This document shows positions 1 through 64,000 of a stretch of DNA of 64,000 nt, piece by piece. The translations under genes were made by a program, and so were the position numbers. This DNA comes from a virus. The notes beneath the pieces were generated by a model. The model was not told the DNA's origin and searched no databases. It saw nothing but the letters and a program-made list of their open reading frames with translations. The number at the start of each line of letters is the position of its first letter. The first letter of the stretch is position 1. The DNA lies in IMG/VR virus record IMGVR_UViG_3300028394_000001, positions 64,001-128,000 of that record, one strand, 5' to 3'.

Positions 1-2
1 TA

Positions 3-855
3 AAACTTAAAGCTGCTTTGAAACATTTGCCAAAAGTTACACCAAAGCATGGTGTTTATCAAGGTGACATGATGCATTCATCAGAGGATTTACACCACCA
101 TGACTAAAAAAGTATCGTTTACTCCAAATACAATCACTTACACCGCGCATGGTGATAATGCTAAAAAAGTTGCTGCGTCTAAGGTTGGTGTAGTGGTTCA
201 CACAAAATATCATGGTTCCGATATTGGTACTATGTCTGCACACCACGATGTTGACCACCACAACTTTAAACAACATAAAGATGTTCACCATCATGGTGCA
301 GAACATGATACTGCAAAAGTTGATTATCCATCTCATGCACAGGATGAATTTCATAAACACATGGCAGCTGCAAAAGAAATCCATGATACACACGGATCAA
401 AAATGTATCATGCAACAGCAAAACACAGAGGTGAAAATACACATCTGACAACCTACATCAACAAAACCGTTGACACCGGTGAAGTTCCAAATGTTTCATC
501 ATTAAAAACTCACATTAAAACACAACACGCCAAAATGGCAGATAAAGTCAAAACCGACGCTGCCAAGAAAGCAAAAACTTCTGCGGGACAGGAACATGTT
601 GACCATATTGAAAAGAACAAAGAACATTATCAGAATCTTCTAACAATGCACCATCATTTAGCACAAGCTAAGAACACTCTAGTTAAACACCTAGAAGGTC
701 ATGAAGGACATTATGAACATCACATTGGTGGTGTTAAATCTAAACCCGAAGGATTTGTGGTTCACCATACTCCAGAATCTGGAAAAACTGAACCAACAAA
801 GTTAGTAAATAGAGCGGAGTTCGCAAAACAAAACAGATTAAAAATCAGAAAATAA
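3..855 (+). CDS. DUF6267-like conserved T4-like phage protein, His-rich; 5'-truncated by the window and split by a frame change at ~100-107
   Basis: Frame 3 reads KLKAALKHLPKVTPKHGVYQGDMMHS..HHHD* (3-107). Frame 1 continues KKVSFTPNTITYTA...PEGFVV...KLVNRAEFAKQN (100-855). These motifs are recalled as one family that lies upstream of phage cytidylyltransferase genes. Confidence 0.6.
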
Positions 856-2607
856 ATGAAATCCTTTTTAGAAGTTATACAAGAAAAAGCATCTGGTGAT
901 GTTCACCATGTGATGTCCTTTGGTCGGATGAATCCTCCGACTACTGGTCACCTAAAGCTTATAGACAAAGTAAAAGAAGTTGCAAAGAAACAACATGCGG
1001 ATCATTCCGCTGTGGTTGTTTCACATTCACAGGATTCAAAAAAGAACCCACTTTCTTCTCAACAGAAGATTAAACACCTGAAAAGATATTCACCTGGTAC
1101 ACATTTTGAAGCTTCTTCTAAAGAGAAACCAACATTTCTACAACATGCAGCTGAATTACACAAAAAAGGTGTGACACACTTGCACATGGTTGTTGGTTCA
1201 GACCGCGTGAAAGAAATGCACGATAAGTTACACCAATACAATGGAAATCATCCTGGAGCTCTGTACCATTTTAAGAAGATAACAGTTCATTCGGCTGGCC
1301 AAAGAGATCCTGACGCAGAAGGTACAGAAGGAATGTCTGGCACCAAGATGCGTGAACATGCTAAGAGCAGTAACTTTGGAGAATTCCGTAAAGGTGTTCC
1401 CTCTCATGTACCTGAACACCATGCAAAAGAATTGATGCATGATGTTCGCAAGGGAATGGGATTACATGAAGATTACAGTTATGGTCGCCATAAAGCAATC
1501 TTCGTAACTGGTGGTCCAGGTTCAGGTAAAGACATTATCGTCCGTGAGTGTATTGCTTCACAGAAGATTGTTGAACATAATTTCCAACAAGTTGTAGATA
1601 TTCTAAATGATAAACACAAACTTGCAATGAGATCCATGAGTCCAAAATTTGAATCCATACGCACCCGCGCACCACTAATCATTAATGGACCAGCAGACGA
1701 TTTGCAGAAAATTGGCCAAATCAAAGAAGAATTGGAAGAATTGGGTTATCAAACAATGATGGTGTTTGTGGATACAACCAATTCAGTCAGTAAAGAAAGA
1801 AACACACTATTATCTAAGATGATGATGGAATCTATTCGCCAAGAAAAGTGGCAAAAAGCACAAAAGAATGCTGAACAACTTTCTGAAATGTTTACTGATT
1901 TTGTGAGATTCGATAATTCTGGTGACTTAGAATGCAAAGAGGAAGATATTACAGAAACTTATAAACTAACAAAAGAGTTTCTATCTTCAAGCTCTATCAT
2001 TGAATCTTTACAGAACGGAAATCGTTTTAGAGGATTGTATGAAAGTTCTAAGACTAAAGTTAAAGTTTTAAAAGATAACAATAGTCCATTCATGCAAATT
2101 CAAAACAAAATGGGCAAACGGGATGATGTTCGTGATGGTGATGTAAAGTCAAATAGTACATATGCATTTAGGACATATGCGGAAGCCAATTTTAATAAAG
2201 ACAAAGAAACCGGTAAGAAAAAGACTGCATTGTCTGCCGGCCGAGTTGGTGATCCAGGTGGTATTGGTCCAACAATGAATGCTCGCACAGGTGGAGGTTC
2301 CAGTTCGGCTGGTGCTGGACTAGGTAACCAAACTTACAGTGAAGCTGAAGAATTTGATAACATAAATGTTGCCGCTGCGGGTTTAGATTCTAAACCTAAA
2401 AAAGTTAGTCCAAATCCGTTAGGTGAAAAGAAAAAACTTAAAGGTTTCAAAGAATCAGTTTACTCTGGTGAAACCGGAAATGAAATGGGAGTTGCAGGTG
2501 TTATGGGTGGTGCAATGAAAAAAGAACCTCTAGTTAAGCCTACAGATAAATACATAAAAGCGGGTATTACAACTAAAACACAAAAGAAAAAATTGGGAGC
2601 CAAATAA
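856..2607 (+). CDS. Cytidylyltransferase-like (HxGH nucleotidyltransferase) fused to a P-loop kinase domain with a low-complexity tail
   Basis: [18 protein letters not shown] and [15 protein letters not shown] motifs; second domain has Walker A GGPGSGKD. Confidence 0.8.
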
Positions 2608-4154
2608 TGTTTACTAAGAATAGTGTTTCACAATCAATGATAAGCGCAGTTGAGTCTGTGTTGGCTGAAGATAAGAAGTTGCTCCTTGAACCTGATGCTG
2701 AGAAAAAAGGCCGCAAAAAGAAAGATGGAGTTAACGAAATGGACAAGAGCCAAACACCTCCAGGTCGTGACGGTGGTCATCGTCCTGGTGGTCCAGACCG
2801 GTATGTAAAGCCAATAACAAAAGAAAAAATGGTCAAACACGCTCTTGACATTCTTAGTAAATCAAATGCTAAAAAAGATGACAAGAAAGATGTGAAAGAA
2901 GAATTAAAAGGTGACCAACACAAGTTGGACAAGAATCACAACGGTAAATTGGACGGCCAAGATTTCAAATTACTAAGAATGAAAAAAGAAGGCGTCCTTG
3001 ATTCAATTAGATCCGGTACAAGAAAAGTTATGAATAAAGTTGCTCCAGGTGACGATAAGTTACTAAGTAATTTAGAAAGAGACACTGGTGGTAAGCGTCC
3101 TAATATGTACAACAAACCCAATGCTGGGCCTAAAACTGATGATAACTTCCGTGCATATCTTGCTTCAAAGAAAAATAAAACAAATGAAGAAATTGAAACT
3201 GTAGAAGAAGGTTCGTCCGCTATCATGAACAGGACGAGGAGTAACCTTAAAAGCGACTCAAATGTTGATATGAAAAAACACATTGGTGCTCAGGCTGACA
3301 GACATGAAAAACTCATGAACGCGAAACATGATGACCACATCCACAACATTCACCAAGACCAAAAAAGACGAGAAATTGATACAGATTTTCACGCTAAAAA
3401 AAGAGAAATAGAATTAAAGCATATGGAACATGGCCATCCTCACGATGTAAATTTAAATGATATGGTTCCAGCAATAGTTCATAGATACAAAAATTACGGA
3501 AAAACAAATGAAGGACTTGATCCAGTTGGCAAAGAAGATGACGATGTTAATAACGACGGCAAAACAGATAAATCAGATGACTATTTAAAGAATCGCCGTA
3601 AAGCAATTTCCGCATCAATGAAAAAAGAAGAAGTTGAAGAACTTGATGAATTGTCAAAGTCCACTCTTGGTTCGTATGCTAAGAAAGCATCCCGTGATGC
3701 TACAATTATGCGTAAAATTGGAGCAGATTTTGAAAACAGGGCTGACAGAGCAAGAAGTCCAGGTATGAAAGATTCCAACACTCAACTATCCAGTAAATAT
3801 AAACAAACGTCTTGGAAACGCAGAGACGGTGTTGAAAAAGCAATTGACCGTTTAACCAAAGAAGACATTGGTGCAATGCAAAGTGTCGTTGGCGAAAACA
3901 AAGGTAAGAAATCTGTAAGAGTGGATACACTTAAAGGACCTACAATCTCTAATGATCCGGAAGTGAAAAGTGCAAATGCTCATTTTTCCGGTAAAGCAGC
4001 AACATTGAAAGCTGAAGGTAAAGGCACAGATACTGCTGTACCTTTTGTTACCGATTCTGCAACACACAGAGAAATCAATAAAGCTGTTAAACCTACATTC
4101 AAGAGAATCAAAGAAATGTTGGGTAAAACAGGAACTTCGGAAGAAAAAAAGTGA
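2607..4154 (+). CDS. Lys/Asp-rich modular protein, putative capsid-internal protein
   Basis: Modules bounded by xxE sites; EF-hand-like [13 protein letters not shown] and [14 protein letters not shown]; one module shared with the next gene. Confidence 0.55.
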
Positions 4155-5524
4155 AAAATAAAAAAGATGTAATTAAGGATGTAATGAAACCTACATCTAT
4201 TTCACCAAAAAGTAGTTTTACTGACCCAAATGAACCTTGGTCAGCAAAAGCTAATGTTGCTGAAAATATTACATCAAAGCGTTCAGATTTACTGAAACAA
4301 TTTTACAAGTCAAAAGGTTGGAATGTGAATTACATTACTAAAAATAAAAGAGTATCTCAATCTAAAACTGGTGACTATGATAAATGGAAAAGAGACCATG
4401 GCATTTATGAAGATGACCAAATCGATGAAGTGTCAAATGAATTACTGGGTCGTTACAAGACTGCTGCAGGAAGTCAAGCATCAACATTAGATAAAGCTGG
4501 TGGTAAAGAAAACATTCAGAAAGCTAACAAGCGTTTCTCTGGTATTGTTAAAGCAACCAAGAAACAATTTGCAAATGATGATAAAAAACAAGGCGTAATG
4601 GAAATGGACAAATCACAAACTCCCCCAGGCCGTGATGGTCCACCAAGACCTGGACCAGACAAATATGTCAAACCTATCAGTGCTAAAAAATTTGTAAATC
4701 ATGCATTAAGCATTTTGCAAAAATCATCGCAGGCCGGGGATAAAAAGAAGGATGTGAAAGAGGCAAAAGATGCTGGTGAATATGATTATGAAGGTGCAAT
4801 GGCCAAAACACAACTTCAAACAATTTGCAGAAACGCTGAAGCTTTAAAAGATATGCTTGATGATGATGAGAATCTTCCAGAATGGGTACAAGCAAAAATC
4901 ACAAAAGCTGAAGACTATATCACAACATCACTGGATTATTTAAAATCCACCGATGAATTAGAAGAAGAAATTAGTTTAGATGAAGCTCTATCTAAAAATT
5001 CAACTGCTTACAATTGGATCCATGATTTTGTCCATTCAGACAATCCAAAGTTTGATGGAAAATCTAAAGCACAACGTATGCAAATGGCTCTTGCTGCGTA
5101 TTATGCAATGCAAAAAAGAAGTAGAACAAAAAATGAAGGTGTTGGTGACCCACAGGCAGCAACACAATCTCCAGCTGATGGTGCAAACGGAGGTGAAGAA
5201 CTCGCACCTCCAAAGAAGTCCATTAAAAGAATTGTAAAAGAATTTCACTCAGCTTCTCGTAAAGTACAAGAAGATTTATATGATTGGGAGAAAGACGATA
5301 AGGCCGCAAAGCCTTATGGCAAAAAACCAACCACACAAAAAATAGACGGTGTGAATAACATAGGTGACGATAAACCGGATGCAAAGTTGATACTAAAAGG
5401 TGGTAAAACATTGACTGGTGAACCAAGAGATACCGTTGAAATTGATCCCATGTTAAAAAATCGTAGTAAGATGCCAGACTACAAGAGTATGGACAAAATC
5501 AAGCAGAAACCACAAGAACAATAA
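4151..5524 (+). CDS. Lys/Asp-rich modular protein, putative capsid-internal protein
   Basis: Shares the [13 protein letters not shown]...YVKPI...HAL.IL.KS...KKDVKE module; also has [12 protein letters not shown] and [11 protein letters not shown] modules. Confidence 0.55.
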
Positions 5525-5529
5525 ATAGA
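5521..5529 (+). promoter_or_regulatory. T4-type late promoter-like motif ATAAATA(GA)
   Basis: Matches 7 of 8 positions of TATAAATA, ~30 nt upstream of the AGGAG RBS and ATG at 5559. Confidence 0.6.
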
Positions 5530-5558
5530 TAGAATACCTTTCTACCCAAGGAGAAAAA

Positions 5559-6182
5559 ATGACAAACGTATGGAATAAAACCGATACCCCAGAAACACCA
5601 GGTAACTTTGGACATCCAGAGTGGCCTGTTCAACGCCAAGTTAGAACTGTTGCACAACTAGTTACATCCAATTTGACAGTTACTGGCGCAACAACGATTA
5701 AATTTACACTTCCAGCAGCTGTTTCCACTGTTGGTCTTGCCGCTGGTCAATTTGTCAATCTTCTAGGTGGTGGTTCAGCAGTTGCAAACCTTTCTTCAAA
5801 TGGTTCTCCTGGAATGTTCGTTTCGAATAACACTGTTGCTTCTGTTTCTGCAAATTTGGTTGTATTAACAACCGGTGTTACAGGAAACATTGCGGCAGGA
5901 TCAACGATTGGTTTTGATGCAGCTATTGTAAGACCTACAGGTGAAGTTTCTGCAACTTATTACGCAGATACAGTTCTTGCAACAGATTCTAGAATTACTA
6001 ATGCTAATAATAAAATTGGCGGTTCAGTCAATACAGGTTGGGTTCACGTTAGAAAGAAAACAAATGGTTTAACTGGTGAAGTTCGTTACATTAGAGAAAC
6101 TCTGGTTTGTTTGACTGATGCTTCATCCGTAAACACTGCTGGTGGTAACACTTCATGGGGTAGAGCATTCGCTAATACCTAA
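5559..6182 (+). CDS. Putative virion structural protein
   Basis: Thr/Val/Gly/Ala-rich beta-type composition; GWV...R...ETLV C-terminal motif; late promoter-like site upstream. Confidence 0.55.
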   Translation: MTNVWNKTDTPETPGNFGHPEWPVQRQVRTVAQLVTSNLTVTGATTIKFTLPAAVSTVGLAAGQFVNLLGGGSAVANLSSNGSPGMFVSNNTVASVSANLVVLTTGVTGNIAAGSTIGFDAAIVRPTGEVSATYYADTVLATDSRITNANNKIGGSVNTGWVHVRKKTNGLTGEVRYIRETLVCLTDASSVNTAGGNTSWGRAFANT

Positions 6183-6197
6183 TGTAATCTTTTTATA

Positions 6198-6587
6198 ATG
6201 AATTTTGATGACCTAAATGAAGACAACTTTGTGATGTATGCAGTAAAATGTTATACATCACCTAGTTGTTTAATGTCTGAGTTTGAGGGAGACTTAAAAA
6301 GAACAAAATACCTAAAAAGGTTATTTCGTAGATATAAGGCAACTAAAAACATAAAAGAAAGACTAATTCTCAATCATATTATTCTCTTAAATAATGTATT
6401 CGGACCTGAAGCAACTTCCAGAATATTGTTTTTTAGAATTGATGAGAAGGATTACGATTCACTAAAGACATTTCTGTTATTCTTAAATATATTGCCAAAG
6501 GTAATAAAGGGTATAAGAGGTAAACACATAGATACAGATTTAATATCAGTAGACATGAAAATAGCAGACATACTAAGAAACATATGA
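6198..6587 (+). CDS. Conserved T4-like phage protein (DUF7207-like)
   Basis: EFEGDLKRTKYLKRLF...RLILNHIILLNNVFG motif. Confidence 0.7.
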   Translation: MNFDDLNEDNFVMYAVKCYTSPSCLMSEFEGDLKRTKYLKRLFRRYKATKNIKERLILNHIILLNNVFGPEATSRILFFRIDEKDYDSLKTFLLFLNILPKVIKGIRGKHIDTDLISVDMKIADILRNI

Positions 6588-7099
6588 TAACATTCAAACA
6601 ATTCCTAGAAGAAAAGAAAACCCTAAGAAACACAAATCCATGTTGGACTGGTTATCATCCAATTGGTACTAAACAAAAGGGTGGCCGAACAGTTCCTAAT
6701 TGTGTTCCAGAAGAAGTGGAAGCAATGTTCGATATTATTGAAGAACTGGTCATGGAAATCTCAGAAGTACACCATATTGATCCTGAAATCATTTGGGAAG
6801 AACTTGCAGATGTATCAGATGAAGAACTATACGAATCTGCTGCATGGAGACGCAGCGAAGGTAAAGATCCTAAGGGTGGCTTGAACAGAAAAGGTATCGC
6901 ATCTTATCGCCGTGAAAATCCAGGTTCGAAGTTAAGTATGGCAGTAACTACAAAACCATCAAAATTAAAACCAGGTTCTAAAGCAGCAAATCGCCGTAAA
7001 TCATTTTGTGCTAGGATGGGCGGTATGCAAGGTGCAATGAAAAAACCTAATGGTGAACCTTCACGCAAAGCTTTAGCACTGAGAAAATGGAATTGCTAA
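6584..7099 (+). CDS. Conserved T4-like protein (DUF6321-like), putative internal head protein
   Basis: N-terminal MITFKQFLEE; CWTGY..VPNCVPE module; AAWRRSEGKDPKGGLN...RRKSFCARM...ALRKWNC. Confidence 0.65.
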   Translation: MITFKQFLEEKKTLRNTNPCWTGYHPIGTKQKGGRTVPNCVPEEVEAMFDIIEELVMEISEVHHIDPEIIWEELADVSDEELYESAAWRRSEGKDPKGGLNRKGIASYRRENPGSKLSMAVTTKPSKLKPGSKAANRRKSFCARMGGMQGAMKKPNGEPSRKALALRKWNC

Positions 7100-7296
7100 T
7101 GCAAACCTTCAAACAATTTGTAACTGAAATTGAAATAAAAGAAGACGGCATGGCTGCTGCTGGTCCAACTAATGTAGTTGGAAACGGTGCTATCGCCGGT
7201 ACAGGTGGTCCAGGTGGTGAACCTGGCGTCAATCTTAAAAAGAAAAAGAAAGTTGTTCTTCAACCAATGAGACTTAGAGCTCCACCGAGGATGTAA
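7099..7296 (+). CDS. Small Gly/Lys-rich protein, putative internal head peptide
   Basis: TAATG overlap start; N-terminal MQTFKQFVTE. Confidence 0.55.
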   Translation: MQTFKQFVTEIEIKEDGMAAAGPTNVVGNGAIAGTGGPGGEPGVNLKKKKKVVLQPMRLRAPPRM

Positions 7297-7298
7297 TT

Positions 7299-7724
7299 AT
7301 GTTTATGTGGTTATTGGATTTCTTACCTGATTGGGTTTTTTATGTTCCATTCTTTCTGAGTCTATTTGGGTTAATCATATCATTTTTTGCACCAATGCAT
7401 AAGACACTCATACAAGTTGTTTGTGTGTGTGTTTTATTGTTTTCCGTATACATGTTTGGTGGCATTTCTGAAAACAAAAAATGGAAAGAACGTGTCACTG
7501 AATTAGAAGCTAAAGTTGTTGTAGCTGAAAATAAATCTGCAATAGAAACGGTAAAAGTTGTTGAGAAGGTTGTTTATGAGAAACAAATCATCAAACAAAA
7601 AGGTGCAGATGTTATTAAGTACATAGACAAAGAAGTTGTCAAATATGATACCAAGTTTCTACCTGGCGGACCTTGTGAAATGCCTAAAGAATTTATCGAA
7701 TCTTTGAATAAGGCCGCAGAATGA
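7299..7724 (+). CDS. i-spanin (Rz-like)
   Basis: N-terminal TM helices, coiled coil and C-terminal Cys; precedes a lipoprotein gene and the endolysin. Confidence 0.7.
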   Translation: MFMWLLDFLPDWVFYVPFFLSLFGLIISFFAPMHKTLIQVVCVCVLLFSVYMFGGISENKKWKERVTELEAKVVVAENKSAIETVKVVEKVVYEKQIIKQKGADVIKYIDKEVVKYDTKFLPGGPCEMPKEFIESLNKAAE

Positions 7725-8005
7725 ACCTAATTAAATTATTCATCCTCTGTATTTTTATCGTATTAATGTTTCTTGTTACGGGATGTTCAACAACTGTTCC
7801 TGTAACAGTTAATTTTCCTTCTATTCCGGAAGAACTGAATGTACAATGTCCTCCGTTGAAGAAAATACCAGATGAATCAAAACTAAGTGACATTTCAAAA
7901 ACAATAACAGAAAACTACAAACAATACAAAGATTGTTCTGCTAATAATAGTGGATTGATTGAATGGTTTAATAAACAAAAGAAAATATTTGAGGAGTTAC
8001 AATGA
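7721..8005 (+). CDS. o-spanin (Rz1-like lipoprotein)
   Basis: Lipobox LVTGC, Pro-rich segment and two further Cys. Confidence 0.75.
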   Translation: MNLIKLFILCIFIVLMFLVTGCSTTVPVTVNFPSIPEELNVQCPPLKKIPDESKLSDISKTITENYKQYKDCSANNSGLIEWFNKQKKIFEELQ

Positions 8006-8610
8006 TTACACTAGAACAACTACAACAACTTCTTCCAAACAATCAATATGTTCAACAATGGCATGAAGCATTAGAGCAACTATTGCCTGACTATGAGATT
8101 AATACACCACATCGGATCGCAGCATTTATTGCTCAATGTTCACATGAGTCTGGTAGTTTCACTACATTAAAAGAAAACTTAAACTACAGAGCTGTAACTC
8201 TCCGCAAAGTATTTCCAAAATATTTCACTGATGCAGCGGCCGAACAGTTCGCAGGCAAAGCTGAAGCTATTGCAAATCGTGTATACGCAAATAGAATGGG
8301 TAATGGTCCCGAAGAATCGGGTGACGGTTATCGTTACTGCGGCCGAGGCCTAATTCAGTTGACAGGTAAACAAAATTATCAAAATTTTGCCGATAGTTTA
8401 CAAATGGCAGTAGAAGATGTTCCTGAATATCTTGCCACATTTGAAGGCGCTGTACAAAGTGCCTGCTGGTTCTGGGAAAGCAACAACCTAAATCAATTTG
8501 CCGATACAGGCGATATCCTAACAATGACCAAACGCATCAATGGAGGAACCATTGGTTTAGAAGATAGAATTAAACACTACGAACATGCACTGCATGTATT
8601 AGGAGCATAA
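8002..8610 (+). CDS. Glycoside hydrolase family 19 endolysin
   Basis: AAFIAQCSHES, ENLNY, GRGLIQLTGKQNY and TKRINGG motifs. Confidence 0.92.
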   Translation: MITLEQLQQLLPNNQYVQQWHEALEQLLPDYEINTPHRIAAFIAQCSHESGSFTTLKENLNYRAVTLRKVFPKYFTDAAAEQFAGKAEAIANRVYANRMGNGPEESGDGYRYCGRGLIQLTGKQNYQNFADSLQMAVEDVPEYLATFEGAVQSACWFWESNNLNQFADTGDILTMTKRINGGTIGLEDRIKHYEHALHVLGA

Positions 8611-8611
8611 A

Positions 8612-9064
8612 ATGTCAACACAAGAACATGATATTGAAGCACTAGTTAAAGATGTAAAAGAATTACGGGATGCTCAGATGGCTGCTGCCAGCAAAGGCGG
8701 CCTGGTTGAGAAGATAACCTTTGCAGGCATACCCATCATGTTTTCATGCATAGTGTATCTCATGACAGCCTTGAGCGCGGCCAGCCATGACCTTACTGTG
8801 CTGCAAAGCAAAATCAATGTGGTAGTGAGTGCCGAGAACAAGGCCATTCCACCTCAAGGAACCACTATTGAGATGGAAAAGATCAAAGAAGAAGCGGCAT
8901 TGGCTCGAGCAGCAATGACTTTAGAACGCACCAAAGATATGGCTGCCATGAGAGAAGAATCAGCATTGGGCAGAGCAAAAATCCGTGAAGACTCAGCCTT
9001 GGCCCGTGCAGATTTGGACAGCCGCCTTGACCTACTTGAATACAAAGTGTTTGGCAAAAGATAA
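8612..9064 (+). CDS. Membrane-anchored coiled-coil protein in the lysis cassette
   Basis: One TM segment; repeated EE(A/S)AL(A/G)RA units. Confidence 0.55.
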   Translation: MSTQEHDIEALVKDVKELRDAQMAAASKGGLVEKITFAGIPIMFSCIVYLMTALSAASHDLTVLQSKINVVVSAENKAIPPQGTTIEMEKIKEEAALARAAMTLERTKDMAAMREESALGRAKIREDSALARADLDSRLDLLEYKVFGKR

Positions 9065-9069
9065 GAGAA

Positions 9070-9456
9070 ATGTCACGACACACCCATAAAAAAGAAGATT
9101 GGATGAATTCTAAATGGCGTCCAGCCATGGGATGGATGTACATGCTGGTATGTACCTGTGACTTTGTAATATTTCCAATTTTGTGGAGTCTATTGCAAGC
9201 ATTTAGTCATGGCCAAGTTACAAGTCAATGGCAACCACTAACACTTCAAGGTGCAGGTTTGTTTCATCTTGCTATGGGTGGTGTATTAGGTGTTGCGGCT
9301 TTTGGCAGAACACAAGAGAAGATAAGTGGAACAAATTATGTTGCTCCACCTGTACCACCAACACCTAACAATCAACCAATTATAAATAATCAAACACCAA
9401 CAACAGTTGTTGGTCGTAAAAGTCCAGTTCCCGAATCTAGTCAACCAATGCTTTGA
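9070..9456 (+). CDS. Holin (GTA 3TM-holin-like)
   Basis: WRPAMGW motif, TM helices and G.A.FGRTQEKI. Confidence 0.75.
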   Translation: MSRHTHKKEDWMNSKWRPAMGWMYMLVCTCDFVIFPILWSLLQAFSHGQVTSQWQPLTLQGAGLFHLAMGGVLGVAAFGRTQEKISGTNYVAPPVPPTPNNQPIINNQTPTTVVGRKSPVPESSQPML

Positions 9457-9462
9457 GGTCCT

Positions 9463-9663
9463 ATGAAACAAATTAAACACTATGTCAGTTTATTATTCCT
9501 TGCATGTTTCTTGCTTGTAACAGTAACACCAACAATAGCTGCAACCAAAGAAGTTTGCAGAACAGTAAAAAATACTCAAGGAAAAATCAAAAGTGTTTGC
9601 AAAAAAATTAAAGTCCATAAGAAATTGGATGGCACTAAAGTTCCAGAGAAAAAGAAAAAATAA
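9463..9663 (+). CDS. Small exported basic protein
   Basis: Signal peptide, two Cys, Lys-rich. Confidence 0.55.
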   Translation: MKQIKHYVSLLFLACFLLVTVTPTIAATKEVCRTVKNTQGKIKSVCKKIKVHKKLDGTKVPEKKKK

Positions 9664-10088
9664 TGGCAACACCAGACGATTTAACGAAGGTCCAAGTGGA
9701 TGTTGGTGTTTTAAAGACGCAAGTCACAACAATCACTACACTCTGTAACAAGATGGACCAAGTAATAGAAAAATTGGTGGATCAGCATGACCGCCATATA
9801 TCTAAAGTCTATGACGATATTGATAAGAGGCGCGTGGAGACTGATATGGATATTAAAGAGATACATGGACGTATTGATACCGTCTTAGAAAAAGTTCAAG
9901 ATACTGAAAAAACTCTATTGGGTGAAATCAAAGGTCTCCGCAAAGAAATGCAAGACCACAATACCAAGGAAAAAGAAAAGCTTCAACAACTTCTGGATTG
10001 GAAGTGGATGATTGTTGGTGGCATAATTGTCGTTACATGGTTGCTTTCTCATGTAGGACCTGATATACTACTAGGAAATATAAAGTAA
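9663..10088 (+). CDS. Coiled-coil protein with a C-terminal TM anchor
   Basis: Heptad pattern followed by WKWMIVGGIIVVTWLL. Confidence 0.6.
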   Translation: MATPDDLTKVQVDVGVLKTQVTTITTLCNKMDQVIEKLVDQHDRHISKVYDDIDKRRVETDMDIKEIHGRIDTVLEKVQDTEKTLLGEIKGLRKEMQDHNTKEKEKLQQLLDWKWMIVGGIIVVTWLLSHVGPDILLGNIK

Positions 10089-10107
10089 CTTAACTTCCTG
10101 GTTTATT

Positions 10108-11109
10108 ATGAGCGTCTTCATTGACAGAAATTTCCTATTACAAGTATCACCAAAATTGCAGAGGTTTTCCAAGAAAAAGGATGACCTCTACAACTTTCGG
10201 TGTCCTCTCTGTGGAGACTCACAGAAAAACAAAAGCAAATGCCGTGGTTATGTCTATCGTAAGAAGAATGACTACTTCTATATGTGCCACAATTGTGGTG
10301 TATCTACATCGTTCTATAATTTTCTAAAACAAGTTGATCCTAATCTCCTTGATGAATATCAGATGGAACGGTATAAGAATTCCGCAAACACAAATTCACC
10401 TGAACCTGAGTTCTCCGAATTAAAAGTTAAACCGGCATTTGTCAAGAAATTGGATCTACCAACTATTGAATCATTGCCAGATGAACACTACGCTAAGAAA
10501 TATGTTATAGGTAGAATGATACCAAAAAACATGTATTCGCAGTTGTATTATTCTGATGACTTCAAGGCTTTTGTGGATTCTTTTGGAGTTGAAAAAGATA
10601 TTATGGAAGGTGACAAACGCCTAATCATTCCTTTCTTTGATAAAGAAGGGAACCTGACCGGATTTCAAGGCCGCGCTCTCGGTGAGTCGAAGATTCGTTA
10701 CATCACAATCAAACTCATGGACGATGTTCCACGCATGTTTGGAATCAACCGCGTAGATGAAGACAAACCAATTTATGTCTTTGAGGGACCAATTGATTCA
10801 ATGTTTATTAAAAATTCTGTAGCTGTCGCCAGTTCGTCACTAGAATCGGCCGCAGAATACTTGGACAAATCAAAAATTGTACTAGTATTCGACAATGAAC
10901 CTAGGAATAAAGAAATCGTGAAATTGATGGAACATGCCGTTGATAATCATTTCAATGTTGTTGTTTGGCCAGGAATCATAACAGACAAAGACATTAATGA
11001 TATGGTATTAACTGGATTTGACATTGAAGATTTGCATGATATAATGGAGAAACACACTTTTGTGAATCTTAGAGCTAAAATGGAATTTGTGAATTGGAAA
11101 AAAATATGA
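10108..11109 (+). CDS. gp61: DNA primase (T4 gp61)
   Basis: Zn ribbon CPLCGDS...CHNC; TOPRIM motifs EGPIDS, DNEPRN and KDIND. Confidence 0.95.
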   Translation: MSVFIDRNFLLQVSPKLQRFSKKKDDLYNFRCPLCGDSQKNKSKCRGYVYRKKNDYFYMCHNCGVSTSFYNFLKQVDPNLLDEYQMERYKNSANTNSPEPEFSELKVKPAFVKKLDLPTIESLPDEHYAKKYVIGRMIPKNMYSQLYYSDDFKAFVDSFGVEKDIMEGDKRLIIPFFDKEGNLTGFQGRALGESKIRYITIKLMDDVPRMFGINRVDEDKPIYVFEGPIDSMFIKNSVAVASSSLESAAEYLDKSKIVLVFDNEPRNKEIVKLMEHAVDNHFNVVVWPGIITDKDINDMVLTGFDIEDLHDIMEKHTFVNLRAKMEFVNWKKI

Positions 11110-11753
11110 ATGTAAATTTGATTTCGTACTCTCAAGGAGTGGATGGTAAAAGTTTGATGGACCAGGTTGCATATGCGGCCCGTGTGTCTAATCCAGCAAA
11201 CCAAAACAACTCAGAGACTGCTGAGAAGTTGGTCAGATACTTGATTAACAACCAACACTGGTCACCGTTGGAGATGGTTTCCGTATGTCTGGAGATTGAA
11301 ACAACCCGTGACATTGCAAGGCAGATTTTGCGACACCGTTCATTTTCATTCCAAGAATTTTCTCAACGATATGCTGATGCATCACAACTTGGTTTTGAAT
11401 TGCGTGAAGCAAGATTGCAAGATACCAAAAATCGGCAAAATAGTTTGCCTAGTACAGACTTCACACTGGATGATATGTGGCAAATTCAACAAAATAAACT
11501 TTTAGAACAAGTGCAAAAAACATACAAATGGGCCCTCGACAACGGTATTGCAAAAGAACAAGCTCGCGCAGTTCTACCTGAAGGTATGACAAAATCTCGT
11601 ATGTATATGAACGGAACCTTGAGGTCTTGGGTACACTATATACAACTCCGAAGCGCAAATGGTACACAGAAAGAACATCAAGAAATAGCTCTTGCATGTG
11701 CGGCCGCAATTGAACCAATTTTCCCAATGATTATGGAGTATACAAATGAATAG
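11106..11753 (+). CDS. thyX: Flavin-dependent thymidylate synthase
   Basis: HWSPLE and RQILRHRSFSFQEFSQRY motifs. Confidence 0.96.
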   Translation: MNVNLISYSQGVDGKSLMDQVAYAARVSNPANQNNSETAEKLVRYLINNQHWSPLEMVSVCLEIETTRDIARQILRHRSFSFQEFSQRYADASQLGFELREARLQDTKNRQNSLPSTDFTLDDMWQIQQNKLLEQVQKTYKWALDNGIAKEQARAVLPEGMTKSRMYMNGTLRSWVHYIQLRSANGTQKEHQEIALACAAAIEPIFPMIMEYTNE

Positions 11754-12117
11754 TTCTGATGATGTTAAACGATTTATGGATGCCTGTGACCAAAAAGAAA
11801 CAGGATTTGGAAAACAAGCAACTCTTTATATTGCCTTAATTCGAGAAGAATTTGATGAATTGATGAATGCGTTTTTTCGCCAAAACATGGTAGACATTGC
11901 AGATGGTTGTGCTGATTTAAAATGGGTCATTGAAGGACTAGAACATACATTGAAAATTCCACAACAAGATGTTTGGAATGAAGTTGCAAGAAGTAACCTG
12001 GCGAAAATTGACGATGAAACTGGAAAAGTATTAAAAAGAAACGATGGAAAAGTCCTAAAACCTGAAGGTTGGACTCCTCCTGATATTAAAAGTATTTTGA
12101 ATAATAATAAGGAATAA
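11746..12117 (+). CDS. MazG/PRA-PH-like NTP pyrophosphohydrolase
   Basis: LIREEFDE, DGCAD, EVARSNLAK and DGKVLKPEGW motifs. Confidence 0.85.
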   Translation: MNSSDDVKRFMDACDQKETGFGKQATLYIALIREEFDELMNAFFRQNMVDIADGCADLKWVIEGLEHTLKIPQQDVWNEVARSNLAKIDDETGKVLKRNDGKVLKPEGWTPPDIKSILNNNKE

Positions 12118-12119
12118 AC

Positions 12120-13904
12120 ATGGAATACCTGGGTATAAATATAGATTTAGAAAGAGATAAACTTTTTGATGAATTAGGAATAAAAAGACTTAAAGAGTCT
12201 TACATGAAAGATGATGAAACTTCACCACAACAACGATTTGCCTTCGTTTCCGCAGCCTTCGGAACTGACTCAGCTCACGCTCAACGATTGTACGACTATT
12301 CCTCAAAACACTGGTTATCTTATTCAACTCCTATTCTATCTTATGGTCGTTCTAAAAAAGGACTTCCAATATCGTGTTTCCTCAATTTTATCGATGATAC
12401 AGCGGAGGGTCTAGTTGATAACCTATCTGAAACAAATTGGCTCTCGATGTTCGGCGGCGGTGTCGGAATCGGTTTTGGTATTCGCTCAGCGGATGATAAA
12501 TCGACTGGAGTTATGCCTCACCTTAAAATCTATGATGCATCATCTCTCGCTTATAGACAAGGTAGGACTCGTCGTGGTAGTTATGCCGCTTATCTTGATA
12601 TTTCTCATCCGGATATTACAGCTTTTCTAGAAATGCGTAAACCTACAGGCGATCCGAATGTTAGATGCCTAAACTTACACCACGGGATAAATATAACAGA
12701 TGACTTTATGCAGTTGATTGAAGACTGTATGTTGGATCCAAATGCTGACGATTCTTGGAATTTAGTAGACCCATTCAGTAAAGAAATTCGTGAAACTGTT
12801 TCAGCTAAACACCTATGGCAACAGATTCTTGAATTGCGTATGCACACGGGTGAACCATATATTCACTACATCGATACCAGCAATAGAATGCTTCCGCAGT
12901 GGTTGAAGGACAAAGGCCTAAAAGTACACCAATCTAATCTTTGTTCAGAAATCATTTTACCGACAAATAAAGAAAGAACAGCTGTTTGTTGTCTTTCTTC
13001 ATTAAATCTGGAGAACTATGATGAATGGAAAGATGAACCATTATTTCTCAGGGATGTTGCAGAAATGCTGGATAATGTTTTGCAGTATTTCATTGATAAT
13101 GCTCCTAATACAGTTCAACGTGCTAGGTATTCTGCCGAGCGTGAGCGTTCTATTGGCGTTGGCGCCTTGGGCTTTCATGCCTACCTCCAACGAAACGGAA
13201 TTGCTTTTGAAGGAGTTATGGCCAAGGTCGCAAACAATAGAATCTTTAAGTCAATAAGAGAGGGATTAGATGAAGCTAATCTCATTTTGGGAAAAGAGCG
13301 TGGTGAAGCTCCAGATGCTCTTGGTACTGGCAAGCGTTTCAGTCATCTTATGGCTATTGCTCCAAATGCTTCTTCGTCTATCATTATGCGAAACACTAGC
13401 CCTAGCATCGAGCCTTATCGTGCTAACGCTTACCGTCAGGACACTTTATCTGGATCATTTTTGAATAAGAACAGATGGCTTGATATAATAATCAAAGGAT
13501 TGACACAAACAGAAGAAGAATATAATGAAGTGTGGTCTTCTATTATTGCTAATGATGGTTCTGTCCAACATTTGAATATTTTAAATGAAAATCAAAAAGC
13601 GGTATTCAAAACATCTATGGAAATTGACCAACGCTGGGTTATTGACTTGGCTGCCGATAGACAAGTGTATATCGACCAAGCACAGTCATTGAACCTATTC
13701 TTTAGACCTGATGTTAATATCAAGTATCTCCATGCTATTCACTTTATGGCCTGGAAAAAAGGATTGAAGACATTGTACTACTGCCGTTCAGAGAAGATTG
13801 GCAAAGCTGATAAAGTTTCAAAGAGAATTGAAAGACAAGTCATCAAAGAAATTGACATGACACAAATTGCACAAGGTAACGATTGTATAGCTTGTGAAGG
13901 TTAA
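12120..13904 (+). CDS. nrdA: Ribonucleotide reductase class I alpha subunit (no ATP cone)
   Basis: PISCF, catalytic SNLCSE, APNASSS, KTLYY and C-terminal CIACEG. Confidence 0.96.
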   Translation: MEYLGINIDLERDKLFDELGIKRLKESYMKDDETSPQQRFAFVSAAFGTDSAHAQRLYDYSSKHWLSYSTPILSYGRSKKGLPISCFLNFIDDTAEGLVDNLSETNWLSMFGGGVGIGFGIRSADDKSTGVMPHLKIYDASSLAYRQGRTRRGSYAAYLDISHPDITAFLEMRKPTGDPNVRCLNLHHGINITDDFMQLIEDCMLDPNADDSWNLVDPFSKEIRETVSAKHLWQQILELRMHTGEPYIHYIDTSNRMLPQWLKDKGLKVHQSNLCSEIILPTNKERTAVCCLSSLNLENYDEWKDEPLFLRDVAEMLDNVLQYFIDNAPNTVQRARYSAERERSIGVGALGFHAYLQRNGIAFEGVMAKVANNRIFKSIREGLDEANLILGKERGEAPDALGTGKRFSHLMAIAPNASSSIIMRNTSPSIEPYRANAYRQDTLSGSFLNKNRWLDIIIKGLTQTEEEYNEVWSSIIANDGSVQHLNILNENQKAVFKTSMEIDQRWVIDLAADRQVYIDQAQSLNLFFRPDVNIKYLHAIHFMAWKKGLKTLYYCRSEKIGKADKVSKRIERQVIKEIDMTQIAQGNDCIACEG

Positions 13905-13906
13905 TT

Positions 13907-14152
13907 ATGTTTGAGTATATACTGACATTTTTTGCTGTATTTTTTACCGACATATTTTATACTTACTATTTGAAATCGGTACAAGAAGAAAAAGTAATTA
14001 ATGCCAGTATATGGGCTTCTATAGTTTTCGTTATTGCTTGTGTTGCAGTTATAAATTATACAGTTGACCATTGGTTATTAATTCCCGCCGGTGCAGGTGC
14101 ATTTTGTGGTACTTTCGTTGGTATGATTTTAAGACGGAGATTAATAAAATGA
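13907..14152 (+). CDS. Small membrane protein (3 TM)
   Basis: Hydrophobic segments; GAFCGTFVG. Confidence 0.65.
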   Translation: MFEYILTFFAVFFTDIFYTYYLKSVQEEKVINASIWASIVFVIACVAVINYTVDHWLLIPAGAGAFCGTFVGMILRRRLIK

Positions 14153-14793
14153 AAACTATAGCTCTATTCCAAGATGACCGAAATAAAGAATCACTATCTT
14201 GTGTTGATGGTGTGATTGAAGCACTGTCACCACATTTTAATATTAAAATCTTTAAAAAAGAACAATGTACAGAAGAAACATTTGAGGGTGTTGATATGTT
14301 GGCATTTCCTGGAGGTGTTGGTGATGCAGATGATTATTTTCATATGTTTCCTAGGAAAAGAGCAAACGCAGTAGCTAAATTTGTTGAAAATGGTGGCGCA
14401 TATCTTGGTATATGTGTTGGTGCTTATTGGGCTGGTCCAAACTATTTTGACATCTTAAAAGGTGCAGAACCTGTACAATATATCAAAAGGCCTACCGCCG
14501 ATATTATGAGAAGTTTTAACATTGCTGCACATTGTATGTGGGAAGGTGAAGAAGAACAAATATTCTTCCGTGACGGCTGTACGTTTGTAGGAGACCTTAG
14601 TCATTCAGAAATAGTAAGCACATATTATAATAAAGAACCAATGTGTATTAGACAAGGTAAAATTGGTGTTATGGGTGCCTGTTTAGACTCTTTGGAATGG
14701 TGGTATGATAACAAGAAATTAAAACAATATTGGCATGAAGGCAGACACCATAAGTTATTATTGGAATTTGTTAATAAATTAACGGAGAAATAA
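14149..14793 (+). CDS. BPL_N / class I glutamine amidotransferase-like protein
   Basis: FPGG and GGAYLGICVGAY nucleophile elbow. Confidence 0.8.
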   Translation: MKTIALFQDDRNKESLSCVDGVIEALSPHFNIKIFKKEQCTEETFEGVDMLAFPGGVGDADDYFHMFPRKRANAVAKFVENGGAYLGICVGAYWAGPNYFDILKGAEPVQYIKRPTADIMRSFNIAAHCMWEGEEEQIFFRDGCTFVGDLSHSEIVSTYYNKEPMCIRQGKIGVMGACLDSLEWWYDNKKLKQYWHEGRHHKLLLEFVNKLTEK

Positions 14794-14794
14794 A

Positions 14795-15040
14795 ATGAAA
14801 AGAATTTTAAGATTTACCGCAGAGTGGTGCAGACCTTGTAAATCATTGGCTGCTATTTTGGAAGATGTTAAAGGAGATACCTTAATTGAGGTAATTGATA
14901 TTGACAAATATTCCGATATTGCAGTTGAGTTTGGTATTAGGTCTGTGCCGACTCTTGTAATGATGAATGAAAATATTGAAGTTAAGAGAATGACCGGTTT
15001 GAAAACTAAGAACGATTTGGAAATTTGGTTAACAACATAA
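14795..15040 (+). CDS. Thioredoxin
   Basis: WCRPC and cis-Pro SVPT. Confidence 0.92.
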   Translation: MKRILRFTAEWCRPCKSLAAILEDVKGDTLIEVIDIDKYSDIAVEFGIRSVPTLVMMNENIEVKRMTGLKTKNDLEIWLTT

Positions 15041-15049
15041 ATTTAAAAA

Positions 15050-15814
15050 ATGCAAAAGACATATAGAAGTATATTCATTTCAGATGTTCACTTAGGAACC
15101 AAAGATTGCCAAGCAGATAAATTGAATAACTTTTTAAAACATAATACCTGCGACACTCTTTATCTTGTGGGTGACATTATTGATGCATGGAGAATACAAC
15201 AAAATAAGTGGCGTTGGAAACAAAGCCATACAAATGTTGTCCGTAGAATTCTCGGCCATGCCAAGCGGGGTACAAAAGTAATTTATGTAGCTGGAAACCA
15301 TGATGAATTTTTAAGACCTATGATTCCCTATGGATTCAGTTTTGGTCTAATTGAAATACATAATCAAATAGAACATATTGGTGCTGACGGTAAACATTAT
15401 CTTGTTGTACATGGAGATTTATTTGATGGAATTACCAGACTAGCTCCTTGGTTAGCATTCTTGGGTGATAGAGCATATGATTTGATTTTGAGTCTAAATT
15501 CCAAATTCAATTGGTTTAGACACAAGTTTGGATTTGGTTATTGGAGTTTAAGTCAGTATTTAAAACAACGTGTTAAAAAAGCTGTTGACTTTATATTTAA
15601 GTTTGAGTATAATCTATCCAACTACTGTAAGAAGCGTGGATATGATGGCATAATTTGTGGCCACATCCACAAAGCTGAAATTAAAGATATTAATGGTATT
15701 GTATACATGAACGATGGTGATTGGGTGGAAAGTTGTACTGCACTGGTTGAACATCATGATGGTAAGTGGGAAATAATCACTTGGACAAAAGGATCAGATG
15801 ATGTTGAGCAATAA
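15050..15814 (+). CDS. LpxH-like metallophosphoesterase (UDP-2,3-diacylglucosamine hydrolase family)
   Basis: SDVHLG, GDIID, GNHD, HGD, CGHIH and NDGDWVE motifs. Confidence 0.85.
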   Translation: MQKTYRSIFISDVHLGTKDCQADKLNNFLKHNTCDTLYLVGDIIDAWRIQQNKWRWKQSHTNVVRRILGHAKRGTKVIYVAGNHDEFLRPMIPYGFSFGLIEIHNQIEHIGADGKHYLVVHGDLFDGITRLAPWLAFLGDRAYDLILSLNSKFNWFRHKFGFGYWSLSQYLKQRVKKAVDFIFKFEYNLSNYCKKRGYDGIICGHIHKAEIKDINGIVYMNDGDWVESCTALVEHHDGKWEIITWTKGSDDVEQ

Positions 15815-16508
15815 AATAACAATCGTTATTCCTTGCAAGAATGAAGAAAAATACATAGGGTGGTTATTATTACAATTACGCAATCAACTGATAGGCAGTA
15901 CAAGAATTATAATTGCAGATTGCTCTACTGACAATACTCGTAAAGTTATTGAATCCACCAAAGGAAGATTGAATGTTGAGATTATTGATGGTGGTCCAGT
16001 TAGTATTGCTAAAAACAATGGAGCCAAGTTAGTAACTACTCCGTACATCTTGTTTATCGATGCGGATGTTCGTTTCTTTAATATCGATACTATTCGTGAC
16101 GTAGTTGATGAAATGGAATCCCACAATCTAGATTTAATCGGATTGTACGCAAAGTGTTATGATAGTGATATAAGAGCACAGATTGGGTTTATGTTATTCA
16201 ACTTTGTAAATCGCATTATGAGTTACAAAGTTCCTTTTGCTGTTGGTGCATTTATGTTAACTCGCCGAGATAAGTTTGAAGAATTCGGTGGCTTTGCTGA
16301 AAATTATGGAACAAGCGAAGACTTCTTTCTGTCGAAGAAATATGATACAAAGAAGTTTAAATTGGTCAATCATTATGTTGGACAAGATAGTAGAAGATTT
16401 CAAAAAATGGGATACTTTGGTATGGCCTGGTACCTAATCAAGAATTTTTGGAATAGAAATAATAAAGAATACTGGAATAAAATAGACCATTCAAAATATT
16501 GGAATTAA
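15798..16508 (+). CDS. Glycosyltransferase family 2
   Basis: IVIPCKNEE, DCSTDNT, DxD (FIDAD) and ED motifs. Confidence 0.9.
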   Translation: MMLSNKITIVIPCKNEEKYIGWLLLQLRNQLIGSTRIIIADCSTDNTRKVIESTKGRLNVEIIDGGPVSIAKNNGAKLVTTPYILFIDADVRFFNIDTIRDVVDEMESHNLDLIGLYAKCYDSDIRAQIGFMLFNFVNRIMSYKVPFAVGAFMLTRRDKFEEFGGFAENYGTSEDFFLSKKYDTKKFKLVNHYVGQDSRRFQKMGYFGMAWYLIKNFWNRNNKEYWNKIDHSKYWN

Positions 16509-16520
16509 AGAAAGAAAAAA

Positions 16521-17507
16521 ATGATTAAAAAAACAAACCAAGACGTTACACAAGAACGTACATACTTTAAACCATTCAACTACGCCTGGGCATATGATGC
16601 ATGGTTGAAACATGAACAATCACATTGGTTGCATACAGAAGTTCCAATGATGGAAGATGTTAAAGATTGGAAGAAAAAACTATCAACGGAAGAAAAACAA
16701 TTTCTAACACACATTTTTAGATTTTTCACACAAGGTGATATTGATGTTGCTGGTGGTTATGTAAACAACTACTTGCCATATTTTCCACAACCTGAAATGC
16801 GTATGATGTTGTTAGGCTTTGCTGCTCGTGAAGCTCTACACGTTGCTGCTTATTCACACTTAATTGAAACACTTGGTCTACCGGAAACAACCTATAATGA
16901 ATTCTCTGAATATGCTGAAATGCGTGAGAAACATGATTATGTAATCGACATATCTAAACAAAATACAACTAAACAAAATACTGCAACACACATAGCTGTA
17001 TTCTCCGCATTCACCGAAGGTATGCAGTTGTTTTCCTCATTCATCATGTTATTGAATTTTCCCCGTCATGGTAAAATGAAAGGCATGGGCCAGATTGTTA
17101 CTTGGTCTATTGTCGATGAAACGCAACACGCAGAGAATATGATTAAATTGTTTAGAACATACATAGGTGAGAATCCAGAAATCTGGAATGATGAACTAAA
17201 ATCTCGCATCTACACTATCGCAGAAAAGATGGTTGAACTTGAAGATAAGTTTATTGATTTAGCTTTTAACATGGGTGCTATGGAAGGTCTATCTGCGGAA
17301 GATGTTAAGAAATATATTCGTTACATTGCTGACCGTAGATTGATTTCATTGAGTTTGAAAGGTATTTTTAAAGTTAAGAAAAACCCACTACCATGGGTTG
17401 AAGAAATGATTAATGCACCAACGCATACAAACTTCTTTGAGAATAGAGCAACCGACTATGCAAAGGGTGCTTTGTCTGGAGATTGGGGTGATGTGTGGGC
17501 AAACTAA
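16521..17507 (+). CDS. nrdB: Ribonucleotide reductase beta subunit
   Basis: EALHVAAY, EGMQLFSSF, DETQH and NFFE motifs. Confidence 0.96.
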   Translation: MIKKTNQDVTQERTYFKPFNYAWAYDAWLKHEQSHWLHTEVPMMEDVKDWKKKLSTEEKQFLTHIFRFFTQGDIDVAGGYVNNYLPYFPQPEMRMMLLGFAAREALHVAAYSHLIETLGLPETTYNEFSEYAEMREKHDYVIDISKQNTTKQNTATHIAVFSAFTEGMQLFSSFIMLLNFPRHGKMKGMGQIVTWSIVDETQHAENMIKLFRTYIGENPEIWNDELKSRIYTIAEKMVELEDKFIDLAFNMGAMEGLSAEDVKKYIRYIADRRLISLSLKGIFKVKKNPLPWVEEMINAPTHTNFFENRATDYAKGALSGDWGDVWAN

Positions 17508-17528
17508 CAACAAAAATGGGAGATAAAA

Positions 17529-17717
17529 ATGAAAAACAAGATAGTATCAGGAGAATGTCTAAGTTGTGAATCAACTTATGAAGTTGAGTTTTATGAGGAA
17601 CTAACCTCACAAGAAATGCCAGAGTTTTGTCCATTTTGTGGTGAACCCATCGAAGAATTATCCGAAGAATATATAGAGGATGATGACATTGATGAAGATG
17701 ACTTAAAATGGGAATAA
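17529..17717 (+). CDS. Small Zn-ribbon protein with an acidic tail
   Basis: CLSC...CPFCG. Confidence 0.75.
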   Translation: MKNKIVSGECLSCESTYEVEFYEELTSQEMPEFCPFCGEPIEELSEEYIEDDDIDEDDLKWE

Positions 17718-18139
17718 ACTGGTTATATAAAGACTCAGACTTTGTAGAAGATTTGATTGGAGATAGTTACGGGTTTGTTTACATAATAACAAACCTAGAA
17801 ACAAATAGAAAATACATTGGTAAGAAACTTTTCTATTTCTCCAAAACAAAACAAGTAAAAGGTAAAAGAAAAAAATATAAAGTGGCTAGCGATTGGCCAA
17901 CTTATTATGGTAGCAGTGAAGAATTACAAAAAGATGTTGAGCTCTATGGAAAAGATAAATTCAAAAGAGAAATACTACATCTATGTAAATCAAAAGGTGA
18001 ATGTAGTTATCTTGAAGCAAAAGAACAATTTGCACACAAGGTTATGGAGAGTGATGAATATTACAATAGCTGGATTATGGTTAGGGTAAGAAAATCACAT
18101 ATTAAGGATTATAATGCTAGACTACTTAAAGAAATTTGA
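17708..18139 (+). CDS. GIY-YIG endonuclease (endonuclease II / DenA-like)
   Basis: GFVYIITN...KYIGKK, YYGSS and YYN motifs. Confidence 0.85.
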   Translation: MGINWLYKDSDFVEDLIGDSYGFVYIITNLETNRKYIGKKLFYFSKTKQVKGKRKKYKVASDWPTYYGSSEELQKDVELYGKDKFKREILHLCKSKGECSYLEAKEQFAHKVMESDEYYNSWIMVRVRKSHIKDYNARLLKEI

Positions 18140-18455
18140 TAAGGCAAATTTTCATACGTTTATGTTTTTACCCGGTGAAGAAGAAGATTCTTTACACATT
18201 GAAGTTAATGAATTAAAAGAAGCTGGTGAAAAAGTTTCGGGTAGTGTTTTAGGTGATTGTTATGATGTTATAATATTCAAAGAAACCGAAGATGGTGACA
18301 TTGATAACTTGGAAAGATTTGATGCAATCCTTGCAGCTCCGTTGGAATATATGTCCATGTTGATACCTTTGGATTTTTATGGTGTAATTTGTAAAAAAAC
18401 AACAACATCTGGTAAACTTATGGATGGAATATTTGACAAATTTCAAGAAACGTGA
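18114..18455 (+). CDS. Hypothetical acidic protein
   Basis: ORF in operon context. Confidence 0.6.
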   Translation: MLDYLKKFDKANFHTFMFLPGEEEDSLHIEVNELKEAGEKVSGSVLGDCYDVIIFKETEDGDIDNLERFDAILAAPLEYMSMLIPLDFYGVICKKTTTSGKLMDGIFDKFQET

Positions 18456-18461
18456 TATAGT
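18433..18461 (+). promoter_or_regulatory. sigma70-type promoter for rnh
   Basis: TTGACA-17 nt-TATAGT with an extended TG. Confidence 0.7.
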
Positions 18462-18487
18462 GTAGTTTTATAACTTATGGATTTATA

Positions 18488-19348
18488 ATGATTCTCGTTG
18501 ACCTGAACCAGGTTCTTTTAGCCGGACTAATGGCACAATTGTCAAATCAAAAAGGAGTTAAGTTAGAAGAAGACTTAATTCGCCACTTGGTCTTGAATAT
18601 CCTTAGGATGCACCTAAAGACTTTCCGTAACGAATACGGAGAAGTTGTACTCTGTTGTGACAACCGCAAATATTGGCGTAAGGAGTTCTTTCCATTCTAC
18701 AAGGCGGGCCGTAAAGCAACCCGTGAAAAGTCTGCACTAGATTGGCATCTGATTTTTGAATTGTTGACCAAGCTCAAACAAGAACTGAAAGAAAACTTTC
18801 CTTACAAGGTTATTGATGTTGACGGAGCAGAAGCTGATGACATTATTGGTACACTTGCACCAAGATATGCAGCACATCAAAAAGTATTGATTTTATCCAG
18901 TGACGGAGATTTTCTCCAGTTGCAACAATACGGACCAAATATTAAACAATACAATCCATCACAAAAGAAATTTATCAAATCACAAAACCCGTTGGTTGAG
19001 TTAAAAGAGAAAATCATTCGCGGTGATAAAGGTGACGGCATTCCAAACATCTTTTCATCCTCAGACTGTTTTGTCCGCGGTATTCGGCAAAAGAGTATTT
19101 CAGAAGATAAATTGAATAAACTGTTAAAAGAAGATATGGTTCAAACCAGTGACTTGATTGACAGTAATGCTTTAACGGGGTTCTCACGCAATAAGACCTT
19201 AATTGACCTTACTTGCATACCTGTTGAAATTAAAGAGAAAATCATAAATACTTATGATGAATCTAAACCCGCATCTAAACAAAAGATGTTTAACTATTTT
19301 ATTCAGTACAAGCTGAAAAATTTAATGGAAGTAATTGAGGACTTTTAA
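18488..19348 (+). CDS. rnh: T4 RNase H (5'-3' flap exonuclease)
   Basis: YWRK..FPFYK, EADDII, SSDGDFLQL and GDKGDGIPN motifs. Confidence 0.93.
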   Translation: MILVDLNQVLLAGLMAQLSNQKGVKLEEDLIRHLVLNILRMHLKTFRNEYGEVVLCCDNRKYWRKEFFPFYKAGRKATREKSALDWHLIFELLTKLKQELKENFPYKVIDVDGAEADDIIGTLAPRYAAHQKVLILSSDGDFLQLQQYGPNIKQYNPSQKKFIKSQNPLVELKEKIIRGDKGDGIPNIFSSSDCFVRGIRQKSISEDKLNKLLKEDMVQTSDLIDSNALTGFSRNKTLIDLTCIPVEIKEKIINTYDESKPASKQKMFNYFIQYKLKNLMEVIEDF

Positions 19349-19770
19349 TGAAAAATGTATATGAAATTTTTGATGAATTTGAACTTGCTGTAACTAATCA
19401 ACAACGAATGGATGTAATTGGAAAAAATCTATCCAAAGTATTGACCGAAGTGTTGAAATTGGGATTTCATCCAGGACCACAATGGTATTTTAATGATATG
19501 CCTGATGGATATGTAATAAAGAATGTTCCAGCAGGAATGAGTTACTCAAGTCTTTCGACTGAAATGCGGAAACTTTACATGTTTCAAAAAGGCAATGAAA
19601 CAGCTGATAAACTAACAGATAAAAAGCGTGAACAGCTTTTAGTTGAGTTTTTGCAGAATTTGGAACCCCGTGAAGCAGAAGTTGTCATGGGTATTTTTAG
19701 AAAAGATTTTGGTGTAAAAGGACTTAATTACAAGTTCATTAAATCGGCTTTCCCGGCAATGTTGCCATAA
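19348..19770 (+). CDS. Conserved T4-like protein (DUF6433-like)
   Basis: KREQL..FLQNL.P.EAE...AFP pattern; usual position after rnh. Confidence 0.7.
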   Translation: MKNVYEIFDEFELAVTNQQRMDVIGKNLSKVLTEVLKLGFHPGPQWYFNDMPDGYVIKNVPAGMSYSSLSTEMRKLYMFQKGNETADKLTDKKREQLLVEFLQNLEPREAEVVMGIFRKDFGVKGLNYKFIKSAFPAMLP

Positions 19771-19785
19771 CTATAGGAGTTTTAG

Positions 19786-19965
19786 GTGTCAAAAGATGTA
19801 GAGAAGTTTCGCAAAGATAGAAACTACAACGAAGATTATGGTTTTGAAAAAAACCAATATGATAAGCGTAAAAAGCGAGACAAACAAAAGAGTTTTACTA
19901 GACAATCCCAATTTGATAAGTACGAAACCGATTGGGGTGCCGATAAAATGAAATTTAGACGTTAA
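19786..19965 (+). CDS. Small charged hypothetical protein (59 aa, below ORF-track cutoff)
   Basis: AGGAG RBS and GTG start; reads (M)SKDVEKFRKDRNYNEDYG... Confidence 0.55.
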   Translation: MSKDVEKFRKDRNYNEDYGFEKNQYDKRKKRDKQKSFTRQSQFDKYETDWGADKMKFRR

Positions 19966-19966
19966 G

Positions 19967-20019
19967 TGTTGTATTAAAACAACAAAAAACTTGACAATTA
20001 CTTGAAAGTTCTGTATAAT
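19967..20019 (+). promoter_or_regulatory. Early sigma70 promoter with an upstream palindrome TGTTG-N8-CAACA
   Basis: TTGACA 19991-96, 17-nt spacer, TATAAT 20014-19; palindrome at 19967-84. Confidence 0.85.
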
Positions 20020-20043
20020 GTGAATCTTGTACGGAAATATATT

Positions 20044-20388
20044 ATGTTTATCCACTGTAAAGTTCCCAAATCTAAAAAACGCAAAGTGCCTAAGAACCAA
20101 CAGGCACAGTATGAAGAATGGCTCAAATCCATCGAGGATATGAAGCCTAAGTCATTAAGTAAATACTCAAAAACAATGGAAATCAAAACTCCTGTTGTGG
20201 CCAGTGTTTATGTCCGCGAAACGGCTAAATTTAAGTCATTGGATACGGGACCAGGTGATGCAACTAAAGCTCCAGCTAAAATATACACTGGAAATATGGT
20301 CAAAGGGATTGCAACAATGCATAAATCTAATGCCGTACCTGTTTTTACTGATGAGCAAGCAAAAGACATTTCAAGTATGAGGCGTTAA
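20044..20388 (+). CDS. Conserved T4-like hypothetical protein
   Basis: YTG...KGIATMHKSNAVPV motif. Confidence 0.7.
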   Translation: MFIHCKVPKSKKRKVPKNQQAQYEEWLKSIEDMKPKSLSKYSKTMEIKTPVVASVYVRETAKFKSLDTGPGDATKAPAKIYTGNMVKGIATMHKSNAVPVFTDEQAKDISSMRR

Positions 20389-20665
20389 CATGAAAAAACT
20401 CAATTTTACACTAAAACTAGCACGTCCGCACTGCCGGACTCCCATAAAACCCGTGCAAAAGCACAAAATTGTGTCAGAGCACGACCGGAAAGTCAAACAT
20501 CCGCAGAAACTGTCACGAATTCTTCTCGGAGAGCAATAAAAATGACAGAAAATACAGAAATTGACAATAATAAACCAAAATTCACTGAGGAATCACTAAA
20601 TGAGCTCAATCAAGCTGTCCGTCGATGGGCTGTTATGACACAATTTGAACAGGATCAAGAAAATT

Positions 20666-20881
20666 ATGAACAACTACGACAATATACCAACTGAAAACAC
20701 TTGGATTACATACATTCAAGAAGCCGAAGACGGATCCGGCGATGGAATTCTGACTTTTCCACCAGAGTTAATCGAAAAAATGGGTTGGAAAGAAGGAACA
20801 ACACTACACCTAGAGGTGAACGAACAAGGCACACTAATTATTACTGATAAAAGCTTGACAAATAACGAAAATAGTGTATAA
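20666..20881 (+). CDS. AbrB/MazE/SpoVT-like DNA-binding protein
   Basis: DGILTFPPELIEKMGWKEGTTLHLEV. Confidence 0.7.
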   Translation: MNNYDNIPTENTWITYIQEAEDGSGDGILTFPPELIEKMGWKEGTTLHLEVNEQGTLIITDKSLTNNENSV

Positions 20882-20882
20882 T
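20855..20882 (+). promoter_or_regulatory. sigma70 early promoter
   Basis: TTGACA-16 nt-TATAAT. Confidence 0.75.
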
Positions 20883-20907
20883 ACATACATTATCTTTAGG
20901 AAATACC

Positions 20908-23109
20908 ATGGAACTAATCGAATCCAAGTCAATTCTTGCCAAACTTATGGCAACCGAGAACCTTCATATCGAACAACGCAAGGTTCCGACAGCATCCTTT
21001 GATGTTAAAAATCGTATTCTAACCATTCCTATTCTGGAAAACGGAATCTCATCTTATCTGTACGACCTTTTCATGGGTCACGAAGTCGGTCATGCACTTT
21101 ATACACCAGAAGATGGTATGAAAAAGGCCTACGACCTAAAATACTCCATGAGTGTTATGAATGTACTGGAAGATTCCCGTATTGAACGTAAAATCAAAAC
21201 AAAATATCCCGGCATTCGTCAGTCTTTCATTCGTGCTTACAAAGAATTGGTTGACCAAGATTTCTTTGGAACCGAAGGCAAAGACCTGAATGAACTAAAT
21301 TTCATCGACCGTGTTAACCTTTACTGCAAAGGTGGTGCATCAACTGGCATTAAATTCAGTGATGTTGAAACCGAACTCCTGGAAGAAATCGAAAACACAC
21401 AAACCTATGATGATGTAATTGAAGTTTACAAAAAAGTTTCAGATTACATGAAAAGTGAAGAAGAAGACAATCCTGAACCTGAAACTGAAACCAAAAAAGG
21501 TGATGGTGAATTGTCTGATGAAGAAATGGAAGAAATGCTTGAGGAAATCCTTGGTGAAAAAACTGATGAGCAACCAGATGAAGATAGCAAAAAAGATAAA
21601 GCACAAGATGAAGGCTTGGGTGGTGAAGAAGGAAACAAAAATTCTTCTCCTGGTGATTCACAAGAAGAAGGTGTAAGTGACGACTCCGGTAAAAACCAAG
21701 GTGGTGGTGCCGGCGGCCGTAAAACAAAACAAGTTGAAGAACCTGTTTCAGAAACAGATGAAGCTTACCGTAAAAACGAAAGCCGAATGTTTTCTTCTAG
21801 TTCTTTAGAATATGGATATGGTAATGTTCCAAATTTAGACATTGATAGAATTATTGTGAATCACAGTGTAGTTTGGTCTCGTTATGAAGATGATGTTACA
21901 TCCAAGTATAAAGAGTTGGGTGGACCCAAATCCGAATGGAAAGAATTCTTAGTAAAAGATAAAGAAGAATTTCTTAAATTCCGTGAAGATTCTAAGAAAG
22001 TGGTTTCTTATCTTGTAAAAGAATTTGAGCTGCGTAAGAATGCTGACCAAATGAAACGTGCTAGCATTTCCAAAACTGGTGAACTGAATATGAGTAAGAT
22101 TTTCTCTTATCAATTCAGTGAAGATATTTTCAAGAAGATTACTGTTGTACCTGGTGGTAAATCACATGGTCTGGTTATGTTCATTGATTGGTCAGGTTCT
22201 ATGTCTGATAACATTGGAAACACCGTAAAGCAATTATTGAACCTTGTAATGTTTTGCAAGAAGATTAATATTCCTTATGAAGTATATGCTTTCAGTACCG
22301 AATATGAAGATATTGATAAAGGTTGGCAACATCAAAGTAACCTAAAACGCGGTGATATGTGTCTTTCTGATTTTAGATTGTTGAATCTGCTTTCAAACAA
22401 AATGAGTGCAGTACAATTCACTAAAGCTGCTGGTGCTCTTTTGAGATATGAAACACACGGTCGTTGGACAATGCCTGAATGGTTTAAACTTGGTGGAACT
22501 CCTTTGAATGAATCTATTGTTGCTGCAATGAAAATTGTTCCAAGATTCAAAAAGGATAACCGTCTGCAAATTGTTAATACTGTATTCTTGACTGATGGTG
22601 AAGGAAATAAATGGACTTCTGTTGCTGATGGTTGTGGCCGTTATCTGTGGTCAGCTCAAGGTTATGGTAGCAAAAACCAAAGATTGATTATCCGTGATCC
22701 AATCACAAAATATGAAGTGATGGTTTCAGATATGACGGACAATGAACTGACTTCAGCTTACATCAAACTTCTGAAAGTCCGTACAGGTTGTAATATTATT
22801 GGTTTCTATGTTCTTCCTGGCCGTTCTTTTAGTTATGTTGTATCGAAATATATGCCAGACCTTGATTCAATTAAAACTGAAAAATTGAAGAAAGACTTTC
22901 GTACTAACAAGTTTCAAGTTATCACCAACGGTGGTTTTGATGAGTATTATTTGCTCCGTTCCGAAGGCCTAGATACTGATGAAGATTCAGAATTTGAAGT
23001 AGAAGAATCCGCATCTTTGAAAAAGATTGCTTCCCAATTCAACAAATTTAGTTCTTCAAGAAAAAGCAGCCGAGTTGTTCTCAACCGGTTTATTGATTTG
23101 ATTACATAA
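20908..23109 (+). CDS. Metallopeptidase (HExxH) / acidic linker / vWA protein (CobT-like)
   Basis: HEVGH, EDSRIE, MIDAS DWSGS, GGTPL and LTDGE motifs. Confidence 0.85.
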   Translation: MELIESKSILAKLMATENLHIEQRKVPTASFDVKNRILTIPILENGISSYLYDLFMGHEVGHALYTPEDGMKKAYDLKYSMSVMNVLEDSRIERKIKTKYPGIRQSFIRAYKELVDQDFFGTEGKDLNELNFIDRVNLYCKGGASTGIKFSDVETELLEEIENTQTYDDVIEVYKKVSDYMKSEEEDNPEPETETKKGDGELSDEEMEEMLEEILGEKTDEQPDEDSKKDKAQDEGLGGEEGNKNSSPGDSQEEGVSDDSGKNQGGGAGGRKTKQVEEPVSETDEAYRKNESRMFSSSSLEYGYGNVPNLDIDRIIVNHSVVWSRYEDDVTSKYKELGGPKSEWKEFLVKDKEEFLKFREDSKKVVSYLVKEFELRKNADQMKRASISKTGELNMSKIFSYQFSEDIFKKITVVPGGKSHGLVMFIDWSGSMSDNIGNTVKQLLNLVMFCKKINIPYEVYAFSTEYEDIDKGWQHQSNLKRGDMCLSDFRLLNLLSNKMSAVQFTKAAGALLRYETHGRWTMPEWFKLGGTPLNESIVAAMKIVPRFKKDNRLQIVNTVFLTDGEGNKWTSVADGCGRYLWSAQGYGSKNQRLIIRDPITKYEVMVSDMTDNELTSAYIKLLKVRTGCNIIGFYVLPGRSFSYVVSKYMPDLDSIKTEKLKKDFRTNKFQVITNGGFDEYYLLRSEGLDTDEDSEFEVEESASLKKIASQFNKFSSSRKSSRVVLNRFIDLIT

Positions 23110-23118
23110 GGAGTTAGT

Positions 23119-23316
23119 ATGTTTGATTTATGTTACACTGCACAAGTAGACAATAAGAAAAGTGAAGTCCGCAAGGATGCAATGGGTGTATACACTATTG
23201 CTTTTTATATGAACGATATGTTTTCACACTCCGCTCGGAGTTATGTGAAAGAAGAAGCTGAGAAGTTGGCTGATTCATTTGTTGGTAATAGCCGTCCTAC
23301 ATTCCTATCAGAATGA
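23119..23316 (+). CDS. Hypothetical protein
   Basis: AGGAG RBS; operon context. Confidence 0.6.
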   Translation: MFDLCYTAQVDNKKSEVRKDAMGVYTIAFYMNDMFSHSARSYVKEEAEKLADSFVGNSRPTFLSE

Positions 23317-24134
23317 GAGTATTAATTACTGGTTCAAACGGGTACATCGGTAAGCATTTGTATAGAATGCTTATCGAGACTCGTCCTGATATTGAAATAT
23401 ATCGATTGGACTATAATGATCCTGCGTGGAATAAAAATATAGACATTCGTAATCATAATGACATTTACAATCATTTCTCTGATGTGTTCTTTGATGCTGT
23501 GATTCATCTTGCTGCACTTGTTCGTGTTGGTGAATCGGTTGAAAGGCCTAAAGCATATTGTGAAACGAATGTTAACGGTACAATCAATCTACTGGAGAAT
23601 TTGGAATATAAAAACTTCATTTTCGCATCTACCGGTGCTGCAAGTAATCCAACAAGTCCTTATGCCTACACCAAATTGATGGCTGAGCATATCATTAGAG
23701 AATATATGGGAGAAAAAGATTACACCATCTTTAGATTCTATAATGTAACTGGGTCTGGAGGTTATCCTGCAACGAATCCAGATGGTCTGTTCTACAATCT
23801 GACTAACGCTATACAAACTAGGGCTTTCACACTTTATGGAACGAATTATCCGACCAAGGATGGTACTGCTATCCGTGAGTATGTCCATGTGAATGATATT
23901 TGCAGAGCGCTCATTAAGGCTATAGATAAACCAAGCATGTCTATTGAGAATCTAGCATATGGTGATACTCGGACAGTCCAAGAGATTGTTGACATTTTTA
24001 AGAAAGTCAATGGTGTAGACTTTAAAGTGAATCATTCCCCTAGGAGAGATGGTGACTTGATAGAAAATTATTTGAAGAATCCCTCAACCTACATGGAACG
24101 TAATTATACTTACGAAGAAATGTTAAAAATATAG
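23313..24134 (+). CDS. NAD-dependent epimerase (GalE-like)
   Basis: TGSNGYIG, HLAA, YAYTK, RFYNV and DGTAIREYVHV motifs. Confidence 0.9.
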   Translation: MRVLITGSNGYIGKHLYRMLIETRPDIEIYRLDYNDPAWNKNIDIRNHNDIYNHFSDVFFDAVIHLAALVRVGESVERPKAYCETNVNGTINLLENLEYKNFIFASTGAASNPTSPYAYTKLMAEHIIREYMGEKDYTIFRFYNVTGSGGYPATNPDGLFYNLTNAIQTRAFTLYGTNYPTKDGTAIREYVHVNDICRALIKAIDKPSMSIENLAYGDTRTVQEIVDIFKKVNGVDFKVNHSPRRDGDLIENYLKNPSTYMERNYTYEEMLKI

Positions 24135-24144
24135 AAAGAAAATT

Positions 24145-24405
24145 ATGCTAAAGCCTTTGAGAAATAAATTAGTGGTAGAGATTATTGAAAAAGAAAAAGT
24201 ATCATCGGGTGGTATTATTCTAACTAGGTCTGACCGTGATGAAGTTAACCGCGGTAAAGTTATCTTTGTTGGTTCTGGTGTGCTTGACATTTCTGTTGGT
24301 GATGTTATACTACCCAACTGGAACGCAGCAGTTAAGACTGTTGTTGAAGGAAACACTTTCTACATCCTTTCAGAAGAAGATGTAGTTTTGATTTTTGGTG
24401 ATTAA
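24145..24405 (+). CDS. groES: Co-chaperonin GroES-like
   Basis: LKPLRNKLVV, SSGGIIL mobile loop and VGSG. Confidence 0.88.
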   Translation: MLKPLRNKLVVEIIEKEKVSSGGIILTRSDRDEVNRGKVIFVGSGVLDISVGDVILPNWNAAVKTVVEGNTFYILSEEDVVLIFGD

Positions 24406-24723
24406 ATGGCAAAAGCAAATTGGAATATAAATCCTTGGGACGATTTTCACAAAACAGCGACAGAAACTCAACATGTAATCAAAGGTGAAATGTTGACGGC
24501 TAATTTTAAAATAACAGAATTTCAAAAATTAAGCCTCGATGTTGGAGATTCAGAAGCTTGGATTAAGAAAAGTTTATGTGATATGATTGCTGAAGACTTG
24601 TTACGGTCTAAATATGTTTTGTTTACAAAAAGGGAAGATAAAATAATAGGTGGCACCGATTATCTAGTTCGAGCCTTCCTTGTTCCTTCGGACATGGTAC
24701 AAATCTTGAAACAGGTTAAATGA
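24406..24723 (+). CDS. Hypothetical protein
   Basis: ORF in operon context. Confidence 0.55.
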   Translation: MAKANWNINPWDDFHKTATETQHVIKGEMLTANFKITEFQKLSLDVGDSEAWIKKSLCDMIAEDLLRSKYVLFTKREDKIIGGTDYLVRAFLVPSDMVQILKQVK

Positions 24724-24730
24724 ATTTATT

Positions 24731-25100
24731 ATGGAAAAACTTTATATGATTACTGAACCTACTGAACGGCTGTCCGATGCAGCCCTACAATCCAACCTGA
24801 GTTATTATACTACATTGTCTATTGAACACCAAATCAAGCATATGGAGTATGATGATAAAGCCTTTCTCATTGAAGAAGAACTGAGGCTCCGGGAAATGCA
24901 GAGAATGAATAATGGCGACCAGAACCAAGAAGCCTGAACCGTTTGTCGTAGAAGTCCTGAGTACCGAAGGTTACCGACATTTTTGGAATGATGTTGAGAT
25001 TGATGAAGAAACATTTAACAAAAATAACAAAGACCACGAAGAATGGATTGCAAGGTTCCAGGAGACTGTTGAACCTCCACCTAAGAGGAAAAAGAAATGA
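24731..25100 (+). CDS. Two small hypothetical proteins (24731-24937, 24912-25100)
   Basis: Overlapping ORFs in operon context. Confidence 0.5.
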
Positions 25101-25636
25101 CCACAAGAAAGAAAATTTTTATAGTGGCGGGCAATGTCCAAGAGTTTGAAGCCTACAAAGCAAAGAAACTCCATGAGTGGACCGAATATGGTGGAGAATT
25201 AGAAGGATATTTTCCTGAGTATGTCTGTGTGCATAATGCATGGCAACTTAAAGGCCTGAATGAAATAGAAGGATACTATATTGGGTCCTATAAGAACAGA
25301 CCTGATTTGGATGAGATAGAATGGTGCATAAAAGCCATTAAGGGTAGGAAAAATAACGTAGATAACTTAAAGGGTGTTGCTGCGGCCGCCATTGCAAACG
25401 GTTCCAATGGTCTATCAGGTAAATCAATTCCGCAGGTCGATACAACAGCCGTTGGTACTATGTTACCACATACTATGTTACCAATAGGTACCGGTGGTAT
25501 AAGTTCAAGTATTACAAATGGCGCCACAGCCGTTACTCAGTATAGTTATCCGAACCCTAATTTGGAACAAAGAACGAAGGCGCTCGAAGAAGCCTTAGAG
25601 TGGATAAAAAAACAAATAGACTCTGCGGCCTCCTGA
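25097..25636 (+). CDS. Hypothetical protein; last + strand gene before the inverted block
   Basis: ORF with ATGA overlap start. Confidence 0.55.
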   Translation: MTTRKKIFIVAGNVQEFEAYKAKKLHEWTEYGGELEGYFPEYVCVHNAWQLKGLNEIEGYYIGSYKNRPDLDEIEWCIKAIKGRKNNVDNLKGVAAAAIANGSNGLSGKSIPQVDTTAVGTMLPHTMLPIGTGGISSSITNGATAVTQYSYPNPNLEQRTKALEEALEWIKKQIDSAAS

Positions 25637-25820
25637 AAAAAAATTAGGAGGCGAAAATAGTGAAAATTTGAAAGCTGCTTGGAGGGGCCAGAAAATAAAA
25701 TGGAAAAGAAAAGAGTTTCGCCATGGAGAACTTTTTCTTAGCACAGCCCGCCGGCGCGCCATAGCCTGTCGCCGGCACTGCTGCCAGCCCCTGTCAAACC
25801 ACTGTGCTTCCAAGCAGTGC

Positions 25821-25855
25821 TGGGGCTTGACCCCCAGCCCCACCTGTGTTATACT
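25821..25855 (+). promoter_or_regulatory. Hairpin-embedded sigma70-like promoter, antisense to the inverted gene block
   Basis: GGGGCT..AGCCCC stem overlapping TTGACC; 17-nt spacer; TATACT. Confidence 0.45.
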
Positions 25856-26076
25856 GGCCGATTAGCCTTGTGGATTATCTTGCCAACCACAGAGCAATCC
25901 AAAGCAGGCCCGATTCTCCCAGCCATATCATAACCCATCAAAATATTAACCATGTCCATCCAAAGCATTATCCTGCCCTCCAATAAATTGTATCCATTAC
26001 CAATACCACCACGACCAGCATATAAACGGCACAGAATGCCATGCCGGTCAGGACCTTTTCCATGTCCTTGTCCATA

Positions 26077-26310
26077 TTATGCTTCCAATCCCTTGAGAGC
26101 CTCAGAGGTACGCTCCTCGAAGCATTCTAGCCAGTGCGCTTGCTGTGCCTTGGTCATCTCAGCAAACATGGACAGGACCGTGCTCTCCATGTAACCTGCC
26201 GAGAAGGCGTAGGTCTTATGCTTTTTAACAGAGGTTTCACCGAAGGTCCTCAAGAGCTCTTGCATACGGAGGGTACGGACTTTGCTTGCTGCGGATTGTG
26301 TCTTGAACAT
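26077..26310 (-). CDS. Early hypothetical protein
   Basis: Own promoter cassette and AGGA RBS upstream. Confidence 0.65.
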   Translation of the reverse strand: MFKTQSAASKVRTLRMQELLRTFGETSVKKHKTYAFSAGYMESTVLSMFAEMTKAQQAHWLECFEERTSEALKGLEA

Positions 26311-26321
26311 TTTGCTTCCTA

Positions 26322-26384
26322 GTTTCGTTTAGATGGTGCCATTATACCAGAGTCCAGTGGTCCTGTCACAAACTAGAGTTGCGA
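26322..26384 (-). repeat. Promoter cassette repeat, copy 1 (GTGACA-17 nt-TATAAT with a TCGCAAC box)
   Basis: tttcgtttagatggtgccattataccagagtc...tcctgtcacaaact..agttgcga, near-identical to 27438-27499. Confidence 0.85.
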
Positions 26385-26603
26385 TCCTAGGAATTCTTCA
26401 GGCAGGTAGCCTAGAAGCTGTTCCTCGGGGCAGCACATTAGGAGACCTTCGATGGCTGTCAGGTCACCCATGGCTATGTCGGTTTTAATCTGCTCCAGGA
26501 CGGCATCGATTAGGGAAGCAGGGTCATCCTTGAATAGTTCGGCACGGGTCAAGGTTTGTCCTTGTAAGCGTTGCATCAGGTCAGCTTTGTAATTTTCGTT
26601 CAT
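26373..26603 (-). CDS. Early hypothetical protein
   Basis: D...GDLTAIEGLL...L.GYLPE pattern. Confidence 0.65.
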   Translation of the reverse strand: MNENYKADLMQRLQGQTLTRAELFKDDPASLIDAVLEQIKTDIAMGDLTAIEGLLMCCPEEQLLGYLPEEFLGSQL

Positions 26604-26616
26604 TTTATGCCTTAGA

Positions 26617-26651
26617 GGGGGCTTGACAAAGCAAGCCCCTTGTGATATAAT
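26617..26651 (+). promoter_or_regulatory. Hairpin GGGGCTTG-acaaag-CAAGCCCC overlapping a consensus + strand promoter
   Basis: TTGACA 26623-28, 17-nt spacer, TATAAT 26646-51; the hairpin lies just 3' of a minus-strand gene. Confidence 0.7.
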
Positions 26652-26920
26652 CAGCCCTTGGTCACAATAACTGCGGACGGTTTGCGATTCGCTTTGAGAG
26701 CTTTAGCGCCTACAGGAGCAGTCAGCTTTTCCAGTTTAGCTTTCGCTTTTGCGATAGCAGCTTCCTTGCGAGCAGCTGCCATAACCACTTTATCTTGCTT
26801 GATAGCGAAACGCTCATGAGCATATTGTTTAGCCATCTGAGCGACTTCAGCTTTGAGAGCTTTCAGCTCAGCACGCTTGTTTGCGAGAGCAGAACCGAGA
26901 AAAGATTTTGATTTAGCCAT
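26651..26920 (-). CDS. Lys/Ala-rich basic protein
   Basis: Start MAKSKSF follows an AAGGA RBS and a promoter at 26954-26982. Confidence 0.7.
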   Translation of the reverse strand: MAKSKSFLGSALANKRAELKALKAEVAQMAKQYAHERFAIKQDKVVMAAARKEAAIAKAKAKLEKLTAPVGAKALKANRKPSAVIVTKG

Positions 26921-26953
26921 TTTAAAGTTTCCTTTTTTGTTTACGATGGGTGT

Positions 26954-26998
26954 ATTATACACCCGGTTTAGTGAAATGTCAAGCAACCTTAGTTGCGA
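26954..26998 (-). promoter_or_regulatory. sigma70 promoter with a GCAAC-N4-GTTGC palindrome
   Basis: Minus strand reads TCGCAACTAAGGTTGCTTGACA-17 nt-TATAAT; the first 22 nt are identical to 30001-30022 (+). Confidence 0.85.
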
Positions 26999-27359
26999 AA
27001 TCATAGTTTTTGGAAATGTAGCCGTAAGGCACGCCCAGCAGGTATTCGGCAAAATCAGGATCACCAGCGGCACCTTCAGCCTCCATGATCCAACGGATGG
27101 CCGTGGCACGGTCTTGAGCACCAGTGGCCATCAGGTTGGCCAAACGAGCCTCGAAGCGCTCGATGGCCTGACCTTCATTAAAGGCCCGCAGGAGCTCCTC
27201 TTGGCGAATGGCCAGCTCGAGAGCTTCGAATTCAGCCACGAACATTTCCTCGGTCCAGTGGGTGGTATCCACGTGGCGAGGACGGATGCCGTGAGCGTCC
27301 TTGTACATATCCCAGTAAATACACTGGAGCTCTTCGGTGCGGGTCATTTCGTTGGTCAT
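26979..27359 (-). CDS. Conserved phage early protein
   Basis: YWDMYKDAHGIRPR and GAQDRATAIRWI motifs. Confidence 0.7.
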   Translation of the reverse strand: MTNEMTRTEELQCIYWDMYKDAHGIRPRHVDTTHWTEEMFVAEFEALELAIRQEELLRAFNEGQAIERFEARLANLMATGAQDRATAIRWIMEAEGAAGDPDFAEYLLGVPYGYISKNYDFATKVA

Positions 27360-27437
27360 ACTGTAGGCCTTAAATTAGATGGTTGATCCGTGCTTAACTT
27401 TTTGCTTTCGCGTGTCTTGCTTTTTGGATCAACCTTA

Positions 27438-27499
27438 TTTCGTTTAGATGGTGCCATTATACCAGAGTCGGTCGTTCCTGTCACAAACTGTAGTTGCGA
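27438..27499 (-). repeat. Promoter cassette repeat, copy 2
   Basis: Near-identical to 26322-26384. Confidence 0.85.
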
Positions 27500-27506
27500 T
27501 TTAGGA

Positions 27507-27731
27507 TTATTTCAGGACCTTTTTGGCCAGACGGAGAACCCGAGCCTCGATTTGGTATATCCGAGGGCCTGTGATTCCGTGTTCCTTAGCCAGCTGATTG
27601 ATAGCGACACCGTGGACTATCCGATCCACCATGATATTGTAGTCCCTTTCACTGACCTTGGAGGCCAGCTTGGTTGCCAGCATATCCTGAAGGCGGGAGG
27701 TGTAGACTGCGGCTTCGGTATCTGTTAGCAT
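27507..27731 (-). CDS. Stand-alone sigma70 region-4-like HTH protein
   Basis: SERDYNIMVDRI...INQLAKEHGITGPRIYQIEARVLR resembles the sigma4 pattern LxERE..I...R...TL.EI...G(I/V)T.ERIRQIE.KALRKL. Confidence 0.7.
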   Translation of the reverse strand: MLTDTEAAVYTSRLQDMLATKLASKVSERDYNIMVDRIVHGVAINQLAKEHGITGPRIYQIEARVLRLAKKVLK

Positions 27732-27878
27732 GACCAGTCCTTATTTGGCAATCACCTCGACGGTAGCCGCCTTGACCTTGGTGAGGCCCACGTCGGCTAT
27801 CTTAGCGAAGCCTGTGAAACCAACCGTAGCCACTATGATACCAAAAGCCATGCCTAATAGAAAATTCATTTTTTGTCC

Positions 27879-28187
27879 TTAATCGTGAGAGAAACCATAG
27901 TCCTCATCCGTACCGAAGCCCGCAGAGGCCATGGCCGAATCGTGGTCACCATCCATATCGACACCGAAATTCTCCTCTTGATCCTCATCGGTCCAGCCTT
28001 CGACATAGGTGCCGTCCTCAGCAAGAGTCTCCGTATATTCACCGAAACCCACACGGTAGGCGATAGGGTCCATCTCCTTCAGCACTGCGCTAGCCAGGAA
28101 AGAGGAGTAGCCCAGAGTAACCTCAGGGTATACCTCATCCAGCATTTGGTCATAGCGTTCGTAGGCTTCGTATTCGGAGAGTATCAT
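27879..28187 (-). CDS. Highly acidic early protein
   Basis: Asp/Glu-rich; LKEMDPIAYRVGF and DGDHDSAMASAGFGTDEDYG; AAGGA RBS. Confidence 0.7.
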   Translation of the reverse strand: MILSEYEAYERYDQMLDEVYPEVTLGYSSFLASAVLKEMDPIAYRVGFGEYTETLAEDGTYVEGWTDEDQEENFGVDMDGDHDSAMASAGFGTDEDYGFSHD

Positions 28188-28189
28188 TT

Positions 28190-28870
28190 TCGTTTCCTTG
28201 TTTCGTTTAAGTGGTTGTATTATACCACAACCAGTGGGAATGTCAAGCGAAAAATCACAACAATGGTTGCGAAATGGGGGCTTGACAGGGGCTCTGGATT
28301 GTGATAGGATGGAGGCACACCGACTGTGGGCGAATCGATAGAGTCCCTCTATGAGGCCTCAGAGGCTGATAGAGAAAAACAATAGGCGGAAGGGCTTGAC
28401 AAAGCTCAGAAACTCTGGTATAATGGACGCATGATTCGAAGCAATGAGCGGGATGGACGAGGAGAGTGGTCGTTATATTCTCAGAGCACCTCAGAGACCT
28501 GCGATAGTTTTTATCAATCGAAAACCTCGAAGCGATAGCGAAAATTGTGCGGAAAACGCTTGACAACCTTCGGATTTTCTGATATAATGCTGGATTATTC
28601 TTAGGAAAATCGGACACACAGACTAAACTTCGCTAAACTGTCTTAATTGCGACATATTATATCGTGGATGCGACAGGTTGCGACATATACTGCGGGCTGT
28701 TGTTTTAATGACACAAAAATGCACTTATTTGCACTAAAATATCAAATCGCAACTATTATCACTTGACAAGCAATACTGTACCGGTCTCTAATGTCTTTCC
28801 AAATAGTGCTTGACATTTTCTCGGATCCGTGTATAATGGCACTCATGTTAAACGATAAGAGCGATTATAA
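28190..28870. promoter_or_regulatory. Non-coding divergence region with clustered sigma70 promoters
   Basis: Minus promoter at 28219-28246; plus promoters at 28282-28310, 28396-28424, 28560-28588 and 28810-28837, with a weak one at 28763; TGCGACA x3 at ~28648-28686. Confidence 0.8.
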
Positions 28871-28871
28871 A

Positions 28872-30010
28872 ATGAATTATTATATTATTGGTGAATCTAG
28901 CAAATTTTCTGCTGATACTACCCCCGAGTTTTATTATTACAGTTTATTTGCTGATTCTAAACTAATCGGTACCTTTGTTCATAATACCGAATTTGATACT
29001 TTTACTGTAAATCATTCGGAAATTGATATTGGTGACGGTAAAACTGGTTGGTTGACTGATACTGTAGATAGTATGGCGGAAGCGATTCGCTATATTAAGC
29101 AGGAAGAATTAGTTTAATTTATAGTAATTAGGATATATTATGACATTCGGACAAGCAATGGCGGTAGTTTCTCGCTTCGGTTACTCTAATAAATGCGAAT
29201 CATTTATGGACGCTATTGAAACAATGGAACTAGAATATGCGGACTTAACATCGGTCGAGCAGGATGCTTTTGATACTGTGGTATCGGAGTATGAAATGCT
29301 GGCGGAATATTGATATTATGAAAAATATAAATGAAATAAACGCAAAATATAATGAGTTATGTTCTGCTGTAGATATGGTCGATTGGAAATTGAGAGAATT
29401 TACCAAAGTATTCGATCCGCAAATTGATAATTTATATCTTACCAATGAACCTATGCATGATTTACTGATTAAAATCGGTGAAATGCTGGAACAATTGGAA
29501 CAAGCGGAAAACAATTAAGGTAGATATTATGGCGAATAAGATATTATTTAATTCTCGGGAACTAATGAATAGCACTACCGCAGGTGAATCGAAGGTAGTA
29601 TATTCGGTACCATTTACTTTTGATAATAATGGTTATACCCATCTCCATGAAGCGAGACATAATCTATCCTATGAAGAGCAACAATTCAAGGATAATATTG
29701 TGAATAAAATAGAAGCGGCATTAACCGACCGTGAAATGTTTCTGGTCCATATATCTTTTTCTACTATGCGAATGGTAGTCGGAATTAGTCCAAAATGAAA
29801 ATTATTGCAAACTGTGCAAGTTATAACGATTATAAAGATGTCCTCTTTATGATGGAATCGGATGATTATCGTTTGTCCGATCCTGATTATGGATATACTA
29901 AAGTATCGGCCGGAGAATATATGCATAAATTGCGGAAATTCATTACTCCTGACGGAGTTTATTCTGTATTTTCTGACTGGTCTGTAAAGAAAGACCAGGA
30001 TCGCAACTAA
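28872..30010 (+). CDS. Run of small early hypothetical genes (28872-29117, ~29140-29313, 29318-29518, 29529-29798, 29795-30010)
   Basis: Tightly packed ORFs downstream of the early promoter at 28810. Confidence 0.55.
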
Positions 30011-30044
30011 GGTTGCTTGACAAATCCTTGGATTCGTGTATAAT
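30001..30044 (+). promoter_or_regulatory. sigma70 promoter with a GCAAC-N4-GTTGC palindrome
   Basis: TTGACA 30017-22, TATAAT 30039-44; shares the downstream GGCACTCATGTTAAACG with the 28810 promoter. Confidence 0.85.
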
Positions 30045-30077
30045 GGCACTCATGTTAAACGCAAACGGCAATAAATT

Positions 30078-30827
30078 ATGAAATTATTATCAGTCGGTAA
30101 TCCCAAAACGCTCAAGGGTATGACTCAAGGTTATATGACCTATATTCTGCACCTTGCTCCTGCTACATTATCAGGACATAATACTTGCCCCAAAGCAACG
30201 GCAGGTTGTATTGCTGCCTGCTTGAATACTGCTGGTCGCGGCGGTATGTTCAAAAAAGGTGAAAATACCAATGTTATTCAAAAGGCACGGATCCGTAAAA
30301 CTGTATTCTTTTACGAAGAGCGTGCTGGTTTCTTTGAGTGGTTGGTCGCTGATATTAAATTAGCAATCAAGCAGGCAGCGAAACAAGGTCTGGTTCCTGT
30401 GTTCCGCCTCAATGGTACCTCTGATATATCATGGGAAAAATATACTGTCGAGGTAGACGGTGTGACATATATCAATATTTTCGCGGCATTTCCTAATGTC
30501 CAATTCTATGACTACACCAAGGTGCTAGGTCGTAAAGTAAATAATATTGCTAATTATCACCTGACATTTTCTGCTGCTGACGGTAATGATGCTGATGTAA
30601 TGTCGGCGATGACCCAAGGTTATAATATTGCTGTAGTATTCGGCATCAAAAAAGGTTCAGCAATGCCTGAGACCTATAAATTTATGCCTGTATTTAACGG
30701 CGATGAGTCGGACCTGCGTTTCCTGGACCCTGCAAACTCTGTGGTCGGTCTCTATGCAAAAGGTAAAGCGAAAAAGGATACCTCTGGTTTCGTAAAATAC
30801 CCTTCAATTATGCTCAAATCGGCATAA
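30078..30827 (+). CDS. GP88/DUF7227-like protein with a Cys triad (possible radical-SAM-like Fe-S enzyme)
   Basis: TCPKATAGCIAACL, RLNGTSD, FYDYTK and GDESDLRFLD motifs. Confidence 0.7.
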   Translation: MKLLSVGNPKTLKGMTQGYMTYILHLAPATLSGHNTCPKATAGCIAACLNTAGRGGMFKKGENTNVIQKARIRKTVFFYEERAGFFEWLVADIKLAIKQAAKQGLVPVFRLNGTSDISWEKYTVEVDGVTYINIFAAFPNVQFYDYTKVLGRKVNNIANYHLTFSAADGNDADVMSAMTQGYNIAVVFGIKKGSAMPETYKFMPVFNGDESDLRFLDPANSVVGLYAKGKAKKDTSGFVKYPSIMLKSA

Positions 30828-30851
30828 TTATTATTTAATTATTTAATTATC

Positions 30852-31091
30852 ATGAAAATATCTTTTAATTCTTTCGCTAATTACTCGGCACAGGCAGAAT
30901 ATTCTAATATCCCAATTAAATATCTTTCTGTATTTCGGGAAATATCTAAAATCACTGGTAAATATTACAAACTGCGATACCGTGGTCCCCGTAATACTCC
31001 TGCCGATGCGTTTCCTAATCGAAACCGTAACTGCCGCCAGTCTACCTGCCTGAAGCAGAATGCGGTTACTTTCTCAGCATATGAATATTGA
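30852..31091 (+). CDS. Hypothetical basic protein
   Basis: LRYRGPR motif. Confidence 0.55.
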   Translation: MKISFNSFANYSAQAEYSNIPIKYLSVFREISKITGKYYKLRYRGPRNTPADAFPNRNRNCRQSTCLKQNAVTFSAYEY

Positions 31092-31143
31092 TGTTGTTTT
31101 AATACAACACTGGCTTGACATATCCGTTGGATTCTGTTATAAT
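31092..31143 (+). promoter_or_regulatory. sigma70 promoter with a TGTTG-N8-CAACA palindrome
   Basis: Palindrome 31092-31109; TTGACA 31115-20, 17-nt spacer, TATAAT 31138-43. Confidence 0.85.
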
Positions 31144-31171
31144 ATAGTTTGATTTGTTGATAGAGGTAATT

Positions 31172-31681
31172 ATGGAAAAAGTATTTAATTCTGGTGTTAA
31201 TCCTGTTCACTCTGGCCTGTATGTGGTCGACCGTGGTGAGAAACTCGGTACTCCGTATCGCTGGTTCGATGCCGAGTCTCAGGAATGGTCACGCTGCGAG
31301 TATCTCATGGAAGATGTGATGCAGGCCAAAGGTAAGACTGGTGCTCTCGGTTTCCTACCGTGGCGTGGTCCTGTCAAGGTCCTGGCCAAGCAACCTGTGA
31401 CCGTTGAATTGGTCGCCAATATTGAGACTGTCAAGGTAGCAAAACCCGCTAAAGCACCAAAAGCACCTAAGGCTGTCAAGGTAGCAAAAGTCAAAGTAGC
31501 GAAAGCATCTACTAAAGAAACCTTTGCAGATGGTACTATCGTGTTCCGTGCAGACCGTCAAAAATATATGGCCTGGTTCGGTGGTAAATCGGAAGCGGCC
31601 CGTCCTACGGTCGATGCTGCAAAATCATTTCTGACCAAAAAGTATGGTATCACCGAGTTTGTTGTGATTGATAACAAGTAA
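31172..31681 (+). CDS. Two-domain protein with a histone-H1-like KVAK/KAPK linker
   Basis: KVAKPAKAPKAPKAVKVAKVKVAKA. Confidence 0.65.
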   Translation: MEKVFNSGVNPVHSGLYVVDRGEKLGTPYRWFDAESQEWSRCEYLMEDVMQAKGKTGALGFLPWRGPVKVLAKQPVTVELVANIETVKVAKPAKAPKAPKAVKVAKVKVAKASTKETFADGTIVFRADRQKYMAWFGGKSEAARPTVDAAKSFLTKKYGITEFVVIDNK

Positions 31682-31690
31682 GAGGTTAAT

Positions 31691-32502
31691 ATGAAAACTG
31701 CTGATATTAAAAAAGGTATGCGTGTCCGTATGCGTAATGGCTGGTACGGTACTATGATGGATAACCAACGAGGTACAACCCGTATGGTCGAGGTAGAAGG
31801 TTATTTTACTGAAATTGGTTCGGTCTATTCGCATGATATTGTGATGGCCTTGCCTGTCAAAGGTGGTATTTGGGAGATTATCGACCACACCACTAAAGAG
31901 TTACAAGTCCAAGAGATGGACGCTCAGATTTTTGGTTAAAGGATTATTATGACTTCAATTTTTATTGTTCGTGCAGAGACCCGGGGATGTCCTGAGAGTT
32001 ATATTTCTGGTGTTTATCCCACAGCAGAATTAGCACAGGTTCGTGTCGATTTCATGCTAACTGATGGGATGGACTTGGTATGGTATGACGAAGTAAAGGT
32101 TGGCCCTGATGGTGCTGATTGTATGCTTTGCAATCGTTAATTTTATATTTGGAGAACAGGCATGAAAGAGTTTGGATTTTTTCTTGAAGCGTATCGCTTT
32201 TGTATAACGGCAGGTATTCCGACAACGAATATTGCACGCCGTGATTGGAAAACTTGGACTGTGAAAGTGATTGTAAAATGAAAATGGATATATCTACTAC
32301 TATTGGTGCCTTTGTTGCCTTGGTGATATTTGCTATCGTCCTTGGTTTCCTGCTGAGTTGGCCAATAATGTGGTTGTGGAATAATGCACTGGTTGGTGCC
32401 GTTGATGGTGTCAACGAAATTGGTTGGTTGCAGGCCTGGGGTATTAACATTCTCTCCGGTTTCTTGCTCAAGAGCTCATTGACCCACAAAACCAAAGAAT
32501 GA
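31691..32502 (+). CDS. Small hypothetical genes (31691-31939, 31949-32140, membrane protein 32278-32502)
   Basis: RBS-preceded ORFs; the last has TM helices and GWLQAWG. Confidence 0.6.
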
Positions 32503-32627
32503 TATTCTTAGGCACTGTACTGGCGGTTTTGTTCGCATTGGAACTGACCATAGGCGTTTTAATTACGATTTTGATACGCCGCTATGGTGTCTATAGGGAT
32601 TTTATTTACTCAGCATAAGGATAATAT

Positions 32628-33470
32628 ATGAAAGTGGCATTGTGTAGTGATTTGCATTTGGAATTTCAGGACATTAACATTCAGAATACTGAGGGTGCAG
32701 ATGTTTTGATTCTATCTGGTGATATTCTTGTCGCCGAGGACCTGCACAACCACCCGGAAATCCATCCAATGGATCCTGTGAATATTCCTAATTTGGGTCG
32801 CAGGCAAGCAATAGCTTTGCGTTTCCGTGACTTTATCAAGCGTTGTAGTTTTCAATTTCCTCATGTTGTGGTAATTGCAGGCAATCATGAATTCTATCAT
32901 GGCCGGTGGAAAGGTACTATTCAACACCTGCGGGATGAATACAGTAAGTTTCCAAATGTGTATTTTCTGGAACAGGACTTCAAGGTTATTGATGATGTTA
33001 CATTCATTGGTGGTACACTATGGACCGATTGCAATAATGGTGACCCCTTGACAATCAATGCATTATCTGGTATGATGAATGACTTTAGGGTTATCCGCAA
33101 TGATGAGAAAGCTTATATAAAGTTGAAGCCTGAGAACACCGTATTCAGGCACCGACAGACCGTTGGTTATTTCAAAACAGTATTGGCTGACAGAAAAGAT
33201 AGTAAAGTGGTTGTTGTCGGACACCATGCACCGACATTTAATAGTGTGCATGAAAAATACCGTAATGAGCAATTGATGAATGGTGGTTATGCTAGTGACC
33301 TGAGTGAATTTATCTTGGATAATCCACAGATTGTATTGTGGACCCATGGTCATATGCATGATCCTTGTGATTACATGGTTGGTACCACCCGTGTTGTTTG
33401 TAACCCCCGCGGTTATGCAGGACATGATGCACAGGCCGATGTATTTCAAGTGAAGTTTTTGGAGATTTGA
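32628..33470 (+). CDS. Calcineurin-like metallophosphoesterase
   Basis: SDLHLE, GDI, GNHE, HHAP, HGHMH and NPRGY motifs. Confidence 0.92.
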   Translation: MKVALCSDLHLEFQDINIQNTEGADVLILSGDILVAEDLHNHPEIHPMDPVNIPNLGRRQAIALRFRDFIKRCSFQFPHVVVIAGNHEFYHGRWKGTIQHLRDEYSKFPNVYFLEQDFKVIDDVTFIGGTLWTDCNNGDPLTINALSGMMNDFRVIRNDEKAYIKLKPENTVFRHRQTVGYFKTVLADRKDSKVVVVGHHAPTFNSVHEKYRNEQLMNGGYASDLSEFILDNPQIVLWTHGHMHDPCDYMVGTTRVVCNPRGYAGHDAQADVFQVKFLEI

Positions 33471-34032
33471 TAATGAGTTTAGATGTTGATTTGATGGTGA
33501 TGCAACCTGTATCTGTTTACAGTAGAAACATCACACATAATTTGAATGTAATGGCTAGTCAGGTTGTGGTCGGTGAAAACAATCTCACCCTCTATGACAT
33601 TCTATGGCAGCCCGAAGAACATGGGTTTACCCATGCTCGGATGATTGTTGATTACTTGGATGAAGGATGGAACATTCTAATGTCTGATCCAGAATTCTTC
33701 AAGCAATTTGATCCAGAGAATGGTTGGGGTTCTTATGAAGGACTATGTGATTTTGTATACACATACAGAAACGCTTGTAGAGACAATATGGAAGCAGAAT
33801 TGGAGGTGAGTAAATGAAAACAATTGAATTAAGTGCGGAAGTTGCTGATGGTATTACCTTGTCTAATCTCAAAGAACACCGAGAATATCTCGCTAATGGA
33901 TTGCAAAAATGGAAGGACAACCCTAAGTCAGATTCCAATCCGAATGGTTATTGGATGCATCCAGAAGATGTGCTAGGTGATGCGGTAATCATCAAAGCTT
34001 TAGATACTGTTATCAGTTATTACGGAGGTTAA
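33467..34032 (+). CDS. Two hypothetical proteins (33467-33817, 33814-34032)
   Basis: First has NITHNL..MA and PENGWGSYEG, a recurrent phage motif. Confidence 0.6.
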
Positions 34033-34428
34033 ATGATTGATTGTTTGATTCTTGGTGATAGTATTGCAGTTGGCACACAGCAATTTCGGCCTAGGTGTAT
34101 TGCATATGCAGAAGGTGGTATCAATAGTTCTCAATGGAACAAACGGAATGCGAATAAGAATCTGAATGCTAATACAGTCATTATCAGCCTAGGGTCAAAT
34201 GACCATGAGGGTGTTAGGACGCTGTGGGAACTACAGCAATTAAGGACTAAGGTCAATGCTGAACGAGTGTTTTGGATACTGCCTGCAATCAAACCTGATG
34301 TTCAGAAGATGGTTGAATTGGTAGCAAAAGACCACGGAGATATTGTATTACCAATTGAAAAACTTGCGAAAGACAAAATACATCCAAGTTGGTCGGGTTA
34401 TAGGAAACTAGCAGAGGAAACAAGATGA
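34033..34428 (+). CDS. SGNH/GDSL hydrolase-like protein
   Basis: GDSI, SLGSND and DKIHP..GY motifs. Confidence 0.8.
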   Translation: MIDCLILGDSIAVGTQQFRPRCIAYAEGGINSSQWNKRNANKNLNANTVIISLGSNDHEGVRTLWELQQLRTKVNAERVFWILPAIKPDVQKMVELVAKDHGDIVLPIEKLAKDKIHPSWSGYRKLAEETR

Positions 34429-34646
34429 TTGAAATTTTTATACCGGTACTATTCATGTGCCTAAATGGCAACTGCAATTTTATGCAGGCGCAAACACATT
34501 ATAAGAGTGAAGTACAATGCAGAGCATCTATCGATACACAAAAGAAAGTGATGATTCAAAATGCCGAGAAATCAGGATTTCCTATTGAGACATTGGAAGG
34601 CACCTGTATCAATGCAAAAGTGGACGGCCTAAAAGGACAAGTCTAA
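34425..34646 (+). CDS. Small Cys-containing exported protein
   Basis: Hydrophobic N-terminus and four Cys; resembles the N-terminus of 41144-41647. Confidence 0.6.
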   Translation: MIEIFIPVLFMCLNGNCNFMQAQTHYKSEVQCRASIDTQKKVMIQNAEKSGFPIETLEGTCINAKVDGLKGQV

Positions 34647-34647
34647 C

Positions 34648-34713
34648 TGTTGTATAAAAACAACAAAAATCACAACTGTGGTTGCTTGACATTTCTGCCA
34701 GTCCTGATATAAT
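34648..34713 (+). promoter_or_regulatory. sigma70 promoter carrying both palindromic boxes
   Basis: TGTTG-N8-CAACA 34648-65; CAAC-N4-GTTG 34673-84; TTGACA 34686-91; TATAAT 34708-13. Confidence 0.85.
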
Positions 34714-34745
34714 AGACTCTTAATTGATACACAACTGGAGATTTT

Positions 34746-35612
34746 ATGTCTAATATTTTCACTATCGGCGACAAGTTTGCAGCTATTATCGACGGCAAGA
34801 CCGTCAAGCGTTCCAACCGCCGTGCTTTAGAGCGTATGCTCAAGCGTACCGATGCGGCAGAACCTGTCGTTGAATCTAAATTCACAATCAACCAGCGTTT
34901 TGGTTTTGTGAAAGATATGGTCACTATGCTCGCTAACGGCGACCAAGCGTCCGTTGTTGTTACTGGTCCTGGTGGTCTCGGTAAATCTCATACTGTGTCG
35001 GCTGCTTTGCGTGACGCCGGTTTCAATGATGTATCTGTGCTCGATGAGCTCGATGTTGGCGACAATATCCCCAAGAATTCATATCGTGTTATCAAAGGTT
35101 ACTCTACACCTAAAGGTCTGTATCGCGTCCTGTATGAGAACCGCAATTCGGTTATCGTGTTCGATGATTGTGACTCTGTGCTCAAGGATCCTGTGTCCTT
35201 GAATCTGCTCAAAGCTGCTCTCGATTCTTACTCTCGCCGTATCATTTCTTGGCGTGCAGATATTAAAGATGAAGACCTGCCTAATGTCTTTGAATTCAAA
35301 GGCCGCGTGGTGTTTATCTCTAACCTGTCCTCAGGTTCTATGGACCAAGCAATCATCACTCGGTCGCTTGCTGTTGACCTGACTATGACTGCTAAGCAGA
35401 AGGTCGAGCGTATGCGTTTCCTGTTGACTCAAGCAGACTTCATGGAAGATTTTGCTATGACTCACAAGTCGGATGCAATGGAGCTGATTGATACTCTGTG
35501 TGAGAAAATCAAAGAATTGTCCTTGCGTACTCTTATGCAAGTGATTAAGATTCGGAAATCTAATCCGAATGGTAAGTGGAAAGAATTGGCGGAATACGCT
35601 ATCTGCGGTTAA
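34746..35612 (+). CDS. P-loop/AAA+ ATPase conserved in T4-like phages
   Basis: Walker A GPGGLGKS; Walker B IVFDDCD. Confidence 0.85.
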   Translation: MSNIFTIGDKFAAIIDGKTVKRSNRRALERMLKRTDAAEPVVESKFTINQRFGFVKDMVTMLANGDQASVVVTGPGGLGKSHTVSAALRDAGFNDVSVLDELDVGDNIPKNSYRVIKGYSTPKGLYRVLYENRNSVIVFDDCDSVLKDPVSLNLLKAALDSYSRRIISWRADIKDEDLPNVFEFKGRVVFISNLSSGSMDQAIITRSLAVDLTMTAKQKVERMRFLLTQADFMEDFAMTHKSDAMELIDTLCEKIKELSLRTLMQVIKIRKSNPNGKWKELAEYAICG

Positions 35613-35624
35613 TAGGAGTTTATT

Positions 35625-35801
35625 ATGACTGACGATAAGAAAGATGAAATGTTCGATTTCCTGGACGCTGTCCGAGAATCTGGTGCCGTCAATATGTTTG
35701 AGGGTGCCAAATTGATCCAATATGAATATGGACTCAGCCGGTATGAAGCTCGAGACATTCTAGTGGAGTGGATGAAAACATACCCTAGGACTGTTGCCTA
35801 A
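35625..35801 (+). CDS. Small conserved phage protein (58 aa)
   Basis: AGGAG RBS; FLDAVRESGAVNMF motif. Confidence 0.65.
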   Translation: MTDDKKDEMFDFLDAVRESGAVNMFEGAKLIQYEYGLSRYEARDILVEWMKTYPRTVA

Positions 35802-35844
35802 AAACAACACATACCATTGACATTTATGCCGAATAGTGTATAAT
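35792..35844 (+). promoter_or_regulatory. sigma70 promoter with a TGTTG-N8-CAACA palindrome
   Basis: Palindrome 35792-35809; TTGACA 35817-22; TATAAT 35839-44. Confidence 0.8.
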
Positions 35845-35874
35845 ACCACTATTGACTCAGTAAATAGGATTTTT

Positions 35875-37401
35875 ATGCGTACTAAACAAATTGTTCCCGG
35901 TTTCAAAAACAAACAGCGGGTTCGTGCTATCGTCAATGGTGTTGGTTATATTACAACAATTCAAGACCTTGTGTGTGGTCCTTTCAGCACACAAACTACA
36001 GCATTGCTGAATGTCCTGCACATAATGAAAAATGAAAACTGTGGCGGTGTTGGTACTACAATACGAACATTCGACCATGAAATGAAAGAGCATTCATTTC
36101 AAATTCAATTAAACTTGATATGAGAAAACCAATTTCAGATATTGACCAGGTGCTTATTGCAAGTAACCTGATTGCTTGTGCAACCCAAGATATTGAATTT
36201 ATGACCAAAAGGTCGTATGATTTTATTTCCAATAGAGTTGGATTTACTAAACACACTGACCGTGAAACTTTCATTAAGGTTTATAAATTACCAATAGATT
36301 TAGCCTGTGATATTTTGGATCTTCGAACATTTAATCAATATGAGCATGTTCAACCCGGTGATTTGAATTACGAATACTATATGTCAGTTCGTAAGGTTTA
36401 CAATGCTATCGTTGAAGGTATTATGAGTTATGTATCACATTTTGAAAGAAACAACTAATTGGAAAATGGCCGGTTCGGCCTGCAACCATGTATATCTGTT
36501 TGAAGATAAACCTAAAGGTAAAACCGTGAAGGCTGTAGGTTACATTCGGCAAGATAGTGATGAGGTAGCATTTTTCAAAAATGGTTTGACAATGAACCTG
36601 AAGAACAGGACCTTTGTCGAGGTAAAAAAGGTGAAGATATGAACGAACGAATTAAAGAACTGGCTCTACAGGCTAACATAGATTTCATTTATGATCCAAC
36701 AGAAACGCCAATGAGGGCATTTGCTGAATGTTGGGAAGATGAACTGGAAAAGTTCGCCGAGTTGATTATACAGGAATGTATCAGCATTGTGGAAGAACAG
36801 AAAGAATGTCTGTGTGAAGAACAGCAATACTGGTCCGACCATGACTATGGATACGAAATGGCTGTGAATGATGCCAGCAAGGGTATCAAACAATTTTTCG
36901 GAGTTGAAGAATGAAAGTTAAACTGACTATTGAACTTGAGTTGCCCGATGAAACTCCAGGAATGCTAAAAGCACAACAAGAAGATTTGGGACAGTTGTTG
37001 TTTGATGTATATATCAACTATGCTACTTTAAGACATTTTCGGGATTCGCTAGAATGGTGTGCTAGGGGCAAAGTCGGTTCTGACAATGAAGATCCCAGAG
37101 CAAAACTAATCTACCAACACCACGACACTTGGGGTAAGATTTGCCAAAACGCCAAATGGGATTTTGAGGTAGTATGATGAACGAACGAATTCGAGAACTT
37201 TGGCGTGACTGTGTGTTGAAACATACAAAGGATCCTATGAACTGGCAGACAGTCGCCGATGAATTCGCCGAGTTGATTGTTAGGGAATGTATTGAGATAG
37301 TTGAATACAAAGGTCGCAAGATTGGGACAAAACATCCGGTTGGGTTCAATCTCATGGATGCTGCATGGGATATAAAAGAACATTTTGGAGTTGAAGAATG
37401 A
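35875..37401 (+). CDS. Run of small early genes (35875-36123, 36120-36458, 36430-36642, 36639-36914, 36911-37177, 37174-37401), including two paralogous NERI(K/R)EL...FGVEE genes
   Basis: Overlapping starts, mostly ATGA; shared motifs between the two paralogues. Confidence 0.6.
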
Positions 37402-37531
37402 GTGAGAAGCAATACACCCACAGCTTCACTCGCAAAATTGTGGGTTTCGTTTATTGTGCTCATTGTGGTCTGATACGGTTAAACAATGATGCAACATTTA
37501 AGTTAGTTAGAACAAGTTGTCCGAGGTAATT

Positions 37532-38077
37532 ATGAATTATTTGTATATGTTAGTTGGTGTTCCAGGTTCAGGTAAATCTACTTGGGCTAAACAACAAAAA
37601 TGGTCTAATTCTCCTAATCCCTGTAGTTATATTTCTACAGACAAACACATTGATAGGTGGGCTGAAGAACTAGGTCGAGATTATACTGATATTTTCTCTA
37701 CTTTCATGCCAGCAGCCGTAGAGTTGATGACTTGTGAAGTTATCTATGCTCGCGAAAACAACCAAGATATTATTTGGGATCAAACCTCCACTACTGTGTA
37801 CAGTCGGCGTAAAAAGTTTGATATGTTGCCTGATTACTATGCTATCGCTGTGGTATTTCCTACACCTGACCGGTTGGAACTGAATGAAAGACTCAAACTT
37901 CGGCGAGGTAAAATTATTCCTGTGGATGTAATTGATAATATGATCCAAGGATATGAACCTCCTACATTGAAGGAAGGTTTTAAGGAAATCTGGACATGGA
38001 AAGAAACCACTACAGCACCTATGTTCAATCAAGGACACCGCCATCCTATACTGAGTTTCGATATTGTCAAGGGCTGA
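37532..38077 (+). CDS. P-loop kinase (AAA_33 / PNK kinase-like)
   Basis: GVPGSGKST, ISTD, WDQT and EGF.EI motifs. Confidence 0.85.
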   Translation: MNYLYMLVGVPGSGKSTWAKQQKWSNSPNPCSYISTDKHIDRWAEELGRDYTDIFSTFMPAAVELMTCEVIYARENNQDIIWDQTSTTVYSRRKKFDMLPDYYAIAVVFPTPDRLELNERLKLRRGKIIPVDVIDNMIQGYEPPTLKEGFKEIWTWKETTTAPMFNQGHRHPILSFDIVKG

Positions 38078-38091
38078 AACCAAAAAAGTGC

Positions 38092-38120
38092 TTGACATAT
38101 ACCACAAAGTGGTGTATAAT
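38092..38120 (+). promoter_or_regulatory. sigma70 promoter
   Basis: TTGACA-17 nt-TATAAT. Confidence 0.8.
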
Positions 38121-38281
38121 GTAATTTTTAACTGGAGATTGTATGGCAAGGATGAAAGATGTTTATGCAGAGATTCAAGACATGGCTGATAATGGCTATG
38201 ATACTGATGAAATTGCATTGATGTTGGAAGTTGATATTAAACAAGTGCAGGCTACATTGGGTCTGACAGTAGATGGAGAAA

Positions 38282-39460
38282 ATGATGAATAAGAATCAAA
38301 AAGAGTTTATTGCAGCAGCTACACAAAAGTATGGTGTCGGTGCAATTATTTCCCGTGACCAAATTTCTGATGTTGTAGAAGAATCTGGTTGCACCTATCC
38401 CTTCTGGTTGGTAACTAAGACTGAACACCGTGCAGGTCGTGGTCAGTATATTGTTCCCTACATTGCAGGTCTTGTACCTGTGAAAGCAAAAGAACCTGAA
38501 CCTGAACTTGCTACTGTTGACATGGCAGTTGGTCAAGTCCTTTCATTTCGCCAACCTAAACTGGTTGATGAATCTGACACCTCTATTCCCGTAAAGTATC
38601 CTGATTATGTCCCTTTTGGTTTCTTTAAAGACCTTCGCAATATTGTTAAGTCTTCTATGTTTTATCCCGTGTTCGTTACTGGTCATTCTGGCAACGGCAA
38701 AACACTTATGGTTGAACAAGTATGCGCTGAGCTCCAGCGTGAGTGCATCCGTGTTAACATTTCTATTGAAACTGATGAATCAGACCTGTTGGGTGGTCCT
38801 ACTCTTGTCAACGGCAATGTCGTCAACCGTGATGGTCCTGTCATTATTGCTATGAAACGTGGTGCAGTCCTTCTAATCGATGAAGTTGACCGTGGTTCAA
38901 ACAAACTAATGTGCTTGCAAGGTATTCTTGAAGGCAAACCTTATTACAACAAAAAATCTGGTGAGTTGGTACATCCTAAAACCGGTTTCAATATCATTGC
39001 TACTGCAAACACCAAAGGTCGTGGTTCAGATGAAGGTAAGTATCTGTCACAAATTCTTGATGATGCATTCCTTGAACGCTTTCCTATTACAGTCGAACAG
39101 GACTATCCTGATGTTAAGACTGAAACAAAGATTCTGAAGCCTTTGATTGCTGAAGAAGATTTCGTTACCTGCTTGGTTACATGGGCTGATACAGTTCGTA
39201 AGACATTCAAAGAGGGTGGTACAGATGAAATCATTTCTACTCGCCGTTTGGTCCACATTGCACGAGCATATACGATTTTCAATGACCGCATGAAGGCTAT
39301 TACACTCTGTGTTAATCGTTTCGATGAAGAAACTAAGACTGCATTCCTTGACCTGTATAGCAAAGTCGATGCAAAAGTCCATGCACCTGAACCAGTGCCA
39401 GATCCGGCGCCTGCAAAACCAATTGCACCGGCACCTGATGATGAAGAAATTCCCTTTTAA
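38282..39460 (+). CDS. CobS-like MoxR-family AAA+ ATPase
   Basis: GHSGNGKT, LLIDEVD, ATANTKG, AFLERF and ISTRRL motifs. Confidence 0.9.
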   Translation: MMNKNQKEFIAAATQKYGVGAIISRDQISDVVEESGCTYPFWLVTKTEHRAGRGQYIVPYIAGLVPVKAKEPEPELATVDMAVGQVLSFRQPKLVDESDTSIPVKYPDYVPFGFFKDLRNIVKSSMFYPVFVTGHSGNGKTLMVEQVCAELQRECIRVNISIETDESDLLGGPTLVNGNVVNRDGPVIIAMKRGAVLLIDEVDRGSNKLMCLQGILEGKPYYNKKSGELVHPKTGFNIIATANTKGRGSDEGKYLSQILDDAFLERFPITVEQDYPDVKTETKILKPLIAEEDFVTCLVTWADTVRKTFKEGGTDEIISTRRLVHIARAYTIFNDRMKAITLCVNRFDEETKTAFLDLYSKVDAKVHAPEPVPDPAPAKPIAPAPDDEEIPF

Positions 39461-39475
39461 TTGAAAGAATATATT

Positions 39476-40289
39476 ATGGCTACAAAACTTAAAGTACGCA
39501 CTGGCAAACAAAATCGCCACGAAAAAATCGCAGTTGTGATGTTGTCAGGCCTGCCTGTATCACCAGATAATATTAAGGCCTGTTTCAAGGGCACCGACCA
39601 AGAGGCAGTCCTGTATCGGTTGCCGACTAATATATACAATATCCGTCGTGATGGAGGCGTGATTAAAGTGTTCAAGACAGGTCGTAATGTCACTGCTTAT
39701 CAACTAATGAATCGTAACGAGTTTAATGCAGAAGGACGATACATTGGTCGACCTACTACTGTGACACCTGTTACTGAAAGAGAAAATATCGTAACGCAAA
39801 TTGTAACGGAAGAATTGGAGACTGCATGAGTGGATGGAGAAAACGGCAGATTGCCGACAAGATTGAAGATGATACGACCAATTCGAGGAGTATCTCGCAA
39901 TGGTATATTGAAAACAATGTAGAGATTACCTGGTATGTACTTGGCATCTTAACAATGTCTGTGATGGATTCCTTAATCAAGCGTCAATATTCGGCAGCAG
40001 GATTTATTTTTGTCCTTATGGTTGCTAACTATCTACTACGAAAACATGGATTCCGTAAATGAAAAAAAGAGACCGCAAAAACCTACATTACCTATTGAGT
40101 TTGGATGAAATGACACTACTTGCGTGGTGGCTGTCAGCCCCTATGCCGGACAAAGAATATGCAACCGAACTTTTGAAAATGTACAGCGAAGAGCTTGACA
40201 ACCGTAAGATTTTGTGTTATGATGGTCCCGAGGACGGGGATTTTGCCCAGGCAAATGACCTAATCAATAGTATTAAGAGTAAATTGTAA
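39476..40289 (+). CDS. Three hypothetical proteins (39476-39829, membrane protein 39826-40062, 40059-40289)
   Basis: Overlapping ORFs in operon context. Confidence 0.55.
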
Positions 40290-40300
40290 ATAGAGGATAT

Positions 40301-40558
40301 ATGATGAATCGTAAATGGTTTGAAGAATTGCTAACTGACCAAGTTGTGACAGTGGCTTTTGTTAAGAAAGATGGAACTGAACGCAATATGCGTTGTACAC
40401 TTATGCCTGAATGGATGCCTGATACAGCGGTGCCTGCTCGTGAGGGAACTACTCAGCGTGCTAAATCTGAAAAATCGGTTTCTGTGTATGACCTAGATAT
40501 TAACAGCTGGCGTGCATTCAGTATTGAATCTGTTAAGTCGATTACATTCGGAGCATAA
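40301..40558 (+). CDS. SH3/Sm-fold (WYL_2-like) protein
   Basis: V.FVKKDGTERNMRCTL...VYDLD..SWRAF; promoter TTGACA-17 nt-TATGAT at 40195-40223. Confidence 0.75.
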   Translation: MMNRKWFEELLTDQVVTVAFVKKDGTERNMRCTLMPEWMPDTAVPAREGTTQRAKSEKSVSVYDLDINSWRAFSIESVKSITFGA

Positions 40559-40560
40559 TC

Positions 40561-41647
40561 ATGCCTTATGTTAGTGTTGATGTTGATGTTGAATTAGATG
40601 ATTTCGATAATGAAGATATTGTTGATTATATGGAGCGTCAAGGTTATGAAGTATCTAAAACTATTGCTGTTGTCGGTGACCTAGGTGATCCAAAAGAAGA
40701 ATTGCGTTTGATTTGGGAAGCAATGTATCTAGGTAAACCTTATGATGCAATGGTTCGAAAGTTTGTTAGTGACCATACTGGTCGTTTTTTGTGAAAAGTG
40801 AGTATATTATGAAAGTTAAATTATTGTCGGCTATTGCTGCTGTTGTCCTTGTTACCGGCTGTTCTACAGCACATAAAACAGCATGGGAAGTAAGTGTACC
40901 TGCAAAACAACCAGATGCACCTACTGTTATTGTTAACATGCCTAAACCTGTTGAAACAGATACCTACAAGTTGCAAAACTATAAAGGTCCTGAAGCAATG
41001 GACTCTAACGAACTAGCAATGCATTCCCGTGAATGTGTTCTTTCTAAATTGCGTCCTCGCGTGACCTATGTTTCTGTCCGTGCAGAAGCAGGTAAGATTT
41101 TGGTGCCTGTGTCTGTTAACTGCGAACCTTACATCCAATAAAAATGGGAACCATCTACATGCCCGTGTTCTGGATGTGTTTCATTTCATCTGGTGGTGAT
41201 TGTCAATTCATGCAACCTGTAATTTCAAATTATTACAGGACACCCTCTGCTTGTGCAAGGGTGATGGAGAAGGACAAAATATCTCTTTTGCAGAAAATTA
41301 AAAAAGAAAAGAAACAACCAGATATTTTCGAATCAACTTGTATTTCTTTTACTGTGGAATCACCTAGATACACAAATGAAGAAGTGGGTAACACATACGA
41401 AAGTAAAAACATTGAAAATTATTTGGCTTTAGATGTAAGTACCTACAAAACTAAAGTGATTAAACCGATTGATTTTGAAGAACTGGAAAAAGATGTTGAG
41501 GATACAATTGTAACTAAAAAACCTGTTGTAAAAAATAAAGAATCAGATTATTCTATAAATGAAGCACCTCGATCCTTTATTATTGATTGTATGCGTTTTA
41601 TGAGCCTCTCAAAAAATGATTGTGAGAAGAGCTGGTTCATAAAATAA
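40561..41647 (+). CDS. Hypothetical acidic protein (40561-40794), lipoprotein (40809-41141) and exported Cys protein (41144-41647)
   Basis: Lipobox LVTGC in the second gene. Confidence 0.6.
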
Positions 41648-41673
41648 AATTTGTTTATGCGATTAAATGTCGT

Positions 41674-41680
41674 ATAAATA
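41674..41680 (+). promoter_or_regulatory. T4 late promoter-like TATAAATA site
   Basis: cgTATAAATAtt in an intergenic gap upstream of 41733. Confidence 0.6.
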
Positions 41681-41732
41681 TTTGTACACCAATTAGTTGG
41701 TGATTTTTTTATTTTTAATTAATGGAGCACTT

Positions 41733-44261
41733 ATGAGTGATAATTCTACAGAAAAACTTACAATTTCTTCGGCACTGTTGAACACAGTCTTTCAATATTT
41801 GGGAACAAAACCTTTTCAGGAAGTTTTTCAAATGATTCAAGATATACAAAAAGAGGTAGGTCCTCAGTTACCTGAAAATCAAGGTTCTAATGTTACCACA
41901 TTGACGCCTAAAAAATAATGAAAATTAAAATTGGTCCTTACATCAATTGGATTGGCCCATATCAAATTGCAGATATGCTTTGCTTTTGGGTCAAACCAGT
42001 AAAAGATGAACATGGCTTTAAAGATAAACCAGATTGGGTACACCAATTCGGTAAACGATTGAGTAAAAATAGTAAAGGTGAAGAATCACTTCTATCTAAA
42101 TTTTGCCACTGGGTACATTCTAAAAGAAGCCAAACTGTCAAGATAAAGATTGACCGTTGGGATACTTGGAACATGGATGGAACATTGGCTTTGATTATTC
42201 TGCCAATGTTGAAACAACTAAGAGACAAAAAACACGGCGCACCATATGTTCGTGATGAAGATGTACCTGAAGGTTTGAATCTTCGTTCTACTGAAGCACC
42301 ACCTAAAGAAAATGAATGGGACACCGATGAAAACCATTTCAAGCGTTGGGATTGGGTGCTTGATGAAATCATTTGGGGTTTTGAACAGGAACATCCTGAT
42401 TATGATTGGGATGCCCAATACCATACAGGTGTAATTGACACTGAATGGATTGAATTGGAAAATGGAATGTTTGAAATGAAGAAAACAGATAAAGACACCA
42501 GCCATTTCGACATTGAAGGTTACAAGGCCCATGCGGACCGTATTGACAATGCTATGCTTCTATTTGGTCGTTACTATAGAGGTCTTTGGGACTGATGGAC
42601 TACGATACAATTGGTCGTGAGTTGGTTGAAATGTTTGGTGATAAACTGCCTGATCCCATACATGAACCAATTCGTTTTGCGTACTATATAAAATTATATA
42701 ACTATGAAAAGGCGGTGAAAGATGAGCCACGAGGATGACAAATTCAAACATAGCAAACGCCTACTCAAAGATGAGAATGCTGTAAACAAGCAGACTAAAA
42801 TTGCCAAAGCATTTGGTGTACAGGTTAAAGAACCACATAAATTTGCCAAGAAACATGCAATGAATTGTGGCAATCCAAATTGTGTAATGTGTGGTAATCC
42901 GCGCAAAGTGTTTAAAGAACCAACACAACAAGAAAAGCGCCTGTTTCAGGACGTTGATGCACAAACAAACAAACATAGTAATGGTTTGAATATAAATGAA
43001 GAAAACATATGAGTAATTTAGTTAAGCACGCTGAGAAAGAGTTGGACCTTCTAGGTTTGACTGATAGTGATGAATACAATGCTTCGATGCGTAAACATGT
43101 TCTACACATGGTTAAAGAATTTGCAGCTGAAGGACATTCTGGTTTCTCTGCGATTTATGCAATTAGTGTTCTGACAAAATTACTAAAGTATGAACCACTA
43201 ACACCATTGATTGGTGAAGATTCTGAATGGACTGATGTAACACCTTACGGAGATGGAGGTCCACATTGGCAAAATAACCGACATGGTTCTGTATTTAAAG
43301 ATGCTGATGGTTTTTGTTATGATATTGATGGTAAGGTATTCTGGGACTGGGCCAAAGATGGTGACGGTAAACCATATAAATGCCATTACACATGTTTTGA
43401 ATCTCGTACTCCTGTGACATTTCCTTATAATATACCTGATGAACCAATCTATGAATATCGACATACCGTTGATGATGGTAGTATTCCTCTGCAAAACGAA
43501 GATGGTTTTATCTGATGAAATCGATATTTAATTATTTTGAGGCAAAGAATAGGTTGCGTGAAGCTAAAAAAACTATCCTAATGATGGGTGGTGAAGATGA
43601 ATGTCAACCTATGCTTCTAGGCCAAAGAGACTTCTTGGAATTAGAAGTTGATTATTACCGTGATGAAATGGTATCCTTAGGATATGTGACCTTGACAATC
43701 GTTTGTCTTTGTGTTATACTGTATTTTGTAAATAACTTTTTAGGACTATATGAAAATCCCTTCCACTTTTAAACTATCTAAAAGAAACAAGACTATGCTT
43801 GCGCTGTTGCCATTCTCAAATAGAGAACAACGTGAGGCTATGAAACGAAACATGATTCAAGCTCAATACATTGCATCAACATCTGAACGATATATGATGG
43901 GTGTGAATGCTAAGGGCAAAGACGAATAAATACAACCTAATCACTAACTTGAAAGAATATTATGAGCACATTTATCGAAGTATTTTCTGTTGAAAAAAAC
44001 ACCAAAGTAATTATCAATCTAGATTCAATTCTAGAAATTGCACCGCTGCGTGATGGTGGATGTAATTTGTTTTTCCCTGATGCTGCGGCCGTCGGTGGTA
44101 AAAACTCTATGAAGGTTACAGATTCTTATTCAATGTTCCAGCAATTTGCATTGCAAACAGTATCAACTGAAGATATTGCAGCACGAATTCAAAGGATGCA
44201 ACCGCAAGAAGAACGTCGTGGTCCAGGTCGACCACCAAAAGTAACTTCTAGTGTTGAATAA
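41733..44261 (+). CDS. Hypothetical genes (41733-41918, 41918-42595, 42722-43012, 43009-43515, 43515-43772, 43962-44261)
   Basis: Recurrent T4-like motifs: DTWNMDGTLA..ILPML, CGNP.C.MCGNPRK and EGHSGFSA..PLTPL. Confidence 0.6.
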
Positions 44262-44533
44262 TGGAAAAAAACCGAGAAGTATTGTTAATTGCACAAGAAG
44301 AATGTGCAGAGGTAATACAAGCGATTAGTAAATGTTTTAGGTTTGGCCTCGATAATATTAAACCAGGTAAACCTAAAACTAATCGTGAACACCTAGAAGA
44401 AGAAATTGGCGATGTAATGGCAATGATTTATATGTGTTATGATTTAAAAATTATTGATCCTGTTAAAGTGCGTGAAGCACAAGAAAACAAAATTGAAAAA
44501 CTTAAACAATGGTCTACCTTATTTGATGAGTAA
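44261..44533 (+). CDS. MazG-like NTP pyrophosphohydrolase
   Basis: EECAEVIQAISK and LEEEIGDV motifs. Confidence 0.8.
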   Translation: MEKNREVLLIAQEECAEVIQAISKCFRFGLDNIKPGKPKTNREHLEEEIGDVMAMIYMCYDLKIIDPVKVREAQENKIEKLKQWSTLFDE

Positions 44534-45031
44534 CATTTTAAAATGGATTGGTAATGATTACAAAAGTAATAGAATACGTTTTTGTTTTGAGGTCCTTGCT
44601 TGGGCTATATCTATTGGTTGTTCTATCACTATGGCCCTCACCGTGCCTAATCCCCCCCTTCTTATCATGTACCCAATCTGGATTACAGGTTGTTTTATAT
44701 ACGCTGGGTGCGCTTATAGTCGGCGTTCCTTTGGTATGCTCGCTAATTATTGCTTATTGGTCACCATCGACTTTATCGGATTACTAAGGATGATACTGTG
44801 AAATTAACTACAGGTTCATTTACTATTCCACCAGTTCAAACACCACCACCATCTCAGGTTTTTGTGATGCCTGATCCAGTCAGTTATGAGTTTCGAGTGG
44901 TTGAGTTTATGAAAGATGGAAAAATAGATAAGGTTGCTTTACAGTTTTGTATGCATACACATGACCAATACGGAAACATTAAACTACACGGAACTTGGGA
45001 AGGAGTTCCAAGAATTCAATTACCGCTATGA
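44526..45031 (+). CDS. Membrane protein (44526-44801) and hypothetical protein (ending 45031)
   Basis: TM helices in the first ORF. Confidence 0.55.
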
Positions 45032-45597
45032 ATATCTTTTACCTCGACCATGATCCAAAAGTGTGTGCAGAAATGCACAATGACAAACATTGTATTAAAA
45101 TGATTCTTGAATATGCACAACTACTCTCAACTGCTCATCGTGTTCTTGACGGGACTATTATCGACCGCCTCAGTTCTTCTGGTCGTAAACAAAAAGCATA
45201 TGTACTTGCCGATAACCGTGACGCCACTCTTTACTCTGCTACTCATATCAATCACCCATCGGCAGTTTGGGTAAGACAATCCCGTGACAATTATGCATGG
45301 TTGTGGGATCTTTTAAAAGCTTTGTGTAAAGAATACACATATCGTTATGGTAAAGTGCATAAAGTTGAGCGTGATGGTCTACTTTGGGAATTATGGCATG
45401 TTCCTACAAAAATTCACCAACAAGAACATCCTACTTTTACTGAACCAACACCAGCTATGCCTGATGAAGTAAAAATTGCCGGTGATTCTATTGCATCATA
45501 TCGGAATTATTATATAAATAATAAGACGCACCTAGCCTCATGGCGTGGTAAGATTAACTCTCGTAATGTTCCAGGATGGTATAATGCCCAGCTATGA
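45028..45597 (+). CDS. Pyrimidine-dimer DNA glycosylase (DenV-related) family protein
   Basis: MNIFYLD, DKH..KMILEYAQLLSTAH, H.NHPSAVW and EYTYRYGKVH motifs. Confidence 0.8.
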   Translation: MNIFYLDHDPKVCAEMHNDKHCIKMILEYAQLLSTAHRVLDGTIIDRLSSSGRKQKAYVLADNRDATLYSATHINHPSAVWVRQSRDNYAWLWDLLKALCKEYTYRYGKVHKVERDGLLWELWHVPTKIHQQEHPTFTEPTPAMPDEVKIAGDSIASYRNYYINNKTHLASWRGKINSRNVPGWYNAQL

Positions 45598-45862
45598 TTT
45601 CTTAAACAAAGATACAAACGAAGTAGAAGAACACCGTATGAGAATTGCGGAACTAGATTCGTTTGTTGAAAACAATCCACATCTTGAACGCTATCACACA
45701 GCACATAATCTTCCAATTATGTCCGACGGCTCTCGTATGTCTGTTCCTGGTATTGGTCAGGCACATATGGCCTTTGAGCGTGGTGTCATCCAGCGCATGA
45801 AAGAATCCATTCCAGGAAACACAATGTCAGGTCATAAAACAAAGTTGCCTAGAGAATGGTAA
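45584..45862 (+). CDS. FmdB-like small protein
   Basis: MPSYDFLNKDTNE..E start; usual position upstream of phoH. Confidence 0.55.
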   Translation: MPSYDFLNKDTNEVEEHRMRIAELDSFVENNPHLERYHTAHNLPIMSDGSRMSVPGIGQAHMAFERGVIQRMKESIPGNTMSGHKTKLPREW

Positions 45863-46037
45863 TCAATCGTCCTTATCGCATTCCCGCACTTCTTGGTACT
45901 GGCTTTTACAAACAGCCACAAAAACAACAAGCACAACCCAAGAAAGTCCCACAAACCAAAGTAGCTGCTTTACTAAAGAAGGATTCTGCAACAACAAAAA
46001 CCTCCAAATAATCCCGCAACAACAACAAGGATGTTTC

Positions 46038-46802
46038 ATGGCAAGCAATAGAAAAACAGCAATACAAAAACGTGATGATTCAATTGAAGGTGATGAGGTA
46101 ACACACAGACACCAACCCGTTTCAAACTCACTAAAAATAAAATTAGACCATTTAAAAACATTTGAAGCACTAACACAAAATCAACAAAAGTTCTTTGACG
46201 CATACAAAACAGGTGATTACTTTATTGGCCTATTAGGATCACCAGGTGTAGGTAAAACATTCTTAGCATTGTATCGTGCAATCGAAGAAGTATTAAACAA
46301 GGATAATCCTTTTACACATATTGTAGTTGTTCGTTCCGCTGTACAGGTAAGAGACCAAGGTTTTGTTCCTGGTACATTGGATGAAAAGATGGAGATTTAT
46401 GAAGTGCCTTACAAAGAAATTTGTGAGACACTTTTTGGTCGTTCTGATGCATGGGAAAGATTAAAGGAACAAGGTTACGCTAGATTCATTTCAACTACCG
46501 CTATTCGTGGTATCTCTATTGACAACTCTATCATTATTGTAGATGAATGCCAGTCAATGACATTTCATGAATTGAGTTCGGTTATCTCCCGTGTTGGCCA
46601 TCGTTCAAAGATTATATTTGTTGGTGACCTGAAACAGAATGACCTAATTAAGAGTAAACATGATATATCGGGCCTTGCTGAGTTTTTGAATGTTGCAAGA
46701 CATATGGATGAGTTTACTGAAATTTTATTTACACCAAACGACATTGTTCGCAGCAGTTTGGTCAAATCATGGATTGTTGCCTGCGATAAATTAGGAATAT
46801 AA
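46038..46802 (+). CDS. phoH: PhoH-family ATPase
   Basis: GSPGVGKTF, RG.SIDN, VDECQ, GDLKQND and DIVRS motifs. Confidence 0.93.
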   Translation: MASNRKTAIQKRDDSIEGDEVTHRHQPVSNSLKIKLDHLKTFEALTQNQQKFFDAYKTGDYFIGLLGSPGVGKTFLALYRAIEEVLNKDNPFTHIVVVRSAVQVRDQGFVPGTLDEKMEIYEVPYKEICETLFGRSDAWERLKEQGYARFISTTAIRGISIDNSIIIVDECQSMTFHELSSVISRVGHRSKIIFVGDLKQNDLIKSKHDISGLAEFLNVARHMDEFTEILFTPNDIVRSSLVKSWIVACDKLGI

Positions 46803-47398
46803 TGATTGATGATGTGTTATGTATTGAAGGTATCTTTGATGATCCGCAAGAAATTATAAATTTGGCGAAGAAACAAAGATACTATTCTTGTGAAGATAAT
46901 CCTACAGTAAAAAATACAAATATCAAGTATAGTGGTGAGAGAACCGACCATTTAGCCAACATATTGAGTGATGGTGAATACTATGAATTAACTAAGAAAA
47001 TCATAAGTAAAATATTCAAAAATGTACCATCGTCAAATATAAAGGCTCAAATTATTTGTTTGTTTCACTATCTAACTGAAATGGACATACCGAACAGTTC
47101 TTGGATACACAAAGATACATCATTGTATTCTGGTGTGATATATTTAAGTGAAGGTTTCAATGATAAATATAATAACCATGGTACCAAAATAATCATAGGC
47201 CGTGACGTTTTAAATTACCGCAATGAATTCAATAAGTTAATCCTATATCGTGGAGACTACTCACATTCGGCTAATTTTGGTTTTGGTCAAACTATAGATA
47301 ATTCAAGACTAACATTAAATTTCTTCATAAATGAAATAATGATTGATATGAAAAATGAAAATAAGGTAAAAGAGAAATACTATGATTACAAAACATGA
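46802..47398 (+). CDS. 2OG-Fe(II) oxygenase (DUF6445-like)
   Basis: WIHKD, SGVIYL, FNKLILY...HSA and RLT..FF give an HxD...H triad plus Arg. Confidence 0.8.
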   Translation: MIDDVLCIEGIFDDPQEIINLAKKQRYYSCEDNPTVKNTNIKYSGERTDHLANILSDGEYYELTKKIISKIFKNVPSSNIKAQIICLFHYLTEMDIPNSSWIHKDTSLYSGVIYLSEGFNDKYNNHGTKIIIGRDVLNYRNEFNKLILYRGDYSHSANFGFGQTIDNSRLTLNFFINEIMIDMKNENKVKEKYYDYKT

Positions 47399-47966
47399 AT
47401 GGTGGTCAACACCTGTTTGGGAGATTGAAACAGGATTTGATGAATATTTTAATTTGTGTTTTAGAAATGAATTACTTGATTTGATTTGTGCAAGTGAACA
47501 TAACAAATATGTCGATATTTGGACAGTAGATTCCGACTATTGCAGACAATTGAAGAATAAAATATATGAAATGATGGATTTAATTTTACCTGAATATTTT
47601 TCAAACTACCACGAATCAAAACCCTTTATATCAAATGGATGGGTGAATCAGCAAAAACCAGGACAATCATTTCCACTACACAGTCATGGTGAAAGTGTGG
47701 TGGCTTGCGTGTATTATATAGAAACTTATGAGAATAGTGGTGACCTTCTGATAGTAGATCCAAGGGGTTCTGTTGTTTGGGATTTGAATGTTGAGAATGG
47801 TGTAAACTCAGTAAAATATAAAAGAATTACACCAAAGGCAGGTAAAATGGTCTTATTTCCATCGTATCTATTACATTCAGTTGAAGAAAATAAGTCAGAA
47901 AAAACAAGATTTGGCATTGCTACAAATATACATATTCCCACGAAACACTATATAAATGACAGATAA
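47382..47966 (+). CDS. 2OG-Fe(II) oxygenase (TIGR02466 / 2OG-FeII_Oxy_5-like)
   Basis: W..TPVW, HSH, VYY, DPRG and FPSYLLHSVEEN..R.GIA.N motifs. Confidence 0.88.
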   Translation: MITKHEWWSTPVWEIETGFDEYFNLCFRNELLDLICASEHNKYVDIWTVDSDYCRQLKNKIYEMMDLILPEYFSNYHESKPFISNGWVNQQKPGQSFPLHSHGESVVACVYYIETYENSGDLLIVDPRGSVVWDLNVENGVNSVKYKRITPKAGKMVLFPSYLLHSVEENKSEKTRFGIATNIHIPTKHYINDR

Positions 47967-47971
47967 ATAGA
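47963..47971 (+). promoter_or_regulatory. Late promoter-like motif ATAAATAGA upstream of the Cys-rich gene
   Basis: Same 9-mer and similar leader and GGAGAA RBS as at 5521 before the putative structural gene. Confidence 0.55.
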
Positions 47972-47993
47972 CCATATCTTCGGAGAACAAAAA

Positions 47994-48395
47994 ATGACAT
48001 TACCAAACACATCTCAAGGAATATCTTTTCAAAATATAAGAGATGAAACGGGCCAACCTGCGGGTTTTTCCGCATCTATGCAATGGGTCAAGGACAACAG
48101 CAAACTCACAAAAGGCGGCGCCACTGGTGTTATTAATGACATGGGATCCCTACGCGATAAGGCATATTATAGAGATAATACTTCAGGCAATTGTAGTAAT
48201 GGTAATTGTACATCTAATTGTAATTGCGGTAATAAAAATTGCAGTAATTGTATTATTACTGGCACCGTAAATTGTGCAAATTGCGATGCTTCGGCTTTTA
48301 TCCAACCGAATTGTAATTGCAATTGTACATATAATTGTACCACTTCGTCAACATCTTTTAACTGTGATTGTTGGATCTGTGCTTGTACTTGGTAA
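47994..48395 (+). CDS. Asn-Cys-repeat protein; putative RiPP-like precursor or substrate of the adjacent radical SAM enzyme
   Basis: 66-aa Cys-free N-terminal part; residues 67-133 hold 16 Cys, 13 as NC; ends WICACTW; GGAG RBS. Confidence 0.8.
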   Translation: MTLPNTSQGISFQNIRDETGQPAGFSASMQWVKDNSKLTKGGATGVINDMGSLRDKAYYRDNTSGNCSNGNCTSNCNCGNKNCSNCIITGTVNCANCDASAFIQPNCNCNCTYNCTTSSTSFNCDCWICACTW

Positions 48396-48416
48396 TTTAA
48401 TAAACTAGGAAAAAAT

Positions 48417-49901
48417 ATGATTTTTGAAATTAATGCGGAGCGTAGTGCTTCAGACGTAAAGACTTTTTATTATGATAATGAAAAAAATATACTTTCAGAT
48501 TCTACTGGATTTGTTTATGAGTATCCGGAACCACAGATTCCACAACCCGTAACAGGTACAGGCTTGGAGTTATTCCATAAATGTGAAGAGGTTAAACCCT
48601 TTGATAAAAATACTCCACTAAAAAAATCAAAAGATGTTACTGTCATTAAAATCCAATTAGGTTTATCATGCAACTACTCTTGTGATTACTGCTCACAAAG
48701 GTTTGTTGAAAGGCCACCAGAAACTAGTAAAAAGGATATTGAATCTTTCATCTCTAAGTTGGATAATCTAAACATTACAGAAAAAGCTGGACTAAGAGTT
48801 GAATTTTGGGGTGGTGAACCACTTGTCTATTGGAAAACATTAAAACCTCTCGCTGAAACAATTGCTGAGAAATTTTCTCATTGGAAAAAGAAACCATCTT
48901 TTGGCATGGTGACTAATGGATCACTATTGACAAGAGAAATATGTTCTTGGTTATATTATATGGGTTTTGGTGTTGGTATTAGTCATGATGGTCCAGGTCA
49001 ACATGCTCGTGGTCCTGATCCATTTGAAGATCCAGAAAAAAAGAAAATCATCTTAGAGTTTTATAAAGTAATGCATTCCCAAAATCGTATTAGTTTTAAT
49101 TCTATGATGAATAGAAAGAATACTAGCCGCAAACAAATCCATGATTGGTTTGTTAATTTAACAGGTGATCCTACTGTTCCAATTGGTGAGGGTGGTTTTA
49201 TTGATGCATATGATGAAGCCGCTATCAATAGTTCATTAGAAACAAAACAAGAACATTTTGAATACCGAAGAAATGCATTTAATGATATTTATAGTACAGA
49301 TAATACAGATGAACAAATTAATTTTGGTATTATTAATGACAAAACAGACATGTTTGTTCGTGGTGTTTTGAATCACACTGAATCTAAATTTGTTGGTCAA
49401 AAATGCGGAATGGACAACGAAGGAACAATTTCTGTAGACCTCAAAGGTAACATCACAACTTGCCAAAATGTTTCTATAATGGAAACCAGTAAAAACGGTG
49501 AGTCACACTTAGGTGGTAACTTAGATGATTACGAAAATGTTGAACTGAAATCTGTTACTCATTGGATGAACCGAGCAGGTTGTAAGGATTGTCCTGTGTT
49601 GCATTTATGTAAAGGTTCTTGTATGTACCTTGACGGTAAATTTTGGGATATAACTTGCAATAATGCTTATAGTGATAATGTTGTTTTCTTTGCTTTAGCT
49701 CTGGAAAGAATTACAAATGGTTACATACCAACTAAAATTAAAGGTGATGGATTAGCTTTAGAAAGACAAGACATTTGGGGAACACTATATGAACACAAAG
49801 AAGTTGAAAAGAAAAAAATGATACCAATTAAAATTATAGCAGAAAAAATTGGTATGTTAAATGATGTTGAAATTTACGGACAATCAAGAGTAGAGGCATA
49901 A
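48417..49901 (+). CDS. Radical SAM / SPASM-domain peptide maturase-like enzyme
   Basis: CNYSCDYC, WGGEPL, VTNGSLL and ISHDG; SPASM region KCG...GNITTC...CKDCPVLHLCKGSC...C. Confidence 0.92.
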   Translation: MIFEINAERSASDVKTFYYDNEKNILSDSTGFVYEYPEPQIPQPVTGTGLELFHKCEEVKPFDKNTPLKKSKDVTVIKIQLGLSCNYSCDYCSQRFVERPPETSKKDIESFISKLDNLNITEKAGLRVEFWGGEPLVYWKTLKPLAETIAEKFSHWKKKPSFGMVTNGSLLTREICSWLYYMGFGVGISHDGPGQHARGPDPFEDPEKKKIILEFYKVMHSQNRISFNSMMNRKNTSRKQIHDWFVNLTGDPTVPIGEGGFIDAYDEAAINSSLETKQEHFEYRRNAFNDIYSTDNTDEQINFGIINDKTDMFVRGVLNHTESKFVGQKCGMDNEGTISVDLKGNITTCQNVSIMETSKNGESHLGGNLDDYENVELKSVTHWMNRAGCKDCPVLHLCKGSCMYLDGKFWDITCNNAYSDNVVFFALALERITNGYIPTKIKGDGLALERQDIWGTLYEHKEVEKKKMIPIKIIAEKIGMLNDVEIYGQSRVEA

Positions 49902-49902
49902 A

Positions 49903-50538
49903 ATGAAAGTTACAATCACACAAGAATTGCAGAATTGCATTAACCTTTTAAATTCTATTCCTGCTGTAAAATCAGTTGCAGTATCTGAAGCTTCAGACAT
50001 TATTAAATCACAAATTAAAAATGTAGACTCTTTCGTATTCAGTTTAACTAACGAGATGGGTAATACAATTAAATATATTATTCCTAAAAATGCGATTATT
50101 CGTGCAACAACTCATCCAGTGGAAGATTTTATGGATATTGTTAATGTTATAACACAAAGACTACAATTCTTAGATGAAAATACGAATCCAGATTGGATTG
50201 AACCTTGTTATTATAATAATATCGAAACAACTAGAGTTGAAGTGGTCAGAGAAGATATAGCACCAATTGCCGCAAATACTGAATTGCAATTATTAGTGAA
50301 TAGTTTGGAGGATCTACCTGGACTATTTAATGTTAATGTTTATTCATTAACATCAGGCAATGCCGATAGTGTATTTTTTACTTGTGATATTATTGAACAT
50401 CCTCGAGGTGGAAAAATTAATTTTGTGGTGCCTTTTAGTACATGCACAAATCTCGAAATGCATTCACAACTGATTGATAATGCAAATGAGTTATTCGAAC
50501 AAGCAAAAACAGGAAATACAACAACTAGTCAATCTTAA
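49903..50538 (+). CDS. Unknown protein with an internal two-fold repeat, starting 1 nt after the rSAM stop
   Basis: LQNCINLLNSIPAVKSVAV..NVDSFVF..GNTIKYIIP vs LQLLVNSLEDLPGLFNVNV..NADSVFF..GGKINFVVP. Confidence 0.7.
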   Translation: MKVTITQELQNCINLLNSIPAVKSVAVSEASDIIKSQIKNVDSFVFSLTNEMGNTIKYIIPKNAIIRATTHPVEDFMDIVNVITQRLQFLDENTNPDWIEPCYYNNIETTRVEVVREDIAPIAANTELQLLVNSLEDLPGLFNVNVYSLTSGNADSVFFTCDIIEHPRGGKINFVVPFSTCTNLEMHSQLIDNANELFEQAKTGNTTTSQS

Positions 50539-50544
50539 AATATT

Positions 50545-51201
50545 ATGAGAATCGAGAATATTTTTGGTTATAACATAACAAGAATACAATGTACAAATGA
50601 ATCTCTCTATAGAGATAATGAAATAACCAAAACGGTTAACAATGTATTTAATTTTCCAAAAGTTCAAAGTAGAGATAGAACACTCAAGGGAGATTCTCAT
50701 AAAGGTGCAGGTCTAACCACGGTTAGTGAATCATACCTTTCTTTAGTAAATCTACCGGGTTTTGGTAATTTAACTGAATGGATTACACAGCAATTTTTAT
50801 TGGCAAAAGAACCTTTGGGGCTTGACAATAAAGGAAATATCGTGTATTATAAGAGAAGTTGGGCAAATAGGTTATTTCGTGGCGGCCATGGATTATGCCA
50901 TAATCACAATAAAGTGGATAACTATATTGCGAGTCTTACGGATTATACAAATGAAAATTTTAGACCAGATGCTGTTGGTATTTTTTATCTTGATGTGCCG
51001 GAAGCTTCATCAAATTTAGTCATAGTTAAAGATGGCAAACCTGAGACTTGGATTGATGATTATGTAGAAGAAGATACTCATTGGATACAACCAATAGAAG
51101 GAGAGTTATTAATACACTCTCCTGATGTATATCATGCTGTGAGTGTTCATCACAATAATTTACCTCGTAATGTTTTTGTTTTTGATATTGAATATGTTTA
51201 A
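50545..51201 (+). CDS. 2OG-Fe(II) oxygenase
   Basis: SWAN, HNH, VGIFY and EGELLI...HAV...RNVFVFD motifs. Confidence 0.8.
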   Translation: MRIENIFGYNITRIQCTNESLYRDNEITKTVNNVFNFPKVQSRDRTLKGDSHKGAGLTTVSESYLSLVNLPGFGNLTEWITQQFLLAKEPLGLDNKGNIVYYKRSWANRLFRGGHGLCHNHNKVDNYIASLTDYTNENFRPDAVGIFYLDVPEASSNLVIVKDGKPETWIDDYVEEDTHWIQPIEGELLIHSPDVYHAVSVHHNNLPRNVFVFDIEYV

Positions 51202-51718
51202 AAAGAATCTTTTTGCAACACCAATTTGGCAAAGAATATTGCCAATTGAATTGAACAATGGATTATTAGAAGAATCTACTCAATTTGATGGTAATATATT
51301 TGATATGAACCTAACATATACAAATAAACTAAAAAACATTATTAGAGAATTATACATCAACATCAACTATGAATACATACTTGAAGAACGCACAATTCAT
51401 GGTAGACTGAATATAATAAATTATGGAGAAAATGATACACCACACAGTCACATAGGTAAATCACTTTTAGTTGGTGTCTATTATTTGGATGTTGAGATTG
51501 ATACGGGTGACCTTTTGTTACACGATCCCAGAGGTGGTGTTGTTTGGGATAATTTAGATTTTGAACCGAATGACCCTATAAAAGGAAAAACTTCCAGAAC
51601 TTATCATAGAATTAAACCTGTAAACGGATTATTAATTATGTTTCCTGGATATTTGGTACATTCAGTAGAAAACAATATGAATAAAAAACCAAGAAAGTCG
51701 ATAGTTATTAACATATGA
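51194..51718 (+). CDS. 2OG-Fe(II) oxygenase (TIGR02466-like)
   Basis: LFATPIW, PHSH, GVYY, HDPRG and FPGYLVHSVENN..RKSI motifs. Confidence 0.88.
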   Translation: MFKKNLFATPIWQRILPIELNNGLLEESTQFDGNIFDMNLTYTNKLKNIIRELYININYEYILEERTIHGRLNIINYGENDTPHSHIGKSLLVGVYYLDVEIDTGDLLLHDPRGGVVWDNLDFEPNDPIKGKTSRTYHRIKPVNGLLIMFPGYLVHSVENNMNKKPRKSIVINI

Positions 51719-53235
51719 AATATACAATATTGGGTGGCGGAAGTGCTGGTTGGTTAACTGCATTGTTCATTAGAAAAATTTGTCCAGATGATGAGGTAAC
51801 TGTCATTGCTAGCTCCGAAATTGGAATTTTAGGTGCAGGTGAAGGCACTACACCTCAATTTCCTATGTTTCTTAAAAAGATTGATATATCGGTTCATGAT
51901 ATAATTAAAAACGCTAAAGGAACATTTAAGAATGGAATTAAATTTACTAATTGGAATGGAGATGGTGAACATTACTATCATAACTTTCAAGATTCATTAG
52001 TAAATTTCGAAGATTACAAACACATTGATGTTAATCCCTATGCTTTAAATAACATTTCAAACCATGAAAATTTAGATAGCTTGAATTTTACTCCACTCAT
52101 ATCTGAAAAAAATAAAGTAAAATATATAAAATCTAATGATAAAGAATGTGGATCGGATGCGTTACATTTTGATGCAAATTTATTAGCCAAATATTTTCAA
52201 ACTGTTGGTTTAGAAAGAAATATTAAACTTGTTGATGATGAAGTTATTTCTGTTGATTCAAAGGACAATAAGATTGTTGGATTTAATTTAAAATCAAATA
52301 ATAAGATAGATACGGATTTTGTTTTTGATTGTTCTGGTTTTAAAAGATTTCTAATTGGTGGCCACTACAAAGGTAAATGGAATTCTTATAATGACCATTT
52401 ACCAATGAAACGAGCGATGCCTTTCTTTGTTCAGAACGACACTAAAGAGATTCCACCATACACAGAAAGTATTGCTATGAAGTATGGTTGGGTTTGGAAG
52501 ATTCCGGTACAAGGTCGATTTGGTTGTGGTTATGTGTTTGATTCGGATTTGGTGTCTGATGAAGAAATCAAAAAAGAGTTGGAGGAATATTTTGGACATG
52601 AAATTATAAGTCCAAGAACATTCACTTTTAATCCAGGTTGTTTTGAAGAGGTGTGTATAGGTAACTGTATTGCTATTGGTTTATCAGCCGCTTTTATTGA
52701 ACCACTTGAAGCGACAAGCATATGGGTTACCATTATGCAATTGACTGAATTTGAAGCGAATAAAAACAAAATCTTAAACGACTCTGGTGATTCTATTGAA
52801 TCATATAATCAAACTATTAAGGCAATAAACAGAGACATTTTAAACTTTATACAATTACACTATTTAACTAATCGTAATGATAGTGTTTTTTGGAATACTT
52901 TTAAAGTAAAAAACAAGGTATTACCGCAAATAGAAGGTCTTAAAGAATTGTGTCAAGATAAAATTCCAGAATCTCACAATTTAAAATACCTTACATTAAC
53001 AGAAAATATTAACATAGGTTGTTCGCGTAGTAACCATCGGGGTATTTTTTCCGAAACAAGTTGGCATCAAGTTGGTGCCGGCATAAAATTCTTTAAAGAA
53101 GATATTGCAAGAAAAGTTTTGGATACTGAATATCCAAATTTTAAAAATGAGGTTATATTTCAGGACTTTTTTGAAAAAAATAGTGAACTGTTATATGACC
53201 ATTACGATTACATAGAGAAATTAAAAAATGTTTAA
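51715..53235 (+). CDS. Flavin-dependent tryptophan halogenase family protein (PrnA-like)
   Basis: GGGSAGW, GAGEGT, FK.GIKF.NW, WVWKIP (WxWxIP) and FIEPLEATSI motifs. Confidence 0.92.
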   Translation: MKYTILGGGSAGWLTALFIRKICPDDEVTVIASSEIGILGAGEGTTPQFPMFLKKIDISVHDIIKNAKGTFKNGIKFTNWNGDGEHYYHNFQDSLVNFEDYKHIDVNPYALNNISNHENLDSLNFTPLISEKNKVKYIKSNDKECGSDALHFDANLLAKYFQTVGLERNIKLVDDEVISVDSKDNKIVGFNLKSNNKIDTDFVFDCSGFKRFLIGGHYKGKWNSYNDHLPMKRAMPFFVQNDTKEIPPYTESIAMKYGWVWKIPVQGRFGCGYVFDSDLVSDEEIKKELEEYFGHEIISPRTFTFNPGCFEEVCIGNCIAIGLSAAFIEPLEATSIWVTIMQLTEFEANKNKILNDSGDSIESYNQTIKAINRDILNFIQLHYLTNRNDSVFWNTFKVKNKVLPQIEGLKELCQDKIPESHNLKYLTLTENINIGCSRSNHRGIFSETSWHQVGAGIKFFKEDIARKVLDTEYPNFKNEVIFQDFFEKNSELLYDHYDYIEKLKNV

Positions 53236-53893
53236 CTATTGCGCTGTACCTACACTAAAAGATATTAAGGCTGAGACTTTCCCAGATGGCCGATACTATG
53301 TAATGGAAGACGGTGCAAGATTGCCGTCAATTACGACTGTACTGGGTGCTTTAAGTAAGGCTGACATACTTGCATGGCGTAAGCGTGTTGGTTATGAAGA
53401 AGCCAATAAAATCTCACGCAAAGCATCTGGTCGTGGTACCAATATGCATAGCATCTGTGAAGCATATCTAAACAACAATATAGAGTATTCAAAGAAGGCT
53501 ATGCCTGATGCATTGGAAATGTTCAAGAGCCTCAAACCAATTATAGATGCAAATGTGTCTGATATTTGGTACCAAGAATGTGCATTGTTTTCCAAAAAAC
53601 TTGGTGTTGCAGGTCGTGTTGACTTGATTGCACATTGGGACGGAAAACTATCTATCATTGATTTCAAGACCAGTAGCAGGATTAAAACCAGAGATAAGGT
53701 TATGTCCTATTTTTGGCAAGAAACTGCATATGCATTGATGTTAGAAGAAATGATTGATATACCTGTTGACCAGATTGTTACCGTTATGGCAGTAGATGGT
53801 TCTGAACCATTGGTGTTCATTGAAAAGACTCAAGACCATATCGATGGACTAGTAAAAGCCATACAATTCTATAAAGATTCTTTGGTGGCTTGA
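53228..53893 (+). CDS. PD-(D/E)XK exonuclease
   Basis: PSITTVL, RGT.MH, AGRVD, IIDFKTS and Q..AY motifs. Confidence 0.9.
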   Translation: MFNYCAVPTLKDIKAETFPDGRYYVMEDGARLPSITTVLGALSKADILAWRKRVGYEEANKISRKASGRGTNMHSICEAYLNNNIEYSKKAMPDALEMFKSLKPIIDANVSDIWYQECALFSKKLGVAGRVDLIAHWDGKLSIIDFKTSSRIKTRDKVMSYFWQETAYALMLEEMIDIPVDQIVTVMAVDGSEPLVFIEKTQDHIDGLVKAIQFYKDSLVA

Positions 53894-53918
53894 CAAGTCT
53901 CTAATCCTGTGATACAAT
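53890..53918 (+). promoter_or_regulatory. sigma70 promoter for the RNA region
   Basis: TTGACA-17 nt-TACAAT with an extended TG. Confidence 0.75.
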
Positions 53919-53926
53919 ATATAATT

Positions 53927-54019
53927 AACACACTTATGAACTGGGACATGGCTCGGCTGTGCAATTAGACTAAGTTCCCACTTTGTGGGTACGGGAGGGT
54001 GGATCTCCCTGAGTGTGTT
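53927..54019 (+). ncRNA. Putative structured, tRNA-like RNA
   Basis: Closing stem AACACACTTA/TGAGTGTGTT; hairpins CCCAC-ttt-GTGGG and GGGAG-7 nt-CTCCC; no canonical anticodon arm. Confidence 0.4.
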
Positions 54020-54124
54020 TTTTAACACTATAGAAGATTAGATAATATCAAATCTCAGGGCTGGTACACCAGATTACTCTAGGGAAACCTAAAAGTGCAG
54101 ATAGACCGTATAGTGTTTTTTATT

Positions 54125-54436
54125 GCTGTATGAAGCAAAGAGAAAAGTGTTCTGGACGGGGGTGCGAATCCCCCCAGGTCCACCATAAGGATTGTAATGA
54201 AAGAAAAAATATTAACTGCTATTGAAATGATTGCAGAGTTCCTAAAAGGAATAGCACAATCTTTATGATGGGCCTGCATAGTTTCGACAGGGCAAAGAGT
54301 AACAGAGTGGACAGCACGGTAGGCGATGACCGTTAATCAAGCAAAAAACGTAAATGCAAACGACTCCGCATATCGCCTAGCTGCTTAAGCTAAGCTGAGG
54401 TTTCGCCGACTGTCCTTATTATCCAATCAGTCGGCA
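54125..54436 (+). ncRNA. ssrA: Circularly permuted (two-piece) tmRNA; outer boundaries approximate
   Basis: Acceptor piece ends GGGGGTGCGAATCCCCCCAGGTCCACCA (54185). Coding piece starts GGGCCTG (54270) and pairs 7/7 with CAGGTCC, including the G3-U70 Ala determinant. Tag ORF ANDSAYRLAA* at 54356-54388. Confidence 0.93.
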
Positions 54437-54461
54437 ATTTGTTCAACAAAAGGAGAAAATT

Positions 54462-54905
54462 TTGATTAAAAAACTCGTACTTATCGCATCCCTTATGGGT
54501 GTATTTGCAAGCGCACAGGCTTTAGAAGTTGGTATCAATGATGGTACTAATCTTAGCTCAACGCAAAATGTTTGGGGTGTTACAGTAGGTGAAACTGTGA
54601 AAGGTTATAACTTAACCGCAGGCTTCAATCGTTCTACAACTGCCGACTCTTATAGTTTGGTAAATGCTGTAGAGGTAGCAAAATTTGGACCTGTATCACT
54701 TGATGCTAAATTTGGTGCTGTCTTTGTTGACAGTCAATCAGGTTCAGCTTATGATGGTTATGCCGCTACGGTTGGTGTCGGTGCTCGTATGCCTATCACT
54801 AAATCAGTTTCAGCAGGCCTTGATTACAGTTACCAAGCTGGTCAAGACCGTGTTGTTGCAGAAAACGGTAGCCGTATCACTGCTGGCGTTAAATTTAGTT
54901 TCTAA
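54462..54905 (+). CDS. Outer-membrane beta-barrel protein (OmpA-TM/Ail/Lom-like)
   Basis: Signal peptide ending AQA; alternating beta strands; C-terminal beta-signal GVKFSF. Confidence 0.8.
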   Translation: MIKKLVLIASLMGVFASAQALEVGINDGTNLSSTQNVWGVTVGETVKGYNLTAGFNRSTTADSYSLVNAVEVAKFGPVSLDAKFGAVFVDSQSGSAYDGYAATVGVGARMPITKSVSAGLDYSYQAGQDRVVAENGSRITAGVKFSF

Positions 54906-54981
54906 ACTAAAAAGGGTTTAATAGGTTTTCCCTGGCGGCCGACCCGTCCAAATAACCTATCAATTTTTCGAAAGGAAACCC

Positions 54982-55533
54982 ATGCGAAGTAAAGCAATAC
55001 TTTTCAGCATAGTAGTTTCCGCAATAGTTCTTTGCCTCTCCATGGTAAACATTAATTTTAGGATGCCCCTAAAAGCTGATTACCAAAATCTTACTGAGGC
55101 AACAAAAAGGCAGGTTACATGCCTTGCAGAGAACATTTACTTTGAGGCTGGACATGAACCATTGAGTGGTAAACAAGCTGTTGCTTTTGTTACCATGAAT
55201 CGTGTACAAGCCGGTTACAGTAAAGATATTTGCGGAGTTGTTCATCAGAAGACGGGGGATACCTGTCAGTTTTCCTGGTTGTGTGACAAAAACATTACCA
55301 GTAAACGCTTGACAATTAGAGATAGTTCATTGTATAATGAAGTTCGTGAGTTGGCTGTGGACATGATTCTAAATCGTGACCTCAAGGAAGATGTTACACA
55401 AGGTGCAACATACTACCATGCCGACTATGTAAATCCACAGTGGAAATTAGAAAAAGTGAAGAAAATAGGTCATCACATTTTCTATAGAAGCCGTGTGGAT
55501 AATATTGACAGAAATAGGAATTTTTATGAATAA
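54982..55533 (+). CDS. Cell wall hydrolase, SleB/Hydrolase_2 family
   Basis: CLAENIYFEA, CQFSW, GATYYHADYV.P.W and IGHHIFY motifs. Confidence 0.92.
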   Translation: MRSKAILFSIVVSAIVLCLSMVNINFRMPLKADYQNLTEATKRQVTCLAENIYFEAGHEPLSGKQAVAFVTMNRVQAGYSKDICGVVHQKTGDTCQFSWLCDKNITSKRLTIRDSSLYNEVRELAVDMILNRDLKEDVTQGATYYHADYVNPQWKLEKVKKIGHHIFYRSRVDNIDRNRNFYE

Positions 55534-55741
55534 AGAATTAGTGACATATATTGTTTGTGTGAGCATTTTAATTGGTTCTGCTATTGCAGGTTTCACCGTT
55601 TACAACCTAAATGAACGCAACAACTTTGCAAAGAACATGGAATCAGCAATCGCCAAAGGTGTTGATCCATTGTCGGTGAAGTGTGCTTATGAACAATTAC
55701 CCACTGCAACCTGCATCACATTTGCACTAGGTAAACGATAA
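55526..55741 (+). CDS. Small membrane protein
   Basis: One TM helix; GVDPLSVKCAY. Confidence 0.6.
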   Translation: MNKELVTYIVCVSILIGSAIAGFTVYNLNERNNFAKNMESAIAKGVDPLSVKCAYEQLPTATCITFALGKR

Positions 55742-55962
55742 TGGCAACTAGAGAAGAAATATCTGATTTCTCCACTAGAATATTGGAGATGGCTGATGAA
55801 CAAGGTCAACCTTGTATGGATGTCATTATCCAATATTGTGATGAAACAGGTATCGAGGTAGAAATTGCAGCAACAATGATTTCTTCATTTCTAAAAGCTC
55901 GTATCCGTGAAGAAGCACAGTCGGTTAATCTAATCAAGAAGGCCGCAAAGCTACCGTTATGA
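55741..55962 (+). CDS. gp33: Late transcription coactivator (T4 gp33)
   Basis: MDVII.YC...GIEVE..A..IS..LK.RI..EA...NL; position before gp59. Confidence 0.85.
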   Translation: MATREEISDFSTRILEMADEQGQPCMDVIIQYCDETGIEVEIAATMISSFLKARIREEAQSVNLIKKAAKLPL

Positions 55963-56561
55963 ATGAAGGTACAGGCTTTGCGGCCTTTGCGTTATATAAT
56001 GCATTGAAGTTACATTTCACATCTTCCTATGATTACTTTAAGTATCATGGGAAGACTAATGTGAGTAAAGATACCTTTTTGAGGCGTAAAGATAAATATA
56101 GCTTCTACAAGTTATCACGCAAATACTCGTTGGATGAACTCAGGAACTTCTTTGTGGCTAATTTTGTATACGGTGACTCAACTTGGGTTGGTGAAATGAC
56201 TGGACCGAATGGTGAAGATGTATATAAAAAGTGGCAAAAGATTTCTCAGAGCTTGACATATAATTTTGAATCTGATATAGTACGCATCTTAGAACAGGTA
56301 AATAGTCCTGATGAATTGATGAAGGTAAGGTCTGGTGAGTATCCTGACCTACTAGTTGGTGCGATGCAGAATTCAATTTCGATTGAAACACTGGTGATAC
56401 TGAATGATATGATGAACTTCTTTTCCATGTGGGACAAAAAGATAAGTGATGACATTATTTGGCCGTCCTGGAAATTGAAGTGTGAAAAGTATGCACCATT
56501 TATTACATACGATAAAGTTAAGTTTAAGAATATTTTAAAAGAGGCAATTACAAATGAGTAA
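55959..56561 (+). CDS. gp59: Helicase loader (T4 gp59)
   Basis: ALKLHFT..YDYFKYHGK, RKDKY.F.KL and ISIETLVIL motifs. Confidence 0.9.
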   Translation: MNEGTGFAAFALYNALKLHFTSSYDYFKYHGKTNVSKDTFLRRKDKYSFYKLSRKYSLDELRNFFVANFVYGDSTWVGEMTGPNGEDVYKKWQKISQSLTYNFESDIVRILEQVNSPDELMKVRSGEYPDLLVGAMQNSISIETLVILNDMMNFFSMWDKKISDDIIWPSWKLKCEKYAPFITYDKVKFKNILKEAITNE

Positions 56562-57045
56562 ATATACAAAAATCTATTTGGACATGGACGGCGTAATTGC
56601 TGACTTTGCCAAGAGATATAAGGAATTGTTCCTTATTACACCTGAACAAGCAGATAGGAGCCGCAATTTTGCTGGTTACTTTAAGTCTTTTATTGATACT
56701 AAACAATTCGCAAACCTTGATATGATGCCAGATGCAAGGATGCTATTGGATCATTTGAACACATTAGATATTCCTGTAGAGATTCTTTCTTCTACAGCAA
56801 AACAAGATTCACATGTGGACATTTCAGACCAAAAAAGAGTATGGTTGATTTCACAAGGTATCAATTATCCACGCAATTTTGTACCAGGTAAAAGCCTGAA
56901 GTACACCTTTGCGGCACCAGAATCCATTATCATTGATGACACACTTTCTGTTATTAGTGACTGGGTTGAGGCAGGTGGTACAGCAATCCATCACACGGAT
57001 GCTGCATCTACTATTGCTTCATTAGACGCTTTATTGAGCGCCTAA
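56554..57045 (+). CDS. HAD-family 5'(3')-deoxyribonucleotidase
   Basis: LDMDGVIADF and IIDD...W..AGG motifs. Confidence 0.85.
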   Translation: MSKYTKIYLDMDGVIADFAKRYKELFLITPEQADRSRNFAGYFKSFIDTKQFANLDMMPDARMLLDHLNTLDIPVEILSSTAKQDSHVDISDQKRVWLISQGINYPRNFVPGKSLKYTFAAPESIIIDDTLSVISDWVEAGGTAIHHTDAASTIASLDALLSA

Positions 57046-57117
57046 ATACACTTATATTATGTATAAAGTGGATAATCCGTTTTAATTTTTTACACTCCGT
57101 TATATAAAGGAAAAATC

Positions 57118-58008
57118 ATGGTAGATTTCGCAAATCTTAAACGCTCTTCGGGCAATCTTGACAAACTCTCTAAAGCTATTGAAGCTTTAAACACTACAGA
57201 GGGTTCTGACAACAAAGACAATTATTGGAAACCTGAAGTAGACAAAGCTGGTAACGGCATGGCTGTTATTCGTTTTCTTCCAGCTCCGGCTGTAGATGGT
57301 GATGACGCACTTCCGTGGGTCAAACTATTCTCACACGGCTTTCAAGGTCCTGGTGGTTGGCTTATTGACAACTGCTTGACAACCAAGAACCAACAATGTC
57401 CTGTGTGTGAACACAATTCTTCATTGTGGAATACTGGTATCGAAGCCAACAAAGACATTGTACGCAAACAAAAGCGTAAACTGAACTACATTGCAAATGT
57501 CTATATCGTTTCGGATCCAAAACATCCTGAGAACGAAGGACAAATCAAGTTGTTCCGTTTCGGTAAGAAAATCTTTGACAAAATCTCAGAAGCAATGAAC
57601 CCACAGTTTGCTGATGAACAGGCAATCAACCCATTCGACCTGTGGGCTGGCGCTAACTTCAAGTTGAAGATTCGTAAAGTTGAGGGTTACCAAAACTATG
57701 ACAAGTCTGAATTTGAATCTCCTGCACCATTGTCTACAGATGATGCAAAGCTTGAGAAAATCTGGAAATCAGAACACTCTTTGAAAGAGATGACTGCTGA
57801 TAAGGAATTCAAGACATATGATGAACTATCGACTCGCTTGAATCGTGTTCTTGGTTTGAATGGTGAGACTATTAAACCTAAGACTACTGTTGAACAAATG
57901 AAGGCAACACCTGAGGCATTTAGACCTAAGGCTGTTGAACCTGAATTGTCACTGTCTGGTGATGATGACGATATGGCCTACTTCTCAAAGTTGGCTGAAG
58001 AAGACTAA
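57118..58008 (+). CDS. gp32: Single-stranded DNA-binding protein (T4 gp32)
   Basis: GNG.AVIRFLP, Zn ligands H..C..CPVC, GANFKLK, NYDKSEF and an acidic tail. Confidence 0.96.
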   Translation: MVDFANLKRSSGNLDKLSKAIEALNTTEGSDNKDNYWKPEVDKAGNGMAVIRFLPAPAVDGDDALPWVKLFSHGFQGPGGWLIDNCLTTKNQQCPVCEHNSSLWNTGIEANKDIVRKQKRKLNYIANVYIVSDPKHPENEGQIKLFRFGKKIFDKISEAMNPQFADEQAINPFDLWAGANFKLKIRKVEGYQNYDKSEFESPAPLSTDDAKLEKIWKSEHSLKEMTADKEFKTYDELSTRLNRVLGLNGETIKPKTTVEQMKATPEAFRPKAVEPELSLSGDDDDMAYFSKLAEED

Positions 58009-58033
58009 AATTCTTTCTTTCATGGAACTTGAT

Positions 58034-58057
58034 ACCCCGCCTAGTGCGGGGTTTTTT
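58034..58057 (+). terminator. Rho-independent terminator between convergent genes
   Basis: CCCCGC-ctagt-GCGGGG followed by T6. Confidence 0.85.
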
Positions 58058-59834
58058 ATGCCATCGCAATAGGTGGTCCACTAAATCTACGATTAGCTTT
58101 AAGTATTGCTACTAGAGTTTCATTTGTTGTTCGGACAGGAGTTGACACAGCAAAATCAATGCCGCCGGTGCCAGTTTTTACAACATTCTTACTTGCATCA
58201 ATTATAGTAGGCTTTGTACTTCCACCACTATCATTTAAATTTAAACTAGCATAAAGATTTTGATTTTGTAAAAAACTTTGAGCCGCTCTACTGGCTGCCG
58301 GCATTGTTGGAGAAAAACTACTTTTACCACTTTGATTTGGTACTAAGTTTAAGTCTGTTCCAGCAGGTTTATCTACACTTCTTAGAGGCATACTTTCACC
58401 AATAGGAGGTGGAAGACCTACTGTACCACTGGCCGACCCAAACTCGCGGGTTGCTGTTGTCGCACCACCACTAGAATTAGATGTACCTATTGTTGATGTA
58501 CGAGAACCACTCCTATCAACTGCGACAGCTGTAGAACCTGGTGATTGTGCAGTTACTGGTCTCACAGAAACTGATGATGTATCTGGTTGGCTTGACATTT
58601 GATTTGCCTCTGCGCCGCCCGGAGCAATCTGAACCTGTGTCGGATCAGGTGGTCCTGCATTAGTAATGACCGGTACAGGCGCCGGTGGTGCAACATATTT
58701 TGGACTTCTTGGATTTGTGTTAGGAACAACTAAATTTTCACCTACACCACCAGAAAGAATAACCAATTTTCCAGCTCTATTTGTAACTTCACCTTGAAAT
58801 TGAGCCCTTTGATTACCCTGCGTTCTCGCTAACCAATCTGTCACTTGTTGTAAATTTTGAACAGATAACTCTTGCTTTTTTTCTGCTTCAGTAAAAAGAG
58901 GATTAGTCATTATTGATTCGACTAAATCTCTAGGTTTTTGTTTTCCTATTTTTTGAGCGTTTAATGCTCCAGCTTCAGTATTATTGGAAGCTTCACCCCT
59001 CTGAATCATTGCGTATGGATCACTTAAATACTCCGCTTTGTAAGGATTAATCCTTACAGCGGCTTGACGTTCTTCAACTTCTCTTGTTGTTACCACTACT
59101 GCGCCAATGGCTGCTGCACCTAAAAAAGTTAAAGGATTTGCTAAAGCTAATGATGCAATACTTCGCAAGGTGCTCAAGTCTTTACCCATGGCAATCGATT
59201 TTATCATCGTTTTCAAAAATTTTAATAAAGGTTTTAGTTTTAGAAATACCGCGGCCAACATTTTTTTGACTATTTCAATTATTCTTTCCAGGAATCCTTT
59301 ACCTTTATCTTGTTTAGTTGCAGTACCTCCACCTAAATGACCAAGTGCATCAATCAATTCTTTATGTCTTAATTCTCTTTCAAATTCTCGTTCTTCTTCA
59401 AAATTTGCAGTAATTTCATTCTGCTTCTTTTCATCCAATATTTGTTTTTTTAACAAATTGAAAATACGAGCCATAATGGTAGAAAGACCTTCACCTCTCC
59501 TTACTGGCCTGTTTTCGCCGTCAGATACTTTTGAAATTAATGGATTGTTTTTAATTGCTGTTATAGCCGAATTTCTTTTGCCGGTAAAGTAATCAATGTC
59601 TTCCTGACTTCTGCCTGCAATTTTACCATAAGCATATGCACCTAATCTTCCTCCAATTGCTCTAGAGATATTCATTGGATCAAATTTCTCTTTGAGGCCT
59701 GTTAGTTTGGCTTTAGTCTTATCTTTTATTGAACTGGAAATAGATTTACCAAAACCTTGGCCATCTAAAGTTCTATCGATAATTAGAGTTTTGAGGCTTT
59801 GATTTCTTATTCCTCTTGCTGATCTGTAGTCCAT
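58056..59834 (-). CDS. Putative baseplate hub / tail-associated protein
   Basis: Position after gp26/gp51; shares the RHKEL..AL.H.GG module with its neighbour. Confidence 0.55.
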   Translation of the reverse strand: MDYRSARGIRNQSLKTLIIDRTLDGQGFGKSISSSIKDKTKAKLTGLKEKFDPMNISRAIGGRLGAYAYGKIAGRSQEDIDYFTGKRNSAITAIKNNPLISKVSDGENRPVRRGEGLSTIMARIFNLLKKQILDEKKQNEITANFEEEREFERELRHKELIDALGHLGGGTATKQDKGKGFLERIIEIVKKMLAAVFLKLKPLLKFLKTMIKSIAMGKDLSTLRSIASLALANPLTFLGAAAIGAVVVTTREVEERQAAVRINPYKAEYLSDPYAMIQRGEASNNTEAGALNAQKIGKQKPRDLVESIMTNPLFTEAEKKQELSVQNLQQVTDWLARTQGNQRAQFQGEVTNRAGKLVILSGGVGENLVVPNTNPRSPKYVAPPAPVPVITNAGPPDPTQVQIAPGGAEANQMSSQPDTSSVSVRPVTAQSPGSTAVAVDRSGSRTSTIGTSNSSGGATTATREFGSASGTVGLPPPIGESMPLRSVDKPAGTDLNLVPNQSGKSSFSPTMPAASRAAQSFLQNQNLYASLNLNDSGGSTKPTIIDASKNVVKTGTGGIDFAVSTPVRTTNETLVAILKANRRFSGPPIAMA

Positions 59835-59849
59835 TTTTATTCTCTTTGG

Positions 59850-62786
59850 TTAAGCATACGCATAGTATACATTGTGGTCAGGATCGGTTGGTATTGAAAT
59901 GGTTTCTCTCTTGTTTGATCCTATTATAGTTGTACTATTATTTACAAAGATAATAGATGCCATATTTTTACTTTTCTTCATCGATGAATTTAACGATGAC
60001 ATTTGATTTAAAGCCAAACCATCTAAAATATTTTCCGAATTTAAACTAGAACTTCTGCGTGGTGTTTGTTGTATTATTATTTTATCTTTTCTATCTTTTG
60101 TTTCTTGTTCAGATAAATCTTTTAATGTTTGTAAAGGAATAAGTTTTCTTGATAAATATCCCAATTCATTTTTATATTCACCTATAGTTTTTGGAAAATT
60201 TTCATCATTATTCTTATAAACAAGGTAATGGTTTGCTCTAATTTCAGCAGGTGTAAGAAAGTCTTTTAAAAGCTTATCATCTTCACCTTCATCAAATGCT
60301 TTTTTTATTGCCTTAGCATAAGTTATTCCGTTAAAGTGAGCCAGTCTTAGAGTTAATTCGGAAATGCTGGATCCTAAATTTTTAGCATTTTCAATCGTAT
60401 GTTCATTCATCAACAATTCTTGGACATCTTCAGAATATACTGTGTCCATGTAATTTGGTCCTAAAACATCTCTAGCTCTAAATAAAAGTGTATCTGGCAT
60501 GAATTGATATTTACCCATGGCTGAGCCAGCACCTTTTGCATTGAAGTATCTACTTCTACTTTTTTGTAGTTCATTAACTTCTCGTATTGTCATGTCAGTT
60601 AAGTCTTTTTCAAAATTAACTCTTTTTTCCCAAACCAATTTTCCTTTAGGATATTTTTTATAATTATCAGGATCTGTTCTTTTATCAAATGTTATTAATT
60701 TTAATTTTGAACCAGGATCACTTATGTCACCCTCACCTTTTTTAATTATACTTGTAAGAATAGGTTCTTGGGAATTTTCATTAGACCACACAAAACGGTC
60801 TTTTGAAGCTTGATTTGCACCTAAATATTCATCGGGAACTTTAGCGGATTCACCTCTTGAGATATTGGCTTTTGCTGCTTTTAATACATCTGAAGACTGT
60901 TCTTCAACTCTAGGAACAGGCACTGCGGTTTGTTCTCTTGGTGGAATTGGTGTAACAGTAACAGGTCTCGCTGGTTGAGGCCTTGGTGCTACCGGCGCAG
61001 GTTCAGGAACAGGTTGCGCTGTTACTGGTTGACCATGACGATTCTTTAATGACTCATCATTGGATGCACTTCTTTCAGCTATTTTTTGTTCTTCTTGGCG
61101 TTTTCTTTCAGCTGCAGCTTCAGTGACTTGACGCCTCCTCTCAATTTCAGCCTCACGAGCAGCTTCAAAATCTTGGCGTCTTCTCTCAGCCAAAGCCGCC
61201 GCTTCATCATCTTTACGTTTTTTCTCAGTTTCAGCTGCTATACGAGCTTTTTCAGCTTCAATAGCTGCAGTTTCTTCTCTCTGTCTTCTATCATCATCTT
61301 CTTTTTGTTTTCTTCTTCGAGCAACCTCAGCTGCATTTTGTTCCGTTTGTTGCCTTTGATTGTCTTCTCTTTGCTTTCTTTCCGTTTCTTCCCTCTGTCT
61401 TTTTTCATCATCTTGACGTTTTTTGTCAGCTTCTTCTTTTTGTTTTATTTCTTGTAAACGACGAGCTTCAGCTTTTGCAGATTCAGCTGCAGCTTGTTCT
61501 CTTTGTTGCCTTATTTGATTTTCTGCGGCCGCACGTTTTTCTTCTTCTGCTCGAGCAGCATCACTCTCTCTTTCTTTTTGTCTACTTTCAGACTTAGCTT
61601 TTTCTCTGTTTCTTTCATCTTCAGCGGCTTTTTCTTCTTTCAACTTTCTTTCTTGTCTTGCTTTATCTTCTATTTCCCTTTGTCGTTCAGCTTCAGCGTT
61701 GGTTCTTTGTATTCTTCTTTCTTCAACAATAGCCTCCGATTTAGCATCAGCTTCATTTTTTAGCCTTAATCTATCAGCTTCTCTTTGTTTTTCTTCTTGT
61801 TCAGCTCGTCTTCTTTCAACATCTTCTCTTGCTTTTTTTTCTTTTTCTTGTTCAGCTTTTAAACGTATCCTTTCTTCAAACGCTGCGCTTTGTCTTTCCA
61901 ATTCATCTTGTTCTTTTTGTGCTTGTTCTCTGTTAGGTGGTGTTGGAGAAGGTGCTGGTGGCGGTGCTGGAGGAGGTGTTGGAGTTGTTTGAGCAGCTGC
62001 GGCACCAGCCATACCAAGTGCAGCTGCACCTAAACCTAATGCAAGTATTAACTCTTTTGCACCTTTAGAAACAATATCATCATCTTTTTCATTTGATTTA
62101 ACATTTTTATTTCCACCAGTATGGCTTAATGCCTCCATCAATTCTTTATGTCTTCTTTTTTCATTCTCTAGCTTGGTGTCACCAAAGTTTTCCTTTAAAT
62201 CTTTGATTAATTTTTTTTCTGCTATATCATTTTTTAGAATAGAATAGATTTTAGCAGCCACGGTGGCTGGGCCATCACCCTTACGCAGTTTAGGCCTTGT
62301 AGATAATCCAACCTTAGTATATAACTCTGCATTAACTTTAGATGTTATTGATTTAGCTGTATTTGTTTTATTACCCAAAAACATCTTATTCATTCTTTTG
62401 GGAGCAAACTTCTTAGCTATTTTGTTAGATTTATTAGACATTGGTCCTATGTTTGGACCTTCATTGTCTTGTTCATCGTCCTGTTCTTCAGGTTTTTCTT
62501 TTTTTACATAACGACCAGTTTTTGGATCACGAGCACGACCTTGTTCAGCAAGAATCTTTTGAATTAAGGGAACAAGTATATGCTCTCTATAACCAGGTTG
62601 TTTAGATAATTCCAGTTGCCTTTTCTTTAGCTCACTCTTTGACATTTTTTTACCGAGGTCAACAAGTTGGTCTACCTGTTTTTTAGACAAATTTCCAACA
62701 CTCAACAATTCGTTGATTTTATTTTCGTTGAACATCTGCTCAAATTCTCCCGATTTAAGCATACTGTCGAAGACTTTTTGTTCCAT
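59850..62786 (-). CDS. Putative baseplate hub / tail length protein with a long charged helix and a lysozyme-like domain
   Basis: ~290-aa E/R/K/A-rich segment; ISRGES...AMGKYQFMPDTL...SEDVQE. Confidence 0.65.
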   Translation of the reverse strand: MEQKVFDSMLKSGEFEQMFNENKINELLSVGNLSKKQVDQLVDLGKKMSKSELKKRQLELSKQPGYREHILVPLIQKILAEQGRARDPKTGRYVKKEKPEEQDDEQDNEGPNIGPMSNKSNKIAKKFAPKRMNKMFLGNKTNTAKSITSKVNAELYTKVGLSTRPKLRKGDGPATVAAKIYSILKNDIAEKKLIKDLKENFGDTKLENEKRRHKELMEALSHTGGNKNVKSNEKDDDIVSKGAKELILALGLGAAALGMAGAAAAQTTPTPPPAPPPAPSPTPPNREQAQKEQDELERQSAAFEERIRLKAEQEKEKKAREDVERRRAEQEEKQREADRLRLKNEADAKSEAIVEERRIQRTNAEAERQREIEDKARQERKLKEEKAAEDERNREKAKSESRQKERESDAARAEEEKRAAAENQIRQQREQAAAESAKAEARRLQEIKQKEEADKKRQDDEKRQREETERKQREDNQRQQTEQNAAEVARRRKQKEDDDRRQREETAAIEAEKARIAAETEKKRKDDEAAALAERRRQDFEAAREAEIERRRQVTEAAAERKRQEEQKIAERSASNDESLKNRHGQPVTAQPVPEPAPVAPRPQPARPVTVTPIPPREQTAVPVPRVEEQSSDVLKAAKANISRGESAKVPDEYLGANQASKDRFVWSNENSQEPILTSIIKKGEGDISDPGSKLKLITFDKRTDPDNYKKYPKGKLVWEKRVNFEKDLTDMTIREVNELQKSRSRYFNAKGAGSAMGKYQFMPDTLLFRARDVLGPNYMDTVYSEDVQELLMNEHTIENAKNLGSSISELTLRLAHFNGITYAKAIKKAFDEGEDDKLLKDFLTPAEIRANHYLVYKNNDENFPKTIGEYKNELGYLSRKLIPLQTLKDLSEQETKDRKDKIIIQQTPRRSSSLNSENILDGLALNQMSSLNSSMKKSKNMASIIFVNNSTTIIGSNKRETISIPTDPDHNVYYAYA

Positions 62787-62788
62787 TT

Positions 62789-62977
62789 TTATTTCTTAGT
62801 TGCGTTTCGTTGTTTTATTTTCTCATTTTCTTCTTCAATATATTGTGTAAGCAAAGTAATATAAATGTCTCTTTCCCAAGGTAACATGGTTTCTAGTTCG
62901 GTTAGACTGTATTTGTGATGCTGCATCAATGCAAAATTGGTTGTATAATAATTTCGCAGAGTATCATGCCGCATCAC
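62789..62977 (-). CDS. gp51: Baseplate hub assembly catalyst (gp51-like)
   Basis: NYYTTNFALMQHHKYSLTELETMLPWERDIY. Confidence 0.85.
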   Translation of the reverse strand: MMRHDTLRNYYTTNFALMQHHKYSLTELETMLPWERDIYITLLTQYIEEENEKIKQRNATKK

Positions 62978-63702
62978 TACCCGAAAAAATTTTCAAGGCC
63001 CTCCACATCAATGGTATGATGGAAACCACATTTCTTACAGTCCATTTCAATCTTCTTATTCAATACAGGAAGATTGTCAAAAAAGTCTTCAATTCTTGAA
63101 AACTGTTCTTGATTCAAAGATTCAATAAATTCAACCATTTCTTCTTTTGAACTTTCATTTGCATAATAGAATTGTTCACCGTCAAAAATGTATTCAACAC
63201 TATTGACAATCATTTCAAAAGCCATATCGGTAGAACTTTGTGTGTCCTTCACTAAATCGAGTGCAGAAAACTTTGGATAAGATAGTTTAATCATAATCTT
63301 ATCTGTAAGTTGAATTTCAGATTTACTTTCTTGTGTTTCAGTAATTTGAATATCTAATAAGTTTATACTAACTTCCATCAAATTACCACAAGCTTTTTCT
63401 TCTACTATGTTCTCGCAGCGGTATTTGTTTTCTACTACTTCACCGACGGATCGTGCTCGCAGTTGGATAAAGTAGTATTCAATATCAATGATTGGTAAAT
63501 TATCAATATCAATGTTCTCTGTCAGGGTACAATTGTGTAGAACTTGCTTAATGTTCTTTTCAATTGTTTCTCTTTCATTTGCCTCCATAGCCATCATTAG
63601 GTTCCTCTGTTCTTTCACTAAGAAAGGACGGAAGCGCACCAGTTTCTTGCTCATAGGTAAAGTCAATTCAAAGATTGGTGAATCTATTTTAGGTAAAGCC
63701 AT
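62977..63702 (-). CDS. gp26: Baseplate hub subunit (gp26-like)
   Basis: MALPK, RPFLVKE, LRARSVGE and C-terminal CKKCG...GLENFF motifs. Confidence 0.9.
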   Translation of the reverse strand: MALPKIDSPIFELTLPMSKKLVRFRPFLVKEQRNLMMAMEANERETIEKNIKQVLHNCTLTENIDIDNLPIIDIEYYFIQLRARSVGEVVENKYRCENIVEEKACGNLMEVSINLLDIQITETQESKSEIQLTDKIMIKLSYPKFSALDLVKDTQSSTDMAFEMIVNSVEYIFDGEQFYYANESSKEEMVEFIESLNQEQFSRIEDFFDNLPVLNKKIEMDCKKCGFHHTIDVEGLENFFG

Positions 63703-63732
63703 AGTTTATTTCCTTTTCATTAATTATATAAG

Positions 63733-64000
63733 TTAACGGGTTCTCCAGCGAGTGAAAGCGAAAGTTACATTTAATTTGTGGTAACCATCATTTGACCAAT
63801 CTAAATCTAGTTGGTTGACTGAAATTGGAAAAGCATCTAATAATTCACAGGTAAAAACTCTTTGACCGGAATTTGAAATTTGGTTAATTTTTATGTCACT
63901 AACATAATCTTTTTTATATCTAAAATCGTAAGAATCTACTGGATTAATCCAATTCATCCATTCATCAAATAATCTTTTTTCTTTTAGGCCAAATTCTTCG
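63733..64000 (-). CDS. Tail tube / baseplate-tube initiator (gp54/gp19 family), 5' end outside the window
   Basis: Frame open to the window end: EKRLFDEWMNWINP...YKKDY...DAFPISVNQLDLDW...VTFAF. Confidence 0.75.
   Translation of the reverse strand, partial: EEFGLKEKRLFDEWMNWINPVDSYDFRYKKDYVSDIKINQISNSGQRVFTCELLDAFPISVNQLDLDWSNDGYHKLNVTFAFTRWRTR

Follow-up and report, generated by a model that had tools for sequence, protein, structure and literature searches.

The host range of phages is set by the tips of their fibres, which are usually treated as unmodified polypeptides. Enzymes that modify peptides have been described in other systems: the radical SAM enzyme (rSAM) CrpC forms ranthionine (PMC13692751), and Cys-to-beta-carbon thioethers are made in the NxxcB/NxxcA, PapB/PapA and CteB systems (PMC9389541; NF047865), where NxxcB acts on Asn and also accepts Ala, Gln and Asp (PMC9389541). 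SrpI, a RiPP brominase from a sponge microbiome, requires a C-terminal Trp (PMC10286304).

We analysed a window of 64,000 nucleotides (positions 64,001–128,000 of IMG/VR record IMGVR_UViG_3300028394_000001), in which an rSAM, a halogenase and several oxygenase-like proteins are encoded around a 133-aa Asn-Cys protein that, from its sequence and gene context, looks like a tail-fibre tip protein and not a secreted RiPP precursor. We propose, with a probability of about 0.6, that the locus is an exchangeable module composed of a tail-fibre tip protein and the enzymes that mature it. This freshwater phage would probably carry a Cys-rich fibre cap that is cross-linked, halogenated at its last Trp and probably hydroxylated.

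Organization and insertion of the island

Eight contiguous genes, tightly packed on the same strand as the initial annotation had described them, occupy positions 46802–53235 of the window, between phoH (46038–46802) and an exonuclease gene (53228–53893):

46802–47398, + strand: DUF6445-like protein with an HxD...H...R pattern (2OG-Fe(II)-type); PF20043 at E 1e-4, below the cut-off; left edge of the island
47382–47966, + strand: OG1, TIGR02466/PF13759 oxygenase; PF13759 at E 1.5e-18; loosely linked
47963–47969, + strand: T4-type late promoter core ATAAATA, ~25 nt upstream of the Cys-rich gene
47994–48395, + strand: substrate, a 133-aa putative fibre-tip protein; N-domain at residues 1–~62, Asn-Cys domain at residues 65–133, ending in Trp133
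48417–49901, + strand: radical SAM/SPASM maturase with a seven-Cys SPASM; PF04055, TIGR04085
49903–50538, + strand: 211-aa conserved partner, directly 3' of the rSAM gene; tandem alpha/beta repeat, fast-evolving
50545–51201, + strand: OG3, divergent TIGR02466-like oxygenase; PF13759 at E 1e-4, below the cut-off; cassette-specific
51194–51718, + strand: OG4, TIGR02466/PF13759 oxygenase, 174 aa from the ATG at 51194; PF13759 at E 1e-13; loosely linked
51715–53235, + strand: flavin-dependent enzyme of the Trp-halogenase family; PF04820; right edge of the island

An eighth gene (49903–50538, 211 aa) and the late-promoter motif (47963–47969) are additions to the initial annotation. The insertion that it had suspected is confirmed by six relatives with PhoH proteins 96–97% identical, in which phoH is joined directly to the exonuclease gene at a junction that coincides with both island ends; on this sequence comparison, the 46802–53235 block is a clean insertion, and the closest relatives have nothing in this slot. 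The GC3 of the island genes (0.18–0.28) is below that of the four genes measured on the right side (0.33–0.39) and not lower than that of phoH (0.26). In sister phages, proteins with a Cys-free N-domain occupy the same phoH/exonuclease slot, most of them preceded by the late motif. A scan for sigma-70 promoters and terminators gave hits at chance level only.

The putative substrate and its radical SAM maturase

The product of 47994–48395 contains 16 Cys residues, all within residues 67–133, and 13 of them are preceded by Asn, a number of pairs not attained once when the tail was shuffled 100,000 times; the Cys-free N-half and the Asn-Cys pairs concentrated in the last 67 residues had thus been read correctly from the start. 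Many N-x-x-C units are present in the tail, and no other such Cys-rich ORF was observed across the 170.5-kb genome. In the substrate family, the residue preceding Cys is Asn in 72%, Ala in 14%, Asp in 7% and Gln in 3% of the cases, and 62 of 117 homologues have an odd number of Cys, which counts against a purely disulfide-paired domain. AlphaFold modelled the N-domain with a pLDDT of ~80 and the tail with values below 50. Comparison of the model with solved structures gave zero Foldseek or VIA matches, the family has no entry in Pfam, NCBIfam or PHROGs, and a search of the ESM Atlas retrieved unnamed viral clusters only.

The rSAM gene starts 21 nt after the substrate gene (at 48417). The description of its product as a radical SAM enzyme with a CxxxCxxC motif and a SPASM Cys set holds, since it scores above the cut-offs of PF04055 and TIGR04085 and its Cys residues (Cys85/89/92 and SPASM Cys 330, 349, 389, 392, 398, 402 and 414) are invariant in 46 homologues; PF13186, also named for it, was not matched in the Pfam search. 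Named maturase families (PapB, CteB/SCIFF, QhpD and CcpM) gave at best 84 bits against cut-offs of 340–500, and no island protein matched a PqqD-type (RRE) Pfam family. The rSAM family is large, with 2,622 clusters at E<=1e-40 among 8,000 candidates.

Co-occurrence of the rSAM with Cys-rich ORFs, which the initial annotation had named as a check, was observed in 103 of 106 scorable loci, where a substrate gene lies within 4 kb of the rSAM gene. Two of the three exceptions are the cultured phages JWF (of Achromobacter) and RSP15 (of Ralstonia), with the rSAM in the tail module behind fibres that end in an Asn-Cys tail. The profile comparison between the substrate family and JWF gp28 was not significant, a short Cys tail being all that they have in common. 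In bacterial genomes a Cys-tailed protein, mostly fibre-like, was found at 64 of 80 rSAM loci, and the core pair is present in JWF, RSP15 and prophages of cultured Burkholderiales. Co-folding the rSAM with the substrate was uninformative and carries no weight as evidence. From this gene context we are highly confident that the rSAM acts on the 133-aa protein; an open site is predicted on AuxI of its seven-Cys SPASM, and thioether formation on the substrate appears the probable chemistry.

Evidence for a probable location at the fibre tip

An ATAAATA-type late motif is present within 70 nt upstream of 69 of 93 substrate-homologue genes, against 37 of 973 other genes (4%). The motif likewise stands ahead of genes of this genome that we take to encode neck, sheath, tube, scaffold, capsid and gp25 proteins. 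In 15 of 147 homologues, the substrate gene starts -3 to +4 nt from an S74-ended fibre gene, which is the gp37-gp38 arrangement, and the fibre-then-substrate order was also identified in two prophages, of Polynucleobacter (NZ_JACVPJ010000020) and Paraburkholderia. The N-domain is likewise found in glycine-rich gp38-like forms and at the start of Cys-free proteins; in BUCT194 and other cultured phages, the genes of the latter overlap those of tail fibres. The Asn-Cys tail also ends long tail fibres without the substrate N-domain. Other family members have S74, Hint and a third domain fused behind the Cys tail at an identical junction.

In this genome the substrate gene does not follow the S74 fibre gene but lies ~38 kb from it. 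The single S74-ended fibre is encoded outside the window (genome positions 150242–155413), and its end resembles the mature end of the fibres that precede substrate homologues; the 47994–48395 product is the only N-domain protein of the genome. Two sister contigs that carry an S74 fibre were searched for the N-domain with no match (with a weak model and no positive control), and only one distant match was obtained when relatives of the fibre end of this genome were sought. Comparison of the N-domain with S16 gp38, in which a three-helix domain with Trp residues at its apex provides attachment, and with solved structures gave no profile or fold match, the domain being small and the whole-protein model weak, and for this reason we use gp38-like in a positional sense only. 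Overall, gene order and domain combinations make it very likely that the 133-aa protein resides at the fibre tip, as part of the virion.

Halogenase, oxygenases and the 211-aa partner

The halogenase matches PF04820 (E 1.6e-92) and has the FAD motif, WxWxIP, Lys72 and Glu329/332, which agrees with the Trp-halogenase-family identity assigned to it initially. It is present as a single copy, and no flavin reductase gene was found in the genome. Its clade (SH-aLRT 99) comprises 35 cassette members and two truncated contigs. The substrate ends in Trp at 29 of the 32 loci carrying this clade, and the three remaining substrates all end in Phe, with a Trp within the last eight residues. Conversely, one locus (L235) keeps the terminal Trp without a halogenase, and two others (L037 and L281), which lack it as well, carry a Trp seven residues away from the C-terminus. 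Across loci, both traits are present in 29, neither in 86, and four are discordant. The corresponding Fisher p of 3e-23 is not a valid test, since related loci have traits in common; the link sits in two rSAM clades with 3–4 changes on the tree, and the independent-pairs tree test has no power, so that shared descent alone could explain it. Distances co-vary with those of the rSAM, with rho 0.26 for the halogenase and 0.61 for OG3. On these sequence associations, the likely target of the cassette halogenase is the Trp at or near the end of the substrate.

Four 2OG oxygenases had been counted in the island. PF13759 is matched above the cut-off by the products of 47382 and 51194, while that of 50545 is sub-threshold for it and that of 46802 sub-threshold for DUF6445, so that the count is correct only by motif; for TIGR02466, the products of 47382, 50545 and 51194 are all below the cut-off. 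OG3 (invariant residues His119/His121/Asp142/His197/Arg208) occurs as a single clade at 26 of 27 halogenase-type loci and at 0 of 70 others, and in the reverse search its close homologues sit in the cassette wherever the context is intact. OG1/OG4 types are present at 25 of 27 halogenase-type loci and at 43 of 70 other rSAM loci, and DUF6445 at 6 of 27 and 2 of 70, respectively. From these distributions, action on the substrate is slightly favoured for OG3 and is a tentative suggestion for OG1/OG4; it is unlikely for DUF6445, which we regard as accessory. The Asn beta-hydroxylation put forward initially found nothing pointing to Asn as the target: none of the four oxygenase-like proteins matches an AspH-type Pfam family at E<=0.1, and hydroxylation of Asn specifically is doubtful.

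A gene of the 211-aa partner type (~210–240 aa) follows the rSAM gene in nearly all halogenase-type cassettes. Its model (pLDDT 85) has no clear fold match, the best Z, 6.2, being obtained with part of a YcaO chain. The tailoring enzymes differ among lineages: a halogenase and oxygenases are present here, and a desaturase, a second radical SAM enzyme and a cupin in others.

Proposed mechanism and alternative explanations

We suggest that the 133-aa protein would be synthesized late, from its own promoter, of which the sequence pattern is present, and that its ~60-residue N-domain would cap the trimeric end of the S74-ended fibre, as gp38 does on gp37, which is suggested by the gene context of relatives. 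The substrate thiols may bind the open site of the first auxiliary cluster of the rSAM, and this enzyme would join several Cys to the beta-carbons of neighbouring Asn, Ala or Asp residues. The distal domain, stapled by thioethers, would then need no oxidative folding compartment to be stable. In this lineage, the C-terminal Trp would be halogenated by the dedicated flavin halogenase with reduced flavin supplied by the host, and at least OG3 may add further oxidation. The role of the modified domain is most likely receptor binding or stability.

In a classical RiPP pathway, the N-half would be a leader to be removed, and the modified core would serve as a toxin or signal, set free by lysis. The enzyme set is typical of RiPP clusters, the protein is divided into a Cys-free N-half and a Cys-rich C-half, and the late promoter is compatible with release at lysis. 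We consider this reading improbable, since the substrate genes are coupled to fibre genes, the same Cys tail is found on long fibres without the N-domain, and annotation with Pfam, NCBIfam and PHROGs identified no dedicated peptidase or exporter among the island genes, as would be expected if the N-half served to attach a protein that is made late and probably belongs to the virion. The initial framing as a precursor with a leader is thus not supported: the N-half is common to Cys-free adhesin-like proteins and would act as a fibre-tip attachment domain. A function inside the infected cell and outside the particle, as a defence decoy or a fibre assembly factor, is very improbable. T4 gp38, at the same gene position, is a folding helper (PMC6851490), and the substrate gene is far from the fibre gene in this genome; nevertheless, the N-domain is shared with glycine-rich adhesin-like forms, and the S74/Hint fusions and the Cys tails on fibre ends indicate a distal structural position.

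The substrate and its location could also be as proposed and the chemistry different, the Cys being metal-bound or in disulfides and the rSAM epimerising or forming C-C/C-N links or alpha-thioethers. CxC runs are also known in metal-binding proteins, no maturase family was matched above its cut-off, and the low-confidence model of the unmodified tail fits any unusual structure. The strict presence of Asn, Ala, Asp or Gln before Cys, the Cys counts without even-number bias and the resemblance of the seven-Cys SPASM to thioether-forming enzymes make this alternative unlikely. Our first idea was that the halogenase and the oxygenases were all independent cargo, directed at small molecules or other proteins and inherited together through linkage, the rSAM-substrate pair being the whole system. 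In its favour, the rSAM is absent near most of the best 80 halogenase loci, Trp halogenases are common in aquatic phages, independent Trp/halogenase events are few and the enzymes are swapped in other lineages. We dropped this idea for the halogenase and OG3, because their clades are confined to the cassette (at 47–60% divergence, in several gene orders and on different phage backbones), the halogenase tracks the Trp end and OG3 is distributed 26/27 versus 0/70; in addition, every PF13759 and PF04820 gene of the genome falls inside the island. As a general explanation it seems rather unlikely, and it was kept for DUF6445, for which it is likely true. The single pathway envisaged initially for all enzymes is supported in part: the rSAM is tied to the substrate gene, and the halogenase and OG3 to the cassette. 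That all four oxygenases belong to it is not supported, DUF6445 being present in only 6 of 27 cassettes and OG1/OG4 being loosely linked.

Implications and comparison with known systems

If the fibre-tip proposal is true, host recognition would depend on RiPP-like chemistry, a thioether-stapled, halogenated tip being an added chemical layer, and chemistry of the peptide-antibiotic type would operate on a virus part. Such a tip would also explain the poor modelling of these tips. A virion protein would be the natural substrate of one phage Trp-halogenase clade and of TIGR02466 oxygenases, families of aquatic-phage islands without a known natural target. That many phages cap their fibres with a domain closed into macrocycles through radical chemistry, and diversified by swappable tailoring enzymes, has somewhat less than an even chance. 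A literature search, limited for subscription journals, found no description of this system; PMC12801897 concerns a different rSAM.

The closest described pairs, CrpC/CrpA of Methanococcus voltae (PMC13692751) and QhpD/QhpC, likewise combine a seven-Cys rSAM/SPASM with a Cys-rich protein substrate. The SPASM spacing is similar (330/349/389/392/398/402/414 in the island rSAM and 333/352/390/393/399/403/422 in CrpC), and the similarity to QhpD is remote (73 bits, family cut-off 453); unlike the island pair, both are cellular systems with no phage or virion role and no halogenase. The acceptors of NxxcB are the residues that precede Cys in the phage substrate, but the substrates of NxxcB, PapB and CteB are short peptides that have a leader to be cleaved off and are served by an exporter, whereas the phage substrate has 133 aa and a structural N-domain; against the PapB model, the island rSAM scores 78 bits (cut-off 340). 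SrpI/SrpE and MibH provide examples of PF04820-family enzymes that target the C-terminal Trp of a Cys-rich core once its Cys have been modified, although in SrpE the Cys are converted to thiazolines by a YcaO enzyme and a proteusin leader is needed, unlike in the island substrate. VirX1 of cyanophage Syn10 is also a phage-encoded flavin-dependent halogenase, for which non-natural substrates are reported (PMC8407142), whereas the island clade appears tied to one protein substrate. Finally, the T-even gp37-gp38 tip (phage S16; PMC6851490) has, as do relatives of the island substrate, a small gene directly behind the fibre gene; gp38 has an N-terminal attachment domain followed by a variable distal domain, a plan that the substrate would follow, with glycine-rich forms in existence. 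The two differ in the abundance of Cys in the distal domain of the substrate and in that no enzymatic maturation is known for gp38.

Insertion site of the island

In the complete T4-like phage genome (170,520 bases) that contains the window, eight contiguous plus-strand genes fill the interval between phoH and an exonuclease gene; one of them, encoding a 211-aa protein, was left undescribed in the initial annotation.

46038-46802, phoH, left neighbour of the island
46802, +, DUF6445 gene
47382, +, OG1, PF13759/TIGR02466-like oxygenase
47994-48395, +, 133-aa Asn-Cys protein, the putative substrate
48417-49901, +, radical SAM/SPASM enzyme (rSAM)
49903-50538, +, 211-aa protein
50545, +, OG3, PF13759/TIGR02466-like oxygenase
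51194, +, OG4, PF13759/TIGR02466-like oxygenase
51715-53235, +, halogenase
53228-53893, exonuclease, right neighbour of the island

Of 80 PhoH relatives examined, 62 extend as far as the exonuclease; in 22 of these, six of them with 96-97% identical PhoH, it directly adjoins phoH. None of the 80 carries the rSAM in this slot. The island edges coincide with the point at which the stop of one gene and the start of the other overlap in the empty site. The block was therefore inserted between these two genes, as previously proposed, into a slot that is often filled with other genes. Different small genes occupy it in further sister phages; several encode Cys-free proteins with the same type of N-domain as the substrate (residues 1 to about 62) and mostly have a late-promoter motif in front, and one tested slot protein has a glycine-rich domain. 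These genes look like fibre-tip or adhesin genes. The junction as a whole (46802/53228; L344-L410 in relatives) is a hot-swap slot, whose small, late-promoter-led gene sets fall into at least two N-terminal types. G001, the closest complete relative, lacks an island, a Cys protein and an S74 domain. Every PF13759 and PF04820 gene of the present genome falls inside the island.

Elsewhere in the window, a permuted (two-piece) phage-encoded tmRNA with a 10-residue tag lies just downstream of the exonuclease (54093-54479, +), and G+C rises to 0.48-0.52 at 26001-28000, a segment in which no tRNA was found, compared with a genome value of 0.37.

Substrate and radical SAM enzyme

All 16 Cys of the substrate lie within residues 67-133 and 13 are preceded by Asn, a number reached by none of 100,000 tail shuffles. 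The protein matched no named family; its close homologues number 119, and its relatives form 127 clusters at 50% identity. In 96% of cases Cys is preceded by Asn, Ala, Asp or Gln; NxxcB links Cys to the Asn beta-carbon, tolerating Ala, Gln and Asp (PMC9389541). Since in alternating runs the residue preceding one Cys also lies three positions ahead of the following one, ring size is unreadable from the sequence. Even Cys numbers are not favoured (62 homologues odd, 55 even). A shortened substrate gene in L314 (4103-4357; 84 aa, against 160 aa in near-identical sister loci) reflects either a frameshift or an assembly error.

The SAM-cluster motif and seven-Cys SPASM set of the rSAM are invariant in 46 homologues. 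The SPASM spacing matches that of CrpC, in which three Cys bind AuxI, leaving an iron free for the substrate thiol, and which forms ranthionine links on a protein (PMC13692751). Of 106 scorable loci, 103 have a substrate gene no more than 4 kb from the rSAM, the exceptions being the phages JWF and RSP15 and one 12%-complete contig, and a Cys-tailed protein accompanies the rSAM in 64 of 80 loci of bacterial genomes, the remainder mostly short contigs; the suggested pairing of the rSAM with a Cys-rich ORF is thus upheld. In Limnohabitans and related genomes (L431-L505), members of this rSAM family, up to four per assembly, neighbour fibre-like proteins whose short tails have alternating Cys.

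Halogenase and oxygenases

The halogenase retains the FAD, WxWxIP, Lys and Glu motifs, and no flavin reductase was found in the 170,520-base genome. SrpI, a PF04820 enzyme, needs its Cys-modified core to end in Trp (PMC10286304). When mature C-termini were scored, 29 loci had both terminal Trp and halogenase, 1 Trp without halogenase, 3 halogenase without terminal Trp and 86 neither; in the three, the substrate has Phe as its last residue and a Trp among its final eight. All 35 cassette-linked members of a tree of 100 phage halogenases fall into one clade (SH-aLRT 99), whose only other members are two from truncated contigs; none is free-standing. The match between halogenase and C-terminal Trp is thereby supported, with few independent changes: Trp end and halogenase change only 3-4 times on the rSAM tree, and the independent-pairs test is without power. 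About half of the cassette halogenases (L013, L014, L045, L096, L100, L102 and others) are shorter, at about 380-400 aa. They have neither an internal segment of about 55 residues nor the C-terminal end, so their active site may be open.

The island encodes three PF13759/TIGR02466-like proteins, two above the Pfam cut-off, and a fourth oxygenase candidate with a weak DUF6445 match and a 2OG-type pattern. OG3 occurs, as one clade, in 26 of 27 rSAM loci with a halogenase and in 0 of 70 others. Its close homologues, by reverse search, lie in the cassette or beside a halogenase on truncated contigs, excepting two unscorable at contig starts; distant homologues lie outside the cassette. OG1/OG4 types are found in 25/27 and 43/70 of these loci, and DUF6445 in 6/27 and 2/70. 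Of the four 2OG oxygenases assigned to one pathway, OG3 is thus retained, whereas DUF6445 is mostly missing and OG1/OG4 are common elsewhere; for Asn hydroxylation we found no specific support. A relative of the 211-aa gene follows the rSAM in nearly all halogenase-containing loci and in some others; its modelled product is a tandem alpha/beta repeat without a clear match in fold searches. Pairwise distances of the halogenase (rho 0.26), OG3 (0.61) and the substrate (0.28) correlate with rSAM distances, which is evidence of co-inheritance, not of function.

In other lineages, rSAM and substrate are accompanied instead by a member of the fatty-acid-desaturase family, another radical SAM enzyme (about 520 aa, with a weak B12-binding match in L233) or a cupin. 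Partner genes listed with these lineages are:

L018, 8536-9264
L037, 1677-3233
L233, 8482-10044
L004, 4765-5445

Evidence for a probable fibre-tip protein

In about 20 of the 119 substrate homologues the Cys tail runs directly into a C-terminal Peptidase_S74, a chaperone of trimeric fibres that cleaves itself off; cut in front of its Ser, these proteins would be left with an end of the type seen in free substrate forms. Other homologues have, at this junction, a Hint domain or an unnamed domain of about 170 aa. The latter, with a hydrophobic end and no confident Pfam match, occurs in substrates of about 300 aa (L009, 2328-3227; L030, 10001-10909; about 80 others) and might serve as a third domain for self-processing or for membrane anchoring.

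Among 147 distinct substrate genes, 15 start -3 to +4 nt from an S74-ended fibre gene, on T4-like and other backbones, and the same order is found in Polynucleobacter and Paraburkholderia prophages; in the gp37-gp38 arrangement, too, a small gene directly follows the fibre gene (PMC6851490). Two substrates (L003, 6876-7979; L004, 311-1405) have a gp38-like glycine-rich insert between N-domain and Cys domain; among solved structures it best matches ALK, in its glycine-rich domain. Because the N-domain matches no solved structure, the gp38 likeness of the substrate is positional only. The cultured phages JWF and RSP15 have their rSAM homologue (44-46%) within the tail module, after fibres that carry Asn-Cys runs at their ends, in JWF with a Hint domain following.

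A single S74-ended fibre is encoded in the present genome; its mature end resembles those of fibres preceding substrate genes in relatives, and no N-domain gene lies behind it. The only N-domain protein of the genome is the 133-aa ORF. A search of two sister contigs with an S74 fibre, run without a positive control, gave no N-domain match. The N-domain profile also matches Cys-free proteins (E 4e-8); in 44 cultured-phage records, relatives of these frequently overlap a tail-fibre gene.

Of 93 substrate genes, 69 have a T4 late-promoter core in the 70 nt before them, against 37/973 other genes; these 69 include 32 of the 46 substrate genes located behind the rSAM. Many substrate genes without the core come immediately after a fibre gene. 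The core precedes 0/26 halogenases and 1/116 oxygenases, so the island enzymes, having no late motif of their own, are probably read through from upstream.

S74 fusions, fibre-adjacent genes, the single S74 fibre, Cys-free N-domain kin and the late promoter point to the substrate being a fibre-tip protein. The initial annotation had considered a RiPP-like pathway. A secreted RiPP would have a leader, peptidase and exporter, a set not present here, and a modified virion fibre tip is a more likely product than a secreted peptide. For three enzymes (rSAM, halogenase and one oxygenase) the proposed matching to substrate residues largely stands.

Proposed mechanism and comparison with known systems

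We propose, with a probability of roughly 0.6, that the substrate would be synthesised late, its distal domain would be stapled by thioethers, Trp133 would be halogenated using host-reduced flavin, one or more oxidations would follow, and the N-domain would cap the fibre trimer. From where relatives occur, the host is probably a freshwater betaproteobacterium.

The module is real, conserved and widespread. A literature search covering few subscription journals found no description of phage fibres matured by radical SAM enzymes or halogenases. The rSAM lies outside all named maturase families, and the module would work like CrpC/CrpA or QhpD/QhpC plus SrpI, which would make it familiar chemistry put to a new use, the maturation of a phage fibre tip.

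Follow-up and report, generated by a model that had tools for sequence, protein, structure and literature searches.

Results

The Cys-rich gene and its neighbourhood

The gene under study lies in a window of 64,000 nucleotides (positions 64,001 to 128,000 of the IMG/VR virus record IMGVR_UViG_3300028394_000001) that is part of the 170.5-kb genome of a T4-like freshwater phage. The gene is embedded in an island with the following features:

46802–47398, plus strand: DUF6445 / 2OG-oxygenase-like protein (weak PF20043 match, below cut-off; phrog_1644)
47382–47966, plus strand: 2OG-Fe(II) oxygenase (PF13759, 67.5 bits; phrog_81)
47963–47971, plus strand: T4-type late-promoter-like motif ATAAATAGA, 24 nt before the start codon (sequence, positional enrichment, conservation)
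47982–47987, plus strand: Shine-Dalgarno sequence GGAGAA, 6 nt before the ATG at 47994 (sequence)
47994–48395, plus strand: Cys-rich open reading frame, 133 aa, read directly from the sequence
47994–48185, plus strand: N-terminal module, residues 1–64, putative fibre-docking domain (profile, hhalign; AF2 pLDDT 71–87)
48186–48395, plus strand: Asn/Cys-rich head, residues 65–133 and stop codon, putative substrate of the radical SAM enzyme, ending in CWICACTW
48417–49901, plus strand: radical SAM/SPASM maturase of 494 aa (above cut-off for PF04055 and TIGR04085)
49903–50538, plus strand: 211-aa protein following the radical SAM gene, no family in Pfam, PHROGs or NCBIfam
50545–51201, plus strand: 2OG-Fe(II) oxygenase-like protein (phrog_81, E 7.8e-11), found in 20 of 80 loci
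51143–51718, plus strand: 2OG-Fe(II) oxygenase (PF13759, 51.9 bits)
51715–53235, plus strand: homologue of flavin-dependent Trp-halogenases, 506 aa (PF04820, 311 bits vs a cut-off of 21)

The Cys-rich protein contains 16 cysteines, all within residues 67–131, as well as 13 Asn-Cys dipeptides and tryptophans at positions 31, 127 and 133. Across the homologues the Cys/Asn scaffold of the head is invariant and the segments in between are variable. The Cys-rich half gave no usable AF2 model (pLDDT below 50), and a three-copy complex prediction, run without controls, scored 0.01 and speaks neither for nor against trimerisation. The preliminary description of this DNA held that the protein has no signal peptide; this is borne out, as none was found and the maximum Kyte-Doolittle mean is 0.1 (15-residue window, first 65 aa).

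Neither the whole protein nor its N-terminal module alone matched a family in Pfam, PHROGs or NCBIfam. Sequence searches of the PDB with the profiles of both yielded nothing meaningful, and the model of the Cys-rich protein had no match among PDB folds (VIA-align, Foldseek). A viral fold library returned a member of the protein's own family and weak leads only, and the matches in the ESM Atlas were unnamed viral clusters only. The head is not of the polyglycine-II sandwich type, matching neither Gly_rich_2 nor any PDB entry, and the protein itself carries no S74 or Hint domain, the chain ending at Trp133. Among 50,697 GenBank phage records there was no match to the island (megablast) or to the Cys-rich protein (tblastn); relatives in these records were reached through the radical SAM gene alone. 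Clustered at 90% identity, the family forms 119 clusters in one length class and 131 in another, with 140 confirmed viral stretches, and none of the cluster members has an informative name.

A late-promoter-like motif precedes the gene

The heptamer ATAAATA begins at position 47963, and ATAAATAGA overlaps the TAA stop codon of the preceding 2OG gene. The plus strand of the genome has 37 ATAAATA sites, of which 12 are located 15–40 nt before the start of a gene on that strand. When the sites were placed at random, 5000 trials averaged 1.09 such sites and never gave more than 7; thus the position of the motif is beyond chance. ATAAATA is also the most frequent 7-mer of its composition in the windows upstream of gene starts. 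Ten genes have the arrangement of motif and ribosome binding site, and eight of them are structural or tail-fibre assembly genes according to their PHROG matches (head–tail adaptor, tail tube, scaffold, major head protein, baseplate cap, two baseplate wedge proteins and tail-fibre assembly). The NATAAATA motif stands shortly before the Cys-rich start codon, as it does at the structural genes of this genome. The late-type motif is kept ahead of 40 of the 80 homologues, and where the radical SAM gene comes first it still stands between the radical SAM and the Cys-rich gene. A scan of the island for sigma-70 promoters and terminators gave nothing exceeding shuffled controls.

Judged by this motif the Cys-rich gene is predicted to be a late gene. 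The preliminary description had proposed late-type regulation, and the use of the motif before structural genes and its conservation are in line with this proposal. It had also pointed to a common arrangement of ATAAATAGA and GGAGAA at the Cys-rich gene and at an open reading frame at 5559; the common arrangement is confirmed, but the latter frame matches no PHROG family and is a putative structural gene at most.

The N-terminal module is shared with proteins encoded next to tail fibres

With a profile of residues 1–64, 451 proteins were retrieved at E ≤ 1e-3, and some of them have unrelated heads. Of the 140 best matches about 30 have C-terminal domains that are not Cys-rich and start with MTLPASGxISxxxINVELG, so that the N-terminal motif which the preliminary description had likened to the start of small phage tail-fibre-tip or adhesin-like proteins is real. 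With a sibling family that carries glycine-rich adhesin heads the module aligns at 98.5% and E 1.7e-15 in hhalign. The profile of these glycine-rich siblings in turn matches gp38 of phage S16 (6f45_D, E 4.8e-6) and GFP-gp38 (9v85_A, E 3e-6). In structural comparisons the head of a sibling model aligns with the Pam3 fibre (Z 11.5), and its N-terminal module aligns weakly with the attachment domain of gp38 (Z 3.1, rmsd 2.3 Å, 45 residues).

Siblings without the Cys-rich head are encoded at most 10 nt downstream of tail fibres, namely of fibres ending in S74 (21 loci) and of fibres ending in ...N(V/I)TAYGTP (about 28 loci). In a relative with a 75%-identical PhoH, a glycine-rich sibling occupies the same PhoH–Exo island and is preceded by CATAAATAG. 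Going by these profile matches, the first ~60 residues form a widely shared, swappable module. That the N-terminal half could dock onto the virion had been suggested beforehand, and its occurrence in small proteins encoded right after tail fibres and bearing gp38- or Pam3-like heads is in agreement with a fibre-associated module. A known RiPP leader family was not found in this half of the protein in Pfam and NCBIfam searches.

Tail-fibre synteny and fusions

In non-T4 phages and prophages the gene order is tail fibre, Cys-rich gene, radical SAM gene. A fibre identified by PHROG match lies directly upstream in eight non-T4 viral loci, in the Polynucleobacter-associated contig NZ_JACVPJ010000020 and in a prophage of Paraburkholderia sp. 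BCC1886; in those loci the fibre and the Cys-rich gene overlap at stop and start or abut, and most of these fibres end in ...GNVxxY|SDxRLK plus a self-cleaving S74 domain. In addition, some homologues of the Cys-rich protein continue immediately after the last CxC into a Peptidase_S74 (PF13884) or a Hint domain (PF05203), both passing their cut-offs, and this junction is where the protein of the present genome ends. In the commonest form of the homologues there is an extra, uncharacterised C-terminal domain of ~170 aa whose end is hydrophobic; a fibre-tip model does not account for this domain.

The tail fibre gp028 of the cultured Achromobacter phage JWF (NC_029075) bears ...QNCNCDCNCNCSC, i.e. 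a QNCNCxCNCNC motif, and then a Hint domain. Two genes downstream, gp030 is a radical SAM protein of the same family (46% identity). The self-cleaving Hint domain follows the motif directly, as in the ~300-aa homologues of the Cys-rich protein. The two cases differ in that the JWF motif forms a short tail, the fibre that bears it having a mature part of ~300 aa and no N-terminal module, and in that a single NC block is present instead of a full 70-residue head. Synteny, fusions and the JWF fibre together support in silico the earlier proposal that the Cys-rich half is part of a virion tip.

A position downstream of fibre genes is also that of known chaperones, and the Pam3 fibre requires a downstream chaperone (PMC9608196). 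The Cys-rich protein could accordingly be a tail-fibre assembly factor of the T4 gp38 or Tfa type that is made late, binds the folding fibre tip and is not kept in the virion. We regard this as unlikely, as the matches of the sibling heads are receptor-binding domains (gp38 adhesin, Pam3 gp24) and not chaperones, the NC motif of JWF lies within the fibre polypeptide itself, and heavy enzymatic tailoring and swappable heads suit an exposed part more than a transient helper.

In the present genome the fibre genes are ~38 kb away from the Cys-rich gene, which sits among PhoH and 2OG genes of "auxiliary" type. Remoteness from the fibre genes, seen in T4-like genomes, the late motif, which is compatible with any structural role, and the high conservation of the Cys-rich scaffold would also suit a decoration or protective protein which in the T4-like lineage is placed off the fibre tip, on the head, whiskers or baseplate, with the Cys-rich knot providing stability. 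We hold such a role to be unlikely, since gene order in other lineages and the siblings of the N-terminal module point specifically to fibre tips.

Pairing with a radical SAM/SPASM maturase

A radical SAM/SPASM gene adjoins the Cys-rich gene on the same strand in 80 of 80 viral loci, and the same adjacency exists in the Polynucleobacter-associated and Paraburkholderia loci and in a locus of a Lishizhenia MAG (CAZHPL010000154). The maturase of this genome has the motifs CX3CX2C at residue 85 and CX2CX5CX3C at residue 389 and scores 32.2 against TIGR04085 (cut-off 27). Partial matches were obtained to the geopeptide, PapB, QhpD and CcpM maturases. The enzyme does not belong to a named equivalog (PapB, QhpD, CcpM, SCIFF, geopeptide), the best score being 83.8 bits vs a cut-off of 400 and the others far below. 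In phage RSP15 the radical SAM gene lies within the tail module and no NC-rich substrate was found near it or genome-wide; thus this radical SAM family may have other substrates. As to the remaining genes, a 2OG gene is close to the Cys-rich gene in 51 of the 80 loci, and the 211-aa protein was found by tblastn in two loci only, though a gap of comparable length follows the radical SAM gene in many T4-like loci.

A pair of precursor and radical SAM/SPASM enzyme with further tailoring enzymes, in which the nearest families of the maturase are RiPP maturases, is what would be expected of a classical RiPP. The N-terminal half would then be the leader for the radical SAM enzyme, and the Cys-rich core, once tailored and cut off, would be set free at lysis as a toxin, a signal or a competitor-killing peptide. 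Yet the ten genes of the island include no protease, transporter or immunity gene in Pfam and PHROG searches, the supposed leader matches no leader family and is common to fibre-following proteins which lack a radical SAM neighbour (one weak match of 24% identity only), and C-terminal fusions to S74 or Hint as well as the JWF fibre would make no sense for a leader–core peptide. We therefore judge this origin improbable.

With 16 cysteines in 67 residues and typical auxiliary genes (PhoH, 2OG) as neighbours, the protein might also be an intracellular metal- or iron–sulfur-binding, metallothionein-like protein, with the nearby enzymes serving host takeover. The invariable pairing with a radical SAM enzyme of the peptide-maturase type, the fibre synteny and the fusions make this very improbable.

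The halogenase and the C-terminal tryptophan

The halogenase motifs GxGxxG, WxWxIP and FxEPLE are present as GGGSAGW, GWVWKIP and FIEPLEAT (translation and alignment to 5hy5), and the closest solved structures are SttH, PyrH, PrnA and RebH (~1e-52), with cyanophage VirX1 at 3.5e-43. The Cys-rich protein has a C-terminal Trp in 19 of 19 cases with a halogenase gene and in 0 of 17 without. This association is statistically weak, as one or two origins suffice to explain it; in a quick tree of the radical SAM proteins the link appears in two clades and is compatible with a single origin. Trp-halogenase genes occur in 61 phage records, and in pelagiphage HTVC008M the gene is found among late structural genes. 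On the basis of gene co-occurrence only, hydroxylation and halogenation of the Cys-rich protein are putative.

We know of no native substrate of viral flavin-dependent halogenases. The present enzyme is, like VirX1 (PDB 6QGM) and other phage halogenases, a phage-encoded member of the Trp-halogenase family; different from these cases, a candidate substrate, the C-terminal Trp, co-occurs with it.

Discussion

The reading that the Cys-rich protein is a virion protein, put forward in the preliminary description, is supported by comparative evidence only. We consider it probable that the protein is a late-expressed, virion-associated tail-fibre tip with adhesin-like properties and not an exported peptide made of leader and core.

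Residues 1–64 would be the docking module that attaches to the C-terminal tip of a fibre, presumably the tip which is left on the trimeric fibre once the S74 chaperone domain has cut itself off. In this phage the candidate partner is a fibre of 1723 aa (genome positions 150242–155413) ending in ...GNVVAF|SDIKLK plus S74. Residues 65–133 would form the exposed head, possibly in a receptor-binding role, and the adjacent radical SAM/SPASM enzyme would mature this head inside the infected cell. The most likely chemistry is the formation of thioether cross-links from cysteine to carbon, giving a small knot that would be independent of disulfides. In the clade of the present phage the head is probably hydroxylated by the 2OG oxygenases, and the C-terminal Trp is the probable target of the flavin halogenase. 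We also considered that the CxC motifs may act as metal ligands along the trimer axis, by analogy to the HxH iron sites of T4 gp37.

Two enzymatic systems are worth comparing. In quinohemoprotein amine dehydrogenase (QhpC/QhpD/QhpG) a SPASM radical SAM enzyme introduces cross-links into a small Cys-rich subunit, after which a halogenase-related flavoprotein modifies one of its Trp residues. The cross-linked Cys-rich product stays a protein subunit and is not a released peptide, as we propose for the phage protein. The differences are that the matches to TIGR03906 and NF049967 are far below the cut-offs (73 vs 453 bits and 16.7 vs 240 bits), that the phage flavoenzyme is of the true halogenase type (PF04820, WxWxIP), and that a phage fibre system is compared with a periplasmic enzyme. 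In ranthipeptide- and sactipeptide-type chemistry, Asn is among the reported acceptors of thioether bonds. The maturases of these peptides (PapB, CteB, NxxcB) have the same radical SAM/SPASM architecture and act on Cys-rich substrates (NF047865 match; PMC12373016). In contrast, no equivalog cut-off is reached here, and the substrate would be a two-domain protein of 133 aa with no sign of leader removal.

Among phage adhesins, gp38 of the T2/S16-type phages is a small modular protein whose N-terminal attachment domain sits on the distal fibre tip (PDB 6F45; PMC12032242); its head has a conserved glycine-rich scaffold with variable segments, and its gene follows the fibre gene (PMC12032242). The Cys-rich protein shares the modular build, the scaffold with variable segments and an N-terminal module whose siblings bear gp38-like heads. 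It differs in that its head is Asn/Cys-rich instead of a polyglycine sandwich and has a dedicated radical SAM enzyme, in that the N-terminal module resembles the gp38 attachment domain only weakly, and in that its gene in the present genome is not beside the fibre genes, although it is in the non-T4 loci. The fibre gp24 of cyanophage Pam3 is a simplified one, in which a helical domain at the N-terminus serves for docking and the head binds the receptor (PDB 7YPX; PMC9608196). The match to gp24 concerns the glycine-rich sibling head and does not include the Cys-rich head; moreover, gp24 docks on the baseplate and has no enzymatic cross-links.

More tentatively, and with greater doubt than for the present protein, we suggest that many aquatic and soil phages may build the receptor-binding tip of their fibres by natural-product chemistry. 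A radical SAM/SPASM enzyme would knot an Asn-Cys lattice into a disulfide-independent head, and one clade would have added 2OG oxygenases and a flavin halogenase acting on the C-terminal Trp. On this reading no earlier case would be known of a virion protein both cross-linked by an enzyme and halogenated, and the phage halogenases would gain a native substrate.

To our knowledge no phage receptor-binding protein is known that depends on dedicated tailoring enzymes of the RiPP type, and full-text literature searches returned no report of such a dependence. As the family has members in a cultured phage and in a prophage whose Paraburkholderia host is in culture, the proposal can be tested at the bench. 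If it is true, it would account for the radical SAM/SPASM genes within the tail modules of the cultured phages JWF and RSP15, and the Trp-halogenase genes of the 61 phage records would gain a testable candidate substrate. The head of the Cys-rich protein would represent a new mode of head building in which a cross-linked Cys/Asn knot replaces the polyglycine sandwich of gp38, and phages would be using the chemistry of peptide antibiotics for their host-recognition hardware.

The Cys-rich gene and its island

PHROG matches to the major head protein, scaffold, tail tube, baseplate wedge proteins and PhoH indicate that the virus (170,520 bp, direct terminal repeats, 37% G+C) is a T4-like myovirus; the window spans bases 64001-128000 of its record. 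The Cys-rich gene lies in an island of genes on one strand (window positions, unless marked as genome positions):

47963-47971, plus strand: late-promoter-like motif ATAAATAGA, read from the sequence
47982-47987, plus strand: GGAGAA, upstream of the ATG at 47994
47994-48395, plus strand: Cys-rich ORF, 133 aa, from translation
upstream of the Cys-rich gene, same strand: DUF6445-like protein and 2OG oxygenase
21 nt downstream of the Cys-rich gene, same strand: radical SAM enzyme (rSAM) with CX3CX2C and a full SPASM motif
49903-50538, after rSAM, same strand: 211-aa protein without family match
50545-51201 and 51143-51718, same strand: two further 2OG-type genes
flank of the Cys-rich gene, same strand: PhoH
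after the two further 2OG-type genes, same strand: Trp-halogenase homologue
after the halogenase homologue, same strand: PD-(D/E)XK exonuclease

In a scan of the island block no sigma-70-like promoters or terminators stand out. The 211-aa protein apparently consists of two ~100-aa repeats (ELQNCINLLNSIP... and ELQLLVNSLEDLP...). In many T4-like loci an ORF-sized gap occupies this position after rSAM; the protein may serve the system as a rapidly evolving helper or chaperone. As listed, the two further 2OG ORFs share 59 nt and the second has a GTG start; the true start of the latter is probably further downstream.

The Cys-rich protein has 16 cysteines, all in residues 67-131 and 13 of them as Asn-Cys, and ends in CWICACTW. 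We distinguish an N-module (residues 1-64) from the Asn/Cys-rich head (residues 65-133). A hydrophobic N-terminus is absent, in agreement with the preliminary description, which had seen no signal peptide and had proposed a late virion part with a docking N-half and a C-terminal tip instead of a secreted toxin. A metal-binding protein is an alternative reading.

Predicted late expression

The T4-type late promoter is TATAAATA. ATAAATA occurs at 37 plus-strand sites of the genome, a count not above base-composition expectation; 12 of them precede a plus-strand gene start by 15-40 nt, where 5000 trials of random placement averaged 1.09 such sites and never exceeded 7, and in these upstream windows ATAAATA is the commonest 7-mer of its own composition. 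Eight of the ten genes with this arrangement encode head-tail adaptor, tail tube, scaffold, major head protein, baseplate cap, two baseplate wedge proteins and fibre assembly protein. Judged from the sequence, the arrangement in this T4-like genome matches a T4-type late promoter. It had been reported before that the motif and GGAGAA precede both the Cys-rich gene and the ORF at 5559; both instances were found again, the latter ORF having no family match and hence no family basis for the label "structural". ATAAATA is kept 20-45 nt before the Cys-rich gene in 40 of 80 related viral loci, among them loci in which rSAM comes first and the motif stands between the two genes. Motif placement, association with structural genes and retention before half of the homologues thus make late timing well supported in silico.

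The family and its rSAM partner

At cluster level, 119 relatives match the Cys-rich protein in approximate length and 131 are longer, and pattern scans confirmed 140 stretches of the family on viral contigs. An rSAM homologue (41-93% identity) adjoins the Cys-rich gene on the same strand, in either order, in all 80 kept loci; a halogenase homologue is present in 19 and 2OG oxygenases in ~51, PhoH and the exonuclease being present in the T4-like subset. rSAM exceeds the domain cut-offs for Radical_SAM and SPASM. It comes nearest to the geopeptide, PapB, QhpD and CcpM maturases, but these matches are partial and all score far under the family cut-offs. We regard it as a peptide- or protein-maturase-type enzyme of an unnamed family.

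The Cys-rich core occurs in four forms: alone, with Peptidase_S74 directly after the core (...CDCFW followed by SDDTLK...; PF13884 cut-off passed), with a Hint domain (PF05203 cut-off passed) and with a ~170-aa domain without family. S74 domains come from trimeric fibres and spikes, where they aid folding and then cut themselves off. The presence of three different removable modules at one junction suggests either that it is important for the C-terminus to be free or that a C-terminal helper is required for folding. Another reading of the Cys-rich protein is an assembly chaperone absent from the finished virion.

The commonest form has ~300 aa (about 42 of the 80 viral loci; homologues P0131, P0143 and P0198, loci L006-L075), with rSAM before the Cys-rich gene. 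Its ~170-aa domain follows ...CNCSK (IICAKLY..AADQ..YRGY..PWSEHMA), has a hydrophobic end (YTMWxLFYxSYYTS) and carries no Pfam, PHROG or Atlas name; it may be another removable module or a membrane anchor.

The N-module and tail fibres

AlphaFold models residues 1-64 at pLDDT 71-87 and gives no usable model of the Cys-rich half. A profile of the N-module only matched 451 proteins, and ~30 of the top 140 have other C-terminal domains, either Gly_rich_2 (PF21722) or beta-rich ones matching tail-fibre PHROGs. Genes of these siblings lie at most 10 nt downstream of a fibre gene (80 viral sibling loci). For 21 loci the fibre ends in S74 and for about 28 at ...SSGNLxxLxN(V/I)TAYGTP, the latter ending being what S74 cleavage would leave. 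No rSAM was found in the sibling loci apart from one weak match of 24% identity. The N-modules of both groups align at 98.5% probability, and in the PDB the sibling profile matches the S16 gp38 adhesin and a GFP-gp38 fusion. The previously noted resemblance of the N-half to tail-fibre-tip and adhesin starts is supported. In a model of one sibling, the head resembles the Bxb1 tail tip and, at Z 11.5, the Pam3 fibre; the N-module gives a weak alignment to the gp38 attachment domain (Z 3.1, rmsd 2.3 A, 45 residues). gp38 is a monomeric adhesin whose N-terminal attachment domain anchors it to the fibre tip (PMC12032242), and Pam3 gp24 docks through an N-terminal helical domain (PMC9608196).

In a T4-like relative (PhoH 75% identical) a glycine-rich sibling stands behind CATAAATAG in the corresponding PhoH-exonuclease island, a head swap at a syntenic site; the island behaves like a swappable host-range cassette. 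Four T4-like loci (L129:6001-6996, L106, L115 and L167) have an N-module protein with a glycine-rich or other beta-rich head in or beside this island, without rSAM.

In eight viral loci outside the T4-like group that lack the late motif, PHROG classes the upstream gene abutting or overlapping the Cys-rich start as a tail fibre. In most cases this fibre ends in ...GNVxxY followed by SDxRLK and the S74 intramolecular chaperone domain. A Polynucleobacter-associated contig and a prophage within a 286-kb Paraburkholderia contig show the order fibre(S74), Cys-rich gene, rSAM as well. The former (L179, NZ_JACVPJ010000020, 28.7 kb, coverage 277, from the freshwater Polynucleobacter sp. JS-Safj-400b-B2 assembly) is probably a phage from that culture.

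The sequenced phages with the nearest relatives of rSAM (44-48% identity) are Ralstonia phage RSP15 and the Achromobacter phages 2-1 and JWF, the last a cultured phage. The gene is inside the tail-fibre module in both phages whose regions were read, RSP15 and JWF. The family profile picks out the stretch ...PRQNCNCDCNCNCSC in JWF fibre gp028, where a Hint domain follows. In RSP15 (NC_030948 33501-46856, L082) tail-fibre genes on one side and a 1615-aa protein on the other flank the 44%-identical rSAM, and no Asn-Cys-rich protein is found near it or genome-wide; the rSAM family can thus occur without an obvious NC-rich partner.

A classical released RiPP, that is, a toxin, is the weakest of the alternatives, because the island lacks genes for a protease, a transporter or immunity, the "leader" is common to proteins without rSAM, the C-terminal self-cleaving fusions are at odds with a leader-core peptide and the motif is part of a fibre in JWF.

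Proposed mechanism

We suggest that the Cys-rich protein is produced late in infection and that the N-module attaches it to a fibre tip, the candidate here being a fibre of 1723 aa (genome 150242-155413, ...GNVVAF followed by SDIKLK and S74). It could also be a decoration attached elsewhere on the particle. For the tip protein that we favour, rSAM would cross-link the Cys/Asn head, most likely by thioethers, as related SPASM enzymes do. In the head, variable stretches (residues 87-92, 99-102, 116-120 and 127-128) interrupt an invariant scaffold, a layout reminiscent of gp38 with its conserved motifs and hypervariable segments. All evidence is comparative, and the likeness to gp38-type tip adhesins is functional, but their defining polyglycine head is lacking.

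The halogenase homologue has the hallmarks of its family. Stand-alone forms end in ...CxCW in 19 of 19 loci with a halogenase gene versus 0 of 17 without, the latter including T4-like loci with 10 kb of flank on each side. The link between halogenase and terminal Trp is only suggestive, since on the rSAM tree this state forms two clades, possibly of single origin. The chemistry proposed resembles QhpC/QhpD/QhpG, where a SPASM rSAM cross-links a small Cys-rich subunit and a flavoenzyme modifies Trp. Ranthipeptide systems are also similar, but no family cut-off is reached.

The closest cultured-phage halogenase (39% identity) is that of Pelagibacter phage HTVC008M (L173, NC_020484 63198-65157). 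Together with a 2OG oxygenase it is encoded between the genes for the small and large terminase, in the late structural module, with four more 2OG genes and no rSAM nearby.

In full-text searches we found no description of an rSAM-matured phage fibre or virion protein; a cyanophage paper lists an rSAM maturase, without substrate, as "antibiotic synthesis gene" (PMC12801897). The family is widespread and testable, and the NZ_JACVPJ010000020 phage could be used as an experimental system. The Cys-rich protein is a candidate substrate for phage halogenases, which may act on virion proteins more generally.
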